Part shown: in pieces, positions 1-64,000 of the stretch
Layout: every line of letters begins with the position of its first letter
How positions within the stretch are numbered: the stretch's first letter is position 1
Origin: an uncultured Gammaproteobacteria bacterium
GTDB lineage: Bacteria; Patescibacteriota; Patescibacteriia; Magasanikbacterales; UBA922
DNA: 64,000 nt
Direction: 5' to 3'
Assembly (NCBI GenBank): GCA_964597575.1
Contig: CAZQXB010000001.1
Location: 466,111 to 530,110, forward strand
The notes under the pieces: generated by a model
Told to the model about the DNA's origin: nothing
Databases searched by the model: none
The model's input: the letters and a program-made list of their open reading frames with translations, nothing else
Position numbers and translations under genes: made by a program

Positions 1-595
1 CTATGCTGTGCGTGAATTTGATTCAGCGAAAAAACTCTCGGAAGCTGACCTGAACATCCTTTTAGAGGCGGCTCGATTGGCCCCTTCTTCCTTTGGTCTT
101 CAGCCGTGGAAATTTGCGCTGGTCGAGAATAAAGAAAAACGCGAAGCCATTCAGGCTGCTGGTTGGAATCAGACACAAATTACAGGTGCCTCTCATCTTC
201 TCGTCGTTCTCGCAAAGGACGATATGGACACGGCATATATTGAAGCGTATGTGAAAGCAATTTCTGATACCCGTGGCGTTCCCGTCGAGATGCTCAAAGG
301 ATTCCAAGATATGATGGTGGGTTCGGTTGGTTCTCGGTCGGTAGAAGATAAAAAGAGCTGGATGGCTCGTCAGGCGTATATTCCGGTCGGTATGGTTCTC
401 GAAACTGCGGCCCTTCTTCATGTTGATGCGGTACCAATGGAAGGGTTTGATCAAGGTGTAGTAAAGCAGATTTTGAATATTGATGGGTTTACCCCCTATG
501 TTCTTATTTGCCTCGGATACCGGAGCGAAAACGATAAAGGTGCTGGATACAAAAAAGTTCGTATGAGTGCAGACGACGCTATTGTCCGCATGTAA
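1..595 (+). CDS. NAD(P)H nitroreductase (NfsB-like), 5'-partial at window edge
   Basis: Translation aligns with E. coli NfsB from about residue 14 (FDSAKKL..., [13 protein letters not shown]). The frame is open to position 2, so the N-terminus lies outside the window. Confidence 0.75.
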
Positions 596-606
596 TATTC
601 GTTCGT

Positions 607-1008
607 ATGAGTGCTCCTGTAGAGAAAACTGATGCTGAGTGGCAAAAAGAGCTAAGCCCTGAGGCGTATACCGTACTTCGGGAAAAGGGAACAGAGCGTC
701 CGTTTACGGGAAAGTATTGGAATACGAACGATCGGGGGATGTATACCTGTGCTGGATGCGGCAGTGAGTTATTTTCTTCAGATACCAAGTTTGATGCGGG
801 CTGCGGTTGGCCAAGTTTTTTCGCTCCCATTCATAATGAAAATGTAGAAACGCATACGGATACGACTCATGGTATGGTGCGCCAAGAAGTAGTCTGCCGC
901 CGTTGCGGCGGGCATTTAGGGCATGTTTTTCCCGATGGTCCAGAACCAACGGGAAGTCGTTTTTGCATCAATTCTGCGGCCCTCAATTTTCATAAGAAAG
1001 ATGTATAA
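607..1008 (+). CDS. msrB: peptide-methionine (R)-S-oxide reductase MsrB
   Basis: 133 aa with the SelR/MsrB motifs [15 protein letters not shown], [17 protein letters not shown]. Confidence 0.9.
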
Positions 1009-1011
1009 CCT

Positions 1012-1725
1012 ATGTCGCATACGATTCGACGAGCTCATGAACGTGGGTTAACGAAACTCGGATGGCTTGAAAGTCATCATTTGTTTAGTTTCGGTTCTTA
1101 CCGTGACGAAGAAAATGTGGGTTTTGGTGCGTTACGTGTCGTAAACGATGACACGGTAAAGGGCGGCATGGGGTTTGATAACCACACCCATGAAAACATG
1201 GAAATTATTTCTATCGTTTTATCGGGTGCGCTTGAGCATCGAGATAGCTTAGGTACGGCATCCGTGCTTCGTGCAGGAGATGTGCAGGTCATGACTGCTG
1301 GGGTTGGGGTAACTCATGCAGAACTCAACCATGATCATGATGAGTTAGTGCATTTTTTACAGATTTGGATTGAACCAAAAGAACAACAGCTTCCGTCAGC
1401 GTATGAAGAAAAACACTCTTCTTTTCTTGAAGAGCCAAACCGACTTCATATTCTAGCGTCTGGTTTTTCAGATGTTGGGGCCCTGCCAATTCAAAGCAAT
1501 GCTCGAGTTATGATGGCTTCGCTTGAGACAGGTGCGTCCGCCAGCTATACCGTGGATCACGATGGTAACGGGGTGATGGTCTATGTGGTAGAAGGAGAAG
1601 TAGAGGTTGCGGGCGAGGTTCTGAAACAAGGGGATAGTCTCCGTATTGCAGACCCTGCCGCGGTCGTAGCTGCGGCCACAACTGCCTCAAAGGTGCTTAT
1701 GATTGATGTGGCAATGGAACCCTAA
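1012..1725 (+). CDS. pirin family protein (cupin)
   Basis: Pirin N-terminal signature RGLTKLGWLESHHLFSFGSY...GFDNHTHENMEII; 237 aa. Confidence 0.8.
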   Translation: MSHTIRRAHERGLTKLGWLESHHLFSFGSYRDEENVGFGALRVVNDDTVKGGMGFDNHTHENMEIISIVLSGALEHRDSLGTASVLRAGDVQVMTAGVGVTHAELNHDHDELVHFLQIWIEPKEQQLPSAYEEKHSSFLEEPNRLHILASGFSDVGALPIQSNARVMMASLETGASASYTVDHDGNGVMVYVVEGEVEVAGEVLKQGDSLRIADPAAVVAAATTASKVLMIDVAMEP

Positions 1726-1734
1726 ATGTCGGAA

Positions 1735-2241
1735 TTAAATAGTCGTTGTTTGTGGGTTTGTGCCAGTGTGACTTATTTTTTCCTCGATTGTTTTTTGTAA
1801 ATACGAAAAAAATTCTGGTTCGGTCGAAAAGTGGGGGATATTAAATTTTTCGCATTCGATATCGATATTGCCTTTTCTCCAAAATCCTTCTGGGCAATGA
1901 ACAATCATTTTATGAGTTCGTGCAAAGAGGCCAAATTCCAAGAAAGAAATTGGCGATTTTGAGTCGCGGTCGAAATACATCACGATAACGTCTGCTACGC
2001 GAAGACCCTGAAGCTCCCACTCTACTTGGGCGCGAAATTCTTTATTTTCTGCCTGCTGGGGTGTCGTAAGATCCCAATCGTCACGACGCGGGTTTAAAAC
2101 GTTGATATCAAATTTCTTCAAGAACTCTACGACTTTGTCCTGCCATCGATTAGCGGTTCCCATATCAATACTGCCCGCTAAAAATACCGTTAATTTTTTT
2201 TCTGTATTTTCAAATGGGGTTGGAGGAAGAAAAACAGGCAT
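1735..2241 (-). CDS. nucleoside 2-deoxyribosyltransferase-like protein
   Basis: 168 aa with FLAGSI near the N-terminus and a C-terminal SPISFLEFGLFARTHKMIV that matches the NDT-family catalytic Glu pattern (SxGTxxExGxAxAxxK). Confidence 0.45.
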   Translation of the reverse strand: MPVFLPPTPFENTEKKLTVFLAGSIDMGTANRWQDKVVEFLKKFDINVLNPRRDDWDLTTPQQAENKEFRAQVEWELQGLRVADVIVMYFDRDSKSPISFLEFGLFARTHKMIVHCPEGFWRKGNIDIECEKFNIPHFSTEPEFFSYLQKTIEEKISHTGTNPQTTTI

Positions 2242-2293
2242 ACGATTTCATTCAAAAATCCTCCGATATGTGGTCGGAGGATTTTTGCTTTTG

Positions 2294-2794
2294 TTATTCA
2301 ACGGTCACTTCTACGTCATTGCTGTAGCTCGCACACTCTGCATCGCGGAGAATACACACGCGAATGTGATGCGTACCGCGTGGTACGTCGATCCACGTTC
2401 CTTCACGGCTTTTTTCATGTTGGCGCCACCAGTAGTTCTTGGTGTCATGAATTGGATTTGGTTTTTCTGAACGAACCAGCATAAACCCATCACTCACATC
2501 AGTGCCCTCTGCTACTTCCCAACGAAGTTTTGCCAAGCCTTTTCCGCCGCCTTCGGCTTCAAGAGTGATTGTTCCGTCTGCTACAGTGCTTCCGTCATCC
2601 ATCATAACATCATCCGATTCCGTATCTTCCATCATGGCACTGTCGTCCATCATAGAGCCGTCGTCAGCCGGTTTTGTCATGGCACTCCCAGGAGTTGGAT
2701 TCGGTGTGGAGTCGGTAGGGGTACAACCTGCTCCCACCAAAAGAATAGCTCCTAAAAGAATCGGCGTAAATCCAAGAGTCAAAATATTTTTCAT
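2294..2794 (-). CDS. hypothetical lipoprotein
   Basis: Signal peptide plus lipobox (LLVGAGC), followed by an acidic Met/Asp-rich linker and a C-terminal domain. Confidence 0.6.
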   Translation of the reverse strand: MKNILTLGFTPILLGAILLVGAGCTPTDSTPNPTPGSAMTKPADDGSMMDDSAMMEDTESDDVMMDDGSTVADGTITLEAEGGGKGLAKLRWEVAEGTDVSDGFMLVRSEKPNPIHDTKNYWWRQHEKSREGTWIDVPRGTHHIRVCILRDAECASYSNDVEVTVE

Positions 2795-2870
2795 AAAGTG
2801 GTACTCAAAATTAAAATACCGTATGAGTGCCTCCTATAGTAGCACAGTCAAAAAATCCTTGCCAAGCCAC

Positions 2871-4364
2871 TTATACACCCTCGCCTTCTTTGTGTTTTTT
2901 CAGTAATCGACCAAGATCAAGGGTTTCTGTAATTTTTATTCCTTTCATGAATTCCTCCATATGCGACACAATAATCATTGCGCCTTCGTAGTTATTGAGG
3001 GCTTCCGCGATAATAGGAAGGTGGCGGAAGTTAATGTGGTTTGATGGTTCATCCAAAATAAGGAGTGCTGGTTTTTGCAATACAAATCGTGCAAACGACA
3101 ACAGTCCTTTTTGCCCTTCAGAAAGCGAAGCCACCGTATTTTTCATGATGGAAGAATGAAGAAGGAATGAAGAGGCCGTCGCGTAAATTTCTTCTTTATC
3201 CGGAATGTCCATCATTTCAGCCAAAGCATCGTATGGAGTTTTATCCATATCAAGCCCAGAAAAATCCTGGCGATAATATCCTACACGAATACCAGGGAGG
3301 ATAGTGGCTCCAGGTTCTGTATTTTTAGCGAGGCGCTCAAGAAGGGTGGTTTTACCAATTCCGTTTGGTCCTTTAATGACGAGTCGGTGTCCGCGACGAA
3401 GGGCAATATCAACCGGGACATGAATGGGTTCGTGAGCATCGATAATCGTTACCGATTCTAAGCGAACCACCACATCGGTCGTATGCTCGTAGGGGATTGC
3501 AAAACCTTTAATTGGTTTGTCATCTTTCCGAACATCGACTTTATTTTCTTCTTGTTCTTCAAGTTCATCTTTTAACTTGGCCGCAAGTTTGCGCATCTTT
3601 CCTCCTTTGTGTGCAAAAAAGTTTACCTTTTCTTTTTTATCTAAGATTTCTTTTTCCAGCTGAGCATTTTTTCGCTCCTCTCGTTCAATCTGCGCTTTAA
3701 TCTGCTCAACCACATCCATGTAGTTACCCGCGTACTGCTCTAATTTTTTCTTACGAGCATCAAGGTAGAGGACGCTGTCGGTAAACGAGTTTAAAAATTC
3801 TGCATCATGGGAAATCACGATCACGGTTTTATCGTAGAGGATAAGAAACATCGTGAGGTGTTCAATTCCCGTTTGATCTAAATTATTTGTCGGCTCGTCG
3901 AGCAAAAGGACATCAGGTTTTTGGATGAGGGCATACGCCAGAAGAAGTCGTGCTTGTTGCCCGCCAGAAAGCGCTCGGATTTTTCGGTCGAGAGGGACAT
4001 CTAAATTAACGGTTTCGAAAACATCAGCAATGAGCTTGTCGAGGTTATACTTTTTTTCAGTGAAGGCGGTCGCAAAATATTCCTGAACGGTATGGTCAAG
4101 ATATTGTTTCGGTACGACTTGGGGTGCGATAGCAATGGTCGCGCCGTCACGAACGTGTACCTTGCCGCCGAGGGGTTTAATTTCCCCGGTCATGAGTTTA
4201 AACATGGTGGTTTTGCCAGCCCCGTTTTGCCCCATGATCGTGACTTTTGTGCCCTCGCGTACTGATCCATTGGCCTCTTCCAGTTGCAATTTTTCCTCAT
4301 CGTAGCCAAAAGAAGTGTTTTCAAACCGAACAATAACGTTATTAGAACTCATAAGAAGAAACAA
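2871..4364 (-). CDS. ABC-F family ATPase (two ABC cassettes, no transmembrane domain)
   Basis: Two Walker A motifs (GQNGAGKT, GPNGIGKT), two LSGGQ signatures and a charged linker; 497 aa. Confidence 0.85.
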   Translation of the reverse strand: MFLLMSSNNVIVRFENTSFGYDEEKLQLEEANGSVREGTKVTIMGQNGAGKTTMFKLMTGEIKPLGGKVHVRDGATIAIAPQVVPKQYLDHTVQEYFATAFTEKKYNLDKLIADVFETVNLDVPLDRKIRALSGGQQARLLLAYALIQKPDVLLLDEPTNNLDQTGIEHLTMFLILYDKTVIVISHDAEFLNSFTDSVLYLDARKKKLEQYAGNYMDVVEQIKAQIEREERKNAQLEKEILDKKEKVNFFAHKGGKMRKLAAKLKDELEEQEENKVDVRKDDKPIKGFAIPYEHTTDVVVRLESVTIIDAHEPIHVPVDIALRRGHRLVIKGPNGIGKTTLLERLAKNTEPGATILPGIRVGYYRQDFSGLDMDKTPYDALAEMMDIPDKEEIYATASSFLLHSSIMKNTVASLSEGQKGLLSFARFVLQKPALLILDEPSNHINFRHLPIIAEALNNYEGAMIIVSHMEEFMKGIKITETLDLGRLLKKHKEGEGV

Positions 4365-4373
4365 TTTTGCCTA

Positions 4374-4402
4374 AGTATAGCAGAGAAAATTTGGTGTGTC
4401 AA
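4374..4402 (-). promoter_or_regulatory. sigma70-type promoter TTGACA-N17-TATACT for the ABC-F gene
   Basis: Minus-strand TTGACAcaccaaattttctctgcTATACT, 10-30 nt upstream of the ATG at 4364. Confidence 0.55.
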
Positions 4403-4449
4403 TCTTGTGGCTCTATTCGATTGAGGTTTGTAATTTTTAGCCTAAAATG

Positions 4450-4594
4450 TGTAAGTTAAAGTGAAAAATAGCTACATTATTATAGAAAAAATGAAAGGTT
4501 GGATTACAAAAAATGGCTTAAATAAGCCATTTTTATGTTCAAATATTTTCATTTTCTCTTTATTTTTGTATACATTTTTTACTTTAACTTACAG
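4450..4594. mobile_element. 144-bp MITE-like palindromic element, copy 1 (orientation A)
   Basis: 13-bp TIR tgtaagttaaagt / actttaacttaca; internal hairpin aaaatggcttaaataagccatttt. Full reverse-complement copies at 5322-5466 and 7586-7730. Confidence 0.8.
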
Positions 4595-4715
4595 CATCGG
4601 ATGGACGGCAGATTCTTCAGATCGACATTGCTCTGCTCGACCCCCACATTGTTGTCTGAACTGAGACGCTGGACGCCAGTGAACGAATGCTGGCATCGCC
4701 AGCTGGAGTTAACAA

Positions 4716-4913
4716 CTAGAACTCGTAACTACATACAATCTCGTTGTCCGGGATCGAGCAATCACGCGTACTGCAACAATCCTCATATGACTCCTGTGGC
4801 GCATCAGACACTCTTGTCTTGGGGTTCGACACCACATGGATCGCCAACACAATCAAGCCAACGACAACAAATATACCGACGATAGCCGCCCTACGCGCAA
4901 TTTGCATACACAA
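4716..4913 (-). CDS. small hypothetical membrane protein (65 aa)
   Basis: N-terminal TM helix (AAIVGIFVVVGLIVLAIHVV) and a Cys-rich tail; sits in a GC-rich segment between MITE copies 1 and 2. Weak support. Confidence 0.25.
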   Translation of the reverse strand: MCMQIARRAAIVGIFVVVGLIVLAIHVVSNPKTRVSDAPQESYEDCCSTRDCSIPDNEIVCSYEF

Positions 4914-5321
4914 ACAATTTTGTGAGTATTATCAACAGTATATCACAAGTACAGCGAGGTGTATCTTGAGACCCTTTATGTCGATTATCAATGTTGCCCT
5001 TCTTGCGGGCCTCGCGTGCTCGGCACGCCATCCAGATCGCGAACACTCGGGACCTCATGCACGGAGCAGCGGCCGAGCGATAATCGCTGGCCTTCCTGCG
5101 CCGGATACGTTCGAGTCCGTCGCATATCTGCAGAGAATACCAACCACCGCCAACGGAGGCGAGTCAGGATCCTGCTCCGCTGTATTGATATCTCCCGACA
5201 CTCTACTAACATCTCGACACTGTGGTTGCACAAGAAGCACCACGGCAGCATCTCGTACTTGCGATTCCACTATCTGCACGCACTTCATGATTAACGGAGA
5301 ATTGCAGTCATGCAGAGTAGG

Positions 5322-5466
5322 TGTAAGTTAAAGTAAAAAATGTATACAAAAATAAAGAGAAAATGAAAATATTTGAACATAAAAATGGCTTATTTAAGCC
5401 ATTTTTTGTAATCTAACCTTTCATTTTTCCTATAATAATGTAGCTATTTTTCACTTTAACTTACAG
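5322..5466. mobile_element. 144-bp MITE-like element, copy 2 (orientation B, reverse complement of copy 1)
   Basis: Near-identical over its full length to the reverse complement of 4450-4594. Confidence 0.8.
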
Positions 5467-5553
5467 TATCCCCATCAGTTCGAGTGAGGACGACGTATCG
5501 AAATGTTTCCCGCTTGGAATCAAGAGGGAAGCCGAGGTCGACGTCAAGCGGCG

Positions 5554-5955
5554 TCATAGCTGTGGAGGCTGGTTTGGGAAAACTTCGACATCTACTATGT
5601 CTACGAAGCGAATGTTGGGAACGATGGAGGGATCTGATGAAACCTCTCTAAAGTCTGAATGAAGTGGGCCATCTTCTCCCCAAAAGCGGTACCAAGCCCG
5701 TGGAGCACCTGACACGGTGGCCATCCACTGGCCGTGTTCGCTGGTGAAGTGTAGTTTAGCTCCGGGGATGTGTACCAGGATGAGGTCCGGGGGAAGAGCG
5801 TCACCGTACGCTCCCATACCATCGGGTAGTTCCAGCGGCACAACGTGGGATACTTCGGGTACATTCTCCTCGTAACTCGATCGAACGAATCCAATGAGGC
5901 CCGACTGAGCACGGGTCCACGCGTCTTCGTCGTCCTTCGTCGTCCTTCGACTCAT
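5554..5955 (-). CDS. hypothetical protein (133 aa) translationally coupled to the upstream ORF
   Basis: ATG at 5955 overlaps the TGA stop of ORF 5952..6728 in an ATGA junction. N-terminus is encoded by the tandem repeat (cgaaggacga)x2 (RRTTKDDED). GC-rich. Confidence 0.4.
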   Translation of the reverse strand: MSRRTTKDDEDAWTRAQSGLIGFVRSSYEENVPEVSHVVPLELPDGMGAYGDALPPDLILVHIPGAKLHFTSEHGQWMATVSGAPRAWYRFWGEDGPLHSDFREVSSDPSIVPNIRFVDIVDVEVFPNQPPQL

Positions 5956-6728
5956 GGTCCTACCTCTGTCGGAATGGCTCCCAGCAAGTAGAATACAACC
6001 AGATCGGTCGAGTCTACGTTCAAGGAGGAGATGGAGGTCCACTGGACATACTTGGGCTCAATCGACGCCGCATGTGTATGAATTGCACGGTATCGCGCTT
6101 CTGTCGCGCCCTCAGACAGCGACACAGTTGCGAACGAATCAGTGTCGAAAGCGTCTGCATCAAGCCTCAGCATCGGGACAGTAAGAACGCTTGTGGACCT
6201 TGAGTTGACGGTGGTGTTCGAGACAACGACGCGAACGATGCCCGGGCCGTCAACGTCCAGCACAATAACGTCGCCGCGTGCGATGCCGTGATTGTTTGGA
6301 GGCAAGCGCCGAACGAGACTGTCCAGTCGAGAGGGTAGCTGCGCGGAAAGCAACGTTTGGCGACGACTAGTTAGTTCCCACCATAGTTCGTTGTTGGTGT
6401 GCGCGTATTCCTTGATATACTGACCTATCGACAATCTGTATATTCGCGCGCATTCGACAACCGCCGGTAGTTCCCCTGGCGAAGTCGGAGATGCATACAC
6501 GCAGAGTGGCCAAATTCGATCCACTATTCGGCGATCCATTGTTCCTATTCGACGCGTTTTCGTAGTACGCATGTTCGCTAGATTTGTTCGCGAGGCTGCG
6601 TCTGTCTCCGTAAGGGTAATGAATCGTTTGTAGTTGGAATGGTCGGGGGTGGAAGGAAATGTGACTGATGCGCCGTAGACGATGCCAGGTCTGATGTTCG
6701 TCATGTTCTTCCGGAAATAGAATACCAC
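5952..6728 (-). CDS. hypothetical protein (up to 258 aa)
   Basis: Long open frame in the GC-rich island with no recognisable family. Its stop overlaps the downstream start (ATGA). Confidence 0.4.
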   Translation of the reverse strand: MVFYFRKNMTNIRPGIVYGASVTFPSTPDHSNYKRFITLTETDAASRTNLANMRTTKTRRIGTMDRRIVDRIWPLCVYASPTSPGELPAVVECARIYRLSIGQYIKEYAHTNNELWWELTSRRQTLLSAQLPSRLDSLVRRLPPNNHGIARGDVIVLDVDGPGIVRVVVSNTTVNSRSTSVLTVPMLRLDADAFDTDSFATVSLSEGATEARYRAIHTHAASIEPKYVQWTSISSLNVDSTDLVVFYLLGAIPTEVGP

Positions 6729-6775
6729 CTCTCGTTCAGAAAGGTGGTGATGTTGCGGGGTTCGGGAAGTGTACT

Positions 6776-6958
6776 CTAGCCGTTCGGAGATTCTTCCTCC
6801 TCCAGTGCCTTGGCGAGTTCCTCCTCCGAGAGTTCAGGGATGCTCACGCCGCGTTGGAATGCCTCGACCAGAAGACGTCGAGCGCCCTTTGTCAGTCGTT
6901 CTTCCTGCGACTTCGTCAGGCCCGTCTTGGGATCGCGTTCTTCTTTGCCGTCGCTCAT
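6776..6958 (-). CDS. small acidic hypothetical protein (60 aa; MSDGKEERD...EEEESPNG)
   Basis: Internal Met of ORF 6776..7324. A consensus promoter TTGACA-N17-TATAGT lies on the minus strand at 7080-7108. The longer upstream extension is Arg/Pro-rich, typical of a spurious GC-rich frame. Confidence 0.35.
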   Translation of the reverse strand: MSDGKEERDPKTGLTKSQEERLTKGARRLLVEAFQRGVSIPELSEEELAKALEEEESPNG

Positions 6959-7079
6959 GAGTCCTCCAGGACCCAGGTCGCGCGACAACCTTGTGGAGTC
7001 CCGCAACCTGATTCGGTTGCGTAGGGCTCCAGTCTTCGTGCTGGACCGGTTGGCGGACCGAAGTCCGTTCCAACAGAAT

Positions 7080-7108
7080 ACTATACAATAGTTCAGTCCG
7101 GCTGTCAA
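7080..7108 (-). promoter_or_regulatory. sigma70-type promoter TTGACA-N17-TATAGT
   Basis: Minus-strand TTGACAgccggactgaactattgTATAGT, about 110 nt upstream of the small ORF at 6958. Confidence 0.4.
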
Positions 7109-7585
7109 CTCGGGGGTGTGGACAACTTTAACTGTTGACGAGCGGCCGGTGATGATCGATCCTGACCAACTGGCTTCAACTCCCTGCCGACGGCAGTGCG
7201 CTGGCCGGTGATGTCGTCGGTTCGACACGCCCGCAACTTCTTTCGCGCCCTTCGGCGGTTGTACTGTCGCGTCAAACGATGTGGCGGTCAATCGGCACTG
7301 ATAGGGATCGCCCTTCAGGGCCAAGGGTGCCCTACGGCGGCGGATCTTCGTCCCCGGTGGTCGTTATTTGTCGCTGTGCTCGACGCATCGGACGGGTCCA
7401 CCGTTGGCACCCGCCGCTGCGACGAACTGAAGCACCGGCTTGCGGGCGAGGTCGTTGAATCAGCAGGTGAGCTTCGCGTCGTTGCCCTTCGGACGGGTGG
7501 ACGCAACGGTTCGCCGGTCCTCCTCGCAGACTCGACGTTTCGAGCGACGCGAAGCGGGTTCGCTACTCACGGTGCGGTCGAGGCG

Positions 7586-7730
7586 TGTAAGTTAAAGTAA
7601 AAAATGTATACAAAAATAAAGAGAAAATGAAAATATTTGAACATAAAAATGGCTTATTTAAGCCATTTTTTGTAATCCAACCTTTCATTTTTTCTATAAT
7701 AATGTAGCTATTTTTCACTTTAACTTACAG
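7586..7730. mobile_element. 144-bp MITE-like element, copy 3 (orientation B)
   Basis: Identical in length and almost identical in sequence to copy 2. Confidence 0.8.
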
Positions 7731-8246
7731 TCATTTCCGGGTGGACGAGTTCCGTACGTACATGGCGATCTGAATCCACGTAACATCATGCTCACCCGTG
7801 AAAACGGCGTATGGGGCCCCGTCGTCATAGACTTTTGCCGCCTTACGCCTCGCGCAATCGTGTCAGCAGACTTTGCCCGACTTGAGGCCGGTATTGTTGT
7901 GAAGTGCCTTCGCGCATTCCTTGACACCGCGGGGCAGGACCCGCAACGTCATGAAGAATTCATGATGTTCGAGAACTTGCTAAATGGCGCCATGCCGATA
8001 CCGGCCGCGGTTGACAACATCTCCGTAAATCTACGAAAAATTGTAACCGTCGTTGGCGCTATTCGGCGTACGTTTCTTCGTATCGCTGGCCTGCCTCCGC
8101 AGGACGATAGTAGGTTTTACTTTGCCACGTTGATGCTCTCGTATCTCGGCTACTTGCGTCCACATCAGATAGCACGTTTCTCAGCCGCGCAACGAAATGC
8201 AGCTCTGTACTTGAGCGCCAACATCTGGAGAAAGCACCTAAAATAG
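7731..8246 (+). pseudogene. C-terminal fragment of a kinase-fold phosphotransferase (APH/CotS/Kdo-kinase-like), truncated at MITE copy 3
   Basis: Frame beginning exactly at the element boundary encodes SFPGGRVPYVHGDLNPRNIML...VVIDFCRL, i.e. a kinase catalytic loop and DFG-like motif. No N-lobe upstream, and an in-frame stop lies inside the MITE. Confidence 0.45.
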
Positions 8247-8323
8247 CTGCCGTCCCCTTGCCTTGACTTGCCTACCTGGACGATGGTACAGTGGTGCCAT
8301 TGGTGGGGTGACCAAGATTCTCT

Positions 8324-8989
8324 ATGCATTTCAATGAACGCTCATGGTCGCCTCGTGCGTCTCGTCGCACGATTGGTGCTTACAATCGTATCGCCCATCG
8401 TTACGCAAACTTGTGGTTTGACGATCCGATCATGGAGCCGTCTCTTTGTCAGTTCCTGGACAACATACATCAGGCAGGCCCTGTGTTGGATGTTGGATGC
8501 GGACCTGGTCGAGATGTCGGGTTTATGCAGTCCCGTGGTTACATCGCCGTCGGAATCGACGCATCCACGAAAATGGTGGCCGAAGCCAGGCGTCGCGTGA
8601 GTTCCGCTAGGTTTGAGCACATGGACATGCGCAAACTACGATTTCCAGATTCCACCTTCGCTGGAGTTTGGGCTTGTGCATCAATTCTGCACCTCGACAG
8701 CAATGATCTGAATATAGCCTTTAGCGAATTCTATCGAATACTGAAGCCTGATGGCGTAGTTTTTGTGGTAGTCAAACATGGCGTTGGCGCCATGGTCGAC
8801 GACAATGGACGGTATTTTCGACTATTCACTCCTCCGGAGATTGAGCTTCTTTTGGATGCTTCCGGTTTTAGTGTGCTTACTTGGAGCATTGAAAAAGGTC
8901 GGCCAAGACCTGGGATCGAGCAGACGTGGATTCATGCCATAGGCGTGAAAGGCTCGATCCAAAACTCATGTAGTCTTCTCTCAAGATGA
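8324..8989 (+). CDS. class I SAM-dependent methyltransferase
   Basis: Motif I VLDVGCGPGRD, a post-I acidic residue, and LKPDGVVFVVV; 221 aa. Confidence 0.8.
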   Translation: MHFNERSWSPRASRRTIGAYNRIAHRYANLWFDDPIMEPSLCQFLDNIHQAGPVLDVGCGPGRDVGFMQSRGYIAVGIDASTKMVAEARRRVSSARFEHMDMRKLRFPDSTFAGVWACASILHLDSNDLNIAFSEFYRILKPDGVVFVVVKHGVGAMVDDNGRYFRLFTPPEIELLLDASGFSVLTWSIEKGRPRPGIEQTWIHAIGVKGSIQNSCSLLSR

Positions 8990-9064
8990 ACAGAAGAGAG
9001 GCGCACGTCGTGCGCCTCATGATGGCAAAAATTCTTTGCGGCAAGTCTCACACAATACTCTGGT

Positions 9065-9112
9065 TGTAAGTTAAAGTGAAAAATAGCTACATTATTATAG
9101 GAAAAATGAAAG
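9065..9112. mobile_element. partial (about 48 bp) copy 4 of the MITE-like element, orientation A 5' end only
   Basis: tgtaagttaaagtgaaaaatagctacattattatagGaaaaatgaaag, then diverges. Confidence 0.65.
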
Positions 9113-9384
9113 TTTTTTCTTGCCAATTTATTTTTTTAATCTTTCCGGGTCCATTCCCTTGTAGCCTTCTACCAGAAAAATAGTTTATTAGGTGCATAAA
9201 TATTATTTTTTTGATCCAAGTTTTTTTTCCTTTTTTGAACCCGGTGTCCTTGTATATCTAGGGTATTTTTCTTGGATTCCTGTCAATAAAGCACTGTGTT
9301 GGCCAAGTAGATTTCGTCTTTGACTGAAGGTCTTTAGGGTGGTATAGTCATTTAGTACCCCTCATACGAGGGCGTTTTCCTGTT

Positions 9385-11994
9385 TTGCCTGTTTTTCTCT
9401 TTATGCAAGATAAAATTATTATTCGTGGTGCGCGTGAGCATAACCTCAAAAACATCTCACTTGAAATGCCGCGCAACAAGATGATTGTTTTTACGGGGCT
9501 TTCTGGTTCAGGAAAGTCGAGTTTAGCGTTCGATACTATTTTTGCCGAAGGCCAACGCCGCTACATTGAAAGTCTGTCTTCCTACGCTCGCCAATTTTTG
9601 GGTGGCATGCAAAAACCCGATGTTGATGAAATTGAAGGGTTGTCTCCGGCTATTTCGATTGATCAGAAGGCGCATAGTTCAAACCCACGTTCAACGGTTG
9701 CAACCATTACGGAAATTTACGATTATCTTCGTGTTCTTTTTGCCCGCGTCGGTCAGCCGTACTGCCCTATGTGTGGTACCAAAATTGAGCGCATGGCTAC
9801 CGATCAAATGGTAGAAAATACCATTCGGAATGCGAAAAAATATGTTGTTTCGAATAAAGCCGAAGAAATTATTCTTTTTTCTCCGGTCGTACGTGGTCGA
9901 AAAGGGGAGTATTATCAAATGCTCTACGACTTATATAATTCAGGGTTTTTAGAAGTGCGCGTGGACGGAAAAATAAAAAGTTTGCGGACGCGTATTGTGT
10001 TATCGAAAAATAATCAGCATACGATTGAAGTGGTTGTCGATAAGCTTCCGGCGACGATGTTTAAAGCGGAAACGCTTAGTGAGGCTGATCGTCAGCGCGT
10101 CGCTGAAGCGATTGAACGTGCGGTGGATTTGTCGAACGGACTTTGTACGGTGAGGTACGGAGAAGGAAATGAAGCAACGTATAGTACCGAGTATAGTTGC
10201 CCGAATGACGGTTTTAGTTTTCCAGAAATTGAACCCCGGTTATTTAGTTTCAATAGTCCATATGGGCAGTGCAGTCGCTGTACTGGTTTAGGTACGGCAG
10301 AATTATTCAGTGAAGAAGTGTGCCCGAAATGTTTAGGCAAGCGCCTCAATGATAACGCTCTCTCGGTTAAGATTTTAGAAAAAAATATCCATGAGGTTAC
10401 GACCATGGATATTGCCGCAGCGAGAGCGTTCATTGTGCTTCTTGAGCAAGAAATGAATGCGCAGGATTTGGAAATTTCAGGGGCGGTTTTTCGCGAAGTG
10501 ACGAGTCGTCTGCAATTCATGCTCGATGTGGGTCTCGATTATTTGAGTTTAGATCGAAAAGCCGGAACGCTCTCGGGTGGTGAAGCCCAGCGTATTCGTT
10601 TAGCATCACAAGTAGGTACCCGCCTAGTTGGGGCACTTTATGTACTCGATGAACCAACGATTGGGCTGCATCAGCGCGATAATGAGCAGCTTGTTACCAC
10701 CCTCCGTAATTTATGTGATGTTGGAAATACGATTATTGTGGTTGAGCATGATGAAGATACGATTCTAACCAGTGATTGGATCGTGGATATTGGTCCGGGT
10801 GCCGGGAAGCATGGGGGAGACGTAGTCTATTCAGGACCTATGAGTAAATTGCTTAGCCCTGGAACCAAAAAGATGGAAACATTTGGATGTGAAGTTATTG
10901 GTGATGAGAAGAAATCGTTGACCGGAAAATATTTACGCGGAGAAGTTGCGATTGAAGTACCAGAAAAGCGCCGAAAAGTAGATGAATCCACTCCGAAATT
11001 AAAAATCAAAGGTGCTCGAGCCCATAACCTCAAAAACATTTCAGTTGAAGTTCCACTTCGACGGTTTGTGTCGCTGACCGGTGTATCTGGTTCTGGAAAA
11101 TCAACGGTGATGCACGATATTATTTATCGGACCGTTGCGAATAAGTTGAATCACGTGAATAAGAAAACAGGGGAATACGATACCATGATCGGTACCGAAT
11201 ACATTGATAAGGTCATTGTTATTGATCAGTCCCCGATTGGCCGTACCCCGCGTTCAAACCCAGCGACGTACACCAAAGCGTATGATACTATTCGTGAAAT
11301 CTTTGCGCTTACGACCGAAGCCCGTGTACGTGGGTATAAACCCGGTCGATTTAGTTTTAATACGCCAGGAGGTCGTTGTGAACACTGTGAAGGTCGAGGG
11401 CTCCTTGAAATCGAGATGCACTTCTTGCCGAGTGTTCAAATTGTGTGCGATGTGTGTAAGGGGAAACGGTTTGATCAGGAAACATTGCAGGTTCACTATA
11501 ATGGAAAGAGCATCTTTGATGTGTTAAACATGACGATTGAAGATGGAAGTGAGTTTTTCGCAGACATTCCAGGTATTTCGGATAAGCTTAAAGTGTTAAA
11601 AGAAGTCGGTTTGGGGTACCTCACACTCGGGCAATCGGCCACTACCCTCTCAGGGGGTGAGGCGCAGCGTATTAAGCTCTCGCGTGAATTGGCGAAACGG
11701 AACACGACAAAAACATTGTATTTGCTCGATGAGCCAACCACGGGTTTGCATTATGATGATGTCAAAAAATTGATTGAGGTTCTCCAGAAACTCGTTTCAC
11801 AAGGAAATACTGTCATGGTGATTGAGCACAATCTCGACCTGATTAAATGTGTGGACTGGATTATTGATATGGGTCCAGAGGGTGGGTCAAAGGGTGGGGA
11901 AGTTGTAACGACCGGAACTCCAGAGCAGGTGTCAAAGACAGGAAAAAGCTCAACCGGGCAGTATTTGCGACGTATGTTGGCAGAGAAAAAGTAA
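9385..11994 (+). CDS. uvrA: excinuclease ABC subunit A
   Basis: 869 aa with two ABC ATPase modules ([18 protein letters not shown]), two LSGGE signatures and zinc-finger CxxC pairs. N-terminus [28 protein letters not shown]. Confidence 0.95.
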
Positions 11995-11995
11995 G

Positions 11996-13321
11996 ATGAG
12001 ATACATGATGACGAATGTTGAACAACGTCTGATCGAACTTCCGGATGTTCCAGGGATCTATTTGTTTTACTCAAAAGAGAAGGAGCTTATTTACGTTGGT
12101 AAAGCCACATCTCTTAAAAGCCGGGTGCGAAGTTATTGGGCAGGGAAGAGAACGAGTCGGCCGATTGAGCAGATGATGCATCAGGTGGAAAATGTGTCTT
12201 GGGTGGAAACAGATTCTGCACTCGAAGCCGCAATTTTAGAATCCGTTCACATCAAAAAGTTTCAGCCAAAATATAATGTTGATGGAAAAGATGATAAGAG
12301 CTGGAATTATGTTTTGATTACGAAGGATACCTATCCGCGCATTGTGACGATGCGAGAACACGAGATTATTCTTCTTCCGGAAAAAGCTCCGAAAACAGAA
12401 AAGAAGTTCCGACCTTCAAAAAAGGTGATCGTTCGCTCCCGTCAGGATATTGCCTATGAATTTGGCCCGTATCCAGGGCTAAATACCAAAGAAGCCTTAA
12501 AAATTTTGCGTCGGATCTTTCATTTCTCGAATTGTACTCCAGGCCAAGGGCGACCCTGCTTATATCGGCAAATGGATCAGTGCTTGGGAGTGTGTACTGG
12601 GGAAATTACAGCCCTTGAGTATCGCACCAAAGTTATTCGACCGCTGGTGATGTTTTTGCGTGGAGAAAAGAAACGCTTGGTCACAAATCTTGAAAAAGCC
12701 ATGACGGCCGCAGCGCGAGTTGAAGATTTCGAAGAAGCGGCCCGACTTCGCGAACAGCTGAAAGCGCTTTATAGAATCCACGATGTGGCTTTGCTTAATA
12801 AAAGTTTTGTATCGGACGATGCGGAACCAGCGCAAGGTGTTGAGCGTATTGAGGGGTATGATATTTCAAATTTGGGCTCAACCGGAATTGTAGGAAGTAT
12901 GGTCGTGTTTACGAATGGCGTACCAGATAAAAGTCAGTACCGGAAGTTTGCGATGCACTCTGTAACCGGGCAAAGCGATGTTGATTCGCTGGAAGAAATG
13001 CTTCGTCGACGATTTCGCCATCCAGAGTGGAAGTTTCCAAGTATTCTTCTTATTGATGGGGGGAGACCTCAGGTAAATAAAGTCGTAGAGGTGATGAAGG
13101 ATCTTGGAATATCAATTCCAATTGTGGGTATTGCTAAAGGGCCAGACCGAAAACGAAATGATTTTACCTTTCCGAACGATATTAGTGAGCCTGGGAACGA
13201 GCATTTGCGTGATTTCGTGCATTATGTGAACGAACATCAAGAGCTCCTCATTCGAGTGCGTGATGAAGCGCATCGGTTTGCGATTAGCTACCAGCGCGTG
13301 AAGCGGGGAATGAGGAAGTAA
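11996..13321 (+). CDS. uvrC: excinuclease ABC subunit C, short form (GIY-YIG, UVR and RNase-H-like domains; no C-terminal HhH)
   Basis: GIY-YIG (GIYLFYSKEKELIYVGKA), UVR motif (FEEAARLREQLKAL) and the endonuclease V-like region. Only 441 aa. Starts 1 nt after the uvrA stop. Confidence 0.85.
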   Translation: MRYMMTNVEQRLIELPDVPGIYLFYSKEKELIYVGKATSLKSRVRSYWAGKRTSRPIEQMMHQVENVSWVETDSALEAAILESVHIKKFQPKYNVDGKDDKSWNYVLITKDTYPRIVTMREHEIILLPEKAPKTEKKFRPSKKVIVRSRQDIAYEFGPYPGLNTKEALKILRRIFHFSNCTPGQGRPCLYRQMDQCLGVCTGEITALEYRTKVIRPLVMFLRGEKKRLVTNLEKAMTAAARVEDFEEAARLREQLKALYRIHDVALLNKSFVSDDAEPAQGVERIEGYDISNLGSTGIVGSMVVFTNGVPDKSQYRKFAMHSVTGQSDVDSLEEMLRRRFRHPEWKFPSILLIDGGRPQVNKVVEVMKDLGISIPIVGIAKGPDRKRNDFTFPNDISEPGNEHLRDFVHYVNEHQELLIRVRDEAHRFAISYQRVKRGMRK

Positions 13322-13335
13322 TTATTAAAATATTT

Positions 13336-13731
13336 ATGCTTGATTCTTCAGGGCTACCAACTGATAATTTATATAAATTTTTGGCTATTGCGGGACTTGT
13401 TATTGCACTTTTGCCGGCGATTTATATTGATAAGGAAAACGACAGGCTGTGGCAAGATACTTATTTAGTCCGTGAACAACAGATTGATTTAAAGTTTTTC
13501 GTAGATAATTCTGTTACAACATCAGCTCAAGTTGAACACGCAAGAATGCTTTTGGAGAAAATTAAACTTAAAAGTGAGTATTTGGGTAAAGAATCTGAAA
13601 GGCTAAAGCAACGTTTTTTTATTGGTGCAATTATTAGTATTGTTGGGGTAGTCATTTCTTCTTTAGGTTTTTGTTTGTGGTATGTTAAAACTCAATCAAT
13701 TCTGGATAGTATTCTAAAAAAGAAATGTTAG
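13336..13731 (+). CDS. hypothetical membrane protein (2 TM)
   Basis: Two hydrophobic helices with a coiled-coil-like middle; 131 aa. Confidence 0.5.
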   Translation: MLDSSGLPTDNLYKFLAIAGLVIALLPAIYIDKENDRLWQDTYLVREQQIDLKFFVDNSVTTSAQVEHARMLLEKIKLKSEYLGKESERLKQRFFIGAIISIVGVVISSLGFCLWYVKTQSILDSILKKKC

Positions 13732-13763
13732 GGATATAAGTAGAAATGATATTTCTTTCATCA

Positions 13764-13789
13764 AAGACGCTCCGTAGAGCGTCTTTTCT
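13764..13789 (+). terminator. rho-independent terminator
   Basis: Hairpin aagacgctc-cgta-gagcgtctt followed by a T-tract. Confidence 0.6.
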
Positions 13790-13908
13790 GTGGATAAACT
13801 CCCTAGAAAAGTCATAAAAACCCTTGCTAATGTATAAAAGTGGTATATAATGGGTATAGGTGGGAGAAAGTGGGAAAAATGCTTGTCTTCCTACAAACAC
13901 ACCTACCT

Positions 13909-14340
13909 ATGTTTATCGGCGAATACCTCCACAGTCTCGACGACAAAGGACGCCTCTCGGTTCCGAAGAAATTCCGGACCGATTTGGCTCTTGGTGCCGT
14001 CGTTACCCGAGGGCTTGATCACTGTCTTTTCCTCTACACAAAAGAGGAGTGGCAGAAGCTCGCCGAAAAGTTGGCGAATCTTCCGTTTGCCCAGGCAAAC
14101 ACGCGTGCGTTTGCGCGCTTGATGCTTGCTGGAGCCATGGATGTGGACGTCGACAAACAAGGGCGCGTCATGTTACCCGAGTATCTTCGATCATTTGCGG
14201 ATCTTTCCAAAAATGTCGTTGTGGCAGGTTTGTACAACCGCCTTGAGCTTTGGGATGAAGCGGCCTGGAATGCCTATAAGGCAAAAACAGAAAGTGAAAC
14301 CGAGGCTATCGCCGAAGAGATGGGTAAACTTGGAGTATAA
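13909..14340 (+). CDS. mraZ: transcriptional regulator MraZ
   Basis: MFIGEYLHSLDDKGRLSVPKKFR matches the MraZ N-terminus. The upstream in-frame extension to 13840 is unlikely. Confidence 0.85.
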   Translation: MFIGEYLHSLDDKGRLSVPKKFRTDLALGAVVTRGLDHCLFLYTKEEWQKLAEKLANLPFAQANTRAFARLMLAGAMDVDVDKQGRVMLPEYLRSFADLSKNVVVAGLYNRLELWDEAAWNAYKAKTESETEAIAEEMGKLGV

Positions 14341-14350
14341 ACGACTGTCT

Positions 14351-15271
14351 ATGCGCCATGTTCCTGTTCTTCTTCATGAGGTCATTGAGGTCCTTCGTCC
14401 AGCTCCTGGACAAACGTTCGTCGATGGCACATTAGGTGACGCTGGCCATGCTGAAGCGATTTTAGATGCAACGGGCCCAAACGGAAAATATATTGGGTTT
14501 GATGCTGATCCTGAAGCGATTTTGCGTGCCAAGCGGTTCTTGGAGCCATTCAAAGAGCGCGTTGTGTATGTACGGGAAAATTTTTCTCGTATGTCCGAGA
14601 TGCTTGCGGCTGAAGGTGTGCAAACGGTGAATGGTGTATTGATCGACCTTGGTTGGTCAACGCCACAGTTTGCAGAACGAGGTCGCGGTTTCAGCTTTTT
14701 GAAGCCCGAGGAACCGCTCGACATGCGGTATTCTGGTGAGGCAGAAAAACAAAAGACATCGGCGAAAGATATGGTGAACTCCTTATCTGAGGAAGATCTC
14801 ATGAATATCTTTCGAGATTATGGCGATGAATCGCTCGCCCGCGAAATTGCTGCGGCGATTGTAGCAAAACGCGCCGAGAAGCCAATAGAAACAGTTGGAG
14901 ATTTGACCGAAGTCATTCTGCAGACGTACAGAAAAAAATTAAAAACAGACAAAGAAATCCCTTGGGTTGGAGGAATGCATCCGGCCACAAAAGTGTTTCA
15001 GGCGCTTCGGATCGCAGTAAATAATGAGTTTGGTGTTATAAAGCAGGTGTTGCCGCAGGCACTGAATGCCTTGGCTCCTGGCGGAAGGTTAGCTGTGATC
15101 ACGTTTCATTCGGGAGAAGACAGAATTGTGAAACATGAGTTCAAACGAGCCGAACAAAACGGGTTTACGCTTATCACCAAAAAACCGATTGTATGCAGTG
15201 AGGAAGAGGGGGAGGCAAATCCACCATCTCGCTCAGCAAAACTTCGGGTTATTGAAAAAACACTGGTATGA
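14351..15271 (+). CDS. rsmH: 16S rRNA (cytosine1402-N4)-methyltransferase RsmH
   Basis: MRHVPVLLHEVIEVL...DGTLGDAGHAEAIL. The long upstream extension (14126) overlaps mraZ and is rejected. Confidence 0.9.
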   Translation: MRHVPVLLHEVIEVLRPAPGQTFVDGTLGDAGHAEAILDATGPNGKYIGFDADPEAILRAKRFLEPFKERVVYVRENFSRMSEMLAAEGVQTVNGVLIDLGWSTPQFAERGRGFSFLKPEEPLDMRYSGEAEKQKTSAKDMVNSLSEEDLMNIFRDYGDESLAREIAAAIVAKRAEKPIETVGDLTEVILQTYRKKLKTDKEIPWVGGMHPATKVFQALRIAVNNEFGVIKQVLPQALNALAPGGRLAVITFHSGEDRIVKHEFKRAEQNGFTLITKKPIVCSEEEGEANPPSRSAKLRVIEKTLV

Positions 15272-15597
15272 ACGTAGGAAAAATCCGCGAACAAAAACAA
15301 CGTATGCGACAGTGGGTCCTTGGTACCTCCTGCCGAGTTATTTTGTTTATTGGGGTCGTTGGTTTAGGTGTTCTCTACGTGGTTCAAACGAGTGTTGTTT
15401 CAACAAAAGGATACGATATTGATAGTCTTCGTCGGGAAGTAACGCAACTCGAAAAAGAAGATCGGCGTATGCAGATTTCTATTGCCGAGTACCGTTCTAT
15501 TCAGCGAGTGGTGGAGCGAGTTGAAGGCCTTGGTATGGTGCCAGCGACTGATGTTGCATATGTGACGCCGACGAATAATACGGTTGCGAAAAGATAG
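15268..15597 (+). CDS. ftsL: FtsL-like cell-division protein (single TM plus coiled coil)
   Basis: Position immediately after rsmH with an ATGA overlap; 109 aa with one TM and a leucine-zipper-like region. Confidence 0.6.
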   Translation: MNVGKIREQKQRMRQWVLGTSCRVILFIGVVGLGVLYVVQTSVVSTKGYDIDSLRREVTQLEKEDRRMQISIAEYRSIQRVVERVEGLGMVPATDVAYVTPTNNTVAKR

Positions 15598-15612
15598 TAT
15601 TCTTTTTATAAA

Positions 15613-15640
15613 AAGACCGGCCTATGGCCGGTTTTGTTTT
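15613..15640 (+). terminator. rho-independent terminator
   Basis: gaccggcc-tat-ggccggt followed by ttttgtttt. Confidence 0.6.
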
Positions 15641-15709
15641 GCAGAGATTTTTTCTTCGTAAAGACTGAAGACAGTATTTATGCTATAGTATACATACTGT
15701 ATTACTAGC

Positions 15710-16069
15710 ATGATCCTCGTTCTCCAACGTATTTTGCTCGAAGCACTTCTTCACGTGCTCATCTTTCCATTTTGGTGGTATACCAAAGGAATGCTATTTG
15801 CGGCGAAGCGATGTTTTGAGATTTTCCGTTACGGAAATGAATTTTTAGTTCCTGCTCTGTGGTGGCGAAATATTTTCGTGCCCATGTTTGGTCAAGTTGA
15901 TTGGCAAGGGCGGCTGGTGAGCTTTGGTATTCGACTTGCGAATGGGGTGGCGAGAACACTCGCACTTTTGGTGTGGCTCTTTTTTGCAACACTTCTTTTT
16001 GTGATCTGGCTCGCGCTTCCACTTGGTGTGGTGGTTCTTTTCGGGCTTACTTTATTTCCGTCCCCGTAA
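15710..16069 (+). CDS. hypothetical membrane protein
   Basis: 119 aa with 3-4 TM helices. Confidence 0.5.
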   Translation: MILVLQRILLEALLHVLIFPFWWYTKGMLFAAKRCFEIFRYGNEFLVPALWWRNIFVPMFGQVDWQGRLVSFGIRLANGVARTLALLVWLFFATLLFVIWLALPLGVVVLFGLTLFPSP

Positions 16070-16072
16070 TGT

Positions 16073-18802
16073 ATGAAATACGCCTCACTCCCAAGTGTTT
16101 CTGTGTTCTCCTGTTCGACCTGCCGAGGGAAAGGCGTTATTGGAGTTCGTACCTGTGGCACATGTCGGGGTATGGCGCGCGGAGTAGCTTTTGGTGATTC
16201 TTGGCTTTATCTCAGAACCGCGCTCACTTCTTACGATATCTTACTTAAACGTGCTCGCTCCACCCTCGACCATGGTGAGGCACTTTTTGCAACACTTCTG
16301 TCGCTCGTGGGAGCTTTTGGCACTATTTATTTTCTCTCTCAAGGTGAGTTGTTTCTAAAAGCGTTGACCATTGATTTTTGGCTTACCGGCTCACCAGCAG
16401 TACGGTTTAGTTTTGGAGTAACCCTACTCGGTTTTATGTACCTCGTGTATGTGCATACGCGAGAAAAAAAACGCACCGTGCCGCCACAGGCGCTTCCTTC
16501 AGAGACGCATCAGGTATCTGACTGGCATGAAATTCATCGCATGCCGCGAAAAAAGAAGATCTCCGTTATTGCTTCTTGCCAAGATGAAACGATCCGAGTC
16601 CTTGAACATGCGTTTGATGTTGCGTATACCCTCCGTTCATCTTCAATTTTGCCTGAGCATCTTTTTTTAGCACTCCTTAAAAGTGCCGATATTCAAAATG
16701 TTTTTTTGCGTCTGGCACTTCCACCGGGTTTGCTTGAAGCTGCGGTAAAGAAAAATATTATAAAAACCGCTCCGCAAAAAGAGGAGCCGACCCTTTCCCC
16801 TGAAGCAGAAAGTATTTTATTCCACGCCTATCACGAAGCAGCCAATTCACATGCTCAAACCGTTCGCCCTACACATGTGCTCCTTACCACTATTCGCATG
16901 TCAGCACATGTACAAGAAGCACTTTATGACGTGGGAATCGATGCTGAAACCGTGGAGCATGTCGTTGCCTGGGTGAAGCTTCGGGAAAATTTACGTGAAG
17001 CCTATGTCACAAGCCGACACGCGGCGATGCATGTGAGTAAGCACGGGCTTGATCGGGCAATGACGGCCGTAGCCACTCCGTACCTCGCGAGTGTGAGTAC
17101 TGACATTACCCTTCTTGCAAAATATGGTCGTCTGCACCCGACCGTTCAACGCGATCGAGAAATTGCTGAAGTATTTCGCTTACTTGAAAGCGGTAAGGGC
17201 GGTGTTGTGCTGGTAGGAGATCACGGGACCGGCAAAATGAGTATTATCCATGGGTTGGCCGAGCGTATTATGACGGATGATTGCCCCAAAGAGCTGAAAG
17301 AAAAACGATTGCTTCTTCTGTCAACAACAGCCCTGCTTTCTGGGGCCACGCTCCCAGAAGCTGAGGCACGGCTAGCGCGTGTCGCTCGCGAAGCAAGTCG
17401 CGCAAAAAATGTTGTGCTTTGTATTAATAATATCCATGATCTCTCTGCTCCGTCTGGAGATGGGGAGGGGCTCGATATTTCTGAGGCTATCAGTGAATGG
17501 GTGAGTAACGGTGCTCTTCGGGTTGTTGCGACGGCAACACCAGACGGGTTCAATCGGCATCTTGTGCGCACCCGCATAGGGTCAGCTATGGGTGTGGTTC
17601 ACATAAAAGAACCTGAACCCCTTCAAGCTATTGAAATGCTTGAGGCTCATGTGGGTTCCATTGAATATCGCACAAAAACATTTATTTCGTATAGCGCGGT
17701 AAAGGCCGCGGTGAGTTCAGCGATAAAATTTCTTCATGATGAACCGTTGCCGCTTTCTGCCCTCACGATTTTAGAAGAAGCCGCAACGCTTGCGAAACAT
17801 ACCCGTGGTGAGCATGTGTTTGTGAGTGGAGAAGATGTCGCATCTGTAGTTGCTGAAAAAACAGGTGTACCTGCAGCTACCGTTTCTTCCCATGAGGCCG
17901 AGCTGCTTCTTCATCTTGAGGAAGAGTTGCACCAAACTGTTATTGGGCAGGAAGAGGCAGTAACGGCCATTTCTGAAGCACTGAGACGGGCTCGAACAGC
18001 CTTAACCAGTGGGAAGCGCCCACTTGCTACGTTTTTATTTCTTGGGCCAACCGGGGTCGGAAAAACCGAACTCGTAAAAACAATTGCCCGGGTGTATTTT
18101 GGCGGGGAAGAACGGATGATCCGGCTTGATATGAGTGAGTTTCAAGATACGAGTGCGGTGTACCGCCTTATTGGAGAACCCGGAAAACCTGGAACTGGAC
18201 TTTTAACGGAAGCCGTGCGGCAACACCCATTTAGTTTAGTTCTTCTTGATGAGTTAGAAAAAGCCGATAAGGGGGTAATGAATTTATTTTTGCAGGTATT
18301 TGATGATGGGCGCTTAACCGATAGTGTGGGGCGGGTGATTGATTTCCGAAATACCATGATCGTGGCAACTTCAAATGCGGGAACAGCATTTGCCCAGGCA
18401 GGTTTTGCAAAAGGGGACACAGCGAGTGTGATTCGCACTGCTTTGGTGCATGGAGAATTAGCTACGGTGTATCGACCCGAGTTTTTAAATCGATTTGATG
18501 GTATTATTTTGTTTCGACCCCTCACTAAAGATGACGTGAGAAGAATTGCCAAACTGATGCTTCGAGATGTAGAGGCATCACTTGATGAGCGAGGGGTAAC
18601 GCTTAAAATTGAAGATGCGGCACTCGACACCTTGGCTGCGCTTGGGTATGATCCGGAATTTGGCGCCCGGCCTATGAGACGGGCAATTCAAGATACGATT
18701 GAAAATGCGATTGCAGAAAAAGTGTTGAAAAATGAGCTTTCTCGACGAGATACCTTAGTGGTCGGAGAAAACCTGCACGTTCAAATAGAAAAAGCCCTAT
18801 AA
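16073..18802 (+). CDS. membrane-anchored ClpA/ClpB-family AAA+ protein with an N-terminal DnaJ-type zinc-finger pair and a degenerate first ATPase domain
   Basis: N-terminus CSTCRGKG...CGTCRGMA (CxxCxGxG twice), then two TM helices and Clp_N repeats. D1 has a degenerate Walker A (GDHGTGKMS) and no DE in the Walker B position. D2 has intact GPTGVGKTE / LLDELEKA and a sensor region. Confidence 0.75.
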   Translation: MKYASLPSVSVFSCSTCRGKGVIGVRTCGTCRGMARGVAFGDSWLYLRTALTSYDILLKRARSTLDHGEALFATLLSLVGAFGTIYFLSQGELFLKALTIDFWLTGSPAVRFSFGVTLLGFMYLVYVHTREKKRTVPPQALPSETHQVSDWHEIHRMPRKKKISVIASCQDETIRVLEHAFDVAYTLRSSSILPEHLFLALLKSADIQNVFLRLALPPGLLEAAVKKNIIKTAPQKEEPTLSPEAESILFHAYHEAANSHAQTVRPTHVLLTTIRMSAHVQEALYDVGIDAETVEHVVAWVKLRENLREAYVTSRHAAMHVSKHGLDRAMTAVATPYLASVSTDITLLAKYGRLHPTVQRDREIAEVFRLLESGKGGVVLVGDHGTGKMSIIHGLAERIMTDDCPKELKEKRLLLLSTTALLSGATLPEAEARLARVAREASRAKNVVLCINNIHDLSAPSGDGEGLDISEAISEWVSNGALRVVATATPDGFNRHLVRTRIGSAMGVVHIKEPEPLQAIEMLEAHVGSIEYRTKTFISYSAVKAAVSSAIKFLHDEPLPLSALTILEEAATLAKHTRGEHVFVSGEDVASVVAEKTGVPAATVSSHEAELLLHLEEELHQTVIGQEEAVTAISEALRRARTALTSGKRPLATFLFLGPTGVGKTELVKTIARVYFGGEERMIRLDMSEFQDTSAVYRLIGEPGKPGTGLLTEAVRQHPFSLVLLDELEKADKGVMNLFLQVFDDGRLTDSVGRVIDFRNTMIVATSNAGTAFAQAGFAKGDTASVIRTALVHGELATVYRPEFLNRFDGIILFRPLTKDDVRRIAKLMLRDVEASLDERGVTLKIEDAALDTLAALGYDPEFGARPMRRAIQDTIENAIAEKVLKNELSRRDTLVVGENLHVQIEKAL

Positions 18803-18924
18803 AACAAAACCATCCGCTTCTCCCACTTTTATACCCATGACCTTTATGGATGTAAAAGTGGTGTGCGGATGGACTTTGTTGTAGTGCCAAACGAACACCT
18901 CTACGGCTCAAGTGCATCGTGTTG

Positions 18925-19098
18925 TTACATGTGCACGAGCAGCGTTCGAACTGCTACGATCACGATGCTGATCGTTGCGAATACGATCGCGGGACCCAGG
19001 ATTCCGGGTCGAGTGTTGTTCCTGTACTCGAACGTCTCGAGTTCGTAGTCCGTGGTGGGTTTGGGTTGGGAGTTGTGGTGTTTGTTTTCACCTGCCAT
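18925..19098 (-). CDS. small GC-rich membrane protein (57 aa from the second ATG), probably leaderless
   Basis: C-terminal TM helix (ILGPAIVFATISIVIVAV). A consensus promoter at 19107-19135 places the transcription start at about the ATG at 19098. The track's ATG at 19116 lies inside the promoter spacer. Confidence 0.45.
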   Translation of the reverse strand: MAGENKHHNSQPKPTTDYELETFEYRNNTRPGILGPAIVFATISIVIVAVRTLLVHM

Positions 19099-19106
19099 TG
19101 TGAAAA

Positions 19107-19135
19107 AAGATATCATAAAAAACCGTTTTTGTCAA
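19107..19135 (-). promoter_or_regulatory. sigma70-type promoter TTGACA-N17-TATCTT
   Basis: Minus-strand cTTGACAAAAacggttttttatgaTATCTT; resembles the promoters at 40899, 48412 and 50629. Confidence 0.5.
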
Positions 19136-19186
19136 GAGCTTACACATATAATTTGTCTAAAATAAGGTAAAAAGTAAACATTTTCT

Positions 19187-19657
19187 ATGGCTACAAAATT
19201 AAAGTTTTCTCCCTTTCAAATTGCTGTCCTGCTTGTGTTTCTGGCAGCACTCGCCGTGCTTAAGATTCTTGAATTTCACTTCCCAAAAGCCATTATTGAG
19301 GTAGATGGTCAGCGTTTGGAGGTACTTGTGGCTAAAACCCAAAAACATGCTTTTCGGGGTTTGGGGCGTCGGGATTCCTTGGAACCATACGACGGTATGC
19401 TTTTCGTCTTTCCAGAGCTCCGCCGTCCAGGTATAGTGATGCGAGATATGCGTTTCCCTATTGACATAATTTGGCTAAAGAATGGGGTTATTGTGGATAT
19501 TGCCCCGAATGTCCCGCTTGAGCCAGGAGTAAAAGAAGAGGATTTACGGGTCTATTTCCCTCGAGATACAGCCAATGCCGTACTTGAGATGCCGGCGGGC
19601 GAAGCTATGAAGCGGGGCTTTGCTATAGGAGACACCCTCCAACTTGTAGATAACTAG
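19187..19657 (+). CDS. DUF192 domain protein
   Basis: DGMLFVFP...MRDMRFPIDIIWL pattern typical of DUF192/COG1430; N-terminal TM. Confidence 0.7.
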   Translation: MATKLKFSPFQIAVLLVFLAALAVLKILEFHFPKAIIEVDGQRLEVLVAKTQKHAFRGLGRRDSLEPYDGMLFVFPELRRPGIVMRDMRFPIDIIWLKNGVIVDIAPNVPLEPGVKEEDLRVYFPRDTANAVLEMPAGEAMKRGFAIGDTLQLVDN

Positions 19658-19726
19658 GAGGAATACCCCTTGACGAAGAGGGGAATTACGAGTATACTCT
19701 CCCTACCAGTGTAAAAATCTTCTTTT

Positions 19727-20038
19727 ATGATTGCAGTTATTGAAACAGGCGGCAAACAATATGTTGTTCAAGCCGGCCAAACGATTACGGTTGAGCGTTT
19801 AGACAAAAACGTCGGTGATGTTGTGAGCTTTAAAGTGCTCCTGATTGGAAATGAGGATGGTACTGGCGTAAAAGTCGGTGCTCCTGAGGTGAGTGGTGCT
19901 ATGGTTGCTGGTGAAGTTATCGCCCAGACTCGTGCTCCAAAAATTGACGTGGTGAAATATAAACGCAAAGTTCGCTACACAAAAGTACATGGACATCGCC
20001 AACATCAGAGCCGTGTCAAAATCACTTCCATCAAATAA
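19727..20038 (+). CDS. rplU: 50S ribosomal protein L21
   Basis: MIAVIETGGKQY...KYKRKVRYTKVHGHRQ; 103 aa. Confidence 0.95.
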   Translation: MIAVIETGGKQYVVQAGQTITVERLDKNVGDVVSFKVLLIGNEDGTGVKVGAPEVSGAMVAGEVIAQTRAPKIDVVKYKRKVRYTKVHGHRQHQSRVKITSIK

Positions 20039-20045
20039 GCAGTAT

Positions 20046-20076
20046 AAAAAATTCCCCGTCATGGGGAATTTTTTAT
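20046..20076. terminator. bidirectional rho-independent terminator between rplU and recR
   Basis: aattcccc-gtcat-ggggaatt flanked by A- and T-tracts. Confidence 0.7.
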
Positions 20077-20092
20077 TGGAGAAGTTTTCTCG

Positions 20093-20686
20093 TTAAATTC
20101 TGTGCTTCATGGCACTCGTTAAGGTCATGTCGTCGGCATACTGCAAGTCACTTCCGGTAGGCAAGCCTTTGGCGAGCCGTGACACTTTCACGGGAAGCTT
20201 GGCTGCCTTTATTTTACCTTCAACAAACATCATTGTTGTTTCTCCGGGCAAATTCGGGGAGAGGGCTAAAATAATTTCTGTGGTTTTTTCTTTTTCAATA
20301 CGAGTAAGGAGGGTGTTTATTTCAAGCGCATAGATATGCTCGGGTTCGTCACTCCGAACTGTGCCTCGAAGCACGTGGTATAGCCCTCGGTAGGCGCCGG
20401 TTTTATCGATCGCTTCCATATCCTGAGGCTCCGCAACGACACAAATGGTCGTCGCATCTCGTTTCGTGTCGCGACATCGCTCACAGGGCGATTGGTCAGA
20501 AAAAGTTCGACATCGTTCACAGCTTTTGGCTGTTTCCATGAGGGTTTTGAGTGCCTGCACCAATTCGGCTACATCTTTTTTTCCCGATTTCAACAGATGA
20601 AATACAAAGCGTTCAGCTGTGCGTTTGCCAACTGATGGGAGATGAGAAAATTGCTCGATAAGTTCTTGAATGGGTCGAGAATACAC
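20093..20686 (-). CDS. recR: recombination protein RecR
   Basis: HhH N-terminus, C4 zinc finger (CERCRTFSDQSPCERC) and Toprim domain; 197 aa. Confidence 0.95.
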   Translation of the reverse strand: MYSRPIQELIEQFSHLPSVGKRTAERFVFHLLKSGKKDVAELVQALKTLMETAKSCERCRTFSDQSPCERCRDTKRDATTICVVAEPQDMEAIDKTGAYRGLYHVLRGTVRSDEPEHIYALEINTLLTRIEKEKTTEIILALSPNLPGETTMMFVEGKIKAAKLPVKVSRLAKGLPTGSDLQYADDMTLTSAMKHRI

Positions 20687-20716
20687 AAAACAACAATTCT
20701 CTTTGATTTGAAGTTT

Positions 20717-21016
20717 TTATGAGGTAAGTCCAGGAATGTTTGGCATGCCGCCCATATCTTTCATTTTGGCAGCCATAATGCGCTGTACCTTTTTCAAGGC
20801 TTCAGTATGTGCTTCTTGGATTGATTTTTGAAGTTTTTCTTTTTTGGATACATCTAAAAGGTCAGCGGGGATATCAATACCAGTCATTTCGAGGTTACCA
20901 TTCATGGTCAACTTCACGCCGTTACTTACGGCATCAACGGATTCTGACCCAAGCATATCCTGAATTTTTTTTGCTTGGTCGCGAAGATCTTTGAACTGTT
21001 TGAGCTTTTCGAACAT
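20717..21016 (-). CDS. ybaB: nucleoid-associated protein YbaB/EbfC
   Basis: 99 aa; MFEKLKQFKDLRDQAKKIQDMLG... is the family's typical N-terminus. Confidence 0.9.
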   Translation of the reverse strand: MFEKLKQFKDLRDQAKKIQDMLGSESVDAVSNGVKLTMNGNLEMTGIDIPADLLDVSKKEKLQKSIQEAHTEALKKVQRIMAAKMKDMGGMPNIPGLTS

Positions 21017-21038
21017 AGGAAAAGATTAAGAATTTCTA

Positions 21039-22487
21039 TTAAAATTTTGGCATTGCGGGTGGAGCCGATTTCGCCATAGGCGGTGGTGCCGCAGCAACCC
21101 CGGTATTATAGCGTGAATCGAGGTTCATGTAACTTGCCCGCGCCTCATCGAAGAAGAGTTTTACGACCCCGGTTGGACCATTACGGTGTTTGGCAATATG
21201 AATTTCCCCAATATGCCGCTCATCCGGAGGAATTTCTTCTGGGCGGTAGTTACGGTCGGCTGACTTGCGGTAAATGAACATAACCACGTCAGCATCCTGC
21301 TCGATACTACCAGATTCACGCAAATGTGACAACTTCGGAATAGCGGGTTTGCTTTGCTCAACGGCACGAGCAAGCTGAGAAAGGGCAATCACAGGAATAT
21401 TGAGTTCGCGGGCAATCCCTTTTAAATTACGGCTCATTTCGGCTACTTCCTGTACACGGTTATCGCCTTTACTCGGGCGGTGAGACTCCATGAGCTGCAA
21501 ATAATCAATCACCATAAGTCCAAGCCCGTGTTCGGCTTGAAGACGCCTTGCTTTGGTTCGAATTTGCATGACGTTATTTCCTGGGGTGTCGTCGATAAAA
21601 ATAGGGGCATCGGAGAGGACACCCATGGCTCGGCCAATACGGGGAAAATCATCACTGTTTGGACTGTCCGATAAATTTCCGGTGCGCATTTTCCACAAAT
21701 CGACCCCTGCCTCAGCACAAAGCATACGGTCAACCAGCTGTTCTTTACTCATTTCAAGGGAGAAGATGCCAACCGGCACACGCGCTTTTACTGCTGCATA
21801 TCGTGCGATATCAAGAGCAAAGGATGTTTTTCCAACCGCCGGACGGGCAGCCAAGATGATTAAGTCTGATTTTTGAAATCCCGCTAAGAGTGCGTCCAAA
21901 TCGCGGTAGCCGCTTGGAGTTCCTCGAAGTTTGCCTTTTTCGCGATGAAGTTCGTCGATGCGATCAAAGGCTTCGTGAAGGACGGTTTTAATACCGGTGA
22001 ATGTTTGTTTAAGATGTTTTTGGCTAACGCTATAAATGTGTTGCTGAGCCGTATCGAGAAGTCCAGAAAGATCCTCAGCTTCTTCAAAAGAAAGCTTGGT
22101 AATTTCGTGCGCTGCGGTTTGGAGTTTGCGGAGCGTGGCCTTGTGGCGAATAATTGCCGCATACTGTTTAATATGTGATGCTGTTGGTACGCTATTTGAA
22201 ATCGCGACAAGGTAGGGGCGGCCACCAATAAGGTCAAGCTGTTTTCGTTCATCAAGTCGGCTCGAGACTGTTAAAAGGTCGATGGGTTCATTCTTGCTAT
22301 AGAGCTCTAAAATAATTTGATAAATGAGCCCGTGAGCATTTTTATAGAAATCGCCCTCATCAATTTCGTCAGCCACTTTGAGCATGGCGTCTTTATCAAT
22401 CAAAAGGGAGCCGAGAAGAGACATCTCAGCTTCTAAATTTTGAGGAGGAACGCGCTCGACTTGGCCTAAAGGCATCGACATAAGCAC
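21039..22487 (-). CDS. dnaB: replicative DNA helicase DnaB
   Basis: N-terminal domain (PQNLEAEMSLLGSLL), Walker A GARPAVGKTSFAL, H2-H4 motifs; 482 aa with no intein. Confidence 0.95.
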   Translation of the reverse strand: MLMSMPLGQVERVPPQNLEAEMSLLGSLLIDKDAMLKVADEIDEGDFYKNAHGLIYQIILELYSKNEPIDLLTVSSRLDERKQLDLIGGRPYLVAISNSVPTASHIKQYAAIIRHKATLRKLQTAAHEITKLSFEEAEDLSGLLDTAQQHIYSVSQKHLKQTFTGIKTVLHEAFDRIDELHREKGKLRGTPSGYRDLDALLAGFQKSDLIILAARPAVGKTSFALDIARYAAVKARVPVGIFSLEMSKEQLVDRMLCAEAGVDLWKMRTGNLSDSPNSDDFPRIGRAMGVLSDAPIFIDDTPGNNVMQIRTKARRLQAEHGLGLMVIDYLQLMESHRPSKGDNRVQEVAEMSRNLKGIARELNIPVIALSQLARAVEQSKPAIPKLSHLRESGSIEQDADVVMFIYRKSADRNYRPEEIPPDERHIGEIHIAKHRNGPTGVVKLFFDEARASYMNLDSRYNTGVAAAPPPMAKSAPPAMPKF

Positions 22488-22595
22488 TCATTGATGTGGG
22501 AGTATAATATCCCAGTGCACCATCTCTGACAACCGTAAAAAGGGTACAACATGTGGACGGGGTGGGGATGAGGTTGTATGATATCTCTACACCCT

Positions 22596-23672
22596 ATGAA
22601 TGTCTGTATTATCAACCATCTATTTCCTCCGTATCAAGGCGGCGGCGCTGAAACCGTAGCCCGAGGAGAGGCAATCGCGCGCGAAGAAAAAGGCGACCGT
22701 GTGGTTGTGATTACCATGAAAGCCTTCGGAGATAGTTCGGCCAAAGGAAAAGAGATTATCGGTAATATGACGATTTATCGACTTTCCTCCTTCCCAGGTC
22801 TTTTTTACGGACATCTTGGAAAGTATCAATATTTTCACCGCCGGATTTTTTTTCTTACACGTTTTTTTCCCCTGATTACGCTAGGAAAAGTGTGGATTAT
22901 TTTACGAAAAGAAAAGATAGAAGAGGTGCGTACTCATAATGTAGTTGGAATTTCTTTTACTTTAGGCCGACTACTTACCTGGCTTCACATTCCTTTTATT
23001 CATCGGCTCCATGATATTCAGTTAGTAACCCCAAGTGGCGTTCGAGAAGTTGCACGTACGAAGGATACGCCATTTGAACGGGTATATAGTGCTCTTATGC
23101 GGTGGTGCTATGGGAACCCGAAAGAGGTTGTTTCTCCGTCACGATTTTTACGAGAGTGGTACCGTGAACGAGGATTTTTCAAACAAAGTAGTTTTATTAC
23201 GGAAGAAAATCCACCTATTGTAGTGGTACCTCACGGCGGAAAACGAGTGCGTGGGCGGGTTCTTTTTGTGGGGTCTCTTGAGACACACAAGGGAGTCGAT
23301 GTCCTTATGCGGGCTTGGAATACGTTGCCGAGTGGATGCGGATTTACTCTTCATATTGCGGGCCGTGGAGCGCGTCAAGAAAGTTTGTGTGAATGGGCAA
23401 GTTCAAAACGGAACGTGAGTTTGCTCGGATATCTTTCTGGTGCAGCCCTTCAAAAAGAGTTTGAGGAAGCCTCTGTATTTGTCTTTCCTTCTCTTTGTAT
23501 TGAAAATAGCCCTACTGCTATTCGCGAGGCGCTTGCTTATGGTTTACCGGTCGTTGCGGTAGATACTGGAGGGGTTCGAGAGCTTTTGCATATTGGTTCT
23601 GGGTCACTGTTAGTACCACCTAATGATGCCCATGCTATTGGCCGCTCACTTGTTCAGATTCTTCGGGCGTAG
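22596..23672 (+). CDS. glycosyltransferase family 4 (GT-B)
   Basis: MNVCIINHLFPPYQGGGAE N-terminus; C-terminal LFVGSLETHKGVD...E(x7)E motif region. Confidence 0.8.
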   Translation: MNVCIINHLFPPYQGGGAETVARGEAIAREEKGDRVVVITMKAFGDSSAKGKEIIGNMTIYRLSSFPGLFYGHLGKYQYFHRRIFFLTRFFPLITLGKVWIILRKEKIEEVRTHNVVGISFTLGRLLTWLHIPFIHRLHDIQLVTPSGVREVARTKDTPFERVYSALMRWCYGNPKEVVSPSRFLREWYRERGFFKQSSFITEENPPIVVVPHGGKRVRGRVLFVGSLETHKGVDVLMRAWNTLPSGCGFTLHIAGRGARQESLCEWASSKRNVSLLGYLSGAALQKEFEEASVFVFPSLCIENSPTAIREALAYGLPVVAVDTGGVRELLHIGSGSLLVPPNDAHAIGRSLVQILRA

Positions 23673-25710
23673 AGGGGAGCGTGTATTCGTATATCCACGC
23701 TCGGCCAGGTCCAATATCAAAGAAGTGTTCTGCTTCTTTTTTTGCTGCATCTCGAAGTTCTGCTGCGGGGTACCAATAATTCGTATGGATAAGATATGCT
23801 TTTTTTACTCCAGCAAAACGCATCGCTTCTTCCATCCACTGTCGTTTTGGCTCCTCGTACACCATTTTTCGAAACCACTGATAGAGAGGGCCGCCTGTTG
23901 GAATCGAATAGATGTAGTGTTCGCCTCCGTCAGCTCCCTGGTGGTAGGTCTTGAAAGAGAATTCTCGAAGAGCTGCTGATGCAACGGTTTGGTTTGTAAG
24001 TACAATGTAGTCAGTTGAAGTACCGTTTCTTTGCTGAATAAAATGAACCGCCTCAATATCTGCTTTGCGAACAGCATACCCAGTGTGTTTTGAAATCTGA
24101 TCGCGAGTAGGGTAGGTAAAATACCAAGAGATCATGAGGAGGAACGCGCTGGCTACAGACCAAACGATCTGCCATGTTCGGTTTTGAAGTCTCGGTAAGG
24201 CTTGTTTTTCGAGTATGTCGAGAAAAAATGGGAAAAAAAGCACAAGGGCAACCGCGAGGAGTCGGGAGGCGTAGGCCCCGCGTTCGTAGTTAATGACTCC
24301 TGGAATCGAGAAAGAGGTGAGGATAATGGCAGACAAACAAATATGTGCCCCAATCAGAAAGAGTACCCACATGTTTTTTTGTTTGCGAGAGAAAAAAAAC
24401 GTAATGACGATAATGATATAGGGGAGAAGAAAACGGTAGGCGTAAAGAATTTGCCATACGAGTGGTTTGCCTTCGTACAGCCACCAGTAGGGTGGAGCAA
24501 GAAGAAGGTTAATAAAATCAGGATGCTGAATAATAGAGGTGAATGTTGGCGAAGCGCCGCCAAGGTATCCGTATGCAATGAGAAGCATCGGTGTAACAAG
24601 AAGGAGAGCGAAAGAGGTGCCGAGCGCTAAGATTCTTTTTTGTTTTTCAAAAAGAATATATGTGCTGAATGCAAAAAACCCTGGGATACCGATAAAGGGG
24701 TGGATACTTGTGGCAGCAATAAGTAGTAAAGCGAGAGGAATGTAGGGCTTTTTCTCATTTTGACTCAAGAATAAAAGAAGGCTTGCAAAGAAAACGAAAC
24801 AGAGCGCAAGATTGTTCGGTGTGGTTTGGATAAAGAAACTGAGTGGCCAGAGAGCAAGAAGGGGAAGAAGGGCAGGGGATTTCTTTTGCAGAAGATAAAG
24901 TGTTGGAAGAAAAACAGCAACGATGAGGGGGAGAAATATCTGATGAATGAGAGAGAGGGGGAGGTGCGTAAATAGGTGAATCGGCACAATAAGCATGTAT
25001 TCCCCAATATAGTAAGGCGTCTTTGGAAAGAGTTCGCCAAATTCAAGAATCCACTTCATGGCTGCTTCGTGAACAAAGGGGTCAAAACCAAATCCATAGG
25101 CAAAAATAAGAGCAGCAACGGAAAGTATTCTTGCGAAGAAAACAGAAAGCAGAATCCCTGCATATTTTCTGTGTGCTCGGAACAAAGTGAAAAGAGTGGT
25201 GAGCGTGACCACGAATGCGACAATAAAAAAACGAGGACCAAAGAGCGTCCACGGGGAAATAAGGGTGTCATCAAATCGGCGGGAAAAAATGATTGCCAGA
25301 AGCGCTCCTTCCCCCGCAAGTGCCGGAAGAAGTGGCCAGAGGTTACTCCATGTTGTTTCGTCCCAAAATTTTAGACCACTTTTTTTCTTTGCTGGGATAC
25401 ACAGGGTAAGGAAGGCGGTGATGACAACTGTCGTGGTCAGGGTTATTTTTGAAAAGCCGTTCGCGTAATAGAGAAGGGTCAGAATACTTGAGACCGCCAG
25501 AAGATAAAAACCGCTTCCCAGAAGCATTTGGGAAAATCGAGGGGCTTCTTTAAAAAGCCACTGCCCTACCCGGCCCCCAACAAGAGCGAAAAAGCCAATC
25601 GTAAGAGGAAGTGCTACAACAACCGGGGTCGGATAAAAAAGATTTACGAGAAGTCCGATTGTCGCAAGAGAGAGGAGGATGGTATACTTGTAGAAGTTTG
25701 TCATAGACAT
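23635..25710 (-). CDS. large polytopic membrane protein (about 690 aa, at least 14 TM plus a C-terminal soluble domain); putative GT-C-type glycosyltransferase or polymerase
   Basis: Extreme hydrophobicity and a conserved DPFVHEAAMKW loop motif; start taken at MSMTNFY (25710). No specific family recognised. Confidence 0.5.
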   Translation of the reverse strand: MSMTNFYKYTILLSLATIGLLVNLFYPTPVVVALPLTIGFFALVGGRVGQWLFKEAPRFSQMLLGSGFYLLAVSSILTLLYYANGFSKITLTTTVVITAFLTLCIPAKKKSGLKFWDETTWSNLWPLLPALAGEGALLAIIFSRRFDDTLISPWTLFGPRFFIVAFVVTLTTLFTLFRAHRKYAGILLSVFFARILSVAALIFAYGFGFDPFVHEAAMKWILEFGELFPKTPYYIGEYMLIVPIHLFTHLPLSLIHQIFLPLIVAVFLPTLYLLQKKSPALLPLLALWPLSFFIQTTPNNLALCFVFFASLLLFLSQNEKKPYIPLALLLIAATSIHPFIGIPGFFAFSTYILFEKQKRILALGTSFALLLVTPMLLIAYGYLGGASPTFTSIIQHPDFINLLLAPPYWWLYEGKPLVWQILYAYRFLLPYIIIVITFFFSRKQKNMWVLFLIGAHICLSAIILTSFSIPGVINYERGAYASRLLAVALVLFFPFFLDILEKQALPRLQNRTWQIVWSVASAFLLMISWYFTYPTRDQISKHTGYAVRKADIEAVHFIQQRNGTSTDYIVLTNQTVASAALREFSFKTYHQGADGGEHYIYSIPTGGPLYQWFRKMVYEEPKRQWMEEAMRFAGVKKAYLIHTNYWYPAAELRDAAKKEAEHFFDIGPGRAWIYEYTLPSTPEESEQVSGQ

Positions 25711-25728
25711 CCCTATTCTAACAGACCT

Positions 25729-27960
25729 ATGCGGTGGCAGACAATCCGCACCTTGCTGTACGTTCTTCCTTTCCTTTCCATCGTCGGTTTTTTCTGGCGT
25801 GATTTGGGTCAAGCACCGGCCGTGGTAAGTATCATTTCTTTCATTCTTTTTGTTGGGGTTGTTGGTCGACAGTGGGAACATATTTTTGAGCGAGTCTACG
25901 GACTCCGAGAACGGGACATGTTTCGGAGTATTTTGGCTTGGGGATTTGTAGTTCTCATGCTCGGGTTTGGTGTGGGCGCAGCTGTTATTTTTGGCTCTCT
26001 CAAGCCCGGAATCATGCCCTCCATTGCCCTTAGTATTGCAGTGCTTAGTACTGTGGTGTACACCCTCACAACTCGTACTCTTTCGTCAGTGTCACCACCA
26101 GTATCCATTCGACCCGGAAGTGAGCTTTCTGTCTATCGCGTTCCAAAAATCTGGCTTCTCGTGAGTATTGTCCTCGGTTTGGCTATAGTATGGTTTATGG
26201 TTGACGGGAGGAGTGAAGCGTCTTTTTCCACTCCTTGGCAGATACTCCATTCATACATACCGATTTTGGGTTTTCTTCTCTTTGTTGTTCTTGGTGCCCT
26301 CGTCACCTCAAAAACAAAAATTAGCCGGGTGCTTTTTGGAATTGTTTTCGCCTCGTTTGTACTTCATGCATACGTACCGCTCTCTCATGTGCTGCCTTGG
26401 GGTGGGGATATTTGGCGGCATATGGCGACCGAATCAATTCTCATTGAGGAGAATTCGTATGGGCCAGTTCTTTTTGGTGCTGAAGTTACGTTTAAAGAAG
26501 TGCGTGGAATACTTGTGCCTGAAGTTTTTTTTGCTACTCACAAATTTACCTACGGGCAGTTTTGGGGTCTTTCCGTTTTTCTTCATCGTTTCTTAGGTCT
26601 TGATCTTATTTCCCTCGGCATCTGGCTTGGTCCGCTTCTTTGGAGCTTGCTTGTGCCTTTGCTTTTGTTTCGTATCGGGGCAGTTCTTTTTGGATCTTGG
26701 CGACACGCGCTTCTCCTTGCTGCACTTTCTCTCCTTCCGTTTTCTCTGCAGGCGGTGGGCGGGTTTACGCTTCCGATAACACTCGGATACATTTCATTTT
26801 TGTACGGCCTTCTTTTCTGGGTTACGCGCCAGCGGGACAAGTATACTCCACAAACGGTACTCGCAATCTGTTGGGGTGTGCTTATGACGTGCGGATATGT
26901 TGTTCCAGTCATCTTATGGTGGACCATGGTTTTTGGAACGCTCCTTGTTTCTTTTCTGTTTGCGCCGACAAAATATATTCTCAGTAAAATAGGAAAAGGT
27001 TTCCTTCTTGGTCTTGGGGTTGCGTTTTCTTTGTGTCTTTTTCCACTCCTCGAAATTGTTTTAGGTTTATCCGCATTTCCTACGCAGGTTGCCTGGCGCG
27101 ATCTTATATTCCGAATCGTGGGGGAGTGGAGTGGATTCTACTATGCTGATCTTATTCGTCCTCACGACATCCTTTCTGGAAATGTGTTATTTAATCATAC
27201 ACCTCTCGAAGCCTTTGTAGATTCACCTTTTACTCGAGTGCGATGGCATGTTGTTTTTCTTTCCTTAGGGTTTCTTCTTCTTTCGCTCATTGGTTTTTGG
27301 CGAGCGACGGCTCTTCGTGTTAAGCAATGGATACCACTTTTGGTTCTGGGGCTGACCATGGTTGGAGGGTATACGATCAGCTGGTATGGTCTTTTGGGTG
27401 AGCATAGTTTTGTTCGTCGATTTGACCCGATGCTTGCCATACTTCTCCTTTGTTTTGCCATTGCCGGAGGCATAGTTGTTTTTCGAAATATGAATCCGTC
27501 TTTAAAAACTCTGCTTATTCCCATGAGCATTTTGTTTTTGGCTTTTTCGACCGTTACTATTTGGATGAGTGGCCCAGATACCCGTGTTCTCAGTGTTTCC
27601 GCAGTCGAGGCTGCTTTTGAAGTAGCGGAAACAAACCCTTCGTGTGTGCTGTCCGACACATGGGAGCTCTTACCACTTGAGTATGCGCTTCAAGGGAGTT
27701 TGATTGGGGGAGGGTTTCCGATTACGCACTTATTTGGGCAGTCAGAACGCACCGAGCTTTATGCGGAATTCGTAAGTACAAGTACACCGAGCATGGTCTA
27801 CGAAAAAGTGAGGCAGGTGTTACAGCAAGAGCACTGCGCAATTTTTGTGCCAAAAGAAAAAATGCGACCTGAGGCCATTGCTGATGTGGCGAGAAATTTG
27901 GGTCAGCCACAAGAAGTGGGGTCGTATTTACTGTGGCTTGCGCCACCGAGGCAGCTGTAG
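25729..27960 (+). CDS. large polytopic membrane protein (about 744 aa); paralog-like partner of the divergent upstream gene
   Basis: Start MRWQTIRTLLYVLPFL at 25729; many TM helices; GDIWRHMATE loop motif analogous to the neighbouring gene's. Confidence 0.5.
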   Translation: MRWQTIRTLLYVLPFLSIVGFFWRDLGQAPAVVSIISFILFVGVVGRQWEHIFERVYGLRERDMFRSILAWGFVVLMLGFGVGAAVIFGSLKPGIMPSIALSIAVLSTVVYTLTTRTLSSVSPPVSIRPGSELSVYRVPKIWLLVSIVLGLAIVWFMVDGRSEASFSTPWQILHSYIPILGFLLFVVLGALVTSKTKISRVLFGIVFASFVLHAYVPLSHVLPWGGDIWRHMATESILIEENSYGPVLFGAEVTFKEVRGILVPEVFFATHKFTYGQFWGLSVFLHRFLGLDLISLGIWLGPLLWSLLVPLLLFRIGAVLFGSWRHALLLAALSLLPFSLQAVGGFTLPITLGYISFLYGLLFWVTRQRDKYTPQTVLAICWGVLMTCGYVVPVILWWTMVFGTLLVSFLFAPTKYILSKIGKGFLLGLGVAFSLCLFPLLEIVLGLSAFPTQVAWRDLIFRIVGEWSGFYYADLIRPHDILSGNVLFNHTPLEAFVDSPFTRVRWHVVFLSLGFLLLSLIGFWRATALRVKQWIPLLVLGLTMVGGYTISWYGLLGEHSFVRRFDPMLAILLLCFAIAGGIVVFRNMNPSLKTLLIPMSILFLAFSTVTIWMSGPDTRVLSVSAVEAAFEVAETNPSCVLSDTWELLPLEYALQGSLIGGGFPITHLFGQSERTELYAEFVSTSTPSMVYEKVRQVLQQEHCAIFVPKEKMRPEAIADVARNLGQPQEVGSYLLWLAPPRQL

Positions 27961-27980
27961 TATGCTTCTCGTATTACCGT

Positions 27981-28385
27981 ATGTCTGAGACTCTTTTCTC
28001 CAAAATTATTCGCCGTGAAATTCCTGCTCATGTAGTTTACGAGGACGCGGCGGCCATAGCATTTCTTGATATTCACCCCATTGCCAAAGGGCATACTCTT
28101 GTCGTTCCAAAAGAACCTGCGGCCACCATTTTTGACTTAAGTGGAGAGGCATTTCTCGGGCTTATGAAGGCGGTAAGAGCGACTACTGAGCGTCTTCAGA
28201 CGGTTCTTACGCCTGATGGTTTTACGATTGGGTGGAATCATGGTGAGGCTGGTGGCCAGGCCATTCCTCATGTGCATGTTCATATTTTGCCGCGGTGGCA
28301 TGGGGACGGAGGAAAAAGTATGCATGCGGTGGTTGATGCCCCCGGTGAAGAACCGCCCGAGGAACTTATTAAACGTTTTGCCTAA
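27981..28385 (+). CDS. HIT family protein (histidine triad hydrolase)
   Basis: IIRREIPAHVVYEDAAAIAFLDIHPIAKGHTLVVPK...HVHVHILPR. Confidence 0.85.
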   Translation: MSETLFSKIIRREIPAHVVYEDAAAIAFLDIHPIAKGHTLVVPKEPAATIFDLSGEAFLGLMKAVRATTERLQTVLTPDGFTIGWNHGEAGGQAIPHVHVHILPRWHGDGGKSMHAVVDAPGEEPPEELIKRFA

Positions 28386-28395
28386 AAAATTTGCT

Positions 28396-28800
28396 ATGGC
28401 CCCGCGAGATTTCATTGAACGTTTTGTCCTTCTCAAAGATTCTTCTCGCCCTGGCCGTATTCTTGAAACTGCTAAAGTAGGGGATGTGTATGTAACCCGT
28501 GTCACTATTCGTCCAGGCCGGGTGACCGGAAATATTTTTCATAAAAAAACCAGTTTTATTCAATTTGTGACATCTGGAAAAGTTGAGTTTACGGTAAAGC
28601 AAATGAAAACGGGCGAAGAGTCGACGATTAGTATGACCCCGGAGAGCGGTATCGTGCATGTTCCGCCGAACGTGGCGGTAGCCACCAAGAATGTTTCAAA
28701 AAAATCAGCAGTGGTTGTGTATTTTTCAAATCGACAGTTTCGCTCCGGAGACGATTACCCTCATGTTCTTGTTGAGAAAGCTCATAAAGATAAAGAGTAA
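28396..28800 (+). CDS. cupin-domain protein, WxcM/FdtA-like sugar-nucleotide isomerase candidate
   Basis: 134-aa single-cupin barrel placed between the HIT and rfbB genes; motif match is weak. Confidence 0.4.
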   Translation: MAPRDFIERFVLLKDSSRPGRILETAKVGDVYVTRVTIRPGRVTGNIFHKKTSFIQFVTSGKVEFTVKQMKTGEESTISMTPESGIVHVPPNVAVATKNVSKKSAVVVYFSNRQFRSGDDYPHVLVEKAHKDKE

Positions 28801-28801
28801 T

Positions 28802-29770
28802 ATGAATATCGTTGTGACCGGAGGGGCTGGTTTTATTGGCTCTCATTTCATTCGCTACACCCTTGAAAAGTATCCAGAAGATCGGGTCGTGAATGTGGAT
28901 GCTTTAACCTACGCCGGGAATCCTGAAAATGTGGGCGAATGGGAGCGAAATTCAAGATACGCTTTTGTTCACGGTGATATTACGGATGAAGTATTGATAG
29001 ACCGTGTGTTCGCTGAAGCCGACGCTGTGGTTCATTTTGCAGCCGAGAGCCATGTGGATCGTTCTATTGCAGACCCGACTGCGTTTCTTAAAACAAATAT
29101 CCTTGGAACCGAAGTGCTCCTTCGTGCGGCAAAAAAGCGCGGACTTCGTTTTCATCATGTGTCGACCGATGAAGTGTTTGGGGCGCTTGGTCCAAAAGAT
29201 CCGCCCTTTACTGAAAAAACGCCGTACGACCCGCGCAGTCCGTACTCTGCTTCGAAAGCATCTTCTGATCATTTGGTGCGTGCTTATTTTCATACCTATC
29301 ATCTTCCGGTTACTATTTCGAATTGTTCGAATAATTACGGTCCAAACATGTACCCGGAAAAAATTATTCCGCTGTTTATCTCCCGTTTGCTTGATGGGAA
29401 AAAAGTACCAGTGTATGGTGACGGGCAACAAGTGCGTGATTGGATTTATGTGGAGGATCATGTGCGAGGGGTCGATATGGCCTTGCGTCATGGAAAACTT
29501 GGCGAGACATATTGTTTTGGTGGCGGAAATGAATGGGCAAATATTGATTTGACCAAAAAATTATTAGAACTTTTAGGAAAAGATGAATCGTCGATTGAGT
29601 ATGTGACAGATCGGCCTGGGCACGATCGACGCTATGCCATTGATTTTTCGAAGGCGACAGCTGAACTCGGCTGGAAACCCGAAGTTTCGTTTGAAGAAGG
29701 GCTTAAAAAGACCGTTGATTGGTATGTTCATAATCCGGGGTTTTTGGCTCGCGCCCATACCCAGAAGTAA
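28802..29770 (+). CDS. rfbB: dTDP-glucose 4,6-dehydratase
   Basis: MNIVVTGGAGFIGSHF N-terminus, YSASKASSDHLVRAY catalytic YxxxK; 322 aa. Confidence 0.9.
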   Translation: MNIVVTGGAGFIGSHFIRYTLEKYPEDRVVNVDALTYAGNPENVGEWERNSRYAFVHGDITDEVLIDRVFAEADAVVHFAAESHVDRSIADPTAFLKTNILGTEVLLRAAKKRGLRFHHVSTDEVFGALGPKDPPFTEKTPYDPRSPYSASKASSDHLVRAYFHTYHLPVTISNCSNNYGPNMYPEKIIPLFISRLLDGKKVPVYGDGQQVRDWIYVEDHVRGVDMALRHGKLGETYCFGGGNEWANIDLTKKLLELLGKDESSIEYVTDRPGHDRRYAIDFSKATAELGWKPEVSFEEGLKKTVDWYVHNPGFLARAHTQK

Positions 29771-29833
29771 GGAAAAGAGGAAATTTTACGATTTTAGTTA
29801 AAAAATAGGCTTTCTTTAGCCGAAAATGAGAGG

Positions 29834-29862
29834 TTGACAATCTCTTGTTTTTGTGCTATAGT
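29834..29862 (+). promoter_or_regulatory. sigma70-type promoter TTGACA-N17-TATAGT for the FGE-like gene
   Basis: TTGACAatctcttgtttttgtgcTATAGT about 85 nt upstream of 29946. Confidence 0.5.
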
Positions 29863-29945
29863 TAATTGTTTCCCGGACCAACGTGTGGGTCCAGGAATCC
29901 TCCGTTTTGGAGTAAAAAAATCACACACATTGAGGAGAGGGACTC

Positions 29946-30992
29946 ATGTTTTCTAAGTTGTTCGTTGCTCTTTTTACGATTCTCCTTGTTTCGCTGTCGG
30001 CTTGCGCGTTTCGACCAGATTCGCTCATAGCCGAGGAGCCGACGTTGGTCGATGCACAGATCGGTCTCGACACCATCACTGTCGACGGCAACTCGGAAGA
30101 CGCTCAGTCATTCGAAGACGCCGCGGCGCTCGATGGAGGTGCTCACCCTGATACCGGGGGTGGCGATGTCGGCTTTTCAGATGCACAACCGCGTGATGCG
30201 GTAGTGCCTGACGCGAATGCCCCGGACGCAACCGTCCCAACCGACCCGAGTTTCGGGTACGAACGGGTGGTGGCGGGTACGGCGATGCTCGCGAACCCGC
30301 GTCGCTCGGTGACTTTCACCCGTGATCTGTGGGTCAAGCGCACCGAGGTCACTCGGTACGAATGGTGCGTCATCATGGGTCCCGAGGCACCAGATGACTG
30401 CCCCGCAGACGATCGTCCGATCGCAGACGTTCCTCTCGCGCAGATGCTTCTGTATCTCGACCGTCTTTCCGATCGGTTCGGACTCCCGCGATGCTACAAC
30501 GGGTTTTTGAATTATAACCCCACGTGCACCGGGTTCCGACTCCCGTCGGAGCTCGAGTGGGAGTTTGCCGCTCGCGGAACTGAGCAAGACGAGTTCGCAG
30601 GGGCAGTCTGCCAACCAAGCATGAACAACCTGAACCAGTGTGTTCAGGACGTCTGCCTCGAGCCGGTGGCATGGTACTGCCCGAATCGTGTAGCAGGTCC
30701 GCAACCCGTATCCCAGGGACCGACCGCTTCTGGGCCAGTAGCCAACTCAAACGGCCTCGTTCACGTTCATGGAAACGTGTACGAGACGACGCAGGGCTGC
30801 GACGGGCCGCTTGCCACGGGTCCGGTCACTGACCCGCTACCTCCATCATGGCCGTGTGTAGGCAACCGAGTACTTCGTGGCGGTAGCTACGAGGCAATCG
30901 GTAACGAACTCGGGCTTTCGGTCCGGTTCAATGTCTCATTCGGTCACCAGTCATTGTCCGCTGGCTTCCGCCCGGTGCGAAGCGCCAGCTAA
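29946..30992 (+). CDS. FGE-sulfatase (SUMF1) domain lipoprotein
   Basis: Lipobox LSAC; RLPSELEWEFAARG and LRGGSYEA motifs of the formylglycine-generating-enzyme family. About 60% GC against the roughly 45% backbone. Confidence 0.7.
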   Translation: MFSKLFVALFTILLVSLSACAFRPDSLIAEEPTLVDAQIGLDTITVDGNSEDAQSFEDAAALDGGAHPDTGGGDVGFSDAQPRDAVVPDANAPDATVPTDPSFGYERVVAGTAMLANPRRSVTFTRDLWVKRTEVTRYEWCVIMGPEAPDDCPADDRPIADVPLAQMLLYLDRLSDRFGLPRCYNGFLNYNPTCTGFRLPSELEWEFAARGTEQDEFAGAVCQPSMNNLNQCVQDVCLEPVAWYCPNRVAGPQPVSQGPTASGPVANSNGLVHVHGNVYETTQGCDGPLATGPVTDPLPPSWPCVGNRVLRGGSYEAIGNELGLSVRFNVSFGHQSLSAGFRPVRSAS

Positions 30993-31103
30993 TCCCGGCC
31001 AGTCCTGGCCAACCGCCCACGTCATTCGATGTGGGCTTTTCATTAATGTAAATGATCGAAAATAGTTGATAATACGCGAAGAAATCGTTACTATAGAGCG
31101 TAT

Positions 31104-31976
31104 ATGGATGTAAGCGTTATCACCGTCACCTGGAATTCAGCGGATATGATTGAAGCTCAACTTCAGTCTGTTCGAAATGCAGCTGAGGGTGTTTCTTTTG
31201 AACATATTGTCGTTGATAATGCTTCAACCGATGCCACGGTTGAAAAAATTGAACAAAGTGGATTCCCGATTCAACTCTATACACAAACAAAGAATCTTGG
31301 TTTTGCCGGTGGTAATAATATTGGATTTTCCCATGCCACGGGTCGATATATCTTTTTTTTGAATCCTGACATGGCACTTTTGCCTGGAACACTTCAAAAG
31401 GCCGTTCAATTTATGGATGCCCACCCAAATGCGGCTATCAGTTCTGGAGTTTTGAAAGACAAAGACGGTCACTCTTCCTTACTTCTTCGTCCGCGTCTTT
31501 TTCCTCGCCGCCGTGACCAAGTAATGATTTTTTTTAAGCTTCATCGATTGTTTCCAAAAGCAATGAAAATGTATACCGGCGAAACTCTTGATCTGACACA
31601 CGAGCAAAAAGTGGATTCAGTTCGAGGGTCGTGCATGATTGTTCGTCGATCGTTTCTCGATACGCTTGGGTTTGCTTTTGATCCCCGTTATTTTATTTGG
31701 TATGAAGATGTTGATCTGTGTCGCGAAGCGTATGCGCGTGGATACGAGGTGTGGCTCACATCAGCCTTTTCAGCCAGCGATTTTGCCGGAAGAAGTTTTG
31801 CGAAACGTCGTCTGTACTGGAAACAAAAACAATTTACGAAAAGCATGGTTGGGTACGAGAAAAAATGGGGGCATCCTTTTTTTGCGCTCTTTCTTTCTGT
31901 TTGTCGAATTCCACTTTTGGTACTCGCGTGGCTTCACGACGTTTTAGGATTTCGCTCACGTCCTTCACAAATATGA
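31104..31976 (+). CDS. glycosyltransferase family 2
   Basis: VSVITVTWNS...VVDNASTD, DxD-type region; 290 aa. Confidence 0.8.
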   Translation: MDVSVITVTWNSADMIEAQLQSVRNAAEGVSFEHIVVDNASTDATVEKIEQSGFPIQLYTQTKNLGFAGGNNIGFSHATGRYIFFLNPDMALLPGTLQKAVQFMDAHPNAAISSGVLKDKDGHSSLLLRPRLFPRRRDQVMIFFKLHRLFPKAMKMYTGETLDLTHEQKVDSVRGSCMIVRRSFLDTLGFAFDPRYFIWYEDVDLCREAYARGYEVWLTSAFSASDFAGRSFAKRRLYWKQKQFTKSMVGYEKKWGHPFFALFLSVCRIPLLVLAWLHDVLGFRSRPSQI

Positions 31977-33016
31977 AACTTGCTTTTCAGTTGGTCACCT
32001 GGAATAGCGCGGCGTGGCTCCCGTATCTTTTTGCATCGCTCAAAGATCAAACCCTGCTAACAACACTTCCAAAAACAGCATGGAAGTTGTTTGTATTCGA
32101 TAATGGTTCAACTGACAAAAGTGTTGAATATGTCGAAACATTTTCTCAGGAATTTTCTCTTGAACTCATTCAGCATAAAGAAAATATTGGTTTTGCTGCT
32201 GGGCACAATGCTTTATTTCAAAAACATGACGCCGAGTATGTGGTTCTTTTGAATCCTGACATTGTACTCTTGCCTAAAACTCTAGAAAGAATGGTTCAGG
32301 CATTTTCCACCTTACCCAAAGAAACCGCAGCCATTACGCCACGACTCATGCGTGCTCACCCAGCCAATGATGTGGCCTTTCGATCGGTTGATACGGTTGA
32401 TTCTCTTGGGTTACGTGTGCATCGATCAAGGCGCGTTACTGAAATTGGTGGAGGAGAATCGTGGAAAGGACTTGAGGGTTCGTTTGCAAAAGAGGCCGTG
32501 CCTGTGTTCGGGGTGTCAGGTGCGCTTCCGATGTATCGACGAAGTGCGCTTCAGGACGTAGCGTTTTCTTCCGGTGATATTTTTGATCCACTGCATGGTT
32601 CTTATAAAGAAGATGTTGATTTGGCTTTTCGTTTGGTTTCTCGAGGGTATGAAGCGTGTGCGATTCCAAGCATTGTTGCGTATCATGGTCGAGGTATTGC
32701 AGGCGGTCGGGGATACGGTGCTTCTCTTGCACTATCCAAGGGAAAAGAATCATCATTTGCTCGGCTTCTCAGTTATCGCAACCACTGGTACACCATTTTA
32801 AAAAATGAATATACCGAGAATCTCCGCCTTGATTTTTTCGCTCTATTGTGGTATGAACTTACCAAGTTTGGTTGGCATCTCCTGTTTGCTCCGAGAGTGC
32901 TTGCTCAGACGGTTCACGATCTTTGGTTGAACTGGGCGAAACTCATGAAAAATCGTGCGGAAATACAAGAAAAACGCCGTTTATCTGCCTCAGAAGTTCG
33001 TTCGTGGTGGAAGTAG
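31973..33016 (+). CDS. glycosyltransferase family 2
   Basis: Start MKLAFQLVTWNS at 31973 (ATGA overlap with the previous stop). The longer track ORF (31718) overlaps the upstream gene. Confidence 0.75.
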   Translation: MKLAFQLVTWNSAAWLPYLFASLKDQTLLTTLPKTAWKLFVFDNGSTDKSVEYVETFSQEFSLELIQHKENIGFAAGHNALFQKHDAEYVVLLNPDIVLLPKTLERMVQAFSTLPKETAAITPRLMRAHPANDVAFRSVDTVDSLGLRVHRSRRVTEIGGGESWKGLEGSFAKEAVPVFGVSGALPMYRRSALQDVAFSSGDIFDPLHGSYKEDVDLAFRLVSRGYEACAIPSIVAYHGRGIAGGRGYGASLALSKGKESSFARLLSYRNHWYTILKNEYTENLRLDFFALLWYELTKFGWHLLFAPRVLAQTVHDLWLNWAKLMKNRAEIQEKRRLSASEVRSWWK

Positions 33017-33044
33017 TCAGAGAGAAATTTTCCACAAGATACCT

Positions 33045-33890
33045 ATGCTTGATCTCCATATTGTTACCGTCAACTACAAAACAAAAGAAGTTCTGGTAGC
33101 AATGCTTGAGAGCTTGTTTCTTGACCTTAAAAGTTGTTCGTATGCAGTTGCTGTAACCGTCGTTGATAATTCACAAAATTCTGATGGAATTAAAGAAGCG
33201 CTCGCTCAAACTTTTCCTAAAGTGGTGTATAAAGATGCTGGAAATAACCTCGGTTTTGGTCGAGCAAATAACGTGGGGTTTCGTGAACGAGAGGCGCGGT
33301 ATTATTTAGCGCTGAACCCCGATACGCTTCTTCAAGAAGGGGCGAACACCATTACACGGATGATTCAGTTTTTAGATGCGCATCCGAAAATTGGAGCAAT
33401 TGGACCAAAGCTCGTGAATGTCGATGGAACATTGCAGTATGCCTGCTATCGTTTTGACCTTCCTTCCATTTGTGTGAAGCCTCTTAAGTATGTTCCACAG
33501 GGTCATCGGATTGGGCGAATTCGCACCCTCATTGACCGGCTTCACATGGCCGATTTTGATCATAATTCAACTCGGCCAGTTGACTGGGTACTCGGAGCGG
33601 CTCTTATGGTTCGCCGTGAAGTGGTGGAAGAGGTCGGCTTTTTCGACGAGCGCTATTTTATGTATATGGAAGATGCGGACTGGTGCCGTGCCATGTGGGA
33701 AAAAGGGTGGCCGGTCTACTATGTTCATGATATTATCATGACACACCGCTACGCACGTGACTCAGCCAGAATTGCCGGACCCGTCGCCTCGATGCTTAAA
33801 AATAAGCTCGCCCGGATTCATGTGATGAGTTGGCTCAGGTTTTTGTGGAAGTGGCGACGTGCGCATCGTTTTTATGGACACCGTTCCTAA
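33045..33890 (+). CDS. glycosyltransferase family 2
   Basis: MLDLHIVTVNYKTKE N-terminus; 281 aa. Confidence 0.75.
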   Translation: MLDLHIVTVNYKTKEVLVAMLESLFLDLKSCSYAVAVTVVDNSQNSDGIKEALAQTFPKVVYKDAGNNLGFGRANNVGFREREARYYLALNPDTLLQEGANTITRMIQFLDAHPKIGAIGPKLVNVDGTLQYACYRFDLPSICVKPLKYVPQGHRIGRIRTLIDRLHMADFDHNSTRPVDWVLGAALMVRREVVEEVGFFDERYFMYMEDADWCRAMWEKGWPVYYVHDIIMTHRYARDSARIAGPVASMLKNKLARIHVMSWLRFLWKWRRAHRFYGHRS

Positions 33891-34971
33891 GGTTGGACTT
33901 ATTTATTTGTCATATCATAGCGAGCCGCACCTCGACGATTTTTTGGCTTCTCTTAAAACAATGGATTATCCAAAAGAAGCGGTAGAGGTTATTATCGTTG
34001 ATAACCCTCATCCAGAATATGGTTTATCGGTTCGTGCTATTTCTGAAAAGTTCCTTCCTCTTTCAGGGAAAGAAATTCCCCGAGTCACACTTCTTCCTCA
34101 AGAAACAAACGAAGGTTTTGCCACGGGCAATAATGCTGGGGTGGTGCGCGCACTTGAGCTCGGGTGTGAGTATCTTATCTTTCATAATGATGACGGCTTT
34201 TTTGCACCATCTGGAGTTTCGAAGCTCGTTCAGGCCATGCAAAAAAACCCAGATATTGGTATGGCCCAGGCTCTTATTCTTCTCTATCCTGATACCGAGT
34301 TTGTAAATAGTCGTGGAAATTCTTTTCATTACCTTGGGTTTGGGTTTTGTGACGGGTATCGGGAGAAGTATGCCGACCTTACGCTTCCCGAGATCAGTGA
34401 TATTTCGTATGCAAGTGGTGCGGCCTGTATTGTTTCGTCAAAAGTCATACAGGCTGGCGGGGGATGGGATCCAGATTATTTCATGTATCACGAAGATCTC
34501 GATTGGTCGCTCCGTCTTCGTTTGCTTGGATTTCGTGTTGCGCTCATTCGCGATGCTGTGTTTTACCATAAATACCAATTTAGTCGGAGCATCACGAAGT
34601 TTTTTTATCAGCAAAGAAATCGCTACGCGGTTCTTTTGCTTTTTTATAAAATTCCTACGCTCATTCTCCTTTTGCCGATGCTTCTTTTTATCGAGCTTGG
34701 TCTTTGGGTATTTGCTTTTAAGAATCACTGGGTTCAAAAGCAAAAACAAGTGTATACGTATTGGGCAAAAAAAGCATCGTGGCATCTGTGGCTCAAAAAG
34801 CGAAAGCATATTCAGTCTGCGCGAGTTGTTTCCGACCGTACATTGCTTCGTTTTTCTGTCCCCGTTATCCTTTTTCAGGAGGCCATGATGAAAAACGCTC
34901 TGCTCCTTTATGTGGGAAATCCGCTTATGCGGATCTATTACCACTTGATTCGTTTCATCGTTTGGTGGTAA
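33859..34971 (+). CDS. glycosyltransferase family 2 with C-terminal TM segments
   Basis: LIYLSYHS...VIIVDN..., FHNDDGF (DxD) and a hydrophobic C-terminus; overlaps the upstream gene by about 30 nt. Confidence 0.7.
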   Translation: MRIVFMDTVPKVGLIYLSYHSEPHLDDFLASLKTMDYPKEAVEVIIVDNPHPEYGLSVRAISEKFLPLSGKEIPRVTLLPQETNEGFATGNNAGVVRALELGCEYLIFHNDDGFFAPSGVSKLVQAMQKNPDIGMAQALILLYPDTEFVNSRGNSFHYLGFGFCDGYREKYADLTLPEISDISYASGAACIVSSKVIQAGGGWDPDYFMYHEDLDWSLRLRLLGFRVALIRDAVFYHKYQFSRSITKFFYQQRNRYAVLLLFYKIPTLILLLPMLLFIELGLWVFAFKNHWVQKQKQVYTYWAKKASWHLWLKKRKHIQSARVVSDRTLLRFSVPVILFQEAMMKNALLLYVGNPLMRIYYHLIRFIVWW

Positions 34972-34975
34972 AAGA

Positions 34976-36085
34976 ATGAATATGAAGATTACGAAAGCCA
35001 TTCTCACAGGAGGGGGTCGGGCCACACGCCTGCAGCCAATTACCTCTACCATTAATAAACATCTCCTCCCACTCGCAAATAAGCCGATGATTTTTCATGC
35101 CATAGAAAAAGTAGTGGATGCGGGCATTACGGATATTTTTATTAATGTAAATCCCGGGGACACGGAATTTGCAAAGCAAGTTGGGGATGGCGGACATTGG
35201 GGAATCCGGATTACCTATTTTGAACAAACTGGTGGGCCACAGGGGATTGCGCATGTGGTAAACGAAGCCAAAAAGTTTATTGGCGATGATCCATTTGTGT
35301 TTTACCTTTCGGATAATATTTTGCTTGGATCGGTGAAAGACATGATTCGTGAGTTCGAGAACGGCAAATACGATTGTATGCTGGCCCTTTCACAGGTTCC
35401 AGACCCTGAGCGTTTTGGAGTACCGATTTTTTCTCCGGAGGGAACATTGGTTGATGTGGTTGAGAAGCCAGCTAAGGCACCAAATCATTTTGCGGTGACT
35501 GGAATTTATGTTTACGGACCAAAAATATTTTACGAGGCGTTTCAGCATATTAAGAAAAGCACTCGCGGGGAATATGAGATTTCTGATATCCATTCGTATT
35601 TTTTGAAAAATGGAAAAAAGGTGGGATATAAAGAAATTACCGGTTGGTGGAAAGACACCGGGAAACCGGAGGACCTCTTGCTTGCAAACCAACTTCTTCT
35701 TGATATGCAACCAGAACAGGCTTGGTCGCGTATGGGAAACATTGATTCGAGTGCCCACATTGAGGGGAAAGTAATGATTGGCCAGGGAACAGTGATTGGT
35801 CCGAACAGCACGATTCGCGGGCCTGTGGTTATTGGGGAACACGCTGAAATAAAAAATGCGAATATTGGTCCCTATGTTACGCTTGGTCGCAGCACCAAAG
35901 TGGATGGGGTCACGATTGCCAATACTATGGTATTTGATCAAGCCGTCATAACTGGCGGAGCATCTATTGCTGATAGTTTAATTGGAAAAGCCGCGAATCT
36001 TCATTTGCCAAAAGAAAGTGGCATCACCAAAAAATTGATTGTAGGGGATAAGACCGTGATCCAAGATATTTCTTCACATACATAG
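34976..36085 (+). CDS. rfbA: glucose-1-phosphate thymidylyltransferase-like sugar nucleotidyltransferase with a C-terminal left-handed beta-helix
   Basis: AILTGGGRATRLQPITSTINKHLLPLANKPMIF N-terminus plus hexapeptide repeats at the C-terminus; 369 aa. Confidence 0.8.
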   Translation: MNMKITKAILTGGGRATRLQPITSTINKHLLPLANKPMIFHAIEKVVDAGITDIFINVNPGDTEFAKQVGDGGHWGIRITYFEQTGGPQGIAHVVNEAKKFIGDDPFVFYLSDNILLGSVKDMIREFENGKYDCMLALSQVPDPERFGVPIFSPEGTLVDVVEKPAKAPNHFAVTGIYVYGPKIFYEAFQHIKKSTRGEYEISDIHSYFLKNGKKVGYKEITGWWKDTGKPEDLLLANQLLLDMQPEQAWSRMGNIDSSAHIEGKVMIGQGTVIGPNSTIRGPVVIGEHAEIKNANIGPYVTLGRSTKVDGVTIANTMVFDQAVITGGASIADSLIGKAANLHLPKESGITKKLIVGDKTVIQDISSHT

Positions 36086-36131
36086 CGTGTATCCGGTCGG
36101 TCGCAAAAGCCCCTGTGCCTTTTTTGCGAAA

Positions 36132-37508
36132 CTATTTTACAAGCGGCAAGGAGTAAAGCTGAACCCCTTCTGCGTTTGGAGAAAAAAGAAATGTGAGATG
36201 GTTGCCACGGTGGGTGGTCATAAGTTCGGTGATGGTTGATCCGCTAAATAATTCTGTGGTTACCAGATCATCTTCGCGGATAAGAAGAATTTTTTTGTCA
36301 CTGAATAAGGCGACGCTCGAAAAACGAGGCAACGGCGTTATGCTCTGAATGGCGCTTCCTAAACGGTTAAGGAGCATCGTCTCTCCGGTTGGGCTGATGG
36401 CCCACAGCTCACTTCCGCTTGCAATATACGCCTTCGATGTTTCGCTGTTTATGCGGCTGTCAGCCACGTCGCGGAAAAGTTTTGTTTCTTTATTCTGCCG
36501 AGAGATAAGTTGGATTTGAGCACCACTTTCGACGAGAAGGTGGCTATCGGTGATAAGAAGAAAACGAGTAATAATTAACCCAGGGGTGTTATATCGTTCA
36601 GTGACTCTGCCATTCACGATTTGCTCAACACCTCCTTCGTGCTCCCTCCACAAAAATCCTTGACCATCGTATGCCCAGGTATTTGTTGGTGCTTCGGCAA
36701 CCGCAGTTTTTACATTATTCTCGACGCTAAAAATCGTTGAGCTGCTCGACACAAAAAATTTTGCTCTTTCTCGGGTTTTTGGATCCGGCCAGACGATTCT
36801 CTCTAGACGAACGGGTTCTTCAAAAGGAAAAACAACGGGCGCAAATTCTTGTTCTGCTGAAAAAAATAACGCGTGATCGCTTGAGGTTGTGGAAAGTACC
36901 AGAATAAACTCTTCTGTCCGTGGAGACCAAGATTCTACTGAGATGGCGGCCTGATCGCGAACTAAGGATTCCAGAGTTTCTCGTTCCGTGTCGTAGAGAT
37001 AGGCCACAGAAAGTCCTTCGTCGTGGCCAGTGAGAAGTACATATCGGCCCGACGGCGAAACACTGCTTTTTTCGATACGAAACTCGAGATCACTTAGTTT
37101 AATAGGGAGTGTTTTCGGCAGTAACCGTACATCTCGAACGTAGGTTGTTTGGTTGCTTTGAATGGAGATATCTTTTACAAACGTGTGGTAGCCGGGGTTT
37201 GTGAGCGTGAGTTTATAGGTACCCGGAGCGCGGTTTTTTAATTCGTATGAAGCCATGTCTCGGGAGAGAAGGGGAATGTTTGCTTGGCTCTCTCCGATAG
37301 GTGTTTCGCCAAGAAGGACATGAGTATCTCTCGGTGAAACATCGATACTGAGCACTCCCGTCGCTTGAATTCTTTTTGTGGTCCAGTCATAACGATACCC
37401 AGCGGTATACATGATGACAAGCGGGGAAATGATAAAAAAAAGACCGACAAGAAAGTAGAAAATGCCGCGTCGCCATGGGCGAGTCAAGAAGATTTTAGGG
37501 TAACTCAT
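36132..37508 (-). CDS. PEGA domain membrane protein with a C-terminal beta-propeller-like region
   Basis: N-terminal TM, two PEGA-like segments (VLSIDVSPRDTHVLLGETPIG; YKLTLTNPGYHTF), and a long beta-rich C-terminus. Confidence 0.6.
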   Translation of the reverse strand: MSYPKIFLTRPWRRGIFYFLVGLFFIISPLVIMYTAGYRYDWTTKRIQATGVLSIDVSPRDTHVLLGETPIGESQANIPLLSRDMASYELKNRAPGTYKLTLTNPGYHTFVKDISIQSNQTTYVRDVRLLPKTLPIKLSDLEFRIEKSSVSPSGRYVLLTGHDEGLSVAYLYDTERETLESLVRDQAAISVESWSPRTEEFILVLSTTSSDHALFFSAEQEFAPVVFPFEEPVRLERIVWPDPKTRERAKFFVSSSSTIFSVENNVKTAVAEAPTNTWAYDGQGFLWREHEGGVEQIVNGRVTERYNTPGLIITRFLLITDSHLLVESGAQIQLISRQNKETKLFRDVADSRINSETSKAYIASGSELWAISPTGETMLLNRLGSAIQSITPLPRFSSVALFSDKKILLIREDDLVTTELFSGSTITELMTTHRGNHLTFLFSPNAEGVQLYSLPLVK

Positions 37509-37524
37509 AGAACCCGGAAAGTTT

Positions 37525-37553
37525 TTGCCTTTTTTTTCTGCTCCTTGTATACT
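37525..37553 (+). promoter_or_regulatory. sigma70-type promoter TTGCCT-N17-TATACT
   Basis: Lies 44 nt upstream of the ctpA-like start. Confidence 0.45.
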
Positions 37554-37596
37554 GACACCATATCAAAATTTTCTTCTTTCGTGAAGGCCTATACGT

Positions 37597-38850
37597 ATGT
37601 CGATTGAACAACCGCGTAACCATGGAGTTCGCCGAGCGCTTCTTATTCTTATTATTTTTGGTATAGGGGTGGTGTTCGGTCGCATGTGGGAAATAAGAAG
37701 CTTGCGCAATCGTGAAGTTGCGTCTATTACTCAAGTTCTTAATTTGTACGGAAAAACCCGCTCGTCGAGTGTTGATTTTGAGCAGTTTTGGGATATTTGG
37801 AAAGTGGTGAAAGAGGCGTATGTTGACCAGCCGGTTGATGACGTAACATTATTTTACGGAGCTCTCGAGGGAATGGTTCATGCCCTTGGCGACCCGTATT
37901 CCATGTACTTACCTCCAACAGAAGCTCAGGAATTTGCTTCCAGTTTAGCCGGGGAATTCGATGGTATTGGGGCAGAAATTGGTTTTGAAGGGGAGGAGAT
38001 GGTTATTATTACTCCACTTCCTGATAGTCCGGCAGAGCGTGCTGGGCTTCGTGCCGGGGACCGTATTCTCAAAATTAATGCTGAAGAAACCTTCCGCATG
38101 TCGCTCGGTGACGCAGTTACCAAGATTCGTGGTAAGGGCGGTACAACTGTATCACTCACCGTTCTTCGTCCTGGGGAAAAGGAATTGCGCGAGGTCAGTA
38201 TTGTGCGAGCTACAATTACCGTACCGTCGGTTGAGTATAGCCTCAAGAAGAATGGTTCGGTGGCGTATATTCGTTTGAATCAGTTTAATGATGACACCTG
38301 GCCTGAGTTTGATAAGGCCGTAAAAGACCTTTTGAAGAAAGGTGTTACGGGTGTCGTACTTGATTTACGAGGCAACCCAGGAGGATATTTGGAAACCGCA
38401 ATTCAAGTGGCCAGTGAATGGGTAAAAACCGGTACCATTGTGCGTGAACGAAATGGAAAGGGCGAAGAGGTACTCCATGAAACAGTCGGGGCACATCGAT
38501 TGGTTGGTATGCCAACGGTGGTTCTTGTTGATAACGGCTCGGCATCGGGCTCAGAAATTGTGGCCGGTGCGCTTAAAGATTATGCGGTCGCAAAGATTAT
38601 GGGAGAGAAAACATTTGGAAAAGGATCCGTTCAAGATTTTGGCCCACTTCCCGATAGTTCTGCTTTAAAAATTACTATTGCACGTTGGTTTACCCCACTC
38701 AATAATGGTATTGATAAAACAGGAATCGAACCGGACCAGGTGATTGTGGACATGTACACCGACCCTGCGTACCCCACATCAACTGCCCGGTATGGAGAGG
38801 AAAAGAAAGACAAAGGGCTAGATGTCGCTCTCAGTTCACTCGCGGAATAA
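37597..38850 (+). CDS. S41 family C-terminal processing peptidase
   Basis: PDZ (GAEIGFEGEEMVIITPLPDSPAERAGLRAGDRIL) and the S41 catalytic region (VLDLRGNPGGYL; Ser/Lys dyad region); N-terminal TM. Confidence 0.85.
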   Translation: MSIEQPRNHGVRRALLILIIFGIGVVFGRMWEIRSLRNREVASITQVLNLYGKTRSSSVDFEQFWDIWKVVKEAYVDQPVDDVTLFYGALEGMVHALGDPYSMYLPPTEAQEFASSLAGEFDGIGAEIGFEGEEMVIITPLPDSPAERAGLRAGDRILKINAEETFRMSLGDAVTKIRGKGGTTVSLTVLRPGEKELREVSIVRATITVPSVEYSLKKNGSVAYIRLNQFNDDTWPEFDKAVKDLLKKGVTGVVLDLRGNPGGYLETAIQVASEWVKTGTIVRERNGKGEEVLHETVGAHRLVGMPTVVLVDNGSASGSEIVAGALKDYAVAKIMGEKTFGKGSVQDFGPLPDSSALKITIARWFTPLNNGIDKTGIEPDQVIVDMYTDPAYPTSTARYGEEKKDKGLDVALSSLAE

Positions 38851-38873
38851 AAAGAAGTCTTCTTTTCACTTGT

Positions 38874-39293
38874 ATGATGAAAACACCAGAGCATAATGGA
38901 GTTCATGGGAGCGAGCCTTTGGTTCACCCGCTTTCAGATCATCAGAGTTTAACGTATTCACAAAGAGCTGCCGACTGGGTTACCCAAAATCTTGGGAGTT
39001 GGCGTTTTATCTTAGGTTTTTTGGTGTATCTGGTTCTTTGGATTGTGCTTAATGTTCTCGCCTGGTTTGAGGGTTGGGATCCGTATCCATTTATTCTTCT
39101 TAATCTGACGCTGTCATGCATCGCTGCCCTTCAGGCCCCGATTATCCTTATGAGCCAAAATCGGCAGGCAGAGCGCGATCGGTTAACCGCAAAATACGAT
39201 TACGCCGTCGACCGTAAAGCAGAGCGAGAGATCCGTATCCTGGTTGAGGAAGTGCGCGAACTTCGACGTCTTCTCGAAAAAAAGGAAAAGTAG
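38874..39293 (+). CDS. DUF1003 domain membrane protein
   Basis: FGSWRFILGF...DPYPFILLNLTLSCIAALQAPIILMSQNRQ matches the DUF1003 consensus. Confidence 0.7.
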   Translation: MMKTPEHNGVHGSEPLVHPLSDHQSLTYSQRAADWVTQNLGSWRFILGFLVYLVLWIVLNVLAWFEGWDPYPFILLNLTLSCIAALQAPIILMSQNRQAERDRLTAKYDYAVDRKAEREIRILVEEVRELRRLLEKKEK

Positions 39294-39385
39294 TACTCTT
39301 GCTAGGTACCCCTACCACTTTCACAAAATAGCTTTTTGTGAAATACAAGGACTCTCAATTAGAGGGATTTTGATTATTCATTTTT

Positions 39386-40108
39386 ATGCAGGCACTGAAG
39401 ATTGATCATCTAGTAAAAAAATACGGCCAAAAAACAGCCGTGAACGATATTTCTTTTTCCGTGAACGAAGGAGAATTTTTTGGATTCCTTGGTCCGAATG
39501 GTGCAGGGAAGACCACGACGATTCATATGACCACGGGGGTGGCGAAGATTACGAGTGGGACGATTGAGGTCTTCGGACACGATGTAGAAAAAGAGTATCG
39601 TGAAGCAAGAAAACTTATTGGACTGTCGCCGCAGGATTTTAATGTAGATATTTTTGCTCCGGTAGAAAAGATTCTATGGTTTGTTGGTGGGTACTATGGC
39701 ATGACGAGAGGTGAGCGACAAAAACGCATTCCCGAACTTTTGAAACGGTTTGATCTTTTTGAACACAAAGATAAGCCATTTATGGCGCTTTCTGGTGGGC
39801 AAAAACGTCGTGTGGTTTTGGCCCGTGCCATGATTCATGATCCAAAACTGCTGATTCTTGATGAGCCAACCGCTGGGATTGATGTGGAGCTTCGTCATGA
39901 TTTGTGGAAATATCTTCGAGAAATTAACGAACAGGGGAAAACTATTATTTTGACCTCTCACTATTTAGAAGAAGTGGAACTTTTGTGTAACCGTATTGCG
40001 ATTGTGGCAAATGGTGGAATTGTGGCAATCGGGGATAAGAAAGATTTTACTGAGGGTGGAAAAAAACTTGAAGAAACGTATCTTTCACTCACCAAAAAAA
40101 CTGTCTAA
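39386..40108 (+). CDS. ABC transporter ATP-binding protein
   Basis: GPNGAGKTT Walker A, LSGGQKRR signature, LILDEPTAGID Walker B. Confidence 0.9.
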   Translation: MQALKIDHLVKKYGQKTAVNDISFSVNEGEFFGFLGPNGAGKTTTIHMTTGVAKITSGTIEVFGHDVEKEYREARKLIGLSPQDFNVDIFAPVEKILWFVGGYYGMTRGERQKRIPELLKRFDLFEHKDKPFMALSGGQKRRVVLARAMIHDPKLLILDEPTAGIDVELRHDLWKYLREINEQGKTIILTSHYLEEVELLCNRIAIVANGGIVAIGDKKDFTEGGKKLEETYLSLTKKTV

Positions 40109-40109
40109 T

Positions 40110-40871
40110 ATGAATGCTATCGGCTTATACACGTTCATTGCCCGTGAGACCCAGCGGTTATCACGTATCTATATCCAAACACTCGTGGCGCCACTCATCA
40201 ATGCCGTCCTCTACATTGTGATTTTCGGGTATGTGGTCGGATCACGCATTGGTTCGTTTGGCGAGGTGCGTTACATTGAGTTTGTCTTACCAGGCGTGCT
40301 CATGCTCAACCTGATCGGGTCATCATTTGCACACTCTTCAACATCGCTCTATATGGGGCGGTGGGCCAAGGCAATTGAGGAGGTTCTTGTTGCACCCTTA
40401 TCGTATCTTGAAATGATTATTGGTTTTGTTGTGGGTGGGCTTATCCGTGGAATTATTGTGGCTGGAAGTATTTATCTCGTAGCCATTCTTTTTGGTGCAG
40501 CAACCATGGCTCATATTGGATGGTTTTTGTTCTACACGGTTGCTGTTGCTATTATTTTTTCTCTTCTCGGTCTCCTTGTCGGTCTTTGGGCAAATAACTT
40601 CGAGCAGTTGTCGGTGTTGAATACCTTCTTTATTACGCCGCTGACATTTCTCGGGGGAGTGTTCAATTCGATTACGATGATGCCAGAAAAAGTGCAGTGG
40701 TTGGTTCGTTTAAATCCGTTTTTCTACTTTGTGGATGGCCTGAGGTATTCCATGATTGGAATTAGCGAGGCGAATATGACCGTTGGCTTACTCATAATTT
40801 TTGGGCTTATTTTAGCGCTCGGAGGCCTGGTGTGGAAGCTCTTTGCGATAGGCTGGAGAATTCGGGTGTAG
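40110..40871 (+). CDS. ABC-2 type transporter permease
   Basis: Six TM helices; start MNAIGLYTF 2 nt after the ATPase gene stop. The longer track ORF (39996) overlaps the ATPase gene. Confidence 0.8.
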   Translation: MNAIGLYTFIARETQRLSRIYIQTLVAPLINAVLYIVIFGYVVGSRIGSFGEVRYIEFVLPGVLMLNLIGSSFAHSSTSLYMGRWAKAIEEVLVAPLSYLEMIIGFVVGGLIRGIIVAGSIYLVAILFGAATMAHIGWFLFYTVAVAIIFSLLGLLVGLWANNFEQLSVLNTFFITPLTFLGGVFNSITMMPEKVQWLVRLNPFFYFVDGLRYSMIGISEANMTVGLLIIFGLILALGGLVWKLFAIGWRIRV

Positions 40872-40898
40872 GAAGAAAATGGGTGTATAAAGGGCACC

Positions 40899-40927
40899 TT
40901 GACAAAAGGTGCTTTTTGTGGTATACT
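40899..40927 (+). promoter_or_regulatory. consensus promoter TTGACA-N17-TATACT with a palindrome (gcaccTTGACAAaaggtgc) through the -35 (module P1)
   Basis: Shares the ACCTTGACAAA(A)GGTG core with 48412-48440 and 50629-50657. Confidence 0.6.
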
Positions 40928-41014
40928 GCTTTGTCATAGAATTCCTATTTTGCTATGCTAAATAGGCTGTGATCAAGTCCGAAAATTCACCCCCAACCAG
41001 AAGGAGACAGCACC

Positions 41015-41311
41015 ATGAGTGAGTCAAGAGAAGCCCGCATCGCCTACTTCCGCGCCCAGTTCGACGGCTTCCGTGAGGATGCCGCCCAGGGAACCGTAAC
41101 CAAGGGGCGGCAGGAGCAGTTCCACCAGCTCGTGATCTTCCTCTCCGAGGAGTGCATCCCGGATGAGATGTACTCCTCCGGGGATGACGGTGTCATCATC
41201 CGCGCTCTGACCAAGGACTTCGGTCGGGGTTTCTGCGCCGACCTGCTCAAGTGGAGCGTGTACTACGGGATACCGGCCAGGACCAAGGCGAAGATCGAGG
41301 TCGCGGCCTAG
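41015..41311 (+). CDS. GC-rich hypothetical protein (98 aa)
   Basis: Good RBS (aaggagac) and about 62% GC; no recognisable family. Confidence 0.45.
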   Translation: MSESREARIAYFRAQFDGFREDAAQGTVTKGRQEQFHQLVIFLSEECIPDEMYSSGDDGVIIRALTKDFGRGFCADLLKWSVYYGIPARTKAKIEVAA

Positions 41312-41494
41312 AACCACCCATCCACGCCAAAAAAGCTCCCACATTCGTGGTCGAGCACCCCGGAGACGCCTACCCCTATGTACGCGTCTCCCACATTCAA
41401 AAGGTCATCTCATTCGAGGTGATTTTTTGTTTTTCTTTTGGCAAGAAAAGAAAAGGGGAGTACAGTACATATATCTGCTTTAAGCTGTATTTCT

Positions 41495-42886
41495 ATGAAT
41501 AAAGTGCTTCTTTCTCTTAGTATTATCGCCGGAGTAATGCTTATAGGTGTAGCCATTTTTATTATTCCCCGGTATGCGGGTATAAAACCAGTGATTAGCG
41601 ATCCGCCAGAGTCGATCATTGAACTTATTGAGAAATATAATGAAAATAATCCGCCCGCTTCAACAACAACGCCCACCCCTTTGCCCCCCAGTGTCTCTGG
41701 AATTCCACCCACGAACACCATCTCAGCCCCGGTAAAAAATACCACGGGTTTTCCACTCGTTTTACCCGAGGGATTCTCTATTGAAGTGTTTGCTAAAAAC
41801 GCCCCAGGTGCCCGGGTGATGGCTTTTGATAGTAAGGGTGATTTGTGGGTGTCACGCATGTCAAAAGGAATTGTTACCATGTATGATGTTGAGAATGGAA
41901 AAGTTGTGGGGCAAAAAGATGTTTTCAAGAATTTAAAAAATCCGCACGGGTTAGCCTTTCGACATGACGACAATGGGGACGCGGATATTTTATATATCGC
42001 TGAAGAAGATAAGATTTCGACCGCTATTGTGCGAAGAAACGATATTAGTGCAGTTCAGGGTACCAATGTGGCTAAAATGACTGACATTGAAAAAGTTGAT
42101 CTTTCGCTCGCGGTTTCTTCTCTCATTCAGCCAAATAAAATAAAGGATCTTACTCCAAGTAACACGGCGGCACGCCATAAATCACGCACCATCAGTTTTG
42201 GTCCTGACGGCCGTTTGTATGTTTCGATTGGTTCTTCTTGTGATGTGTGTACCGAAAGCACCGACCTTCCAGCCAAAATATTTTCCATGAAATTTGACGG
42301 AAGCGATTGGCGGGAAGAAGCGAGAGGGCTCCGAAATTCCGTTTTCTTTACCTGGAGTTTTGTTGATGGCCGCATGTGGGCCACTGACATGGGTCGTGAT
42401 CGGTTAGGTGATAATCTGCCTCCAGACGAAATTAATATTATTGAAAGAGGGAAAAATTACGGTTGGCCCATTTGTTACGGGAAGAATGTTCACGATACGT
42501 CGTTTGATAAAAACACCTACATTCGAAATCCGTGCATGGAACCATTTGAAACGGAAAGTCATGTGGATCTGCCGGCTCATGTGGCGCCTCTTGGGCTCAC
42601 CTTTATTCCCGAAGAAGGTTGGCCAAAAAAATATTGGTATAATCTTCTTGTCTCATACCATGGTTCATGGAACAGTACGAAACCCGTAGGGTACAAAGTG
42701 GCGCGTATCATTCTTGATGCGAAGGGTAATGTGAAGGGTACGGAAGATTTCTTAACTGGATTTTTAACGAAAGACAATAAAGCCTTAGGTCGGCCGGTCG
42801 ATATCATGGCACAACCGGGTGGGGTAGTGTACATTTCCGATGATCATGCCGGGGTCATTTACCGAGTTTGGTACAATGGGAAGTAG
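41495..42886 (+). CDS. PQQ-dependent sugar dehydrogenase-like (sorbosone/glucose dehydrogenase family) beta-propeller protein with N-terminal TM
   Basis: C-terminal GRPVDIMAQPGGVVYISDDHAGVIYRV and YHGSWN motifs typical of the GSDH/SGL propeller family; start MNKVLLSL at 41495. Confidence 0.6.
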   Translation: MNKVLLSLSIIAGVMLIGVAIFIIPRYAGIKPVISDPPESIIELIEKYNENNPPASTTTPTPLPPSVSGIPPTNTISAPVKNTTGFPLVLPEGFSIEVFAKNAPGARVMAFDSKGDLWVSRMSKGIVTMYDVENGKVVGQKDVFKNLKNPHGLAFRHDDNGDADILYIAEEDKISTAIVRRNDISAVQGTNVAKMTDIEKVDLSLAVSSLIQPNKIKDLTPSNTAARHKSRTISFGPDGRLYVSIGSSCDVCTESTDLPAKIFSMKFDGSDWREEARGLRNSVFFTWSFVDGRMWATDMGRDRLGDNLPPDEINIIERGKNYGWPICYGKNVHDTSFDKNTYIRNPCMEPFETESHVDLPAHVAPLGLTFIPEEGWPKKYWYNLLVSYHGSWNSTKPVGYKVARIILDAKGNVKGTEDFLTGFLTKDNKALGRPVDIMAQPGGVVYISDDHAGVIYRVWYNGK

Positions 42887-42937
42887 GTTGAGTTTTTCTC
42901 GGCGAAACGGTAGAGTGGCAGGGGAGGGAGATTCGTT

Positions 42938-44746
42938 ATGTCAGATACCCAACTCATCAAAGATAAAATTGACGTGGTGAGCCTGGTTGGCGAGTATGTG
43001 CAACTGAAGCCAGCTGGGATAAACCACAAGGGGCTTTGTCCGTTCCATCGGGAAAAGTCTCCTTCGTTTATGGTGAATCGCGAGCGTCAAAGCTGGCATT
43101 GTTTTGGTTGCGCCAAAGGTGGAGATATCTTCTCTTTTATTGAAGAAATTGAGGGCATGGATTTTGTCGAGGCTCTCAAATTTTTGGCAGGAAAGGCCGG
43201 GGTTGAACTGACCGATCGACGCGGATCGTCTTCGAAAGAAACTGGGCAAAAACAACGATTAAAAGAAATCGTGGCAGAAGCGGCTCGCTTTTATCACAAA
43301 GTACTTCTTGAACTTCCGCAGGCCGAACTTGCTCGAGAATATCTACAGAAACGGGGATTAACGAATGAAACGATTGAAGCATGGCAGATTGGTTTTATTC
43401 CAGATCAGTGGGATTTGCTCACAAAATATTTACTGAAAAAAGGACATGGGGTGGATGACCTTATCGCGGCTGGTGTTACGATTCAGCGGGAAGGTTCAGA
43501 CATGGTAAGCGGCCGAGGGTTTTATGACCGGTTTCGAGGGCGGATTATGTTTCCGCTTTCGGATATTCACGGGGCAGTGGTCGGGTTTACCGGGCGCGTT
43601 CTTGTTGAAACAGAACACTCTGGTGGAAAATATGTGAACACTCCTCAAACACCGCTCTACGATAAATCGCGTGTGGTTTTTGGGTTGCATAAAGCAAAGC
43701 AGGTCATGCGGGAAGAAAATTTAGCCGTGCTCGTGGAGGGGCAGATGGATGTGATTGCGTGTCACCAAGCCGGTATGGCGAATGTGGTTGCTACAAGTGG
43801 GACGGCGATGACCGAACACCAGGTATCGCTTTTGGCTCGCTACACCAAAAATTTAGCGCTAGCATTTGATGCCGATAAAGCGGGGCAAGCTGCAGCTGAT
43901 CGCGGAATTGATGTCGCTCTGAAACAAGAGATGAATATTCGCATGATTCGGATTCCAGAGGGTGCGGGGAAAGACCCGGATGAATGTGTGAAGAAAAATA
44001 AAGAGGTATGGTTTCAGGCGGTGAAAGATGCTGAAGATGTTATGCGTTGGTATATGCGCCAAGCGCTCGTTGATAAAAATGTTGCCCAACCAAAAGACAA
44101 ACAGGCGGCGGCCACCTTCATGCTTTTGAAAATTGATTTACTGCAGTCGGCCGTGGAGCGCGATCACTGGTTTCGTGAGCTTTCTTTGGCAGTCGGAGTA
44201 GAGGTTGATGTCTTAAAAGAAGAATTAAAACGCCTTAAAAATGCCAAAAAAGATCCTCCGAAAGCGCTCGTTTTGTCCAAAGATGTGAAAGAGGTGGATC
44301 GAGTGGTCACAGGGCTTCCGCCCACCCGTTTGGAGCGGCAGTTTGAGCAGTTTTTTGAACTCCTGCTCCGGTTTCCGAGTTTGGCTCCCGGGGCGATTAC
44401 TGCGGCGCCGGAAGCAGGGTTGTCCACATCGGCCTACGGCCCCCTTTACGAATGGCTGAAAAGCGTCTATACTACGCCTGACTTTACACCCGGGAGACCC
44501 CTTCCGGTTCCTTCAGACGAGAACCTCTCGTCACATATTGCTCGCCTGGTCATGAAAAGCGAGCTCGACTTTGGAGAAATGACCCTTGCTGACGCAGGGC
44601 TTACGCTCAAAAGTTTGACCGAATATATTACGGCGGAAATTCGCAAAGAACGCCGGCACGAGCTCCTTTTGGCAATTCAAGAGGCAAACAAACGCGGAGA
44701 TGCAGCTGCCGAAATGGCGCTCCTTCAGACGTTTCAGAGCCTCTAA
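42938..44746 (+). CDS. dnaG: DNA primase
   Basis: CHC2 zinc finger (CPFHREKSPSF...HCFGC), Toprim (EGQMDV, DAD) and a C-terminal helper domain; 602 aa. Confidence 0.95.
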   Translation: MSDTQLIKDKIDVVSLVGEYVQLKPAGINHKGLCPFHREKSPSFMVNRERQSWHCFGCAKGGDIFSFIEEIEGMDFVEALKFLAGKAGVELTDRRGSSSKETGQKQRLKEIVAEAARFYHKVLLELPQAELAREYLQKRGLTNETIEAWQIGFIPDQWDLLTKYLLKKGHGVDDLIAAGVTIQREGSDMVSGRGFYDRFRGRIMFPLSDIHGAVVGFTGRVLVETEHSGGKYVNTPQTPLYDKSRVVFGLHKAKQVMREENLAVLVEGQMDVIACHQAGMANVVATSGTAMTEHQVSLLARYTKNLALAFDADKAGQAAADRGIDVALKQEMNIRMIRIPEGAGKDPDECVKKNKEVWFQAVKDAEDVMRWYMRQALVDKNVAQPKDKQAAATFMLLKIDLLQSAVERDHWFRELSLAVGVEVDVLKEELKRLKNAKKDPPKALVLSKDVKEVDRVVTGLPPTRLERQFEQFFELLLRFPSLAPGAITAAPEAGLSTSAYGPLYEWLKSVYTTPDFTPGRPLPVPSDENLSSHIARLVMKSELDFGEMTLADAGLTLKSLTEYITAEIRKERRHELLLAIQEANKRGDAAAEMALLQTFQSL

Positions 44747-44796
44747 TATTTCGAAAAGCAGATGGTCATTTGTTTCGTTTTTTTTAATATCGTCGC

Positions 44797-46092
44797 ATGC
44801 CTAAGAAAAAAAAGAGCGCCCAGGGTTTCGCGGCCCGGGTGAAGCGAGCAGTAAAGAAAATTGGAGCCGTAAAAAAAGTCGTAGCGAAACCTCAGAAAAA
44901 AGTGTTGCCGAAACCTCGGCCAGCACAGAAGCAAAAGTTTTCTAAAAAACCATTTGTTAAAGGGCCTCCAGCTCCTCCAGAGCCTGAGCCAGATTTTACC
45001 TCTCCGACCGACGATAACTTACTTAAGCTCGTTGATAAGGGGAGAGGCCGTGGATTTATTACCGAAACAGAAGTGGTTCGTGTATTTCCGTATTTAGAAC
45101 GATACCTTCCGCTGTACGAAGTCTTTTTGGATGCACTCGAAAAAAACGGTGTTTCTGTTGTAGAAACTGGGGGAGGACTTTTAGGAAACACGGTTCAGAA
45201 AAAAGAAATGCTTTCGAGTTTGCGCGGGAAACAGCCGGATGTGGAAGGTGAGTTTGATTTGGGAAGTATTTCTCAAGATTCTATTCAGATGTATCTGCGC
45301 GAAATTGGGAAGATTCCGCTTCTGAATGCTGAAGAAGAAGTGTCGCTCGCGAAACGTAAAGAACGAGGGGATCGTGAGGCTGAACGAAAAATGATTGAAG
45401 CCAACTTGCGACTGGTCGTTTCGATTGCGAAAAAGTTTGTCGGAAAACAGCTTTCTCTTTTGGATTTAATCCAAGAAGGAAATATTGGCTTGTTCCGTGC
45501 CGTGAAGAAGTTCGACTATCGCAAAGGGTACAAGTTTTCAACGTACGCTACGTGGTGGATTCGCCAAGCCATTACGCGTGCTTTGGCCGACCAGTCCCGT
45601 ACTATTCGTATTCCGGTTCACATGGTCGAAACCATCAACCGTTTTCAACAAGTACAGCGTCGTTTGCTCCAAGATTTAGGTCGTGATCCAACCCCTGAAG
45701 AGTTGGCTGCCGAAATGGGTGAGGAAATCGAAAAGATTAATCACATCATTAAAATTTCTCAAGAAACCATTTCTCTTGAAACAAGTGTGGGGGATGACGA
45801 TGATGATACGCAGTTGGCCGACTTTATCGAAGACGTGAAAAATGTGAGCCCGGCACAAGTGGCCGGAGTGCAGTTGCTCCGTGAATACATTCATGAAGCA
45901 ATTAAAGATCTGTCTCCGCGTGAACAAAAAATTCTTGAAATGCGTTTTGGTCTCTCAGACGGTGTCACGCACACGCTTGAAGAAGTAGGAAAAGAATTTG
46001 ATGTAACCCGTGAACGTATTCGCCAAATTGAAGCGAAGGCGCTCGAAAAGATTCAGAACATGGGAATTATTGATAAGTTGCGAGACTACTAA
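44797..46092 (+). CDS. rpoD: RNA polymerase sigma factor RpoD (sigma70, Lys-rich N-terminus)
   Basis: Regions 1.2-4 present: [44 protein letters not shown]. Confidence 0.9.
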
Positions 46093-46096
46093 AAAT

Positions 46097-46130
46097 AAAA
46101 ACACCGACGCTTGAAACGTCGGTGTTTTTA
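46097..46130 (+). terminator. rho-independent terminator after rpoD
   Basis: aaacaccgacg-cttgaaa-cgtcggtgttt followed by tttat. Confidence 0.7.
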
Positions 46131-46243
46131 TCTTCCCAAGACATTGTCCAAGTGTTGAACAAGATAATAGGGAAGGGAAGTGGTGGCTAGTACAGTCGAA
46201 TCTCTCCGCTTCCCATTTTGCCGAGAGCCTCCAGGTCTCGGGC

Positions 46244-46729
46244 TTACCGTTTGATCTTCGCCTTGAAGGCGAGGCCGATGTCCATGCAGCTGTGTCCGTG
46301 CAGAACGATCGGGTTCTTGTCCATCCTGCTCATGAGGAGCTGCACCGGCATCCGCTCGCTGTAGAGCTCGCCCTCCTCGTCGAGGAGGAACAGCGTGATC
46401 AGAGCCGCCGGATCGGCTGCGATGAGGACCCAGCGGTTGGTGGGCGTGACGTCGGTCATGAGGAAGTCCGCACCTCCTTCCAGCTGGAAGAAGAAGCACC
46501 CTTCCCCCTTTTCGATCCTGACCTGCGGGACTGCCGCGTCCCCGGGGATGGGAGAAGCCTGTGCTTCGAGGTAGAAGCAGTTCGGACACCCAGTCTTCTC
46601 CTTGAACTCCCGGTGCCAGCGGTTGGTGGCCTCGAGGTTGTCCGGCTCCGGCGGACGCGCCGGGAACGAGGAACACCCGACGATCATGATGGTGATGAGC
46701 AGCGAAAGGGCAGTCTTGGTAATGTTCAC
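46244..46729 (-). CDS. GC-rich lipoprotein (LP1), paralog of 47632..48114
   Basis: Lipobox IVGC; shares GEGC and GH[ST]C motifs with LP2. Probable GTG start. Minus-strand promoter TTGACA-N17-TATACT at 46830-46858. Confidence 0.6.
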   Translation of the reverse strand: MNITKTALSLLITIMIVGCSSFPARPPEPDNLEATNRWHREFKEKTGCPNCFYLEAQASPIPGDAAVPQVRIEKGEGCFFFQLEGGADFLMTDVTPTNRWVLIAADPAALITLFLLDEEGELYSERMPVQLLMSRMDKNPIVLHGHSCMDIGLAFKAKIKR

Positions 46730-46829
46730 GTTCGTATCCTTTTCCGGATAAATCCGGGATTTTTTGGTGATCGACTACAAAGTAGTCGAGTTCCTTTGTA
46801 GGAAGCCTGGTTTAGCTTCGGAACCACAC

Positions 46830-46858
46830 AGTATAGCATAAAACAGGCATTTTGTCAA
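46830..46858 (-). promoter_or_regulatory. sigma70-type promoter TTGACA-N17-TATACT for LP1
   Basis: Minus-strand gTTGACAAAAtgcctgttttatgcTATACT; two palindromes (ccggataaatccgg; tcgactacaaagtagtcga) lie in the 5' UTR at 46756-46790. Confidence 0.5.
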
Positions 46859-46975
46859 CCTGTAAAATGTATCCCTCTTCTTGACCAATTACGGTTTTTC
46901 CCGTATATCTTCCTATGACCGTTTGCACCTAGAAATGGCAGAGAGGCCTGTTCAGCACAGGAGAAGGGGGAGGGA

Positions 46976-47443
46976 ATGTCAGAAAAACGATGGTATCGAA
47001 ACGCTCGGTTGTCGAAAGAAAAGAAGGCGGCTTTGAAGGAGAAAATGACGACTGGCGAAATCATCGGGAAGCTCAAGGCAATGCATTTCTTCGGCGATAT
47101 CTGTATAGCCGAGGAAACCATTCTCGATACGATGGCAGTGTGCATCACGGATGACACCATAGAAAACCGCCCTCGTATTCGCCAGATCGTGTTCATCGAC
47201 ATGGATTACTTCCTCGTATTCCTTGCTCTCGATGCTGTCACGGCCGAGAGCATTCGCGAAGCGACCTTCGATCCTGAAGGGGGAACGCTGACCTTTCGCA
47301 ATTTCATGTTCCTGTTCCCGGGAGAAATTGAGAAAAGGCCAGTTGATGTGGTGTTTCGAAGCACCGATGGGCCGGAGCTCGACCACTACGCGTTCTACAC
47401 TGCCGACGAACACGGCCAACCACTCGGGGATCCTCCCTCGTGA
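46976..47443 (+). CDS. hypothetical protein (155 aa)
   Basis: RBS-like ggaggg 8 nt upstream; no recognisable family. Confidence 0.45.
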   Translation: MSEKRWYRNARLSKEKKAALKEKMTTGEIIGKLKAMHFFGDICIAEETILDTMAVCITDDTIENRPRIRQIVFIDMDYFLVFLALDAVTAESIREATFDPEGGTLTFRNFMFLFPGEIEKRPVDVVFRSTDGPELDHYAFYTADEHGQPLGDPPS

Positions 47444-47486
47444 TACTGCTGCTCGCGGCCCTCACCAGAACCCCACTGTTCTGGTC

Positions 47487-47526
47487 CAATCAAAAAATCA
47501 CCAGCGAATGGTGATTTTTTGTATGC
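47487..47526. repeat. about 40-bp repeat containing the perfect palindrome aaaaaatcacca-gcgaa-tggtgatttttt, copy a
   Basis: Identical 39-mer ccaatcaaaaaatcaccagcgaatggtgattttttgtat recurs at 48350-48390. Confidence 0.7.
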
Positions 47527-47631
47527 TATTCCTGGGAACAAGGTCTACAGAAGTAAACCGTGTAGTTAGGAAGGGAAGGAGGAAACGCTCGGTGCGGTTC
47601 GCTCAGCTTCCCGATGATGGGACTCTGTGGA

Positions 47632-48114
47632 TCAATCCTTGAAGAACTTTTGATAGATGGCTTCGTCGATTTGGTCACAGGTGTGGCCGTTGACGGAGAG
47701 CCTGTCATCGGTCTTCAGGATACTCTCCCAGAGGTATCTCTGGCCCGTGGTGGTCGGATTCCCGAAGTCATCGACTCCGATGATAACGGTGCCGAAGTCA
47801 CTCTCCGGCACCGGAAGGGAAACCCACGGTTTCTCCTCCGTGATCTCGACGACGTAGGTCGGGCTGGGGCCTGGGTTCTTGTGCGCGTTCTCGGGCGTCC
47901 TCCAAATCCAGAGGAACGCGCACCCCTCGCCCTCAAACTTGACACTGTTTCCGTGCGCGGGCTTCTCGGCGAACGTTTCGAGCTTCGTGTACCGGTGGTA
48001 CTCCCTGTCCTTTGCCGTCATGAACCCCCAGTCTTTGGTGAGTGGCGCCGTGGCACACCCGGTGCTGACGAGCAGGAGAACGATCAGGGTGGTGAGAATT
48101 CGTCCGTTGTTCAT
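47632..48114 (-). CDS. GC-rich lipoprotein (LP2), paralog of LP1
   Basis: Start MNNGRILTTLIVLLLVSTGC at 48114; FEGEGCAF and GHTCDQI motifs shared with LP1. Confidence 0.6.
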   Translation of the reverse strand: MNNGRILTTLIVLLLVSTGCATAPLTKDWGFMTAKDREYHRYTKLETFAEKPAHGNSVKFEGEGCAFLWIWRTPENAHKNPGPSPTYVVEITEEKPWVSLPVPESDFGTVIIGVDDFGNPTTTGQRYLWESILKTDDRLSVNGHTCDQIDEAIYQKFFKD

Positions 48115-48349
48115 GTTGACTCCGATCTTTTGGTTGTGTTGTTTCTGGTTGAGATTGAGATTTTTTCTGCTCCCGGTGTTACCCGTACTTCCGAGTACGG
48201 GGAACAGTTGGGGCAAGGAAAGAATCTTCAAAAGAGAGTCAATTTTGAACAACATAGTATAACACAAAAAAGCCCCTCTGTCAAGAGGTGTCTACAAGTA
48301 AATTAAGGCTTTATTTGCTATAAAAATCACTATTTTTTACTCGTATTTC

Positions 48350-48390
48350 CCAATCAAAAAATCACCAGCGAATGGTGATTTTTTGTATTC
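48350..48390. repeat. copy b of the 40-bp palindrome-containing repeat
   Basis: Lies immediately upstream of promoter module P2, between the divergent LP2 and helicase genes. Confidence 0.7.
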
Positions 48391-48411
48391 TATTTCCTCA
48401 ATTATTCTACC

Positions 48412-48440
48412 TTGACAAAAAGGTGAAATTATGGTATACT
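48412..48440 (+). promoter_or_regulatory. consensus promoter TTGACA-N17-TATACT (module P2), followed by the palindrome ctcgaatttttcgaaattcgag at 48445-48466
   Basis: accTTGACAAAAAggtg...tggTATACT; roughly 175-nt leader before the helicase ATG. Confidence 0.6.
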
Positions 48441-48617
48441 CACTCACTCGAATTTTTCGAAATTCGAGGAGAAAATGCGAAGGCAGCTACGCCTTATGAG
48501 TCTACCCTTCCAACCTTGTAAAAAAGGTATGGCGGTTAGAAAGTCGGTTCAACCGGCGCAAGCGAAAGAGCTGTTGCGCAAGCAATACACCTTACAGGTT
48601 TCGCTTGGGAGAAAAAA

Positions 48618-50471
48618 ATGACTGAGACAAAGGATGTCTTACCGGTACAAGAATATCGGGACGAAGTTCTGACGTCTGTTCAGAACAATGCGATTACCTT
48701 GATCATTGCCGAAACTGGGGCAGGAAAAAGCACGCAAGTGCCAAAATTCCTCCTTGAAGCTGGCTACAGGGTGGTCGTGACGCAACCCAGACGTTTGGCT
48801 GCGATAAGCTTGGCCACTCGTGTGGCTGAGGAACTAGGGTGCGAAATCGGCACTACTGTAGGCTACCGAACGGGGCATGAGCGCGCATCCTCAAAGGACA
48901 CGCGGTTACTGTTCTGTACGGACGGGCTGCAGTTGGTCCGGGAGCTTACGGGTAACGGTATTGGCGACGACGCAGAAACGGTTCTCGTGCTCGACGAAGT
49001 TCACGAGTGGAATCTCAATCTGGAAATTCTTCTCGGCTTCGTGAAGAAGCAGCAAGAAGAAGGCCAGAACTGCAAGGTTCTGCTCATGTCAGCCACTGTG
49101 GATGTGGAAAAACTGAACGCGTACTTCGGTAGCGTACAGGTTATCCGTATTCCCGGTCGGTTGTATCCGGTGACGTGGGCTTACCGCAGTGCGCGCTCCT
49201 TGTTCACCGAGGTGAGCAGGTTTGCTCGTGGGGGGAAGAATGTGTTGGTTTTTCAGCCGGGGATCAAGGAGGTGAACGACCTCCTGCGTTCGCTCGATGG
49301 ACTCGACGCAGAACTTCTCCCGCTTCATGGAAATCTTGAAGCGAGCGAGCAGACACGGTGCTTCGATCAGTACACCCGACCAAAGGTGATCGTTGCTACG
49401 AACGTCGCGCAGACGTCCGTGACGATTCCCGGGATCGACGCAGTCATAGATTGCGGTCTCGAGAAAAAGCCGCACGTGGTTAATGGTGTCGAAGGGTTGT
49501 ACCCTCGTCCGATTAGCCAAGCCGACTGCCAGCAACGAGCAGGTCGTGCGGGACGCTGTGGTCCGGGAGAGTATGTTCTCTGCGCCGACACTCCCTTCAA
49601 GGATAGAGAGGTATTTCCTTTGCCGGAAATCGCGTATCTCCAACTTGATCAGGTGGTGCTTCGGCTCGCAGCGTTCGGACTCGACGCCTGCTCCTTTCCT
49701 TTCTTCCACGAACCGAATCAGGAGAACCTGGCGCGGTCGAAGGAATGTTTGGAAGGTATGGGCGCCCTAACCGAGGCAGGTGTTGTGACAGAGGTTGGAA
49801 AGCTTATGGCCAAACTTCCTCTCACTGCACGGTACGCACGGATGGTCGTGGAAGCCATGAAACGTAGAGTCGTGGCAGACGTGGTGAAGGTGGTTGCCAT
49901 TCTCGAAGCCGGCGGTCTCCGAGACAAGAATCGAGAGTGGCAGTACTACACGCGTGAAGAGGGAAGTGATCTTCTGGCGGATCTTGAACTGTATGAAGCA
50001 GTCCGAGGGTTGCGCCCGAAAGACATGGAAAAGAGAGGTATCAGTCCCGGAAGATATTACGAGGCCAAGAAGATTGTGGGGGACATTATGCAAGTCCTTC
50101 GCTCTCATCGAGTCTTCGGAGTTTCTCCGGGTTCTCGTCGCGATATCCTCCTTGCCTGTGCTGCCGGTATGGCGGATCAGGTCCATCGACACGTGGGTGG
50201 TGGTTGGTACGAAAACAAGAAAGGAGAGAAAAGAAAAAAGTCGTCACAAAGTGCGGTTACTGGTGAGCCCGAACATGTTGTGGGTTTGCCTCGAGATCTG
50301 CTTCTTGGACAACACGTGAAGCACGTGCTTGAGTACGTTTCCGCCCTGAACGCTGAGCAGATTGCCGAGGTGATGTCGGTAACCCCTCAGCAGACATACT
50401 CCCGGCACGCAGAGCTCGAAGTTGTCCGAGTGCAGCGTGCGGTGGTATCAAAGGAGGCAAAAAAACACTGA
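48618..50471 (+). CDS. DEAH-box (HrpA/HrpB-like) ATP-dependent helicase
   Basis: GAGKST Walker A, DEVHE box, TQPRR, SAT, QRAGRAGR motifs and a helicase-associated C-terminus; 617 aa at about 55% GC. Confidence 0.85.
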   Translation: MTETKDVLPVQEYRDEVLTSVQNNAITLIIAETGAGKSTQVPKFLLEAGYRVVVTQPRRLAAISLATRVAEELGCEIGTTVGYRTGHERASSKDTRLLFCTDGLQLVRELTGNGIGDDAETVLVLDEVHEWNLNLEILLGFVKKQQEEGQNCKVLLMSATVDVEKLNAYFGSVQVIRIPGRLYPVTWAYRSARSLFTEVSRFARGGKNVLVFQPGIKEVNDLLRSLDGLDAELLPLHGNLEASEQTRCFDQYTRPKVIVATNVAQTSVTIPGIDAVIDCGLEKKPHVVNGVEGLYPRPISQADCQQRAGRAGRCGPGEYVLCADTPFKDREVFPLPEIAYLQLDQVVLRLAAFGLDACSFPFFHEPNQENLARSKECLEGMGALTEAGVVTEVGKLMAKLPLTARYARMVVEAMKRRVVADVVKVVAILEAGGLRDKNREWQYYTREEGSDLLADLELYEAVRGLRPKDMEKRGISPGRYYEAKKIVGDIMQVLRSHRVFGVSPGSRRDILLACAAGMADQVHRHVGGGWYENKKGEKRKKSSQSAVTGEPEHVVGLPRDLLLGQHVKHVLEYVSALNAEQIAEVMSVTPQQTYSRHAELEVVRVQRAVVSKEAKKH

Positions 50472-50628
50472 TAAAAGGAGGGGCTTGGGATGAGGCTGGA
50501 ACACGAATTGTCCACCTTATCCCTCCTCAATAATATCACTCTTTAAAAAAGAGTATTATTTAGAGGGTAGGATAAAAGATATACACACATAAAGTTGCTT
50601 AATTTAGCATAAAAAATAGAGTACCACC

Positions 50629-50657
50629 TTGACAAAGTGGTGTTTTTATGCTATACT
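50629..50657 (+). promoter_or_regulatory. consensus promoter TTGACA-N17-TATACT (module P3) for the second sigma factor
   Basis: caccTTGACAAAgtggtgtttttatgcTATACT; about 135-nt leader. Confidence 0.6.
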
Positions 50658-50792
50658 TTATCGTTAATTTGAGTGCTTTATTCTGCTTGTTTGAATGCCC
50701 TCAAAGCGAACACAGCAGATCAAGTACTCAAAAGGTTCTTGACAACTGAAACAAATTAACTGAATGCAAAATTCAGGTAGACCCTTTATTGG

Positions 50793-52064
50793 GTGAGAAA
50801 GAAGGAAATGCGAAAAGACAAAACAGTCATGCAGGTGACCGCGGCGAATAATCTTCCACGGGTTCCTAACAATGAACCGGGGAAGAAGCGTGGTCGGCCC
50901 AAGAAAACTGTGATTGCAGAGGGGGTAGAAAGCACTCTTCCGACCCCGGAAGATTTCGAGGCAGAAGAAGAAAAACTTACTGCTGAAGAATCTGCCCGAA
51001 TCAAGCGCCAGGGGTTCATCTTCACGGATGAGCTTTTACGCGCCTCTACGCCTACGAAGGAACAGTCCACGAAAGCCCGAGAGTATCTTGGGGAAGAGGA
51101 CTTTGAACTTTTTTGGGCGATACGTTTCGGTACGCCGAAAGAAAGGATCGAGGCGCGGCGTGATTTGGTAGTAAGGCACACAGCCTTAGTGTGGTGGCTC
51201 ATTCTGAGAGAGCCCTTCTACGGTATTATTTCGAACAGGAAGTGGGATTGCGCGCTTGATTTCGAGGATCTGGCTCAAGAGGCCATATCATTCGGGCTCA
51301 CGAAGGCAATCGAAAAGTTCGACTACACACGAGAAGGTAAGTTCTCCACCTACGCCTACTACTGGATATACCAGGCTGCCCATCGGTGTATCGACAATGC
51401 GGGCGTTATCCGTGTGCCGGTTCACATGATTGAGAAGTACCGGAAGTATCAGGAGGTGCGTACTCAGATTGCCTGGCTGCAATCTGGGGAATGGGCAAGC
51501 CCATCACAACTTCAGACAGCTCTCGAGATGTCTGAGGAAGAGTTTGTGCAACTGCAGCATGCGGCAACGATCATCGATGGTCGAGGCTTGTCGTGGCTGT
51601 TTAAAGGAATGAACTGGAGGGTGAATCATAAAAATAGCCGCTCTCGGGCTGATACGTATCAGACGATGCTTGAAATCGCATTGGATGGTGCCGAAGAGTC
51701 AGAGAAAAACACGGCTGAGCAAGTGAGTGATGCCATTGACTTCCGTCAGCTTCAAGTGAAGTTGTCGGAGTTTCTTAGGGAGACTGACGTGCTCGTGGAA
51801 GCGGAGCGATTCGTTCTCACGTGGCGCTTTGGTCTGAATGGCGAAGCATCAGAAACTCTCGAGCAGGTTGGAGAAAGGATAGGGCTCACGCGCGAGCGTA
51901 TTCGACAGATTGAGGCTAAGGCTGTCGAGAAGTTGCGGAATTCGAAACTCTGGGAAAATGTGGCCCTGCCGTATTGGTCCGAAGTTACGGGGATCGCACA
52001 CGAAACCTCCATGGTCGAGTCGGCGTCTCTCCTCTTTTTAGCAAAAGTTAGGGGTGCGACGTGA
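50793..52064 (+). CDS. sigma-70 family RNA polymerase sigma factor (second copy) with an N-terminal AT-hook (KRGRPKK)
   Basis: Region 2 (FSTYAYYWIYQAAHRCI...VIRVPVHM) and region 4 ([17 protein letters not shown]); divergent from rpoD at 44797. GC-rich. Confidence 0.8.
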   Translation: MRKKEMRKDKTVMQVTAANNLPRVPNNEPGKKRGRPKKTVIAEGVESTLPTPEDFEAEEEKLTAEESARIKRQGFIFTDELLRASTPTKEQSTKAREYLGEEDFELFWAIRFGTPKERIEARRDLVVRHTALVWWLILREPFYGIISNRKWDCALDFEDLAQEAISFGLTKAIEKFDYTREGKFSTYAYYWIYQAAHRCIDNAGVIRVPVHMIEKYRKYQEVRTQIAWLQSGEWASPSQLQTALEMSEEEFVQLQHAATIIDGRGLSWLFKGMNWRVNHKNSRSRADTYQTMLEIALDGAEESEKNTAEQVSDAIDFRQLQVKLSEFLRETDVLVEAERFVLTWRFGLNGEASETLEQVGERIGLTRERIRQIEAKAVEKLRNSKLWENVALPYWSEVTGIAHETSMVESASLLFLAKVRGAT

Positions 52065-52765
52065 TGATGAGCCGTGAGGACATCGAAGCTGCCGAAGCGT
52101 TGCTTGGGGTAACCTTTCGCAAGAAAGAACTTCTTGAGCAAGCGCTAACCCACCGTTCATTGCAGAACGAGAGTAGAGGTGAGAAGAAAAAACACAACGA
52201 ACGATTGGAGCTCCTCGGTGACTCGATTATTGAAATCGTGGTTACCGAGTATCTCTTTCGGAATTACCCCGAAGCTGAAGCGGGTCAGCTTGCGAAAATT
52301 CGTTCAGCTCTTGTGAGTACTGCTAGCCTGAAGAAGGTGGCGGTAAAGCTCGGCTTTATGAAGTTTTGGCAGGCTTCGTCTGGTGAGAAGAAGGATTTGC
52401 TTAGTGCTCGCGGTCACAAACTGAAGCATGAAGCGGACACCTACGAGGCGATCGTGGCAGCCATTCATCTTGACAGAGGAATGATCTCGGCAGAAGCATT
52501 CGTGCTTGATACCTTGATTCAGTCCGATGTCGAGGGGGTGGATCTGCAGGATCCAAAAACACTGCTTCAGCAAGCAGTTCAAGCTCAGAGGAAGATGACG
52601 CCAATGTATCGTTTGGTGCGAGAGTGGGGTTCAGACCACGATCGTACCTACGAAGTAGCGGTGTTCATTGGAAAGGACATGGTGGCTAAGGCTGAGGGAA
52701 AAAGCCAAAAGGAAGCGAGTGTGGCTGCTGCCCAAAAGGCACTTCAAGATCTGCAGCAAGATTAG
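52061..52765 (+). CDS. rnc: ribonuclease III
   Basis: ERLELLGDSIIE signature, catalytic acidic residues and a C-terminal dsRBD; overlaps the sigma-factor gene stop (GTGATGATGA). Confidence 0.9.
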   Translation: MMMSREDIEAAEALLGVTFRKKELLEQALTHRSLQNESRGEKKKHNERLELLGDSIIEIVVTEYLFRNYPEAEAGQLAKIRSALVSTASLKKVAVKLGFMKFWQASSGEKKDLLSARGHKLKHEADTYEAIVAAIHLDRGMISAEAFVLDTLIQSDVEGVDLQDPKTLLQQAVQAQRKMTPMYRLVREWGSDHDRTYEVAVFIGKDMVAKAEGKSQKEASVAAAQKALQDLQQD

Positions 52766-52793
52766 CGAGAGCTGATCGGTTGCGATAACCGAC

Positions 52794-52828
52794 CCGGCAT
52801 TGTCTGAACACAATGACCGGGTTTTTTA
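52794..52828 (+). terminator. rho-independent terminator after rnc
   Basis: cccggcattgt-ctgaac-acaatgaccggg followed by tttttt. Confidence 0.65.
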
Positions 52829-53050
52829 ATTCTAAATAAAAAGTTGAGGAAGATCGGGGAGTGTGATAGGCTTTTAGGGAAGGTGGTGAGTGTAATTTTT
52901 TTGTGTATGCCCTTCGGTGAAGGTTTCAAATTCAATTTTTTTAAACGAAAAGACGAAGGGGAATTACGAGCCCAGGTCGAATCAGCCGAGGAACGTTTAG
53001 ATGTTTCGCCGAAAGAAAAGATTGTACCCCCTAAGCATCAGGAGGATTTA

Positions 53051-56000
53051 ATGAATCTACCTTTTAATGATCTGAAGGAACGTTTTGGGGCTCGGTACGA
53101 TATGTACCTCCGTCTTTTGCGTGAGCAAAAACAAATGGAAAGAGTGGGGAATGAAAATGGTATGCAAATAAATAATGATGAGATATTGGAAATGAAAAAG
53201 TGGCTGTCTGCTCTGAACTCATTAGACGAGTATATTGCTAAATATGCAGAGGGTGAAGAAGACACGCTCTATGAAGAACAGCTAACCGTTTTTGAAGATT
53301 TGCGTAAATTTCTCGAGACAGGGAAAAAAGATGGGTACATAAAGCTCCCAACAGGAACCGGAAAGACAGTGCTCTTTTCTGAATTCGTCGAAGCTTTAGG
53401 GTTAAAGACCCTCATAGTTACGCCGAAAAAATTGCTGGTCAGACAAACCGAAAAAGCATTCCACGAATTTGCTGAAGATATTGATGTTGGAAAAATTTAC
53501 TCAAATGCAAAACAATACGGGAGGGCGGTTACTATTACCACCTACGATTCCCTAGTAGCTGGGTTACGAAATGGAACTATCCATGCTGAGGATTACGAAT
53601 GTCTTATTTTGGACGAAGTACACGAATCATTAAGCGATGCTCGTGCGAATGCTGTTGATCAGTTTAAGGGGAAGGTGAGAATTGGTTTTACCGCTACCCC
53701 AGAATTTTCCGATAAGAAAAAAGTAAGTCAACTGTTGGAGCATGAAATTCATCGCATGGAAATTCGTGAAGCGGTTAAAGATGGGCTTCTTTCTCCCGTC
53801 ACTTGTATTGTTGCTCGCACTGAGGTTGATCTAGATTCTGTTCCTCTTACAGCTTCTGGTGAGTATAGTGAGGAAGAGTTGAAACTGGCTGTAAATATTG
53901 CTGGGCGCAATCAGGTCGCTATTGAATTTTACCTCAAAAATACCCCTAATGAATTAGCTGTAGTATATTGCGTTGGGGTTGAGCATGCAAAACTCATGGC
54001 AGACAAATTTTATGAAGCAGGAGTGCCTGCTACCTACATTAGTGGCGCCATGGATGATGAAAAACAACAACAAATTTTAGACGGTTATGCGAGTGGTAAA
54101 TACAAGGTTCTCTGTAATGCTGATATTCTTGTTGCTGGGTTTAACGAACCAAAAGCCAGTGTGTGTTTGAACCTCAGACCAACCCGATCTCGCGTGGTTG
54201 CCGAGCAGCGAGCCGGGCGTGTTCTTCGGGTTGATAAAAATAATTCAGATAAGCACGCACTTGTTGTTGATTTTCTCGATAAATCAGGTGAGCTCCCGGT
54301 TATTTTTCCTCAGATCATTGATACCAATCAAATTGTTCCAAAGAAGAAAAGAAGGGAGGGTGAAGAAGGTGATGATAGGGAGGTAGTAGATTATATACCA
54401 ATGCGCCCACCAATTATCGATGTGGAAGGTCTGGATATGGTTACGGATTACGAGGAGGTGTTAAAGATTGTGCGGGAACGGGAAAGGGTTGATAAAAAAG
54501 ATAATTTTCTTAGTTTAGAAGAACTAAAGACACAGGTTCTAAGTGAGGGCATTGTAGACGGAAAGCAGTACGTAAAGGTGTATAAAGAGCACCCGGGTTG
54601 GCCATCCACTCCGGCATATACCTATGGCGAAAAATGGCCGGGATGGAAAATATTTTTGAATAAAGAAGCCGTAGAATTTTTGTCTCTTGATGAATTGCAA
54701 AAGCAGGTTTTGGCGGCTGATGTTCAAGACGAAGTGGATTATAAAAAAATAAAGAAAGATCATAAAGATTGGCCATATGACCCCGCTTATTTTTATAAAG
54801 GCGAATGGCAAAATTGGAGAGAATTTTTAAAGAAAAATAATAGATTCTTGTCTTATGATGCAATGCGTCTGCAGGTAAAAGAAAAAGGCGTTTCTGATTG
54901 GGGGCAGTATCAAAAAGTGTATAAAAATCACCCTGGCTGGCCATCGAATCCGTATGCAACATATAGAGATGAGTGGAATGGTTATCCAGAATTTTTTGGT
55001 AAAGAAGTAGTCGAGTTTTTTTTATTTGAGAAAGCAAGAGAAGTCGTGCGTTCAGCAAAGATAAAAAACAATAAGGAATATAAAAAAGAATATAAAAAAT
55101 ACCCAGGTCTGCCGGCTGTTCCCAGTGAAATTTATAAAGATCAATGGATAAGCTGGCCTGAATTTTTAGGTACCGAAGTGGCTGATCTTTCCTATACAGA
55201 CTTGCGTGAGCAGGTTCGTTCGGCGGGAATTAAAACAGGGGCTGATTATGTGGCAGTATACAAAAATCACCCTGGCTGGCCATCCACACCTGCTTCTACC
55301 TACGGTGAACAATGGCCAGGTTGGATCGAGTTTTTAGGAAAGGAGAGCGTTTCACTTCTTCCTATGGAAGAAGTGAAACTTGCTGTTCGAAGTTTGTTGG
55401 TGGATACGAAAGAAAAATATACTGCCGTCTATAAGAATCATAAGGGCTGGCCATCGAATCCTAGTTCATGCTATAAAGATCAATGGATAAGCTGGCCTGA
55501 ATTTTTAGGTACAGAAGATAGATTTCTATCTTATGAAGAACTACAAGCTCAAGTAAAAGAGAGGGGGGTAAAATCAAGTCCGCAATATAAAAAGGAATCT
55601 AAGAGGCAAAAAAATTGGCCTTCCGACCCGCAAAGTTTTTATGATGAAAGATGGATGGGTTGGGATTCTTTCTTTGAAAGAAGTGATCGATTCCTTTCAT
55701 ATGTTGACTTGCAGGCTCAAGTAAAAGCCGCGGGTATTACAGATAATAAAGGCTATAGTGCAGTATATAAAAATCACCCAGGCTGGCCATCGAATCCTAA
55801 CCATATTTACAAAAATCAATGGAAGGGTTGGTCAGAATTTTTTGGTAAAGAAGTGGCTGAATTTCTTACTCTTAGTAAGCTTCAGGATGAGGTTCGGGCC
55901 GCGGGTATTACAGATAATAAAGGCTATAGTGCAGTATACAAAAATCACCCTGGCTGGCCATCGAATCCCCCAGTCTTGTACGAGGATGTGTGGCAGGGAT

Positions 56001-56434
56001 GGAAAGAATTTTTCGGCACTAAAATTGAATTTCTTAAATTTGATGCTTTTAAAAAGCAGGTTCGGGAAGCAAAAATTACTACCCCAATGCACTATATAGA
56101 GGTATATAAAAATCATCCCGGTTGGCCGTCAACGCCAAAAAGGACATATGGCGATAGTTGGCCAGGTTGGGCTGCACTTTTAGGGGAATTCACCCCCAGC
56201 ACGGCTGTCTCAACTATAGAAACCTCAGTTGAAAGTAAAAATGCTACACATGAGCGTCCTGCATCATTTAAAGAGTTTCGCAGGCAGTTACGCGAAGCAA
56301 AAATTAGAAGTATTTCGCAATACGAAGAAGTATACCGAGATCATCCTGGCTGGCCAGCCAGTCCGCACATAGAATACGGTGAACAGTGGCCTGGATGGAA
56401 AGAGTTTTTTAAGAAAAAAAAGAAGAAAAAGTAA
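53051..56434 (+). CDS. SF2 (ResIII/DEAD-like) helicase fused to 11 tandem 57-aa Trp-rich repeats, ending in a poly-Lys tail
   Basis: Motif I LPTGTGKT, II LDEVHE, III FTATP, VI QRAGRVLR. ATG at 53051 has an AGGAGG RBS, whereas the track ORF starts at TTG 52844. Repeats run about 54507-56403 with core YxxVYKNHPGWPSNPxxxYxxxWxGWxEFLG. Confidence 0.8.
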   Translation: MNLPFNDLKERFGARYDMYLRLLREQKQMERVGNENGMQINNDEILEMKKWLSALNSLDEYIAKYAEGEEDTLYEEQLTVFEDLRKFLETGKKDGYIKLPTGTGKTVLFSEFVEALGLKTLIVTPKKLLVRQTEKAFHEFAEDIDVGKIYSNAKQYGRAVTITTYDSLVAGLRNGTIHAEDYECLILDEVHESLSDARANAVDQFKGKVRIGFTATPEFSDKKKVSQLLEHEIHRMEIREAVKDGLLSPVTCIVARTEVDLDSVPLTASGEYSEEELKLAVNIAGRNQVAIEFYLKNTPNELAVVYCVGVEHAKLMADKFYEAGVPATYISGAMDDEKQQQILDGYASGKYKVLCNADILVAGFNEPKASVCLNLRPTRSRVVAEQRAGRVLRVDKNNSDKHALVVDFLDKSGELPVIFPQIIDTNQIVPKKKRREGEEGDDREVVDYIPMRPPIIDVEGLDMVTDYEEVLKIVRERERVDKKDNFLSLEELKTQVLSEGIVDGKQYVKVYKEHPGWPSTPAYTYGEKWPGWKIFLNKEAVEFLSLDELQKQVLAADVQDEVDYKKIKKDHKDWPYDPAYFYKGEWQNWREFLKKNNRFLSYDAMRLQVKEKGVSDWGQYQKVYKNHPGWPSNPYATYRDEWNGYPEFFGKEVVEFFLFEKAREVVRSAKIKNNKEYKKEYKKYPGLPAVPSEIYKDQWISWPEFLGTEVADLSYTDLREQVRSAGIKTGADYVAVYKNHPGWPSTPASTYGEQWPGWIEFLGKESVSLLPMEEVKLAVRSLLVDTKEKYTAVYKNHKGWPSNPSSCYKDQWISWPEFLGTEDRFLSYEELQAQVKERGVKSSPQYKKESKRQKNWPSDPQSFYDERWMGWDSFFERSDRFLSYVDLQAQVKAAGITDNKGYSAVYKNHPGWPSNPNHIYKNQWKGWSEFFGKEVAEFLTLSKLQDEVRAAGITDNKGYSAVYKNHPGWPSNPPVLYEDVWQGWKEFFGTKIEFLKFDAFKKQVREAKITTPMHYIEVYKNHPGWPSTPKRTYGDSWPGWAALLGEFTPSTAVSTIETSVESKNATHERPASFKEFRRQLREAKIRSISQYEEVYRDHPGWPASPHIEYGEQWPGWKEFFKKKKKKK
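54507..56403 (+). repeat. coding tandem repeat array (11 x about 171 bp) inside the helicase gene
   Basis: Period of about 171 nt; units 8 and 9 share a near-identical 68-bp stretch (55726-55793 vs 55894-55961). Confidence 0.8.
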
Positions 56435-56448
56435 GTAGAAAATTTTAA

Positions 56449-56485
56449 TCGTAAAAGGACCCCATGGGGTCCTTTTACGTCTCTC
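56449..56485. terminator. bidirectional rho-independent terminator (helicase gene / sod)
   Basis: Perfect palindrome aaaaggacccca|tggggtcctttt with flanking T/A tracts. Confidence 0.7.
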
Positions 56486-56498
56486 TTTTTGTATATTT

Positions 56499-57098
56499 TT
56501 ACACCGCGCAATCACTTACCTTCACTAACCGTTCATTCACCACGCTCCAATCCACCGCTTTCATAAACGCCTCAATATAATCGGCGCGTTTTATGCCGTA
56601 GTCAAGCATAAACGCGTGTTCAAATACATCCATAATAAGAAGTGGAGTGGTTCCGGCAAGATGACCCACGTCGTGTTCGTTCACCCACACGTTCATGAGT
56701 TTATCAGCCACATGGTCATAGGTAAGTATTGCCCAGCCAATACCGCGCATGGCACCGGTTGCTCGGAATTCTTTTTCCCAAGCCGCCATAGAACCAAACG
56801 AGGCAATAATTTTTTGCTCAATCATCTCACCTTTCCCAAGTTCAATACCACCATTCTCCATGTTCCCAAAATACAATTCATGAAGGCGCATGCCGTTCCA
56901 TTCCCAACCCAACCGACGTTTCAGTTCTGCGTATTCACCAGGTGTAGCTTTATCTTCTTTTGCCAAAGCCTCGAGTCGTTCAAGAAACGTGTTCGTATTT
57001 TTCACATACCCTTCGTAAAGGGTGAAGTGGTTTTTTAATAAGGCATCAGAGAAGCCTTCGGTTCCAAGCAAATGCTCGAAGTTTTGTGCGGTATACAT
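56499..57098 (-). CDS. sod: Fe/Mn superoxide dismutase
   Basis: 199 aa; His/Asp metal ligands in conserved context (DVFEHAFMLDYG, WVNEHDVGH). Confidence 0.9.
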   Translation of the reverse strand: MYTAQNFEHLLGTEGFSDALLKNHFTLYEGYVKNTNTFLERLEALAKEDKATPGEYAELKRRLGWEWNGMRLHELYFGNMENGGIELGKGEMIEQKIIASFGSMAAWEKEFRATGAMRGIGWAILTYDHVADKLMNVWVNEHDVGHLAGTTPLLIMDVFEHAFMLDYGIKRADYIEAFMKAVDWSVVNERLVKVSDCAV

Positions 57099-57125
57099 AG
57101 AACCTTAGTCAAAGATGAAGAAATT

Positions 57126-57704
57126 TTAAATTTTTCCGACTAAATCCATACCCGGTTTCAAGGTCTTTGATCCCGGTTTCCATTTTGCAGGGCAAACTTC
57201 GCCACCATTGTCGCGTACATAAATCGCGGCCTGCACCTTGCGTAAAAGCTCATCAGCACTGCGGCCAATGCTGTTGTCGTGGATTTCAAACGCTTTAATG
57301 ACACCCTCTGGGTCAATAATAAAGCTGGCGCGGTACGATAATCCTTCTTCTGGAATGTATGTCCCAAGCGCACGGCACAAGTTACCGGTTGGGTCGGCTG
57401 CCATTGGGTAGGTAATATCTTTAATTGTTGGAGAGTTGTCGTGCCATGCTTTGTGTACAAACACGGTATCAGTCGAAACACTCACAATTTCGGCGTTCAA
57501 CTTTTTTAATTCTTCGTATTTTTCAGCAATATCTGTTAATTCCGTTGGGCACACAAACGTAAAGTCAGCTGGGTAGAAAAACAAAATGAGCCACTTGCCA
57601 GCAAAGTCGGTTCGAAGGTTCATTTTCTTTGTTTTGTTACTCTGGAAAACGTCGAGTGTCATGTCTGGAACCATCTGTCCAATGAGGGGTTTTGTCATGT
57701 CCAT
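57126..57704 (-). CDS. 2-Cys peroxiredoxin (AhpC/Prx1 family)
   Basis: FTFVCPTEL peroxidatic Cys motif and a C-terminal resolving Cys (EVCPAKW). Confidence 0.9.
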   Translation of the reverse strand: MDMTKPLIGQMVPDMTLDVFQSNKTKKMNLRTDFAGKWLILFFYPADFTFVCPTELTDIAEKYEELKKLNAEIVSVSTDTVFVHKAWHDNSPTIKDITYPMAADPTGNLCRALGTYIPEEGLSYRASFIIDPEGVIKAFEIHDNSIGRSADELLRKVQAAIYVRDNGGEVCPAKWKPGSKTLKPGMDLVGKI

Positions 57705-57754
57705 AGGAAATATATTATTATGAGTACCTTCTATGGTATAATGCCTCCATTACA

Positions 57755-58744
57755 GTGTCAACACACCACGAATGTATGCTCGACCTCTTGGCTATCGGTG
57801 ATATTTCTGAAGATACGTTTTTAGAATTACACGAGGGAACGGTGCAGTGCGATGTGAACCGCGAGCATTGCCAAATGCTTCTTCCCTATGGCAGTAAAAT
57901 CCCAGTGACTGGGGTGACTAAGGTGCTGGCTTCTGGTAACGCTGCGAACCATGCGGTCGCGGCAGCTCATTTGGGTTTGAAGGTGGCGATGGTGAGTACC
58001 GTTGGCGATGATAGTGTTGGAAAAAATACCATTCAGGCGCTCAAACAATACGGCGTAAAAACAAACGATGTTCGGGTTGAGCCGGGTACGATGACCAATG
58101 TTTCTACCATTATTCATTTTCAAGGGGAGCGAACTATTCTCGTGTATCATGCCCCCCGCTCCTACCGGTTTCCTCGTGCTCCGAAAGCCAAGTATGTCTT
58201 TTTTTCCTCGGTCGGGGGAAATCATGAGGCGTACACACAATCTCTTTTAGAATATATTGAAGAAAGTAGTGCGAAGCTTGTATTTAGCCCAGGCACGCAC
58301 CAGCTCCGGCTCGGGCTTCCTGCACTTACCCCGCTATTCAAAGTGGCGGCAATGAGTTTCATGAATAAAGAAGAAGCGGAAACATTAGTGGGAGAAAAAA
58401 AGGATATGAAAAGTCTTCTTCAGGCGCTCGTGAAATATTGCGGGGGAGTGCTTTGTATTACGGATGGCGAAAAGGGGTCGTACGCCGTTTTACAAAATGA
58501 CTATTGGTTTTGCCCGGTCTTTCCGGCCACGGCGCTTGAGCGTACTGGGTCTGGAGATGCCTTTGCTGCTGGGTTTGTGGCAGCAGTGTATTATGGGCGC
58601 GAGGTAAAAGAGGCCTTGCAGTGGGGAAGTGTTAACGCAGCTGGGGTGATTCGACATGTGGGTTCCCACGAAGGGCTCCTTACCAAAAAAGAAATTGAGA
58701 CGGTCTTAAAGAAGTATCCGGAATACAGCCCTCGGGTGCTGTAG
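57755..58744 (+). CDS. PfkB-family carbohydrate/ribokinase-like kinase
   Basis: GGNAANHAVAAAHLG and the TGSGDAFAAGF anion-hole motif. Alternative ATG start at 57776 (MLDLLAIGD); an extended -10 TGgTATAAT lies at 57734-57742. Confidence 0.8.
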   Translation: MSTHHECMLDLLAIGDISEDTFLELHEGTVQCDVNREHCQMLLPYGSKIPVTGVTKVLASGNAANHAVAAAHLGLKVAMVSTVGDDSVGKNTIQALKQYGVKTNDVRVEPGTMTNVSTIIHFQGERTILVYHAPRSYRFPRAPKAKYVFFSSVGGNHEAYTQSLLEYIEESSAKLVFSPGTHQLRLGLPALTPLFKVAAMSFMNKEEAETLVGEKKDMKSLLQALVKYCGGVLCITDGEKGSYAVLQNDYWFCPVFPATALERTGSGDAFAAGFVAAVYYGREVKEALQWGSVNAAGVIRHVGSHEGLLTKKEIETVLKKYPEYSPRVL

Positions 58745-58829
58745 GCCGAATAAATCGAAAAGCGGGGTTGCCTCAAAGAAAAGTCCCTGCTATACTCTTT
58801 TTACAAATTCACTATTTTATAACTGTTCT

Positions 58830-59597
58830 ATGAATGGACCAATGGATCAGGGAAAACAGGGTGCGGTTACTATTTCCCTCTCACCGTTTCAGGTGTTTGG
58901 CGGAGGTTTACTTGCTGGTCTTCTTGTACTTTGTACACTTGGTTTTTTTGTTACGCTTCCCATGGTTTTGAAAGGCGCTTCATTTGGTGGTAGCCCATCA
59001 GCCTACGTTCCAGGCCCTACCCCAAGTCCTTCATATGCGCCAGAAGCGGGTGCCCCTGCGGTTCTTGCGCCGGTTGACGAAAAAACAGATCATATTGTTG
59101 GCAACAAAAATGCGAAAGTAACGATTGTGGAATATTCAGATTTTGAATGTCCATTCTGTGGACGCTTCCACCCAACCATTAAGGAAGCTCTTGCGAAATA
59201 CGGCAAAGATATTCGCGTCGTCTATCGCCACTTTCCTTTGACCTCAATTCACCCTCAGGCACAACCTGCAGCTGAAGCATCAGAATGTGCAGCTGAACAA
59301 GGGAAGTTCTGGGAATTTGCAGATAAATTGTTTGCGAACCAGGGAGCTTTGAACGATGCATACTATAAATCAGCCGCTCGTGAACTTGGCTTGAACGGCA
59401 GCAAGTTCGACAGCTGTGTGTCTTCTCGGAAATACCAGGCTAAGGTAGAGGCTGATATTGCTTCAGGCAATGCCGCTGGTGTTCAGGGAACGCCACACTC
59501 CATTATTATCGGTGCAAATGGTCAGCAGTATCCAATTTCAGGAGCCCTTCCATTCGCGTCAGTTGAAGCAACGATTCAGCAAGCGTTGAACTCGTAA
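58830..59597 (+). CDS. DsbA-like thioredoxin-fold oxidoreductase with N-terminal TM
   Basis: CPFC active site and the VEYSDFECPFCGRFHP context; 255 aa. Confidence 0.85.
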   Translation: MNGPMDQGKQGAVTISLSPFQVFGGGLLAGLLVLCTLGFFVTLPMVLKGASFGGSPSAYVPGPTPSPSYAPEAGAPAVLAPVDEKTDHIVGNKNAKVTIVEYSDFECPFCGRFHPTIKEALAKYGKDIRVVYRHFPLTSIHPQAQPAAEASECAAEQGKFWEFADKLFANQGALNDAYYKSAARELGLNGSKFDSCVSSRKYQAKVEADIASGNAAGVQGTPHSIIIGANGQQYPISGALPFASVEATIQQALNS

Positions 59598-59617
59598 AAG
59601 AAAAGAGCCCGTTTTTC

Positions 59618-59650
59618 CGAAAAACCCCCTTCAGTGGGGGTTTTTCTTTT
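59618..59650 (+). terminator. rho-independent terminator
   Basis: aaaaccccc-ttcagt-gggggttttt. Confidence 0.65.
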
Positions 59651-59671
59651 CCAGAATCCCATGGTATACTT

Positions 59672-61786
59672 TTGTCTGTAGAAACCGTATCCTGTATGCC
59701 AGTTCCACAACTTCAAGCGAAAGGAGCCGAAATAAAACCACCGCCAGATATTTGTTTATTTGCTCAAACCGAATTTCGTAGTCAAATTCGGCGTTTTGGT
59801 ATTAAAACAGACGACCGCCGCCGCCACATGTACGTGATCGGAAAAACTGGTATGGGCAAGACCACCATCATGGAAAACATGGTGTTAAATGATATTTATG
59901 CGGGCCACGGGCTCGGGTTGGTTGATCCGCACGGGGATTTTGCAGAAAAAATTATCAACTTTGTACCAGCGAATCGTATTAACGATGTCGTGTATATTAA
60001 TCCGTCAGATACGGAATTTCCGATCGGCTTTAACATTTTGGAAGTAAAAAATGAAGAACAGAAGCACTTGATCTCGGCCGGTCTCATGGGAATTTTCAAA
60101 AAGATCTGGCCTGATGTGTGGAGTTCACGCATGGAGTATATTTTAAATAACACTCTTTTGGCGCTGCTCGATACGCCAGGAACAACGCTTCTTGGTATTA
60201 ATCGTATGCTTTCTGATAAAGCATACCGCCGTAAAATTGTTCGCCAAATTACTGATCCCGTGGTGAAGGCGTTTTGGGAAATTGAATTTGCAAACTACGA
60301 AGATCGGTATGCGAAAGAAGCCGTTGCCCCAATTCAAAATAAAATTGGTCAGTTTTTGTCGGCCTCAGTCATCCGAAACATGGTGGCTCAGGTCAAATCA
60401 ACCATTAATATTCGGGAGCTCATGGACACACAAAAAATTGTGATCATGAACTTGTCGAAGGGGCGTATCGGGGAAGACAACAGCCGTTTGCTTGGGGCCA
60501 TGCTTATTACCAAAATTCAACTGGCGGCCATGGAGCGCGTAGACACGCCAGAAGCCGAACGTAAAGACTTCTTTTTATTTGTTGACGAGTTTCAAAACTT
60601 TGCGACACCGAGTTTTGCGAACATTTTATCTGAAGCGCGTAAGTATCGTTTAAGTTTGATCATGGCGCACCAATATGTGATGCAGCTTGATGAGGTGGTG
60701 GCCGATGCCGTCTTCGGAAACGTAGGCACGATCGTTACCTTCCGTGTGGGGGGTTCTGATGCCGAGGTGTTAGTAAAAGAATTCACACCTACGTTTACCG
60801 AGGAAGATATTGTGAACTTACCGAAGTTTCATGTGCTCATGAAACTCATGATCGATGGGGTGGCCTCGCATCCGTTTAGTGCAGCCACACTTGGACCGTT
60901 GGCGGCTGCTACCGGAAGTGCAGAAAAAGTGATCCGTGTTTCTCGTGAACGGTATGGTCGGCTGAAAGCCGAAATTGAAGAAAAAATTGCGCGTTGGAGC
61001 GGTATGGAGCCATCGGATAGTGAAGATGGCGAAGATATGGAAGATGGGCCCGCACCAAGAAAATCGTTGTATGGGAAGCAAATGGCTCGGCCAGGTGCCT
61101 CCCAGGGCGGTGGTGGGGGAGAACGCAGAGGTAGTCCGCCGTCACGAGGTGGTTCTTCGCCACAACGAAGTGGTGGTCAACAAAGTAATGGTGATCGTCC
61201 GCCAAGAACAGCTTCTCTGTCTGCACTTCCGCCACGCCCTGAAAGAACCGATCGGCCAGCGGCTCCAATGCCACCAAAACCTATGGCTTCTGCTCTTCCG
61301 ACCCCTATGCCTGCGGCGGCACCTGCGCCTGTAGGCGGAGCTACACCAAGTGCATCAACAGGAAGCCCGGTAGCCCCAGCACCTGCATTTACGTCAACGT
61401 ACCAACCTTCTACCGCCTCACCATCTGTTCCACAATCTTTACCACCAAGAGGCAACGGCGCTCCTTCAGCTTCGTTTAATACTGTCGGTCCTGACGGAGA
61501 AATAATGACGAAGAGTAAGAAAAAAAGAAACCGTCGTCGACGGAGCCAGGAAAATAGAGAACTAAGGGGTGGGGGAGATGCACCAGCGCGAACTCCGACC
61601 ATGCGCCCGGTTATTGTGGCCCCAGAACCCGGTGATATGCCAGTATTGCCCCCAGCTACGCCAGTCACACCCATGCCTCCGGCCGCACCAAAACCTGCAG
61701 TACCTACTCCGCCTCCAGTAGAGCATATACCGACCCCTCCACCGGTCGTAATTGCCCCTAATGAGGTGATCCGGTTCGACCCATAA
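59672..61786 (+). CDS. TraG/VirD4/TraD-family (type IV coupling protein-like) P-loop ATPase with a roughly 300-aa Pro/Ala/Gly-rich disordered C-terminal tail
   Basis: Walker A GKTGMGKTT, Walker B FLFVDEFQNF, IMAHQ motif; low-complexity tail from about residue 400. Confidence 0.6.
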   Translation: MSVETVSCMPVPQLQAKGAEIKPPPDICLFAQTEFRSQIRRFGIKTDDRRRHMYVIGKTGMGKTTIMENMVLNDIYAGHGLGLVDPHGDFAEKIINFVPANRINDVVYINPSDTEFPIGFNILEVKNEEQKHLISAGLMGIFKKIWPDVWSSRMEYILNNTLLALLDTPGTTLLGINRMLSDKAYRRKIVRQITDPVVKAFWEIEFANYEDRYAKEAVAPIQNKIGQFLSASVIRNMVAQVKSTINIRELMDTQKIVIMNLSKGRIGEDNSRLLGAMLITKIQLAAMERVDTPEAERKDFFLFVDEFQNFATPSFANILSEARKYRLSLIMAHQYVMQLDEVVADAVFGNVGTIVTFRVGGSDAEVLVKEFTPTFTEEDIVNLPKFHVLMKLMIDGVASHPFSAATLGPLAAATGSAEKVIRVSRERYGRLKAEIEEKIARWSGMEPSDSEDGEDMEDGPAPRKSLYGKQMARPGASQGGGGGERRGSPPSRGGSSPQRSGGQQSNGDRPPRTASLSALPPRPERTDRPAAPMPPKPMASALPTPMPAAAPAPVGGATPSASTGSPVAPAPAFTSTYQPSTASPSVPQSLPPRGNGAPSASFNTVGPDGEIMTKSKKKRNRRRRSQENRELRGGGDAPARTPTMRPVIVAPEPGDMPVLPPATPVTPMPPAAPKPAVPTPPPVEHIPTPPPVVIAPNEVIRFDP

Positions 61787-61808
61787 CAGTTGTGCACACT
61801 TCTTCGCG

Positions 61809-61836
61809 TTGCCTTTTTCCTGCGGTCTGCTATACT
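61809..61836 (+). promoter_or_regulatory. sigma70-type promoter TTGCCT-N16-TATACT for the lipase gene
   Basis: Followed by RBS aaggagggg and the ATG at 61867. Confidence 0.45.
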
Positions 61837-61866
61837 AAATTTGGCATGTGAATTGAAGGAGGGGTT

Positions 61867-64000
61867 ATGTTCCAGTGCAAGCAAAACTACGCAAAAAGCA
61901 TCCAATTTGGGATGCTTTTTGTTGTTTTGTTTTTATTTGGGCTCTTCCTTTTTCCAAAAATTGCTTTTGCATCAACTTCCATTCTTACACCTTTTGTTAT
62001 TGATCAGCCTACCAACTGGACTGCTGCCGAAAGCCCGTATATTGTTTCAGGTTCTGGATTTGTCGACGTTCAATCTGATTTTGTTATCGAACCTGGGACC
62101 GTTGTTTCCTTTGAGGAGAGCCAAGGTGTGTATGTGGGAGGAGGGTCTCTTACCGCTATCGGCACTCCAGAGCTTCCGATTATTTTTACCTCTGTAGATG
62201 ACACATCTCCCGTTACAAGTGCGGCTGCTTGTAATGCTGGGGCGTGGGGTGGTTTCTTGTTTTCACCCAGTGCCGGAACTTCAATCATAAGCCATGCTGA
62301 ATTTCGTTGTGGCGGTACTTTTACGTTGGATCTTGGTCATTATGAGATTGATCCTAATCCGATTGATTTCGAAACGTTTTCTGTTATTTGGGTTCCCGAA
62401 CTTGTTACTGCCGAAGCTTTTATTGATGTTCAAGGTGGTGAACTAACTGTTGACCATAGTGTTTTTTCTCAAGTGGATTCCATGGCTGTACATGCTGGAT
62501 TGGGTATTACGACTGATGCTCGACATAATTGGTGGGGAAGTAACACTGGGCCAACCACTGTATCGAATCCCGGCGGTACCGGTGCATCTGTCTCTGGGAG
62601 TGTTCTGTATGATCCGTGGATCGGTCAGTCGGATGTCGTTACTTCGACCCCTACGACTTCTGAAAGAAATCCGGTTATCTTCGTTCCTGGGATTATGGGG
62701 ACTGAGTTTGTGCGACGAGAGGTGAATGGAGATGAGGAGGTGGTATGGCTCAACTTGGGAGAACTTGTACGTAGTCGAAATGATGACGTTATGGATTATT
62801 TAGGTTTGGATGAGTTCGGTGTGCCGCTTTTTTCAAATGTTTTTATTAGCGGAGTTTTGAGGAGGAGGGACCTGCTGGGTATCCCAGGTATTAATTATAC
62901 TGCGGATTTTATCGCATCTCTACAGGAAGAAAATTACAGCTTGGATCATGATTTATTTCTTTTTGCTTATGACTGGAGGCAAGATATTTCTTCGAGTAGT
63001 ATCCAGTTGTCTGATTACATTCAGCTAATTCGTCAAAGAACAGGGTCTGGGGGTGTGAATATTGTGGCTCATAGCATGGGCGGTCTTGTGGTCAAAGAAT
63101 ACATTCGTAATCATGAGGCTAATCATGGGATAGATAAACTCATCTTCCTTGGTACTCCCCATCTAGGTTCGGTCAATGCCATAAAAACTTTAATTTTTGG
63201 AGACGATTTAGGTGTGAGGGTGGATAAGCAGGTTGGCATCGGACCATTTACAAAAATTGTATCTGCCTCTTTTCTTAATGTACAAAAAATTAAACAATTA
63301 GCCACTAACATGCCTTCTCTTTACCATTTACTCCCAAGCAGAGACTATTTTCAAAGATTTGGTGAGGTGCTTTATGATTTTTCCAAAAGAAAATTACTCT
63401 CTTTTAATGAAACTATAGACTTTTTCCAAACTCAATTTCTTAACGAAGAAATGGTGGAGAAGGCCGATCAATTTCATTTGAATATCGACAACCTGCTCAT
63501 TCCTTCAGATATTTCTGTATACAACATTAACGGGTGCGGTCTCCCTACCGTTACGGGAATTGGCCTTCTCTCTAAAAAATTTAACGAAGATGAGTTTACC
63601 GTAAAAATTGGTAATGGAGACGGTACCGTCCCTCTGAATAGCTCTCGTGCAGTTTCCTCCAATGGTGTGGTTCAGGTTAACATTCCAGGTTTAGTTCACG
63701 GAACCATGCCGAGTAACTCAAAAGTCATTCATTTTGTTACTACCACTTTCGCTGACGTATCTGTTCCTCAACAGCCGCCAATTGCGAATCTGGTCGCATG
63801 TGGTATCAATGGCAAACTCCTCTCCGTCCACAGCCCCGTCACCATCAATGTCACCGACTCTCTTGGTCAACACGTAGGAGTTGATCTTAACGGAGATATA
63901 GAACTCGGTATTCCAGGTTCACTCTACGAAGAATTAGGGGAAAACAAGTTTATCTTTATCCCAGAGCCAGAAGAGCCAACCTCTACTACGTATACTCTCA
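61867..64000 (+). CDS. secreted alpha/beta-hydrolase lipase (LCAT/PGAP1-like; GxSxG = AHSMGG) with an N-terminal beta-rich domain; 3'-partial (runs off the window)
   Basis: Hand translation of frame 1 from the ATG at 61867 shows no stop to position 64000 (more than 710 aa). Signal peptide MLFVVLFLFGLFLFPKIAFA; NPVIFVPGIMGTEF...NIVAHSMGGLVVKEYI. Not in the supplied ORF track because it lacks a stop in the window. Confidence 0.7.
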   Translation, partial: MFQCKQNYAKSIQFGMLFVVLFLFGLFLFPKIAFASTSILTPFVIDQPTNWTAAESPYIVSGSGFVDVQSDFVIEPGTVVSFEESQGVYVGGGSLTAIGTPELPIIFTSVDDTSPVTSAAACNAGAWGGFLFSPSAGTSIISHAEFRCGGTFTLDLGHYEIDPNPIDFETFSVIWVPELVTAEAFIDVQGGELTVDHSVFSQVDSMAVHAGLGITTDARHNWWGSNTGPTTVSNPGGTGASVSGSVLYDPWIGQSDVVTSTPTTSERNPVIFVPGIMGTEFVRREVNGDEEVVWLNLGELVRSRNDDVMDYLGLDEFGVPLFSNVFISGVLRRRDLLGIPGINYTADFIASLQEENYSLDHDLFLFAYDWRQDISSSSIQLSDYIQLIRQRTGSGGVNIVAHSMGGLVVKEYIRNHEANHGIDKLIFLGTPHLGSVNAIKTLIFGDDLGVRVDKQVGIGPFTKIVSASFLNVQKIKQLATNMPSLYHLLPSRDYFQRFGEVLYDFSKRKLLSFNETIDFFQTQFLNEEMVEKADQFHLNIDNLLIPSDISVYNINGCGLPTVTGIGLLSKKFNEDEFTVKIGNGDGTVPLNSSRAVSSNGVVQVNIPGLVHGTMPSNSKVIHFVTTTFADVSVPQQPPIANLVACGINGKLLSVHSPVTINVTDSLGQHVGVDLNGDIELGIPGSLYEELGENKFIFIPEPEEPTSTTYTL

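Follow-up and report, generated by a model that had tools for sequence, protein, structure and literature searches.

An eleven-unit array of PF14882 integrase repeats on a Patescibacteria SF2 helicase

What does a long string of short repeats do on the end of a helicase? The question arises from a chromosomal Patescibacteria (CPR) gene in a window of 64,000 nucleotides (the whole stretch of DNA analyzed), in which a single open reading frame, 52844..56434 on the forward strand, joins an SF2 helicase to 11 tandem units of ~57 amino acids and a tail of seven lysines. An earlier, sequence-only reading considered the repeat to be of an apparently novel type and left the start codon ambiguous, with TTG 52844 among the options. 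The features bearing on the start are as follows.

52792..52828, forward strand: terminator-like hairpin plus U6, 3′ of the RNase III gene; 12 bp with one bulge
52844..52906, forward strand: in-frame TTG extension from the open reading frame list, outside homologue coverage
52907..56434, forward strand: coding sequence of the helicase-INT_rpt protein (INT_rpt being the repeat, identified below) as read from the favored start; 1,175 aa and a stop codon

We regard the start as resolved by sequence comparison in favor of ATG 52907, because the N-termini of at least 14 homologues begin at residue 22 of the TTG-numbered protein, and a public protein of 1,175 aa (P0128) is identical to the translation from ATG 52907. 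The TTG extension is probably an untranslated 5′ region; TTG 52844 sits 16 nt downstream of the end of the hairpin and its U6 tract. The hairpin has a predicted RNA fold of -23 kcal/mol (z=-2.9) and was overlooked by a simple consensus terminator scan; Rfam and tRNA scans of the whole window gave no matches.

The part of the protein preceding the array divides into four segments, all on the forward strand.

52955..53248, forward strand: family-specific N-terminal helical domain; AlphaFold (AF2) helices at aa 17-114 (ATG numbering), pLDDT ~90
53264..53704, forward strand: RecA-like lobe 1 (ResIII/DEAD; Pfam ResIII), with motif I LPTGTGKT at 53345, motif II LDEVHE at 53609 and motif III FTATP at 53687
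53921..54232, forward strand: RecA-like lobe 2 (Pfam Helicase_C), with motif VI QRAGRVLR at 54206
54311..54508, forward strand: charged linker from motor to array; a disordered K/E-rich stretch (pLDDT 52-60 at aa 481-500) and then one helix (515-532)

The complete helicase core claimed from the sequence is indeed present: all four motifs were found, and both ResIII (87.3 bits, Pfam cutoff 22.5) and Helicase_C (51.4 bits, cutoff 23.5) score above their cutoffs, placing the motor in SF2 as a ResIII type, with ResIII ranked above DEAD. The N-terminal helical domain is kept across homologues and matched no family in a Pfam search. In two-lobe structure and sequence the motor most resembles the dsDNA translocases HsdR, XPB, SauUSI and RadD, although both its N-domain and its tail set the protein apart from XPB/Rad25, RadD, SauUSI and HsdR. 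It scores 67.6 bits against the XPB equivalog NF045503 (NCBIfam cutoff 610) and 72.7 bits against the RadD (YejH) equivalog NF053632 (cutoff 720). Where XPB has its RED motif after motif III, the window protein has E-F-S-D (TATPEFSDKK, compared with TATFEREDGR in AfXPB and TATPERDDGK in XPBII), and no RadD zinc finger was detected.

These motor relationships bear on whether the protein could instead be an RNA helicase with an RNA-binding repeat tail, working with the adjacent RNase III in, for example, rRNA or dsRNA processing. We consider this unlikely: the terminator-like hairpin lies between the RNase III and helicase genes, RNase III is nearby in 0/3 homologue loci, ResIII outscores DEAD, the best matches to the two lobes, in structure and sequence alike, are dsDNA translocases, and the other partners of the repeat, described below, are all DNA enzymes. 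Operon linkage with RNase III was rejected, since a hairpin terminator intervenes and synteny is absent.

The tandem repeats were delimited with a self-built HMM, which bears out the repetition claimed earlier and gives exactly 11 units of 56-57 aa, spanning aa 556-1195 (TTG numbering). Ten run head to tail, and the eleventh follows a 19-aa linker (aa 1121-1139, TTG numbering).

54509..54679, forward strand: INT_rpt unit 1; self-HMM 93.8 bits, six-frame scan
54680..54850, forward strand: unit 2; 85.8 bits
54848..55018, forward strand: unit 3; 95.6 bits
55019..55189, forward strand: unit 4; self-HMM, site of the best Pfam PF14882 stretch
55187..55357, forward strand: unit 5; 99.9 bits
55358..55528, forward strand: unit 6; 93.4 bits
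55526..55696, forward strand: unit 7; 59.1 bits, the most divergent (KRQKNWPSDP)
55694..55864, forward strand: unit 8; 101.8 bits, AF2 three-unit model
55865..56035, forward strand: unit 9; self-HMM, AF2 model
56033..56203, forward strand: unit 10; self-HMM, AF2 model
56204..56260, forward strand: 19-aa non-repeat linker; low AF2 confidence
56261..56428, forward strand: unit 11; 67.5 bits
56411..56431, forward strand: C-terminal Lys7 tail, read directly from the sequence; overlaps the end of unit 11 and contains an A8 homopolymer

The lysine tail proposed earlier is present with seven residues, not eight (codons and stop at 56411-56434: aag aaa aaa aag aag aaa aag taa), whereas homologues stop at ...FLGKK(K). 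The array as a whole is basic (pI 8.9), with units 1-10 near neutral in charge, and is the longest seen on the CPR helicase family. A six-frame scan found no units outside this gene, and TRF returned no rows for a DNA-level tandem repeat, because the units share only 40-70% nucleotide and 25-63% amino acid identity. Units 8 and 9 are the closest pair (63-68% amino acid, 70% nucleotide identity); since even this pair is just 70% identical in nucleotides, recent expansion or concerted evolution of the repeat was rejected. Positional orthology of units was rejected.

The novelty of the repeat did not survive profile comparison, by which it is the catalogued Pfam family PF14882 INT_rpt (formerly PHINT_rpt), the "integrase repeat unit". 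The whole protein scores 110.2 bits against PF14882 (E=5.5e-32, cutoff 26.5 bits), with seven stretches above the cutoff, and with this E value from an independent model the repeat lies far beyond chance. A confident profile match with full-length coverage to an established domain, named beforehand as what would tell against novelty, thus essentially came about, with the reservation on per-unit coverage given below. That the repeat is instead a new type of domain, with no kinship to any catalogued family, is scarcely credible and, judged on sequence comparison, already refuted. Lone units do score slightly under the cutoff (25.8 and 21.0 bits), a single unit has no NCBIfam match, and in this protein the Pfam match to each unit, the best stretch included, spans just positions 1-41 of the 55 in the profile; this coverage arises because the subfamily is divergent and the Pfam model is offset by ~19 residues from the structural unit. 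The offset can be read from P0130, where residue 374 takes Pfam position 1 and residue 356 takes unit position 2; the model begins ~19 residues into the unit, and the missing positions 42-55 therefore correspond to the first helix of the next one. Set against the new-domain reading are the whole-protein score, the shared signature residues, and reciprocal profile and BLAST matches that reach canonical annotated members.

A profile built only from this helicase family's units (A2) retrieves GmtZ-type proteins with E values between 1e-171 and 1e-127, the alignments running from unit position 2 to 54, and these in turn match PF14882 over 1-52 to 1-55 of its 55 positions, as well as PF13009; profile and BLAST both recover the relationship in either direction. 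Altogether the unit profile reaches 5,003 protein clusters, among which are GmtZ/VPA1269 integrases and proteins that NCBI names "integrase repeat-containing proteins". A tblastn search with three units from the window similarly leads to genes on plasmids whose annotations read "VPA1269 family protein" or "integrase repeat-containing protein". An exhaustive representative-sequence search was used for the repeat profile, word-indexed searching being ill-suited to short repeats: with a 113-aa two-unit query it found nothing, and with alignment A1 it retrieved just seven fragments. A scan of the genome collection gave two distant loci only. The signature residues (Y21, W31-P32, P35, Y39, W43, W46, F/L49-50 and G51) are kept in 10-11 of the 11 window units; across 106 units, the column frequencies of Y21, W31, P32, P35, Y39, W43 and W46 are 88-100%. 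The repeat is also distinct from the HA domain, as the sequence-only reading had held, because PF03457 gives no match to the protein or to single units even at E<=1. The parallel drawn with actinobacterial multi-HA helicases stands as architecture (an SF2 helicase followed by several small helical modules) and is an analogy without sequence relationship.

AlphaFold predicts the unit as a small four-helix domain (pLDDT 93 in a three-unit model of units 8-10). Helix 1 corresponds to L-S-x-x-E-L-x-x-E-V-x-x-A-G-I and helix 2 to Y-x-x-x-Y-K-x-H, followed by a W-P-S-x-P loop and then a pair of short helices that bear Y39, W43, W46 and F-L-G. We found no solved structural relative of the predicted unit and no significant similarity to solved HTH or Myb domains; weak FF-domain-like matches were seen. 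The window protein is a large representative of a known type, and we found no functional study of the PF14882 repeat.

The company the repeat keeps is informative about function. Its partners include integrases, Mrr-nuclease helicases, other helicases and HTH proteins, and many proteins consist of INT_rpt repeats alone. The GmtZ/VPA1269 "gamma-mobile-trio" integrases (PF13009 Integrase_2) and the NCBI integrase repeat-containing proteins carry the same repeat family, in tandem arrays of 4-17 units of ~55-57 aa with the shared signature Y...YK.H.GWPS.P...Y...W.GW..FLG. The array is N-terminal to the integrase in GmtZ and C-terminal to the helicase here; the hosts are Proteobacteria or Cyanobacteria there and a CPR bacterium here; and the window subfamily is divergent, with Tyr in helix 2 where the phage units compared have Trp, and per-unit Pfam scores near the cutoff. 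An HNH reading of the N-terminus of the phage protein was rejected, having no Pfam support. Orthologous Patescibacteria helicases carry HTH-like or HNH-associated repeat arrays in place of INT_rpt. The type B tail was rejected as either HA-like or INT_rpt-related.

Small helical repeats with conserved aromatic residues frequently bind peptides, and the array could accordingly be a protein-protein interaction or oligomerization scaffold, recruiting partners or binding, for example, SSB or RNA polymerase. The near-neutral units 1-10, the many repeat-only proteins and the FF-domain-like matches are in keeping with this. We nonetheless think it rather unlikely: the repeat is found only with DNA-acting enzymes, its place on this helicase chassis can be taken by HTH-like or HNH-associated repeats, and the three homologue loci, whose neighbors are unrelated (a conserved gene neighborhood was rejected), offer no conserved gene as partner.

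A related architecture occurs in Mrr_cat/Mrr_cat_2, ResIII, Helicase_C and INT_rpt proteins (for example P0144, P0195, P0220 and P0255), in which an SF2 ResIII-type motor precedes a C-terminal array of 5-12 units. These carry an N-terminal restriction-endonuclease fold, whereas the helical N-domain of the window protein lacks a nuclease, and their motor belongs to another subfamily (phmmer to the window protein's core gives only 1e-7 or nothing). Such relatives, together with PADLOC matches of the motor to type IV methyl-directed restriction enzymes (mREase_IV, SauUSI-like; 79 bits) and PbeA, and a recombinase/Fic or terminase near two homologue loci, would suit an anti-phage or restriction-like component whose repeats aim the motor at foreign DNA. 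We judge this very unlikely. The PADLOC match is confined to the motor (profile positions 244-566 of 945) and reaches neither the nuclease nor the target-recognition domain; a Pfam search of the window protein turned up no nuclease domain; the window's neighboring genes are housekeeping (DnaG, RpoD, RNase III, SOD and Prx); the three homologue loci show no conserved partner gene; and the helicase family is widespread in CPR genomes.

On balance, we favor the reading in which the array binds DNA multivalently, as a flexible tail on a DNA translocase or helicase. The motor, with its family-specific N-domain and a pair of RecA-like lobes of ResIII / XPB-RadD-HsdR type, would translocate on or unwind DNA, and the C-terminal 640 residues, in which 11 INT_rpt modules form a flexible chain that is basic and rich in Trp, would tether or target this ATP-driven motor to DNA; affinity may rise with the copy number of units, assisted by the Lys7 end. 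We infer both the tethering role and DNA, rather than RNA or protein, as the ligand. Of the nucleic-acid or glycan binding suggested earlier, nucleic-acid binding is the best-supported function, and glycan binding is unsupported because all fusion partners found are cytoplasmic DNA enzymes.

A broader and improbable proposal is that one Patescibacteria motor chassis bears at least four unrelated arrays, swapped and occasionally mixed (INT_rpt, an HTH-like repeat of 65 aa, a repeat of 68 aa that has no Pfam family, and HNH_repeat), with INT_rpt a modular DNA-reading unit like Myb or TALE and the arrays encoding target choice. If so, arrays would set the targets of translocases, integrases (GmtZ) and nucleases rather than act as generic tethers. 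The chief value of our findings is corrective: the repeat family is already catalogued, and public collections already contain the very same protein. PF14882 is a large family, with 5,000 or more clusters at the 50% identity level, and decorates mobile-island integrases (GmtZ), restriction-like nuclease-helicases and a CPR-wide helicase. The 11-unit protein, with its confidently predicted unit, is a convenient construct for asking whether INT_rpt binds DNA; if it does, this would help to explain site choice by GMT islands and related enzymes.

The open reading frame at 52844..56434 (+) is real, and the helicase motifs quoted in the sequence-only reading were all located (LPTGTGKT at nt 53345, LDEVHE at 53609, FTATP at 53687, and QRAGRVLR at 54206), with Pfam matches to ResIII (87 bits) and Helicase_C (51 bits). 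The start codon, previously flagged as ambiguous, is settled as ATG 52907: at least 14 of the best homologues start exactly at residue 22 as counted from TTG 52844, and P0128 (1,175 aa), the public protein that is the top match of an exhaustive protein search, is identical to the window protein from ATG 52907. A terminator-like hairpin (12 bp followed by U6; -23 kcal/mol, z=-2.9) also lies between the RNase III and helicase genes at 52792-52828, its 3' end 16 nt upstream of TTG 52844, and from these three observations the gene is therefore 52907..56434. A simple consensus terminator scan overlooked this hairpin because of a bulge; the helicase gene is probably transcribed apart from the RNase III gene that precedes it. 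A perfect palindrome (aaaaggacccc/atggggtcctttt, 56453-56476) sits where the helicase and superoxide dismutase genes converge, and by eye looks like a candidate bidirectional terminator. An identical protein is already in NCBI, as a singleton without a product name on a 914-kb contig.

A unit HMM built from nine obvious copies in the protein recovers exactly 11 units of 56-57 aa (TTG-numbered residues 556 to 1195), as had been counted by eye; ten of these are head-to-tail as described, but unit 11 is set off by a 19-aa linker. A six-frame scan of the 64 kb found no further units. Pairwise identities are 40-70% for nucleotides and 25-63% for amino acids, highest between units 8 and 9, and because the units are so diverged the array is old and not recently expanded; Tandem Repeats Finder detected no DNA-level tandem repeat. 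The C-terminus has seven lysines where eight had been reported; their A-rich coding run (56411-56431), with an A8 homopolymer in it, could be prone to slippage or assembly error. Homologues terminate in just two or three basic residues.

The repeat had been called apparently novel, and this is refuted. Pfam PF14882 ("INT_rpt, integrase repeat unit") scores 110 bits on the protein (cutoff 26.5), and seven stretches pass. Single units score 25.8 and 21.0 bits over profile positions 2-38 of 55, this per-unit coverage being partial because of a register offset: in the repeat-bearing protein P0130, Pfam position 1 falls at residue 374 and position 2 of this study's unit profile at residue 356, so that the Pfam model begins ~19 residues inside the structural unit and extends into helix 1 of the next. 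In the reverse direction, A2, a 57-position profile made solely from units of this helicase family, was run against 1.84 billion proteins and reached 5,003 cluster representatives with E<=1e-3, of which 752 had E<=1e-30. Among the strong matches are proteins whose 8-17 N-terminal units precede ~800 residues of PF13009 Integrase_2, in which PF14882 covers 1-52 to 1-55 of its 55 positions; NCBI labels these "gamma-mobile-trio integrase GmtZ / VPA1269 family," and repeat-only proteins "integrase repeat-containing protein." This reciprocal retrieval is decisive for family membership: the window repeat belongs, as a divergent subfamily, to a family already catalogued, which is essentially the outcome that the sequence-only reading had named as refuting novelty. 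The proposed distinction from the helicase-associated (HA) domain stands, PF03457 giving no match even at E<=1. Besides the repeat being in Pfam, fusions of helicase and INT_rpt are themselves common in databases, and the window protein is an unusually long example.

Two outside loci carry related units. The uncultured 485-kb phage LR745208 (L004:2813-4591) codes for a 592-aa ORF with five INT_rpt-like units (155 bits with this study's unit profile), preceded by what by eye are Cys-rich zinc-finger-like motifs and an HNH-looking motif; Pfam, including PF14882, has no match at all on this ORF, and the repeat superfamily is therefore wider than the Pfam model. Among plasmids, the window units are best matched (33% identity, E 8e-22) by a repeat-only "hypothetical protein" of 297 aa from Deinococcus sp. 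D7000 plasmid p_6 (L007:3992-4885), whose gene adjoins that of a Hin recombinase.

An AlphaFold2 model of units 8-10, from an alignment of 47 unit triplets, has a mean pLDDT of 93, with a pTM of only 0.59 and lower confidence at the inter-unit linkers, which suggests that the units are arranged as beads on a string. In each predicted unit, four helices surround a W-P-S-x-P loop: residues 3-12 and 18-27 (~10 residues each), and the shorter 35-38 and 46-49. Arrays in homologues begin and finish on this same register. No solved structural relative emerged from a PDB profile search (best E 0.2) or from Foldseek (best E 5, to Myb), and PF14882 is also listed in a 2021 repeat-modelling survey (PMC8078820) as having no usable template.

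The helicase part (residues 1-555) has at least 269 homologues; identity is 39-55% for the best 120, and all organism-named members of these 120 are Patescibacteria (Magasanikbacteria, Kerfeldbacteria, Paceibacterota, and others). XPB and RadD orthology were rejected, with NCBIfam scores one tenth of the cutoffs and E-F-S-D in place of the XPB RED motif. The tails of these orthologues are interchangeable:

Tails on orthologous helicases (best 120 of at least 269)
INT_rpt: ~54 of 120; jackhmmer merges a "type D" variant into it
~65-aa repeat (type C): ~51 of 120; sub-threshold HTH_29/HTH_28/HTH_10 matches
~68-aa repeat (type B): 7 of 120; no Pfam family
HNH_repeat: 1 of 120
Sigma-r4 HTH: 1 of 120
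Mixed INT_rpt and HTH-like type C units: one protein, P0120

The type B repeat (ALxELExAFxxWQ...FNxxWLxxNGYxxLxxW; homologues P0006, P0010, P0015, P0020, and P0023) and the type C repeat (PEGW...YRxxHPEWF...EHYSPEL; P0030, P0057, P0059, P0092, and P0109) may, unlike the window's, be uncatalogued.

We propose that the INT_rpt array would tether the helicase motor to DNA through generic, additive binding modules, which we consider reasonably probable on four lines of evidence. First, all identified INT_rpt partner domains act on DNA: Integrase_2 recombinases, enzymes with Mrr nuclease, ResIII, and Helicase_C, other ResIII helicases, and an HTH-rich protein. Experimentally, GMT islands depend on GmtZ for their site-specific excision and insertion, in work that does not discuss the repeats (10.1101/2023.03.28.534373). 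Second, tails on orthologous helicases swap with HTH-like and HNH_repeat tails. Third, a weak hhalign match (probability 42%, E 2.7e-4) links INT_rpt helices 1-2 and the H-P-x-W motif with the HTH-like portion of the 65-aa repeat. Fourth, a basic array (pI 8.9, net +9, 5% Trp) is joined to an acidic motor (pI 5.1, net -21, 0.2% Trp). We go no further because these lines are indirect and units 1-10 are nearly neutral in charge; that the array is instead a protein-interaction scaffold seems unlikely. Units lack positional orthology between orthologues (a flat identity matrix, 30-52%), and copy number in this helicase family runs from 1 to 11 (mode 4-5), the window protein having the most, a pattern more in keeping with generic, additive binding modules than with a fixed code.

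The gene neighbours are housekeeping (DnaG, RpoD, a DEAH helicase, a sigma-like factor, RNase III, superoxide dismutase, peroxiredoxin, and PfkB), and three homologue loci share no genes with the window or one another. An RNA helicase partnered with the adjacent RNase III is a weakened reading, given the intervening terminator hairpin, the absence of RNase III synteny at homologue loci, and a DNA-type motor. PHROG phrog_16 ("DNA helicase") matches at 239 bits. In PADLOC, the similarity to type IV restriction enzymes and to PbeA is confined to the motor, and a defence enzyme is very improbable for a protein with neither a nuclease nor partner genes. Other features of the window are as follows:

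44797-46092 and 50793-52064: two sigma-70-family genes within 6 kb, one a full RpoD-like factor (regions 1.2, 2, 3, and 4), the other 423 aa with regions 2 and 4 only, extended N-terminally by a long basic segment and with a stop that overlaps the RNase III gene start
48618-50471: second SF2 helicase (617 aa; DEVHE and QRAGRAGR), DEAH/HrpA-like by eye; Pfam shows DEAD and Helicase_C only, the usual HA2/OB accessory domains being absent
56499-57704 (-): convergent Fe/Mn superoxide dismutase and peroxiredoxin, 3' of the helicase
59672-61786: TraG/VirD4-like coupling-protein ATPase (TrwB_AAD_bind, TraG-D_C) amid otherwise housekeeping genes

At one of the three homologue loci a convergent Cu/Zn superoxide dismutase (L001:8463-8933, -) also lies 3' of the helicase; the Cu/Zn and Fe/Mn enzymes are non-homologous with the same function, and their placement may be coincidence or a hint of an oxidative-damage link.

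PF14882 is a large family with no solved structural relative. The candidate phyla radiation helicase family, with two tails that have no Pfam family, exchanges its repeat tails in cassette-like fashion.
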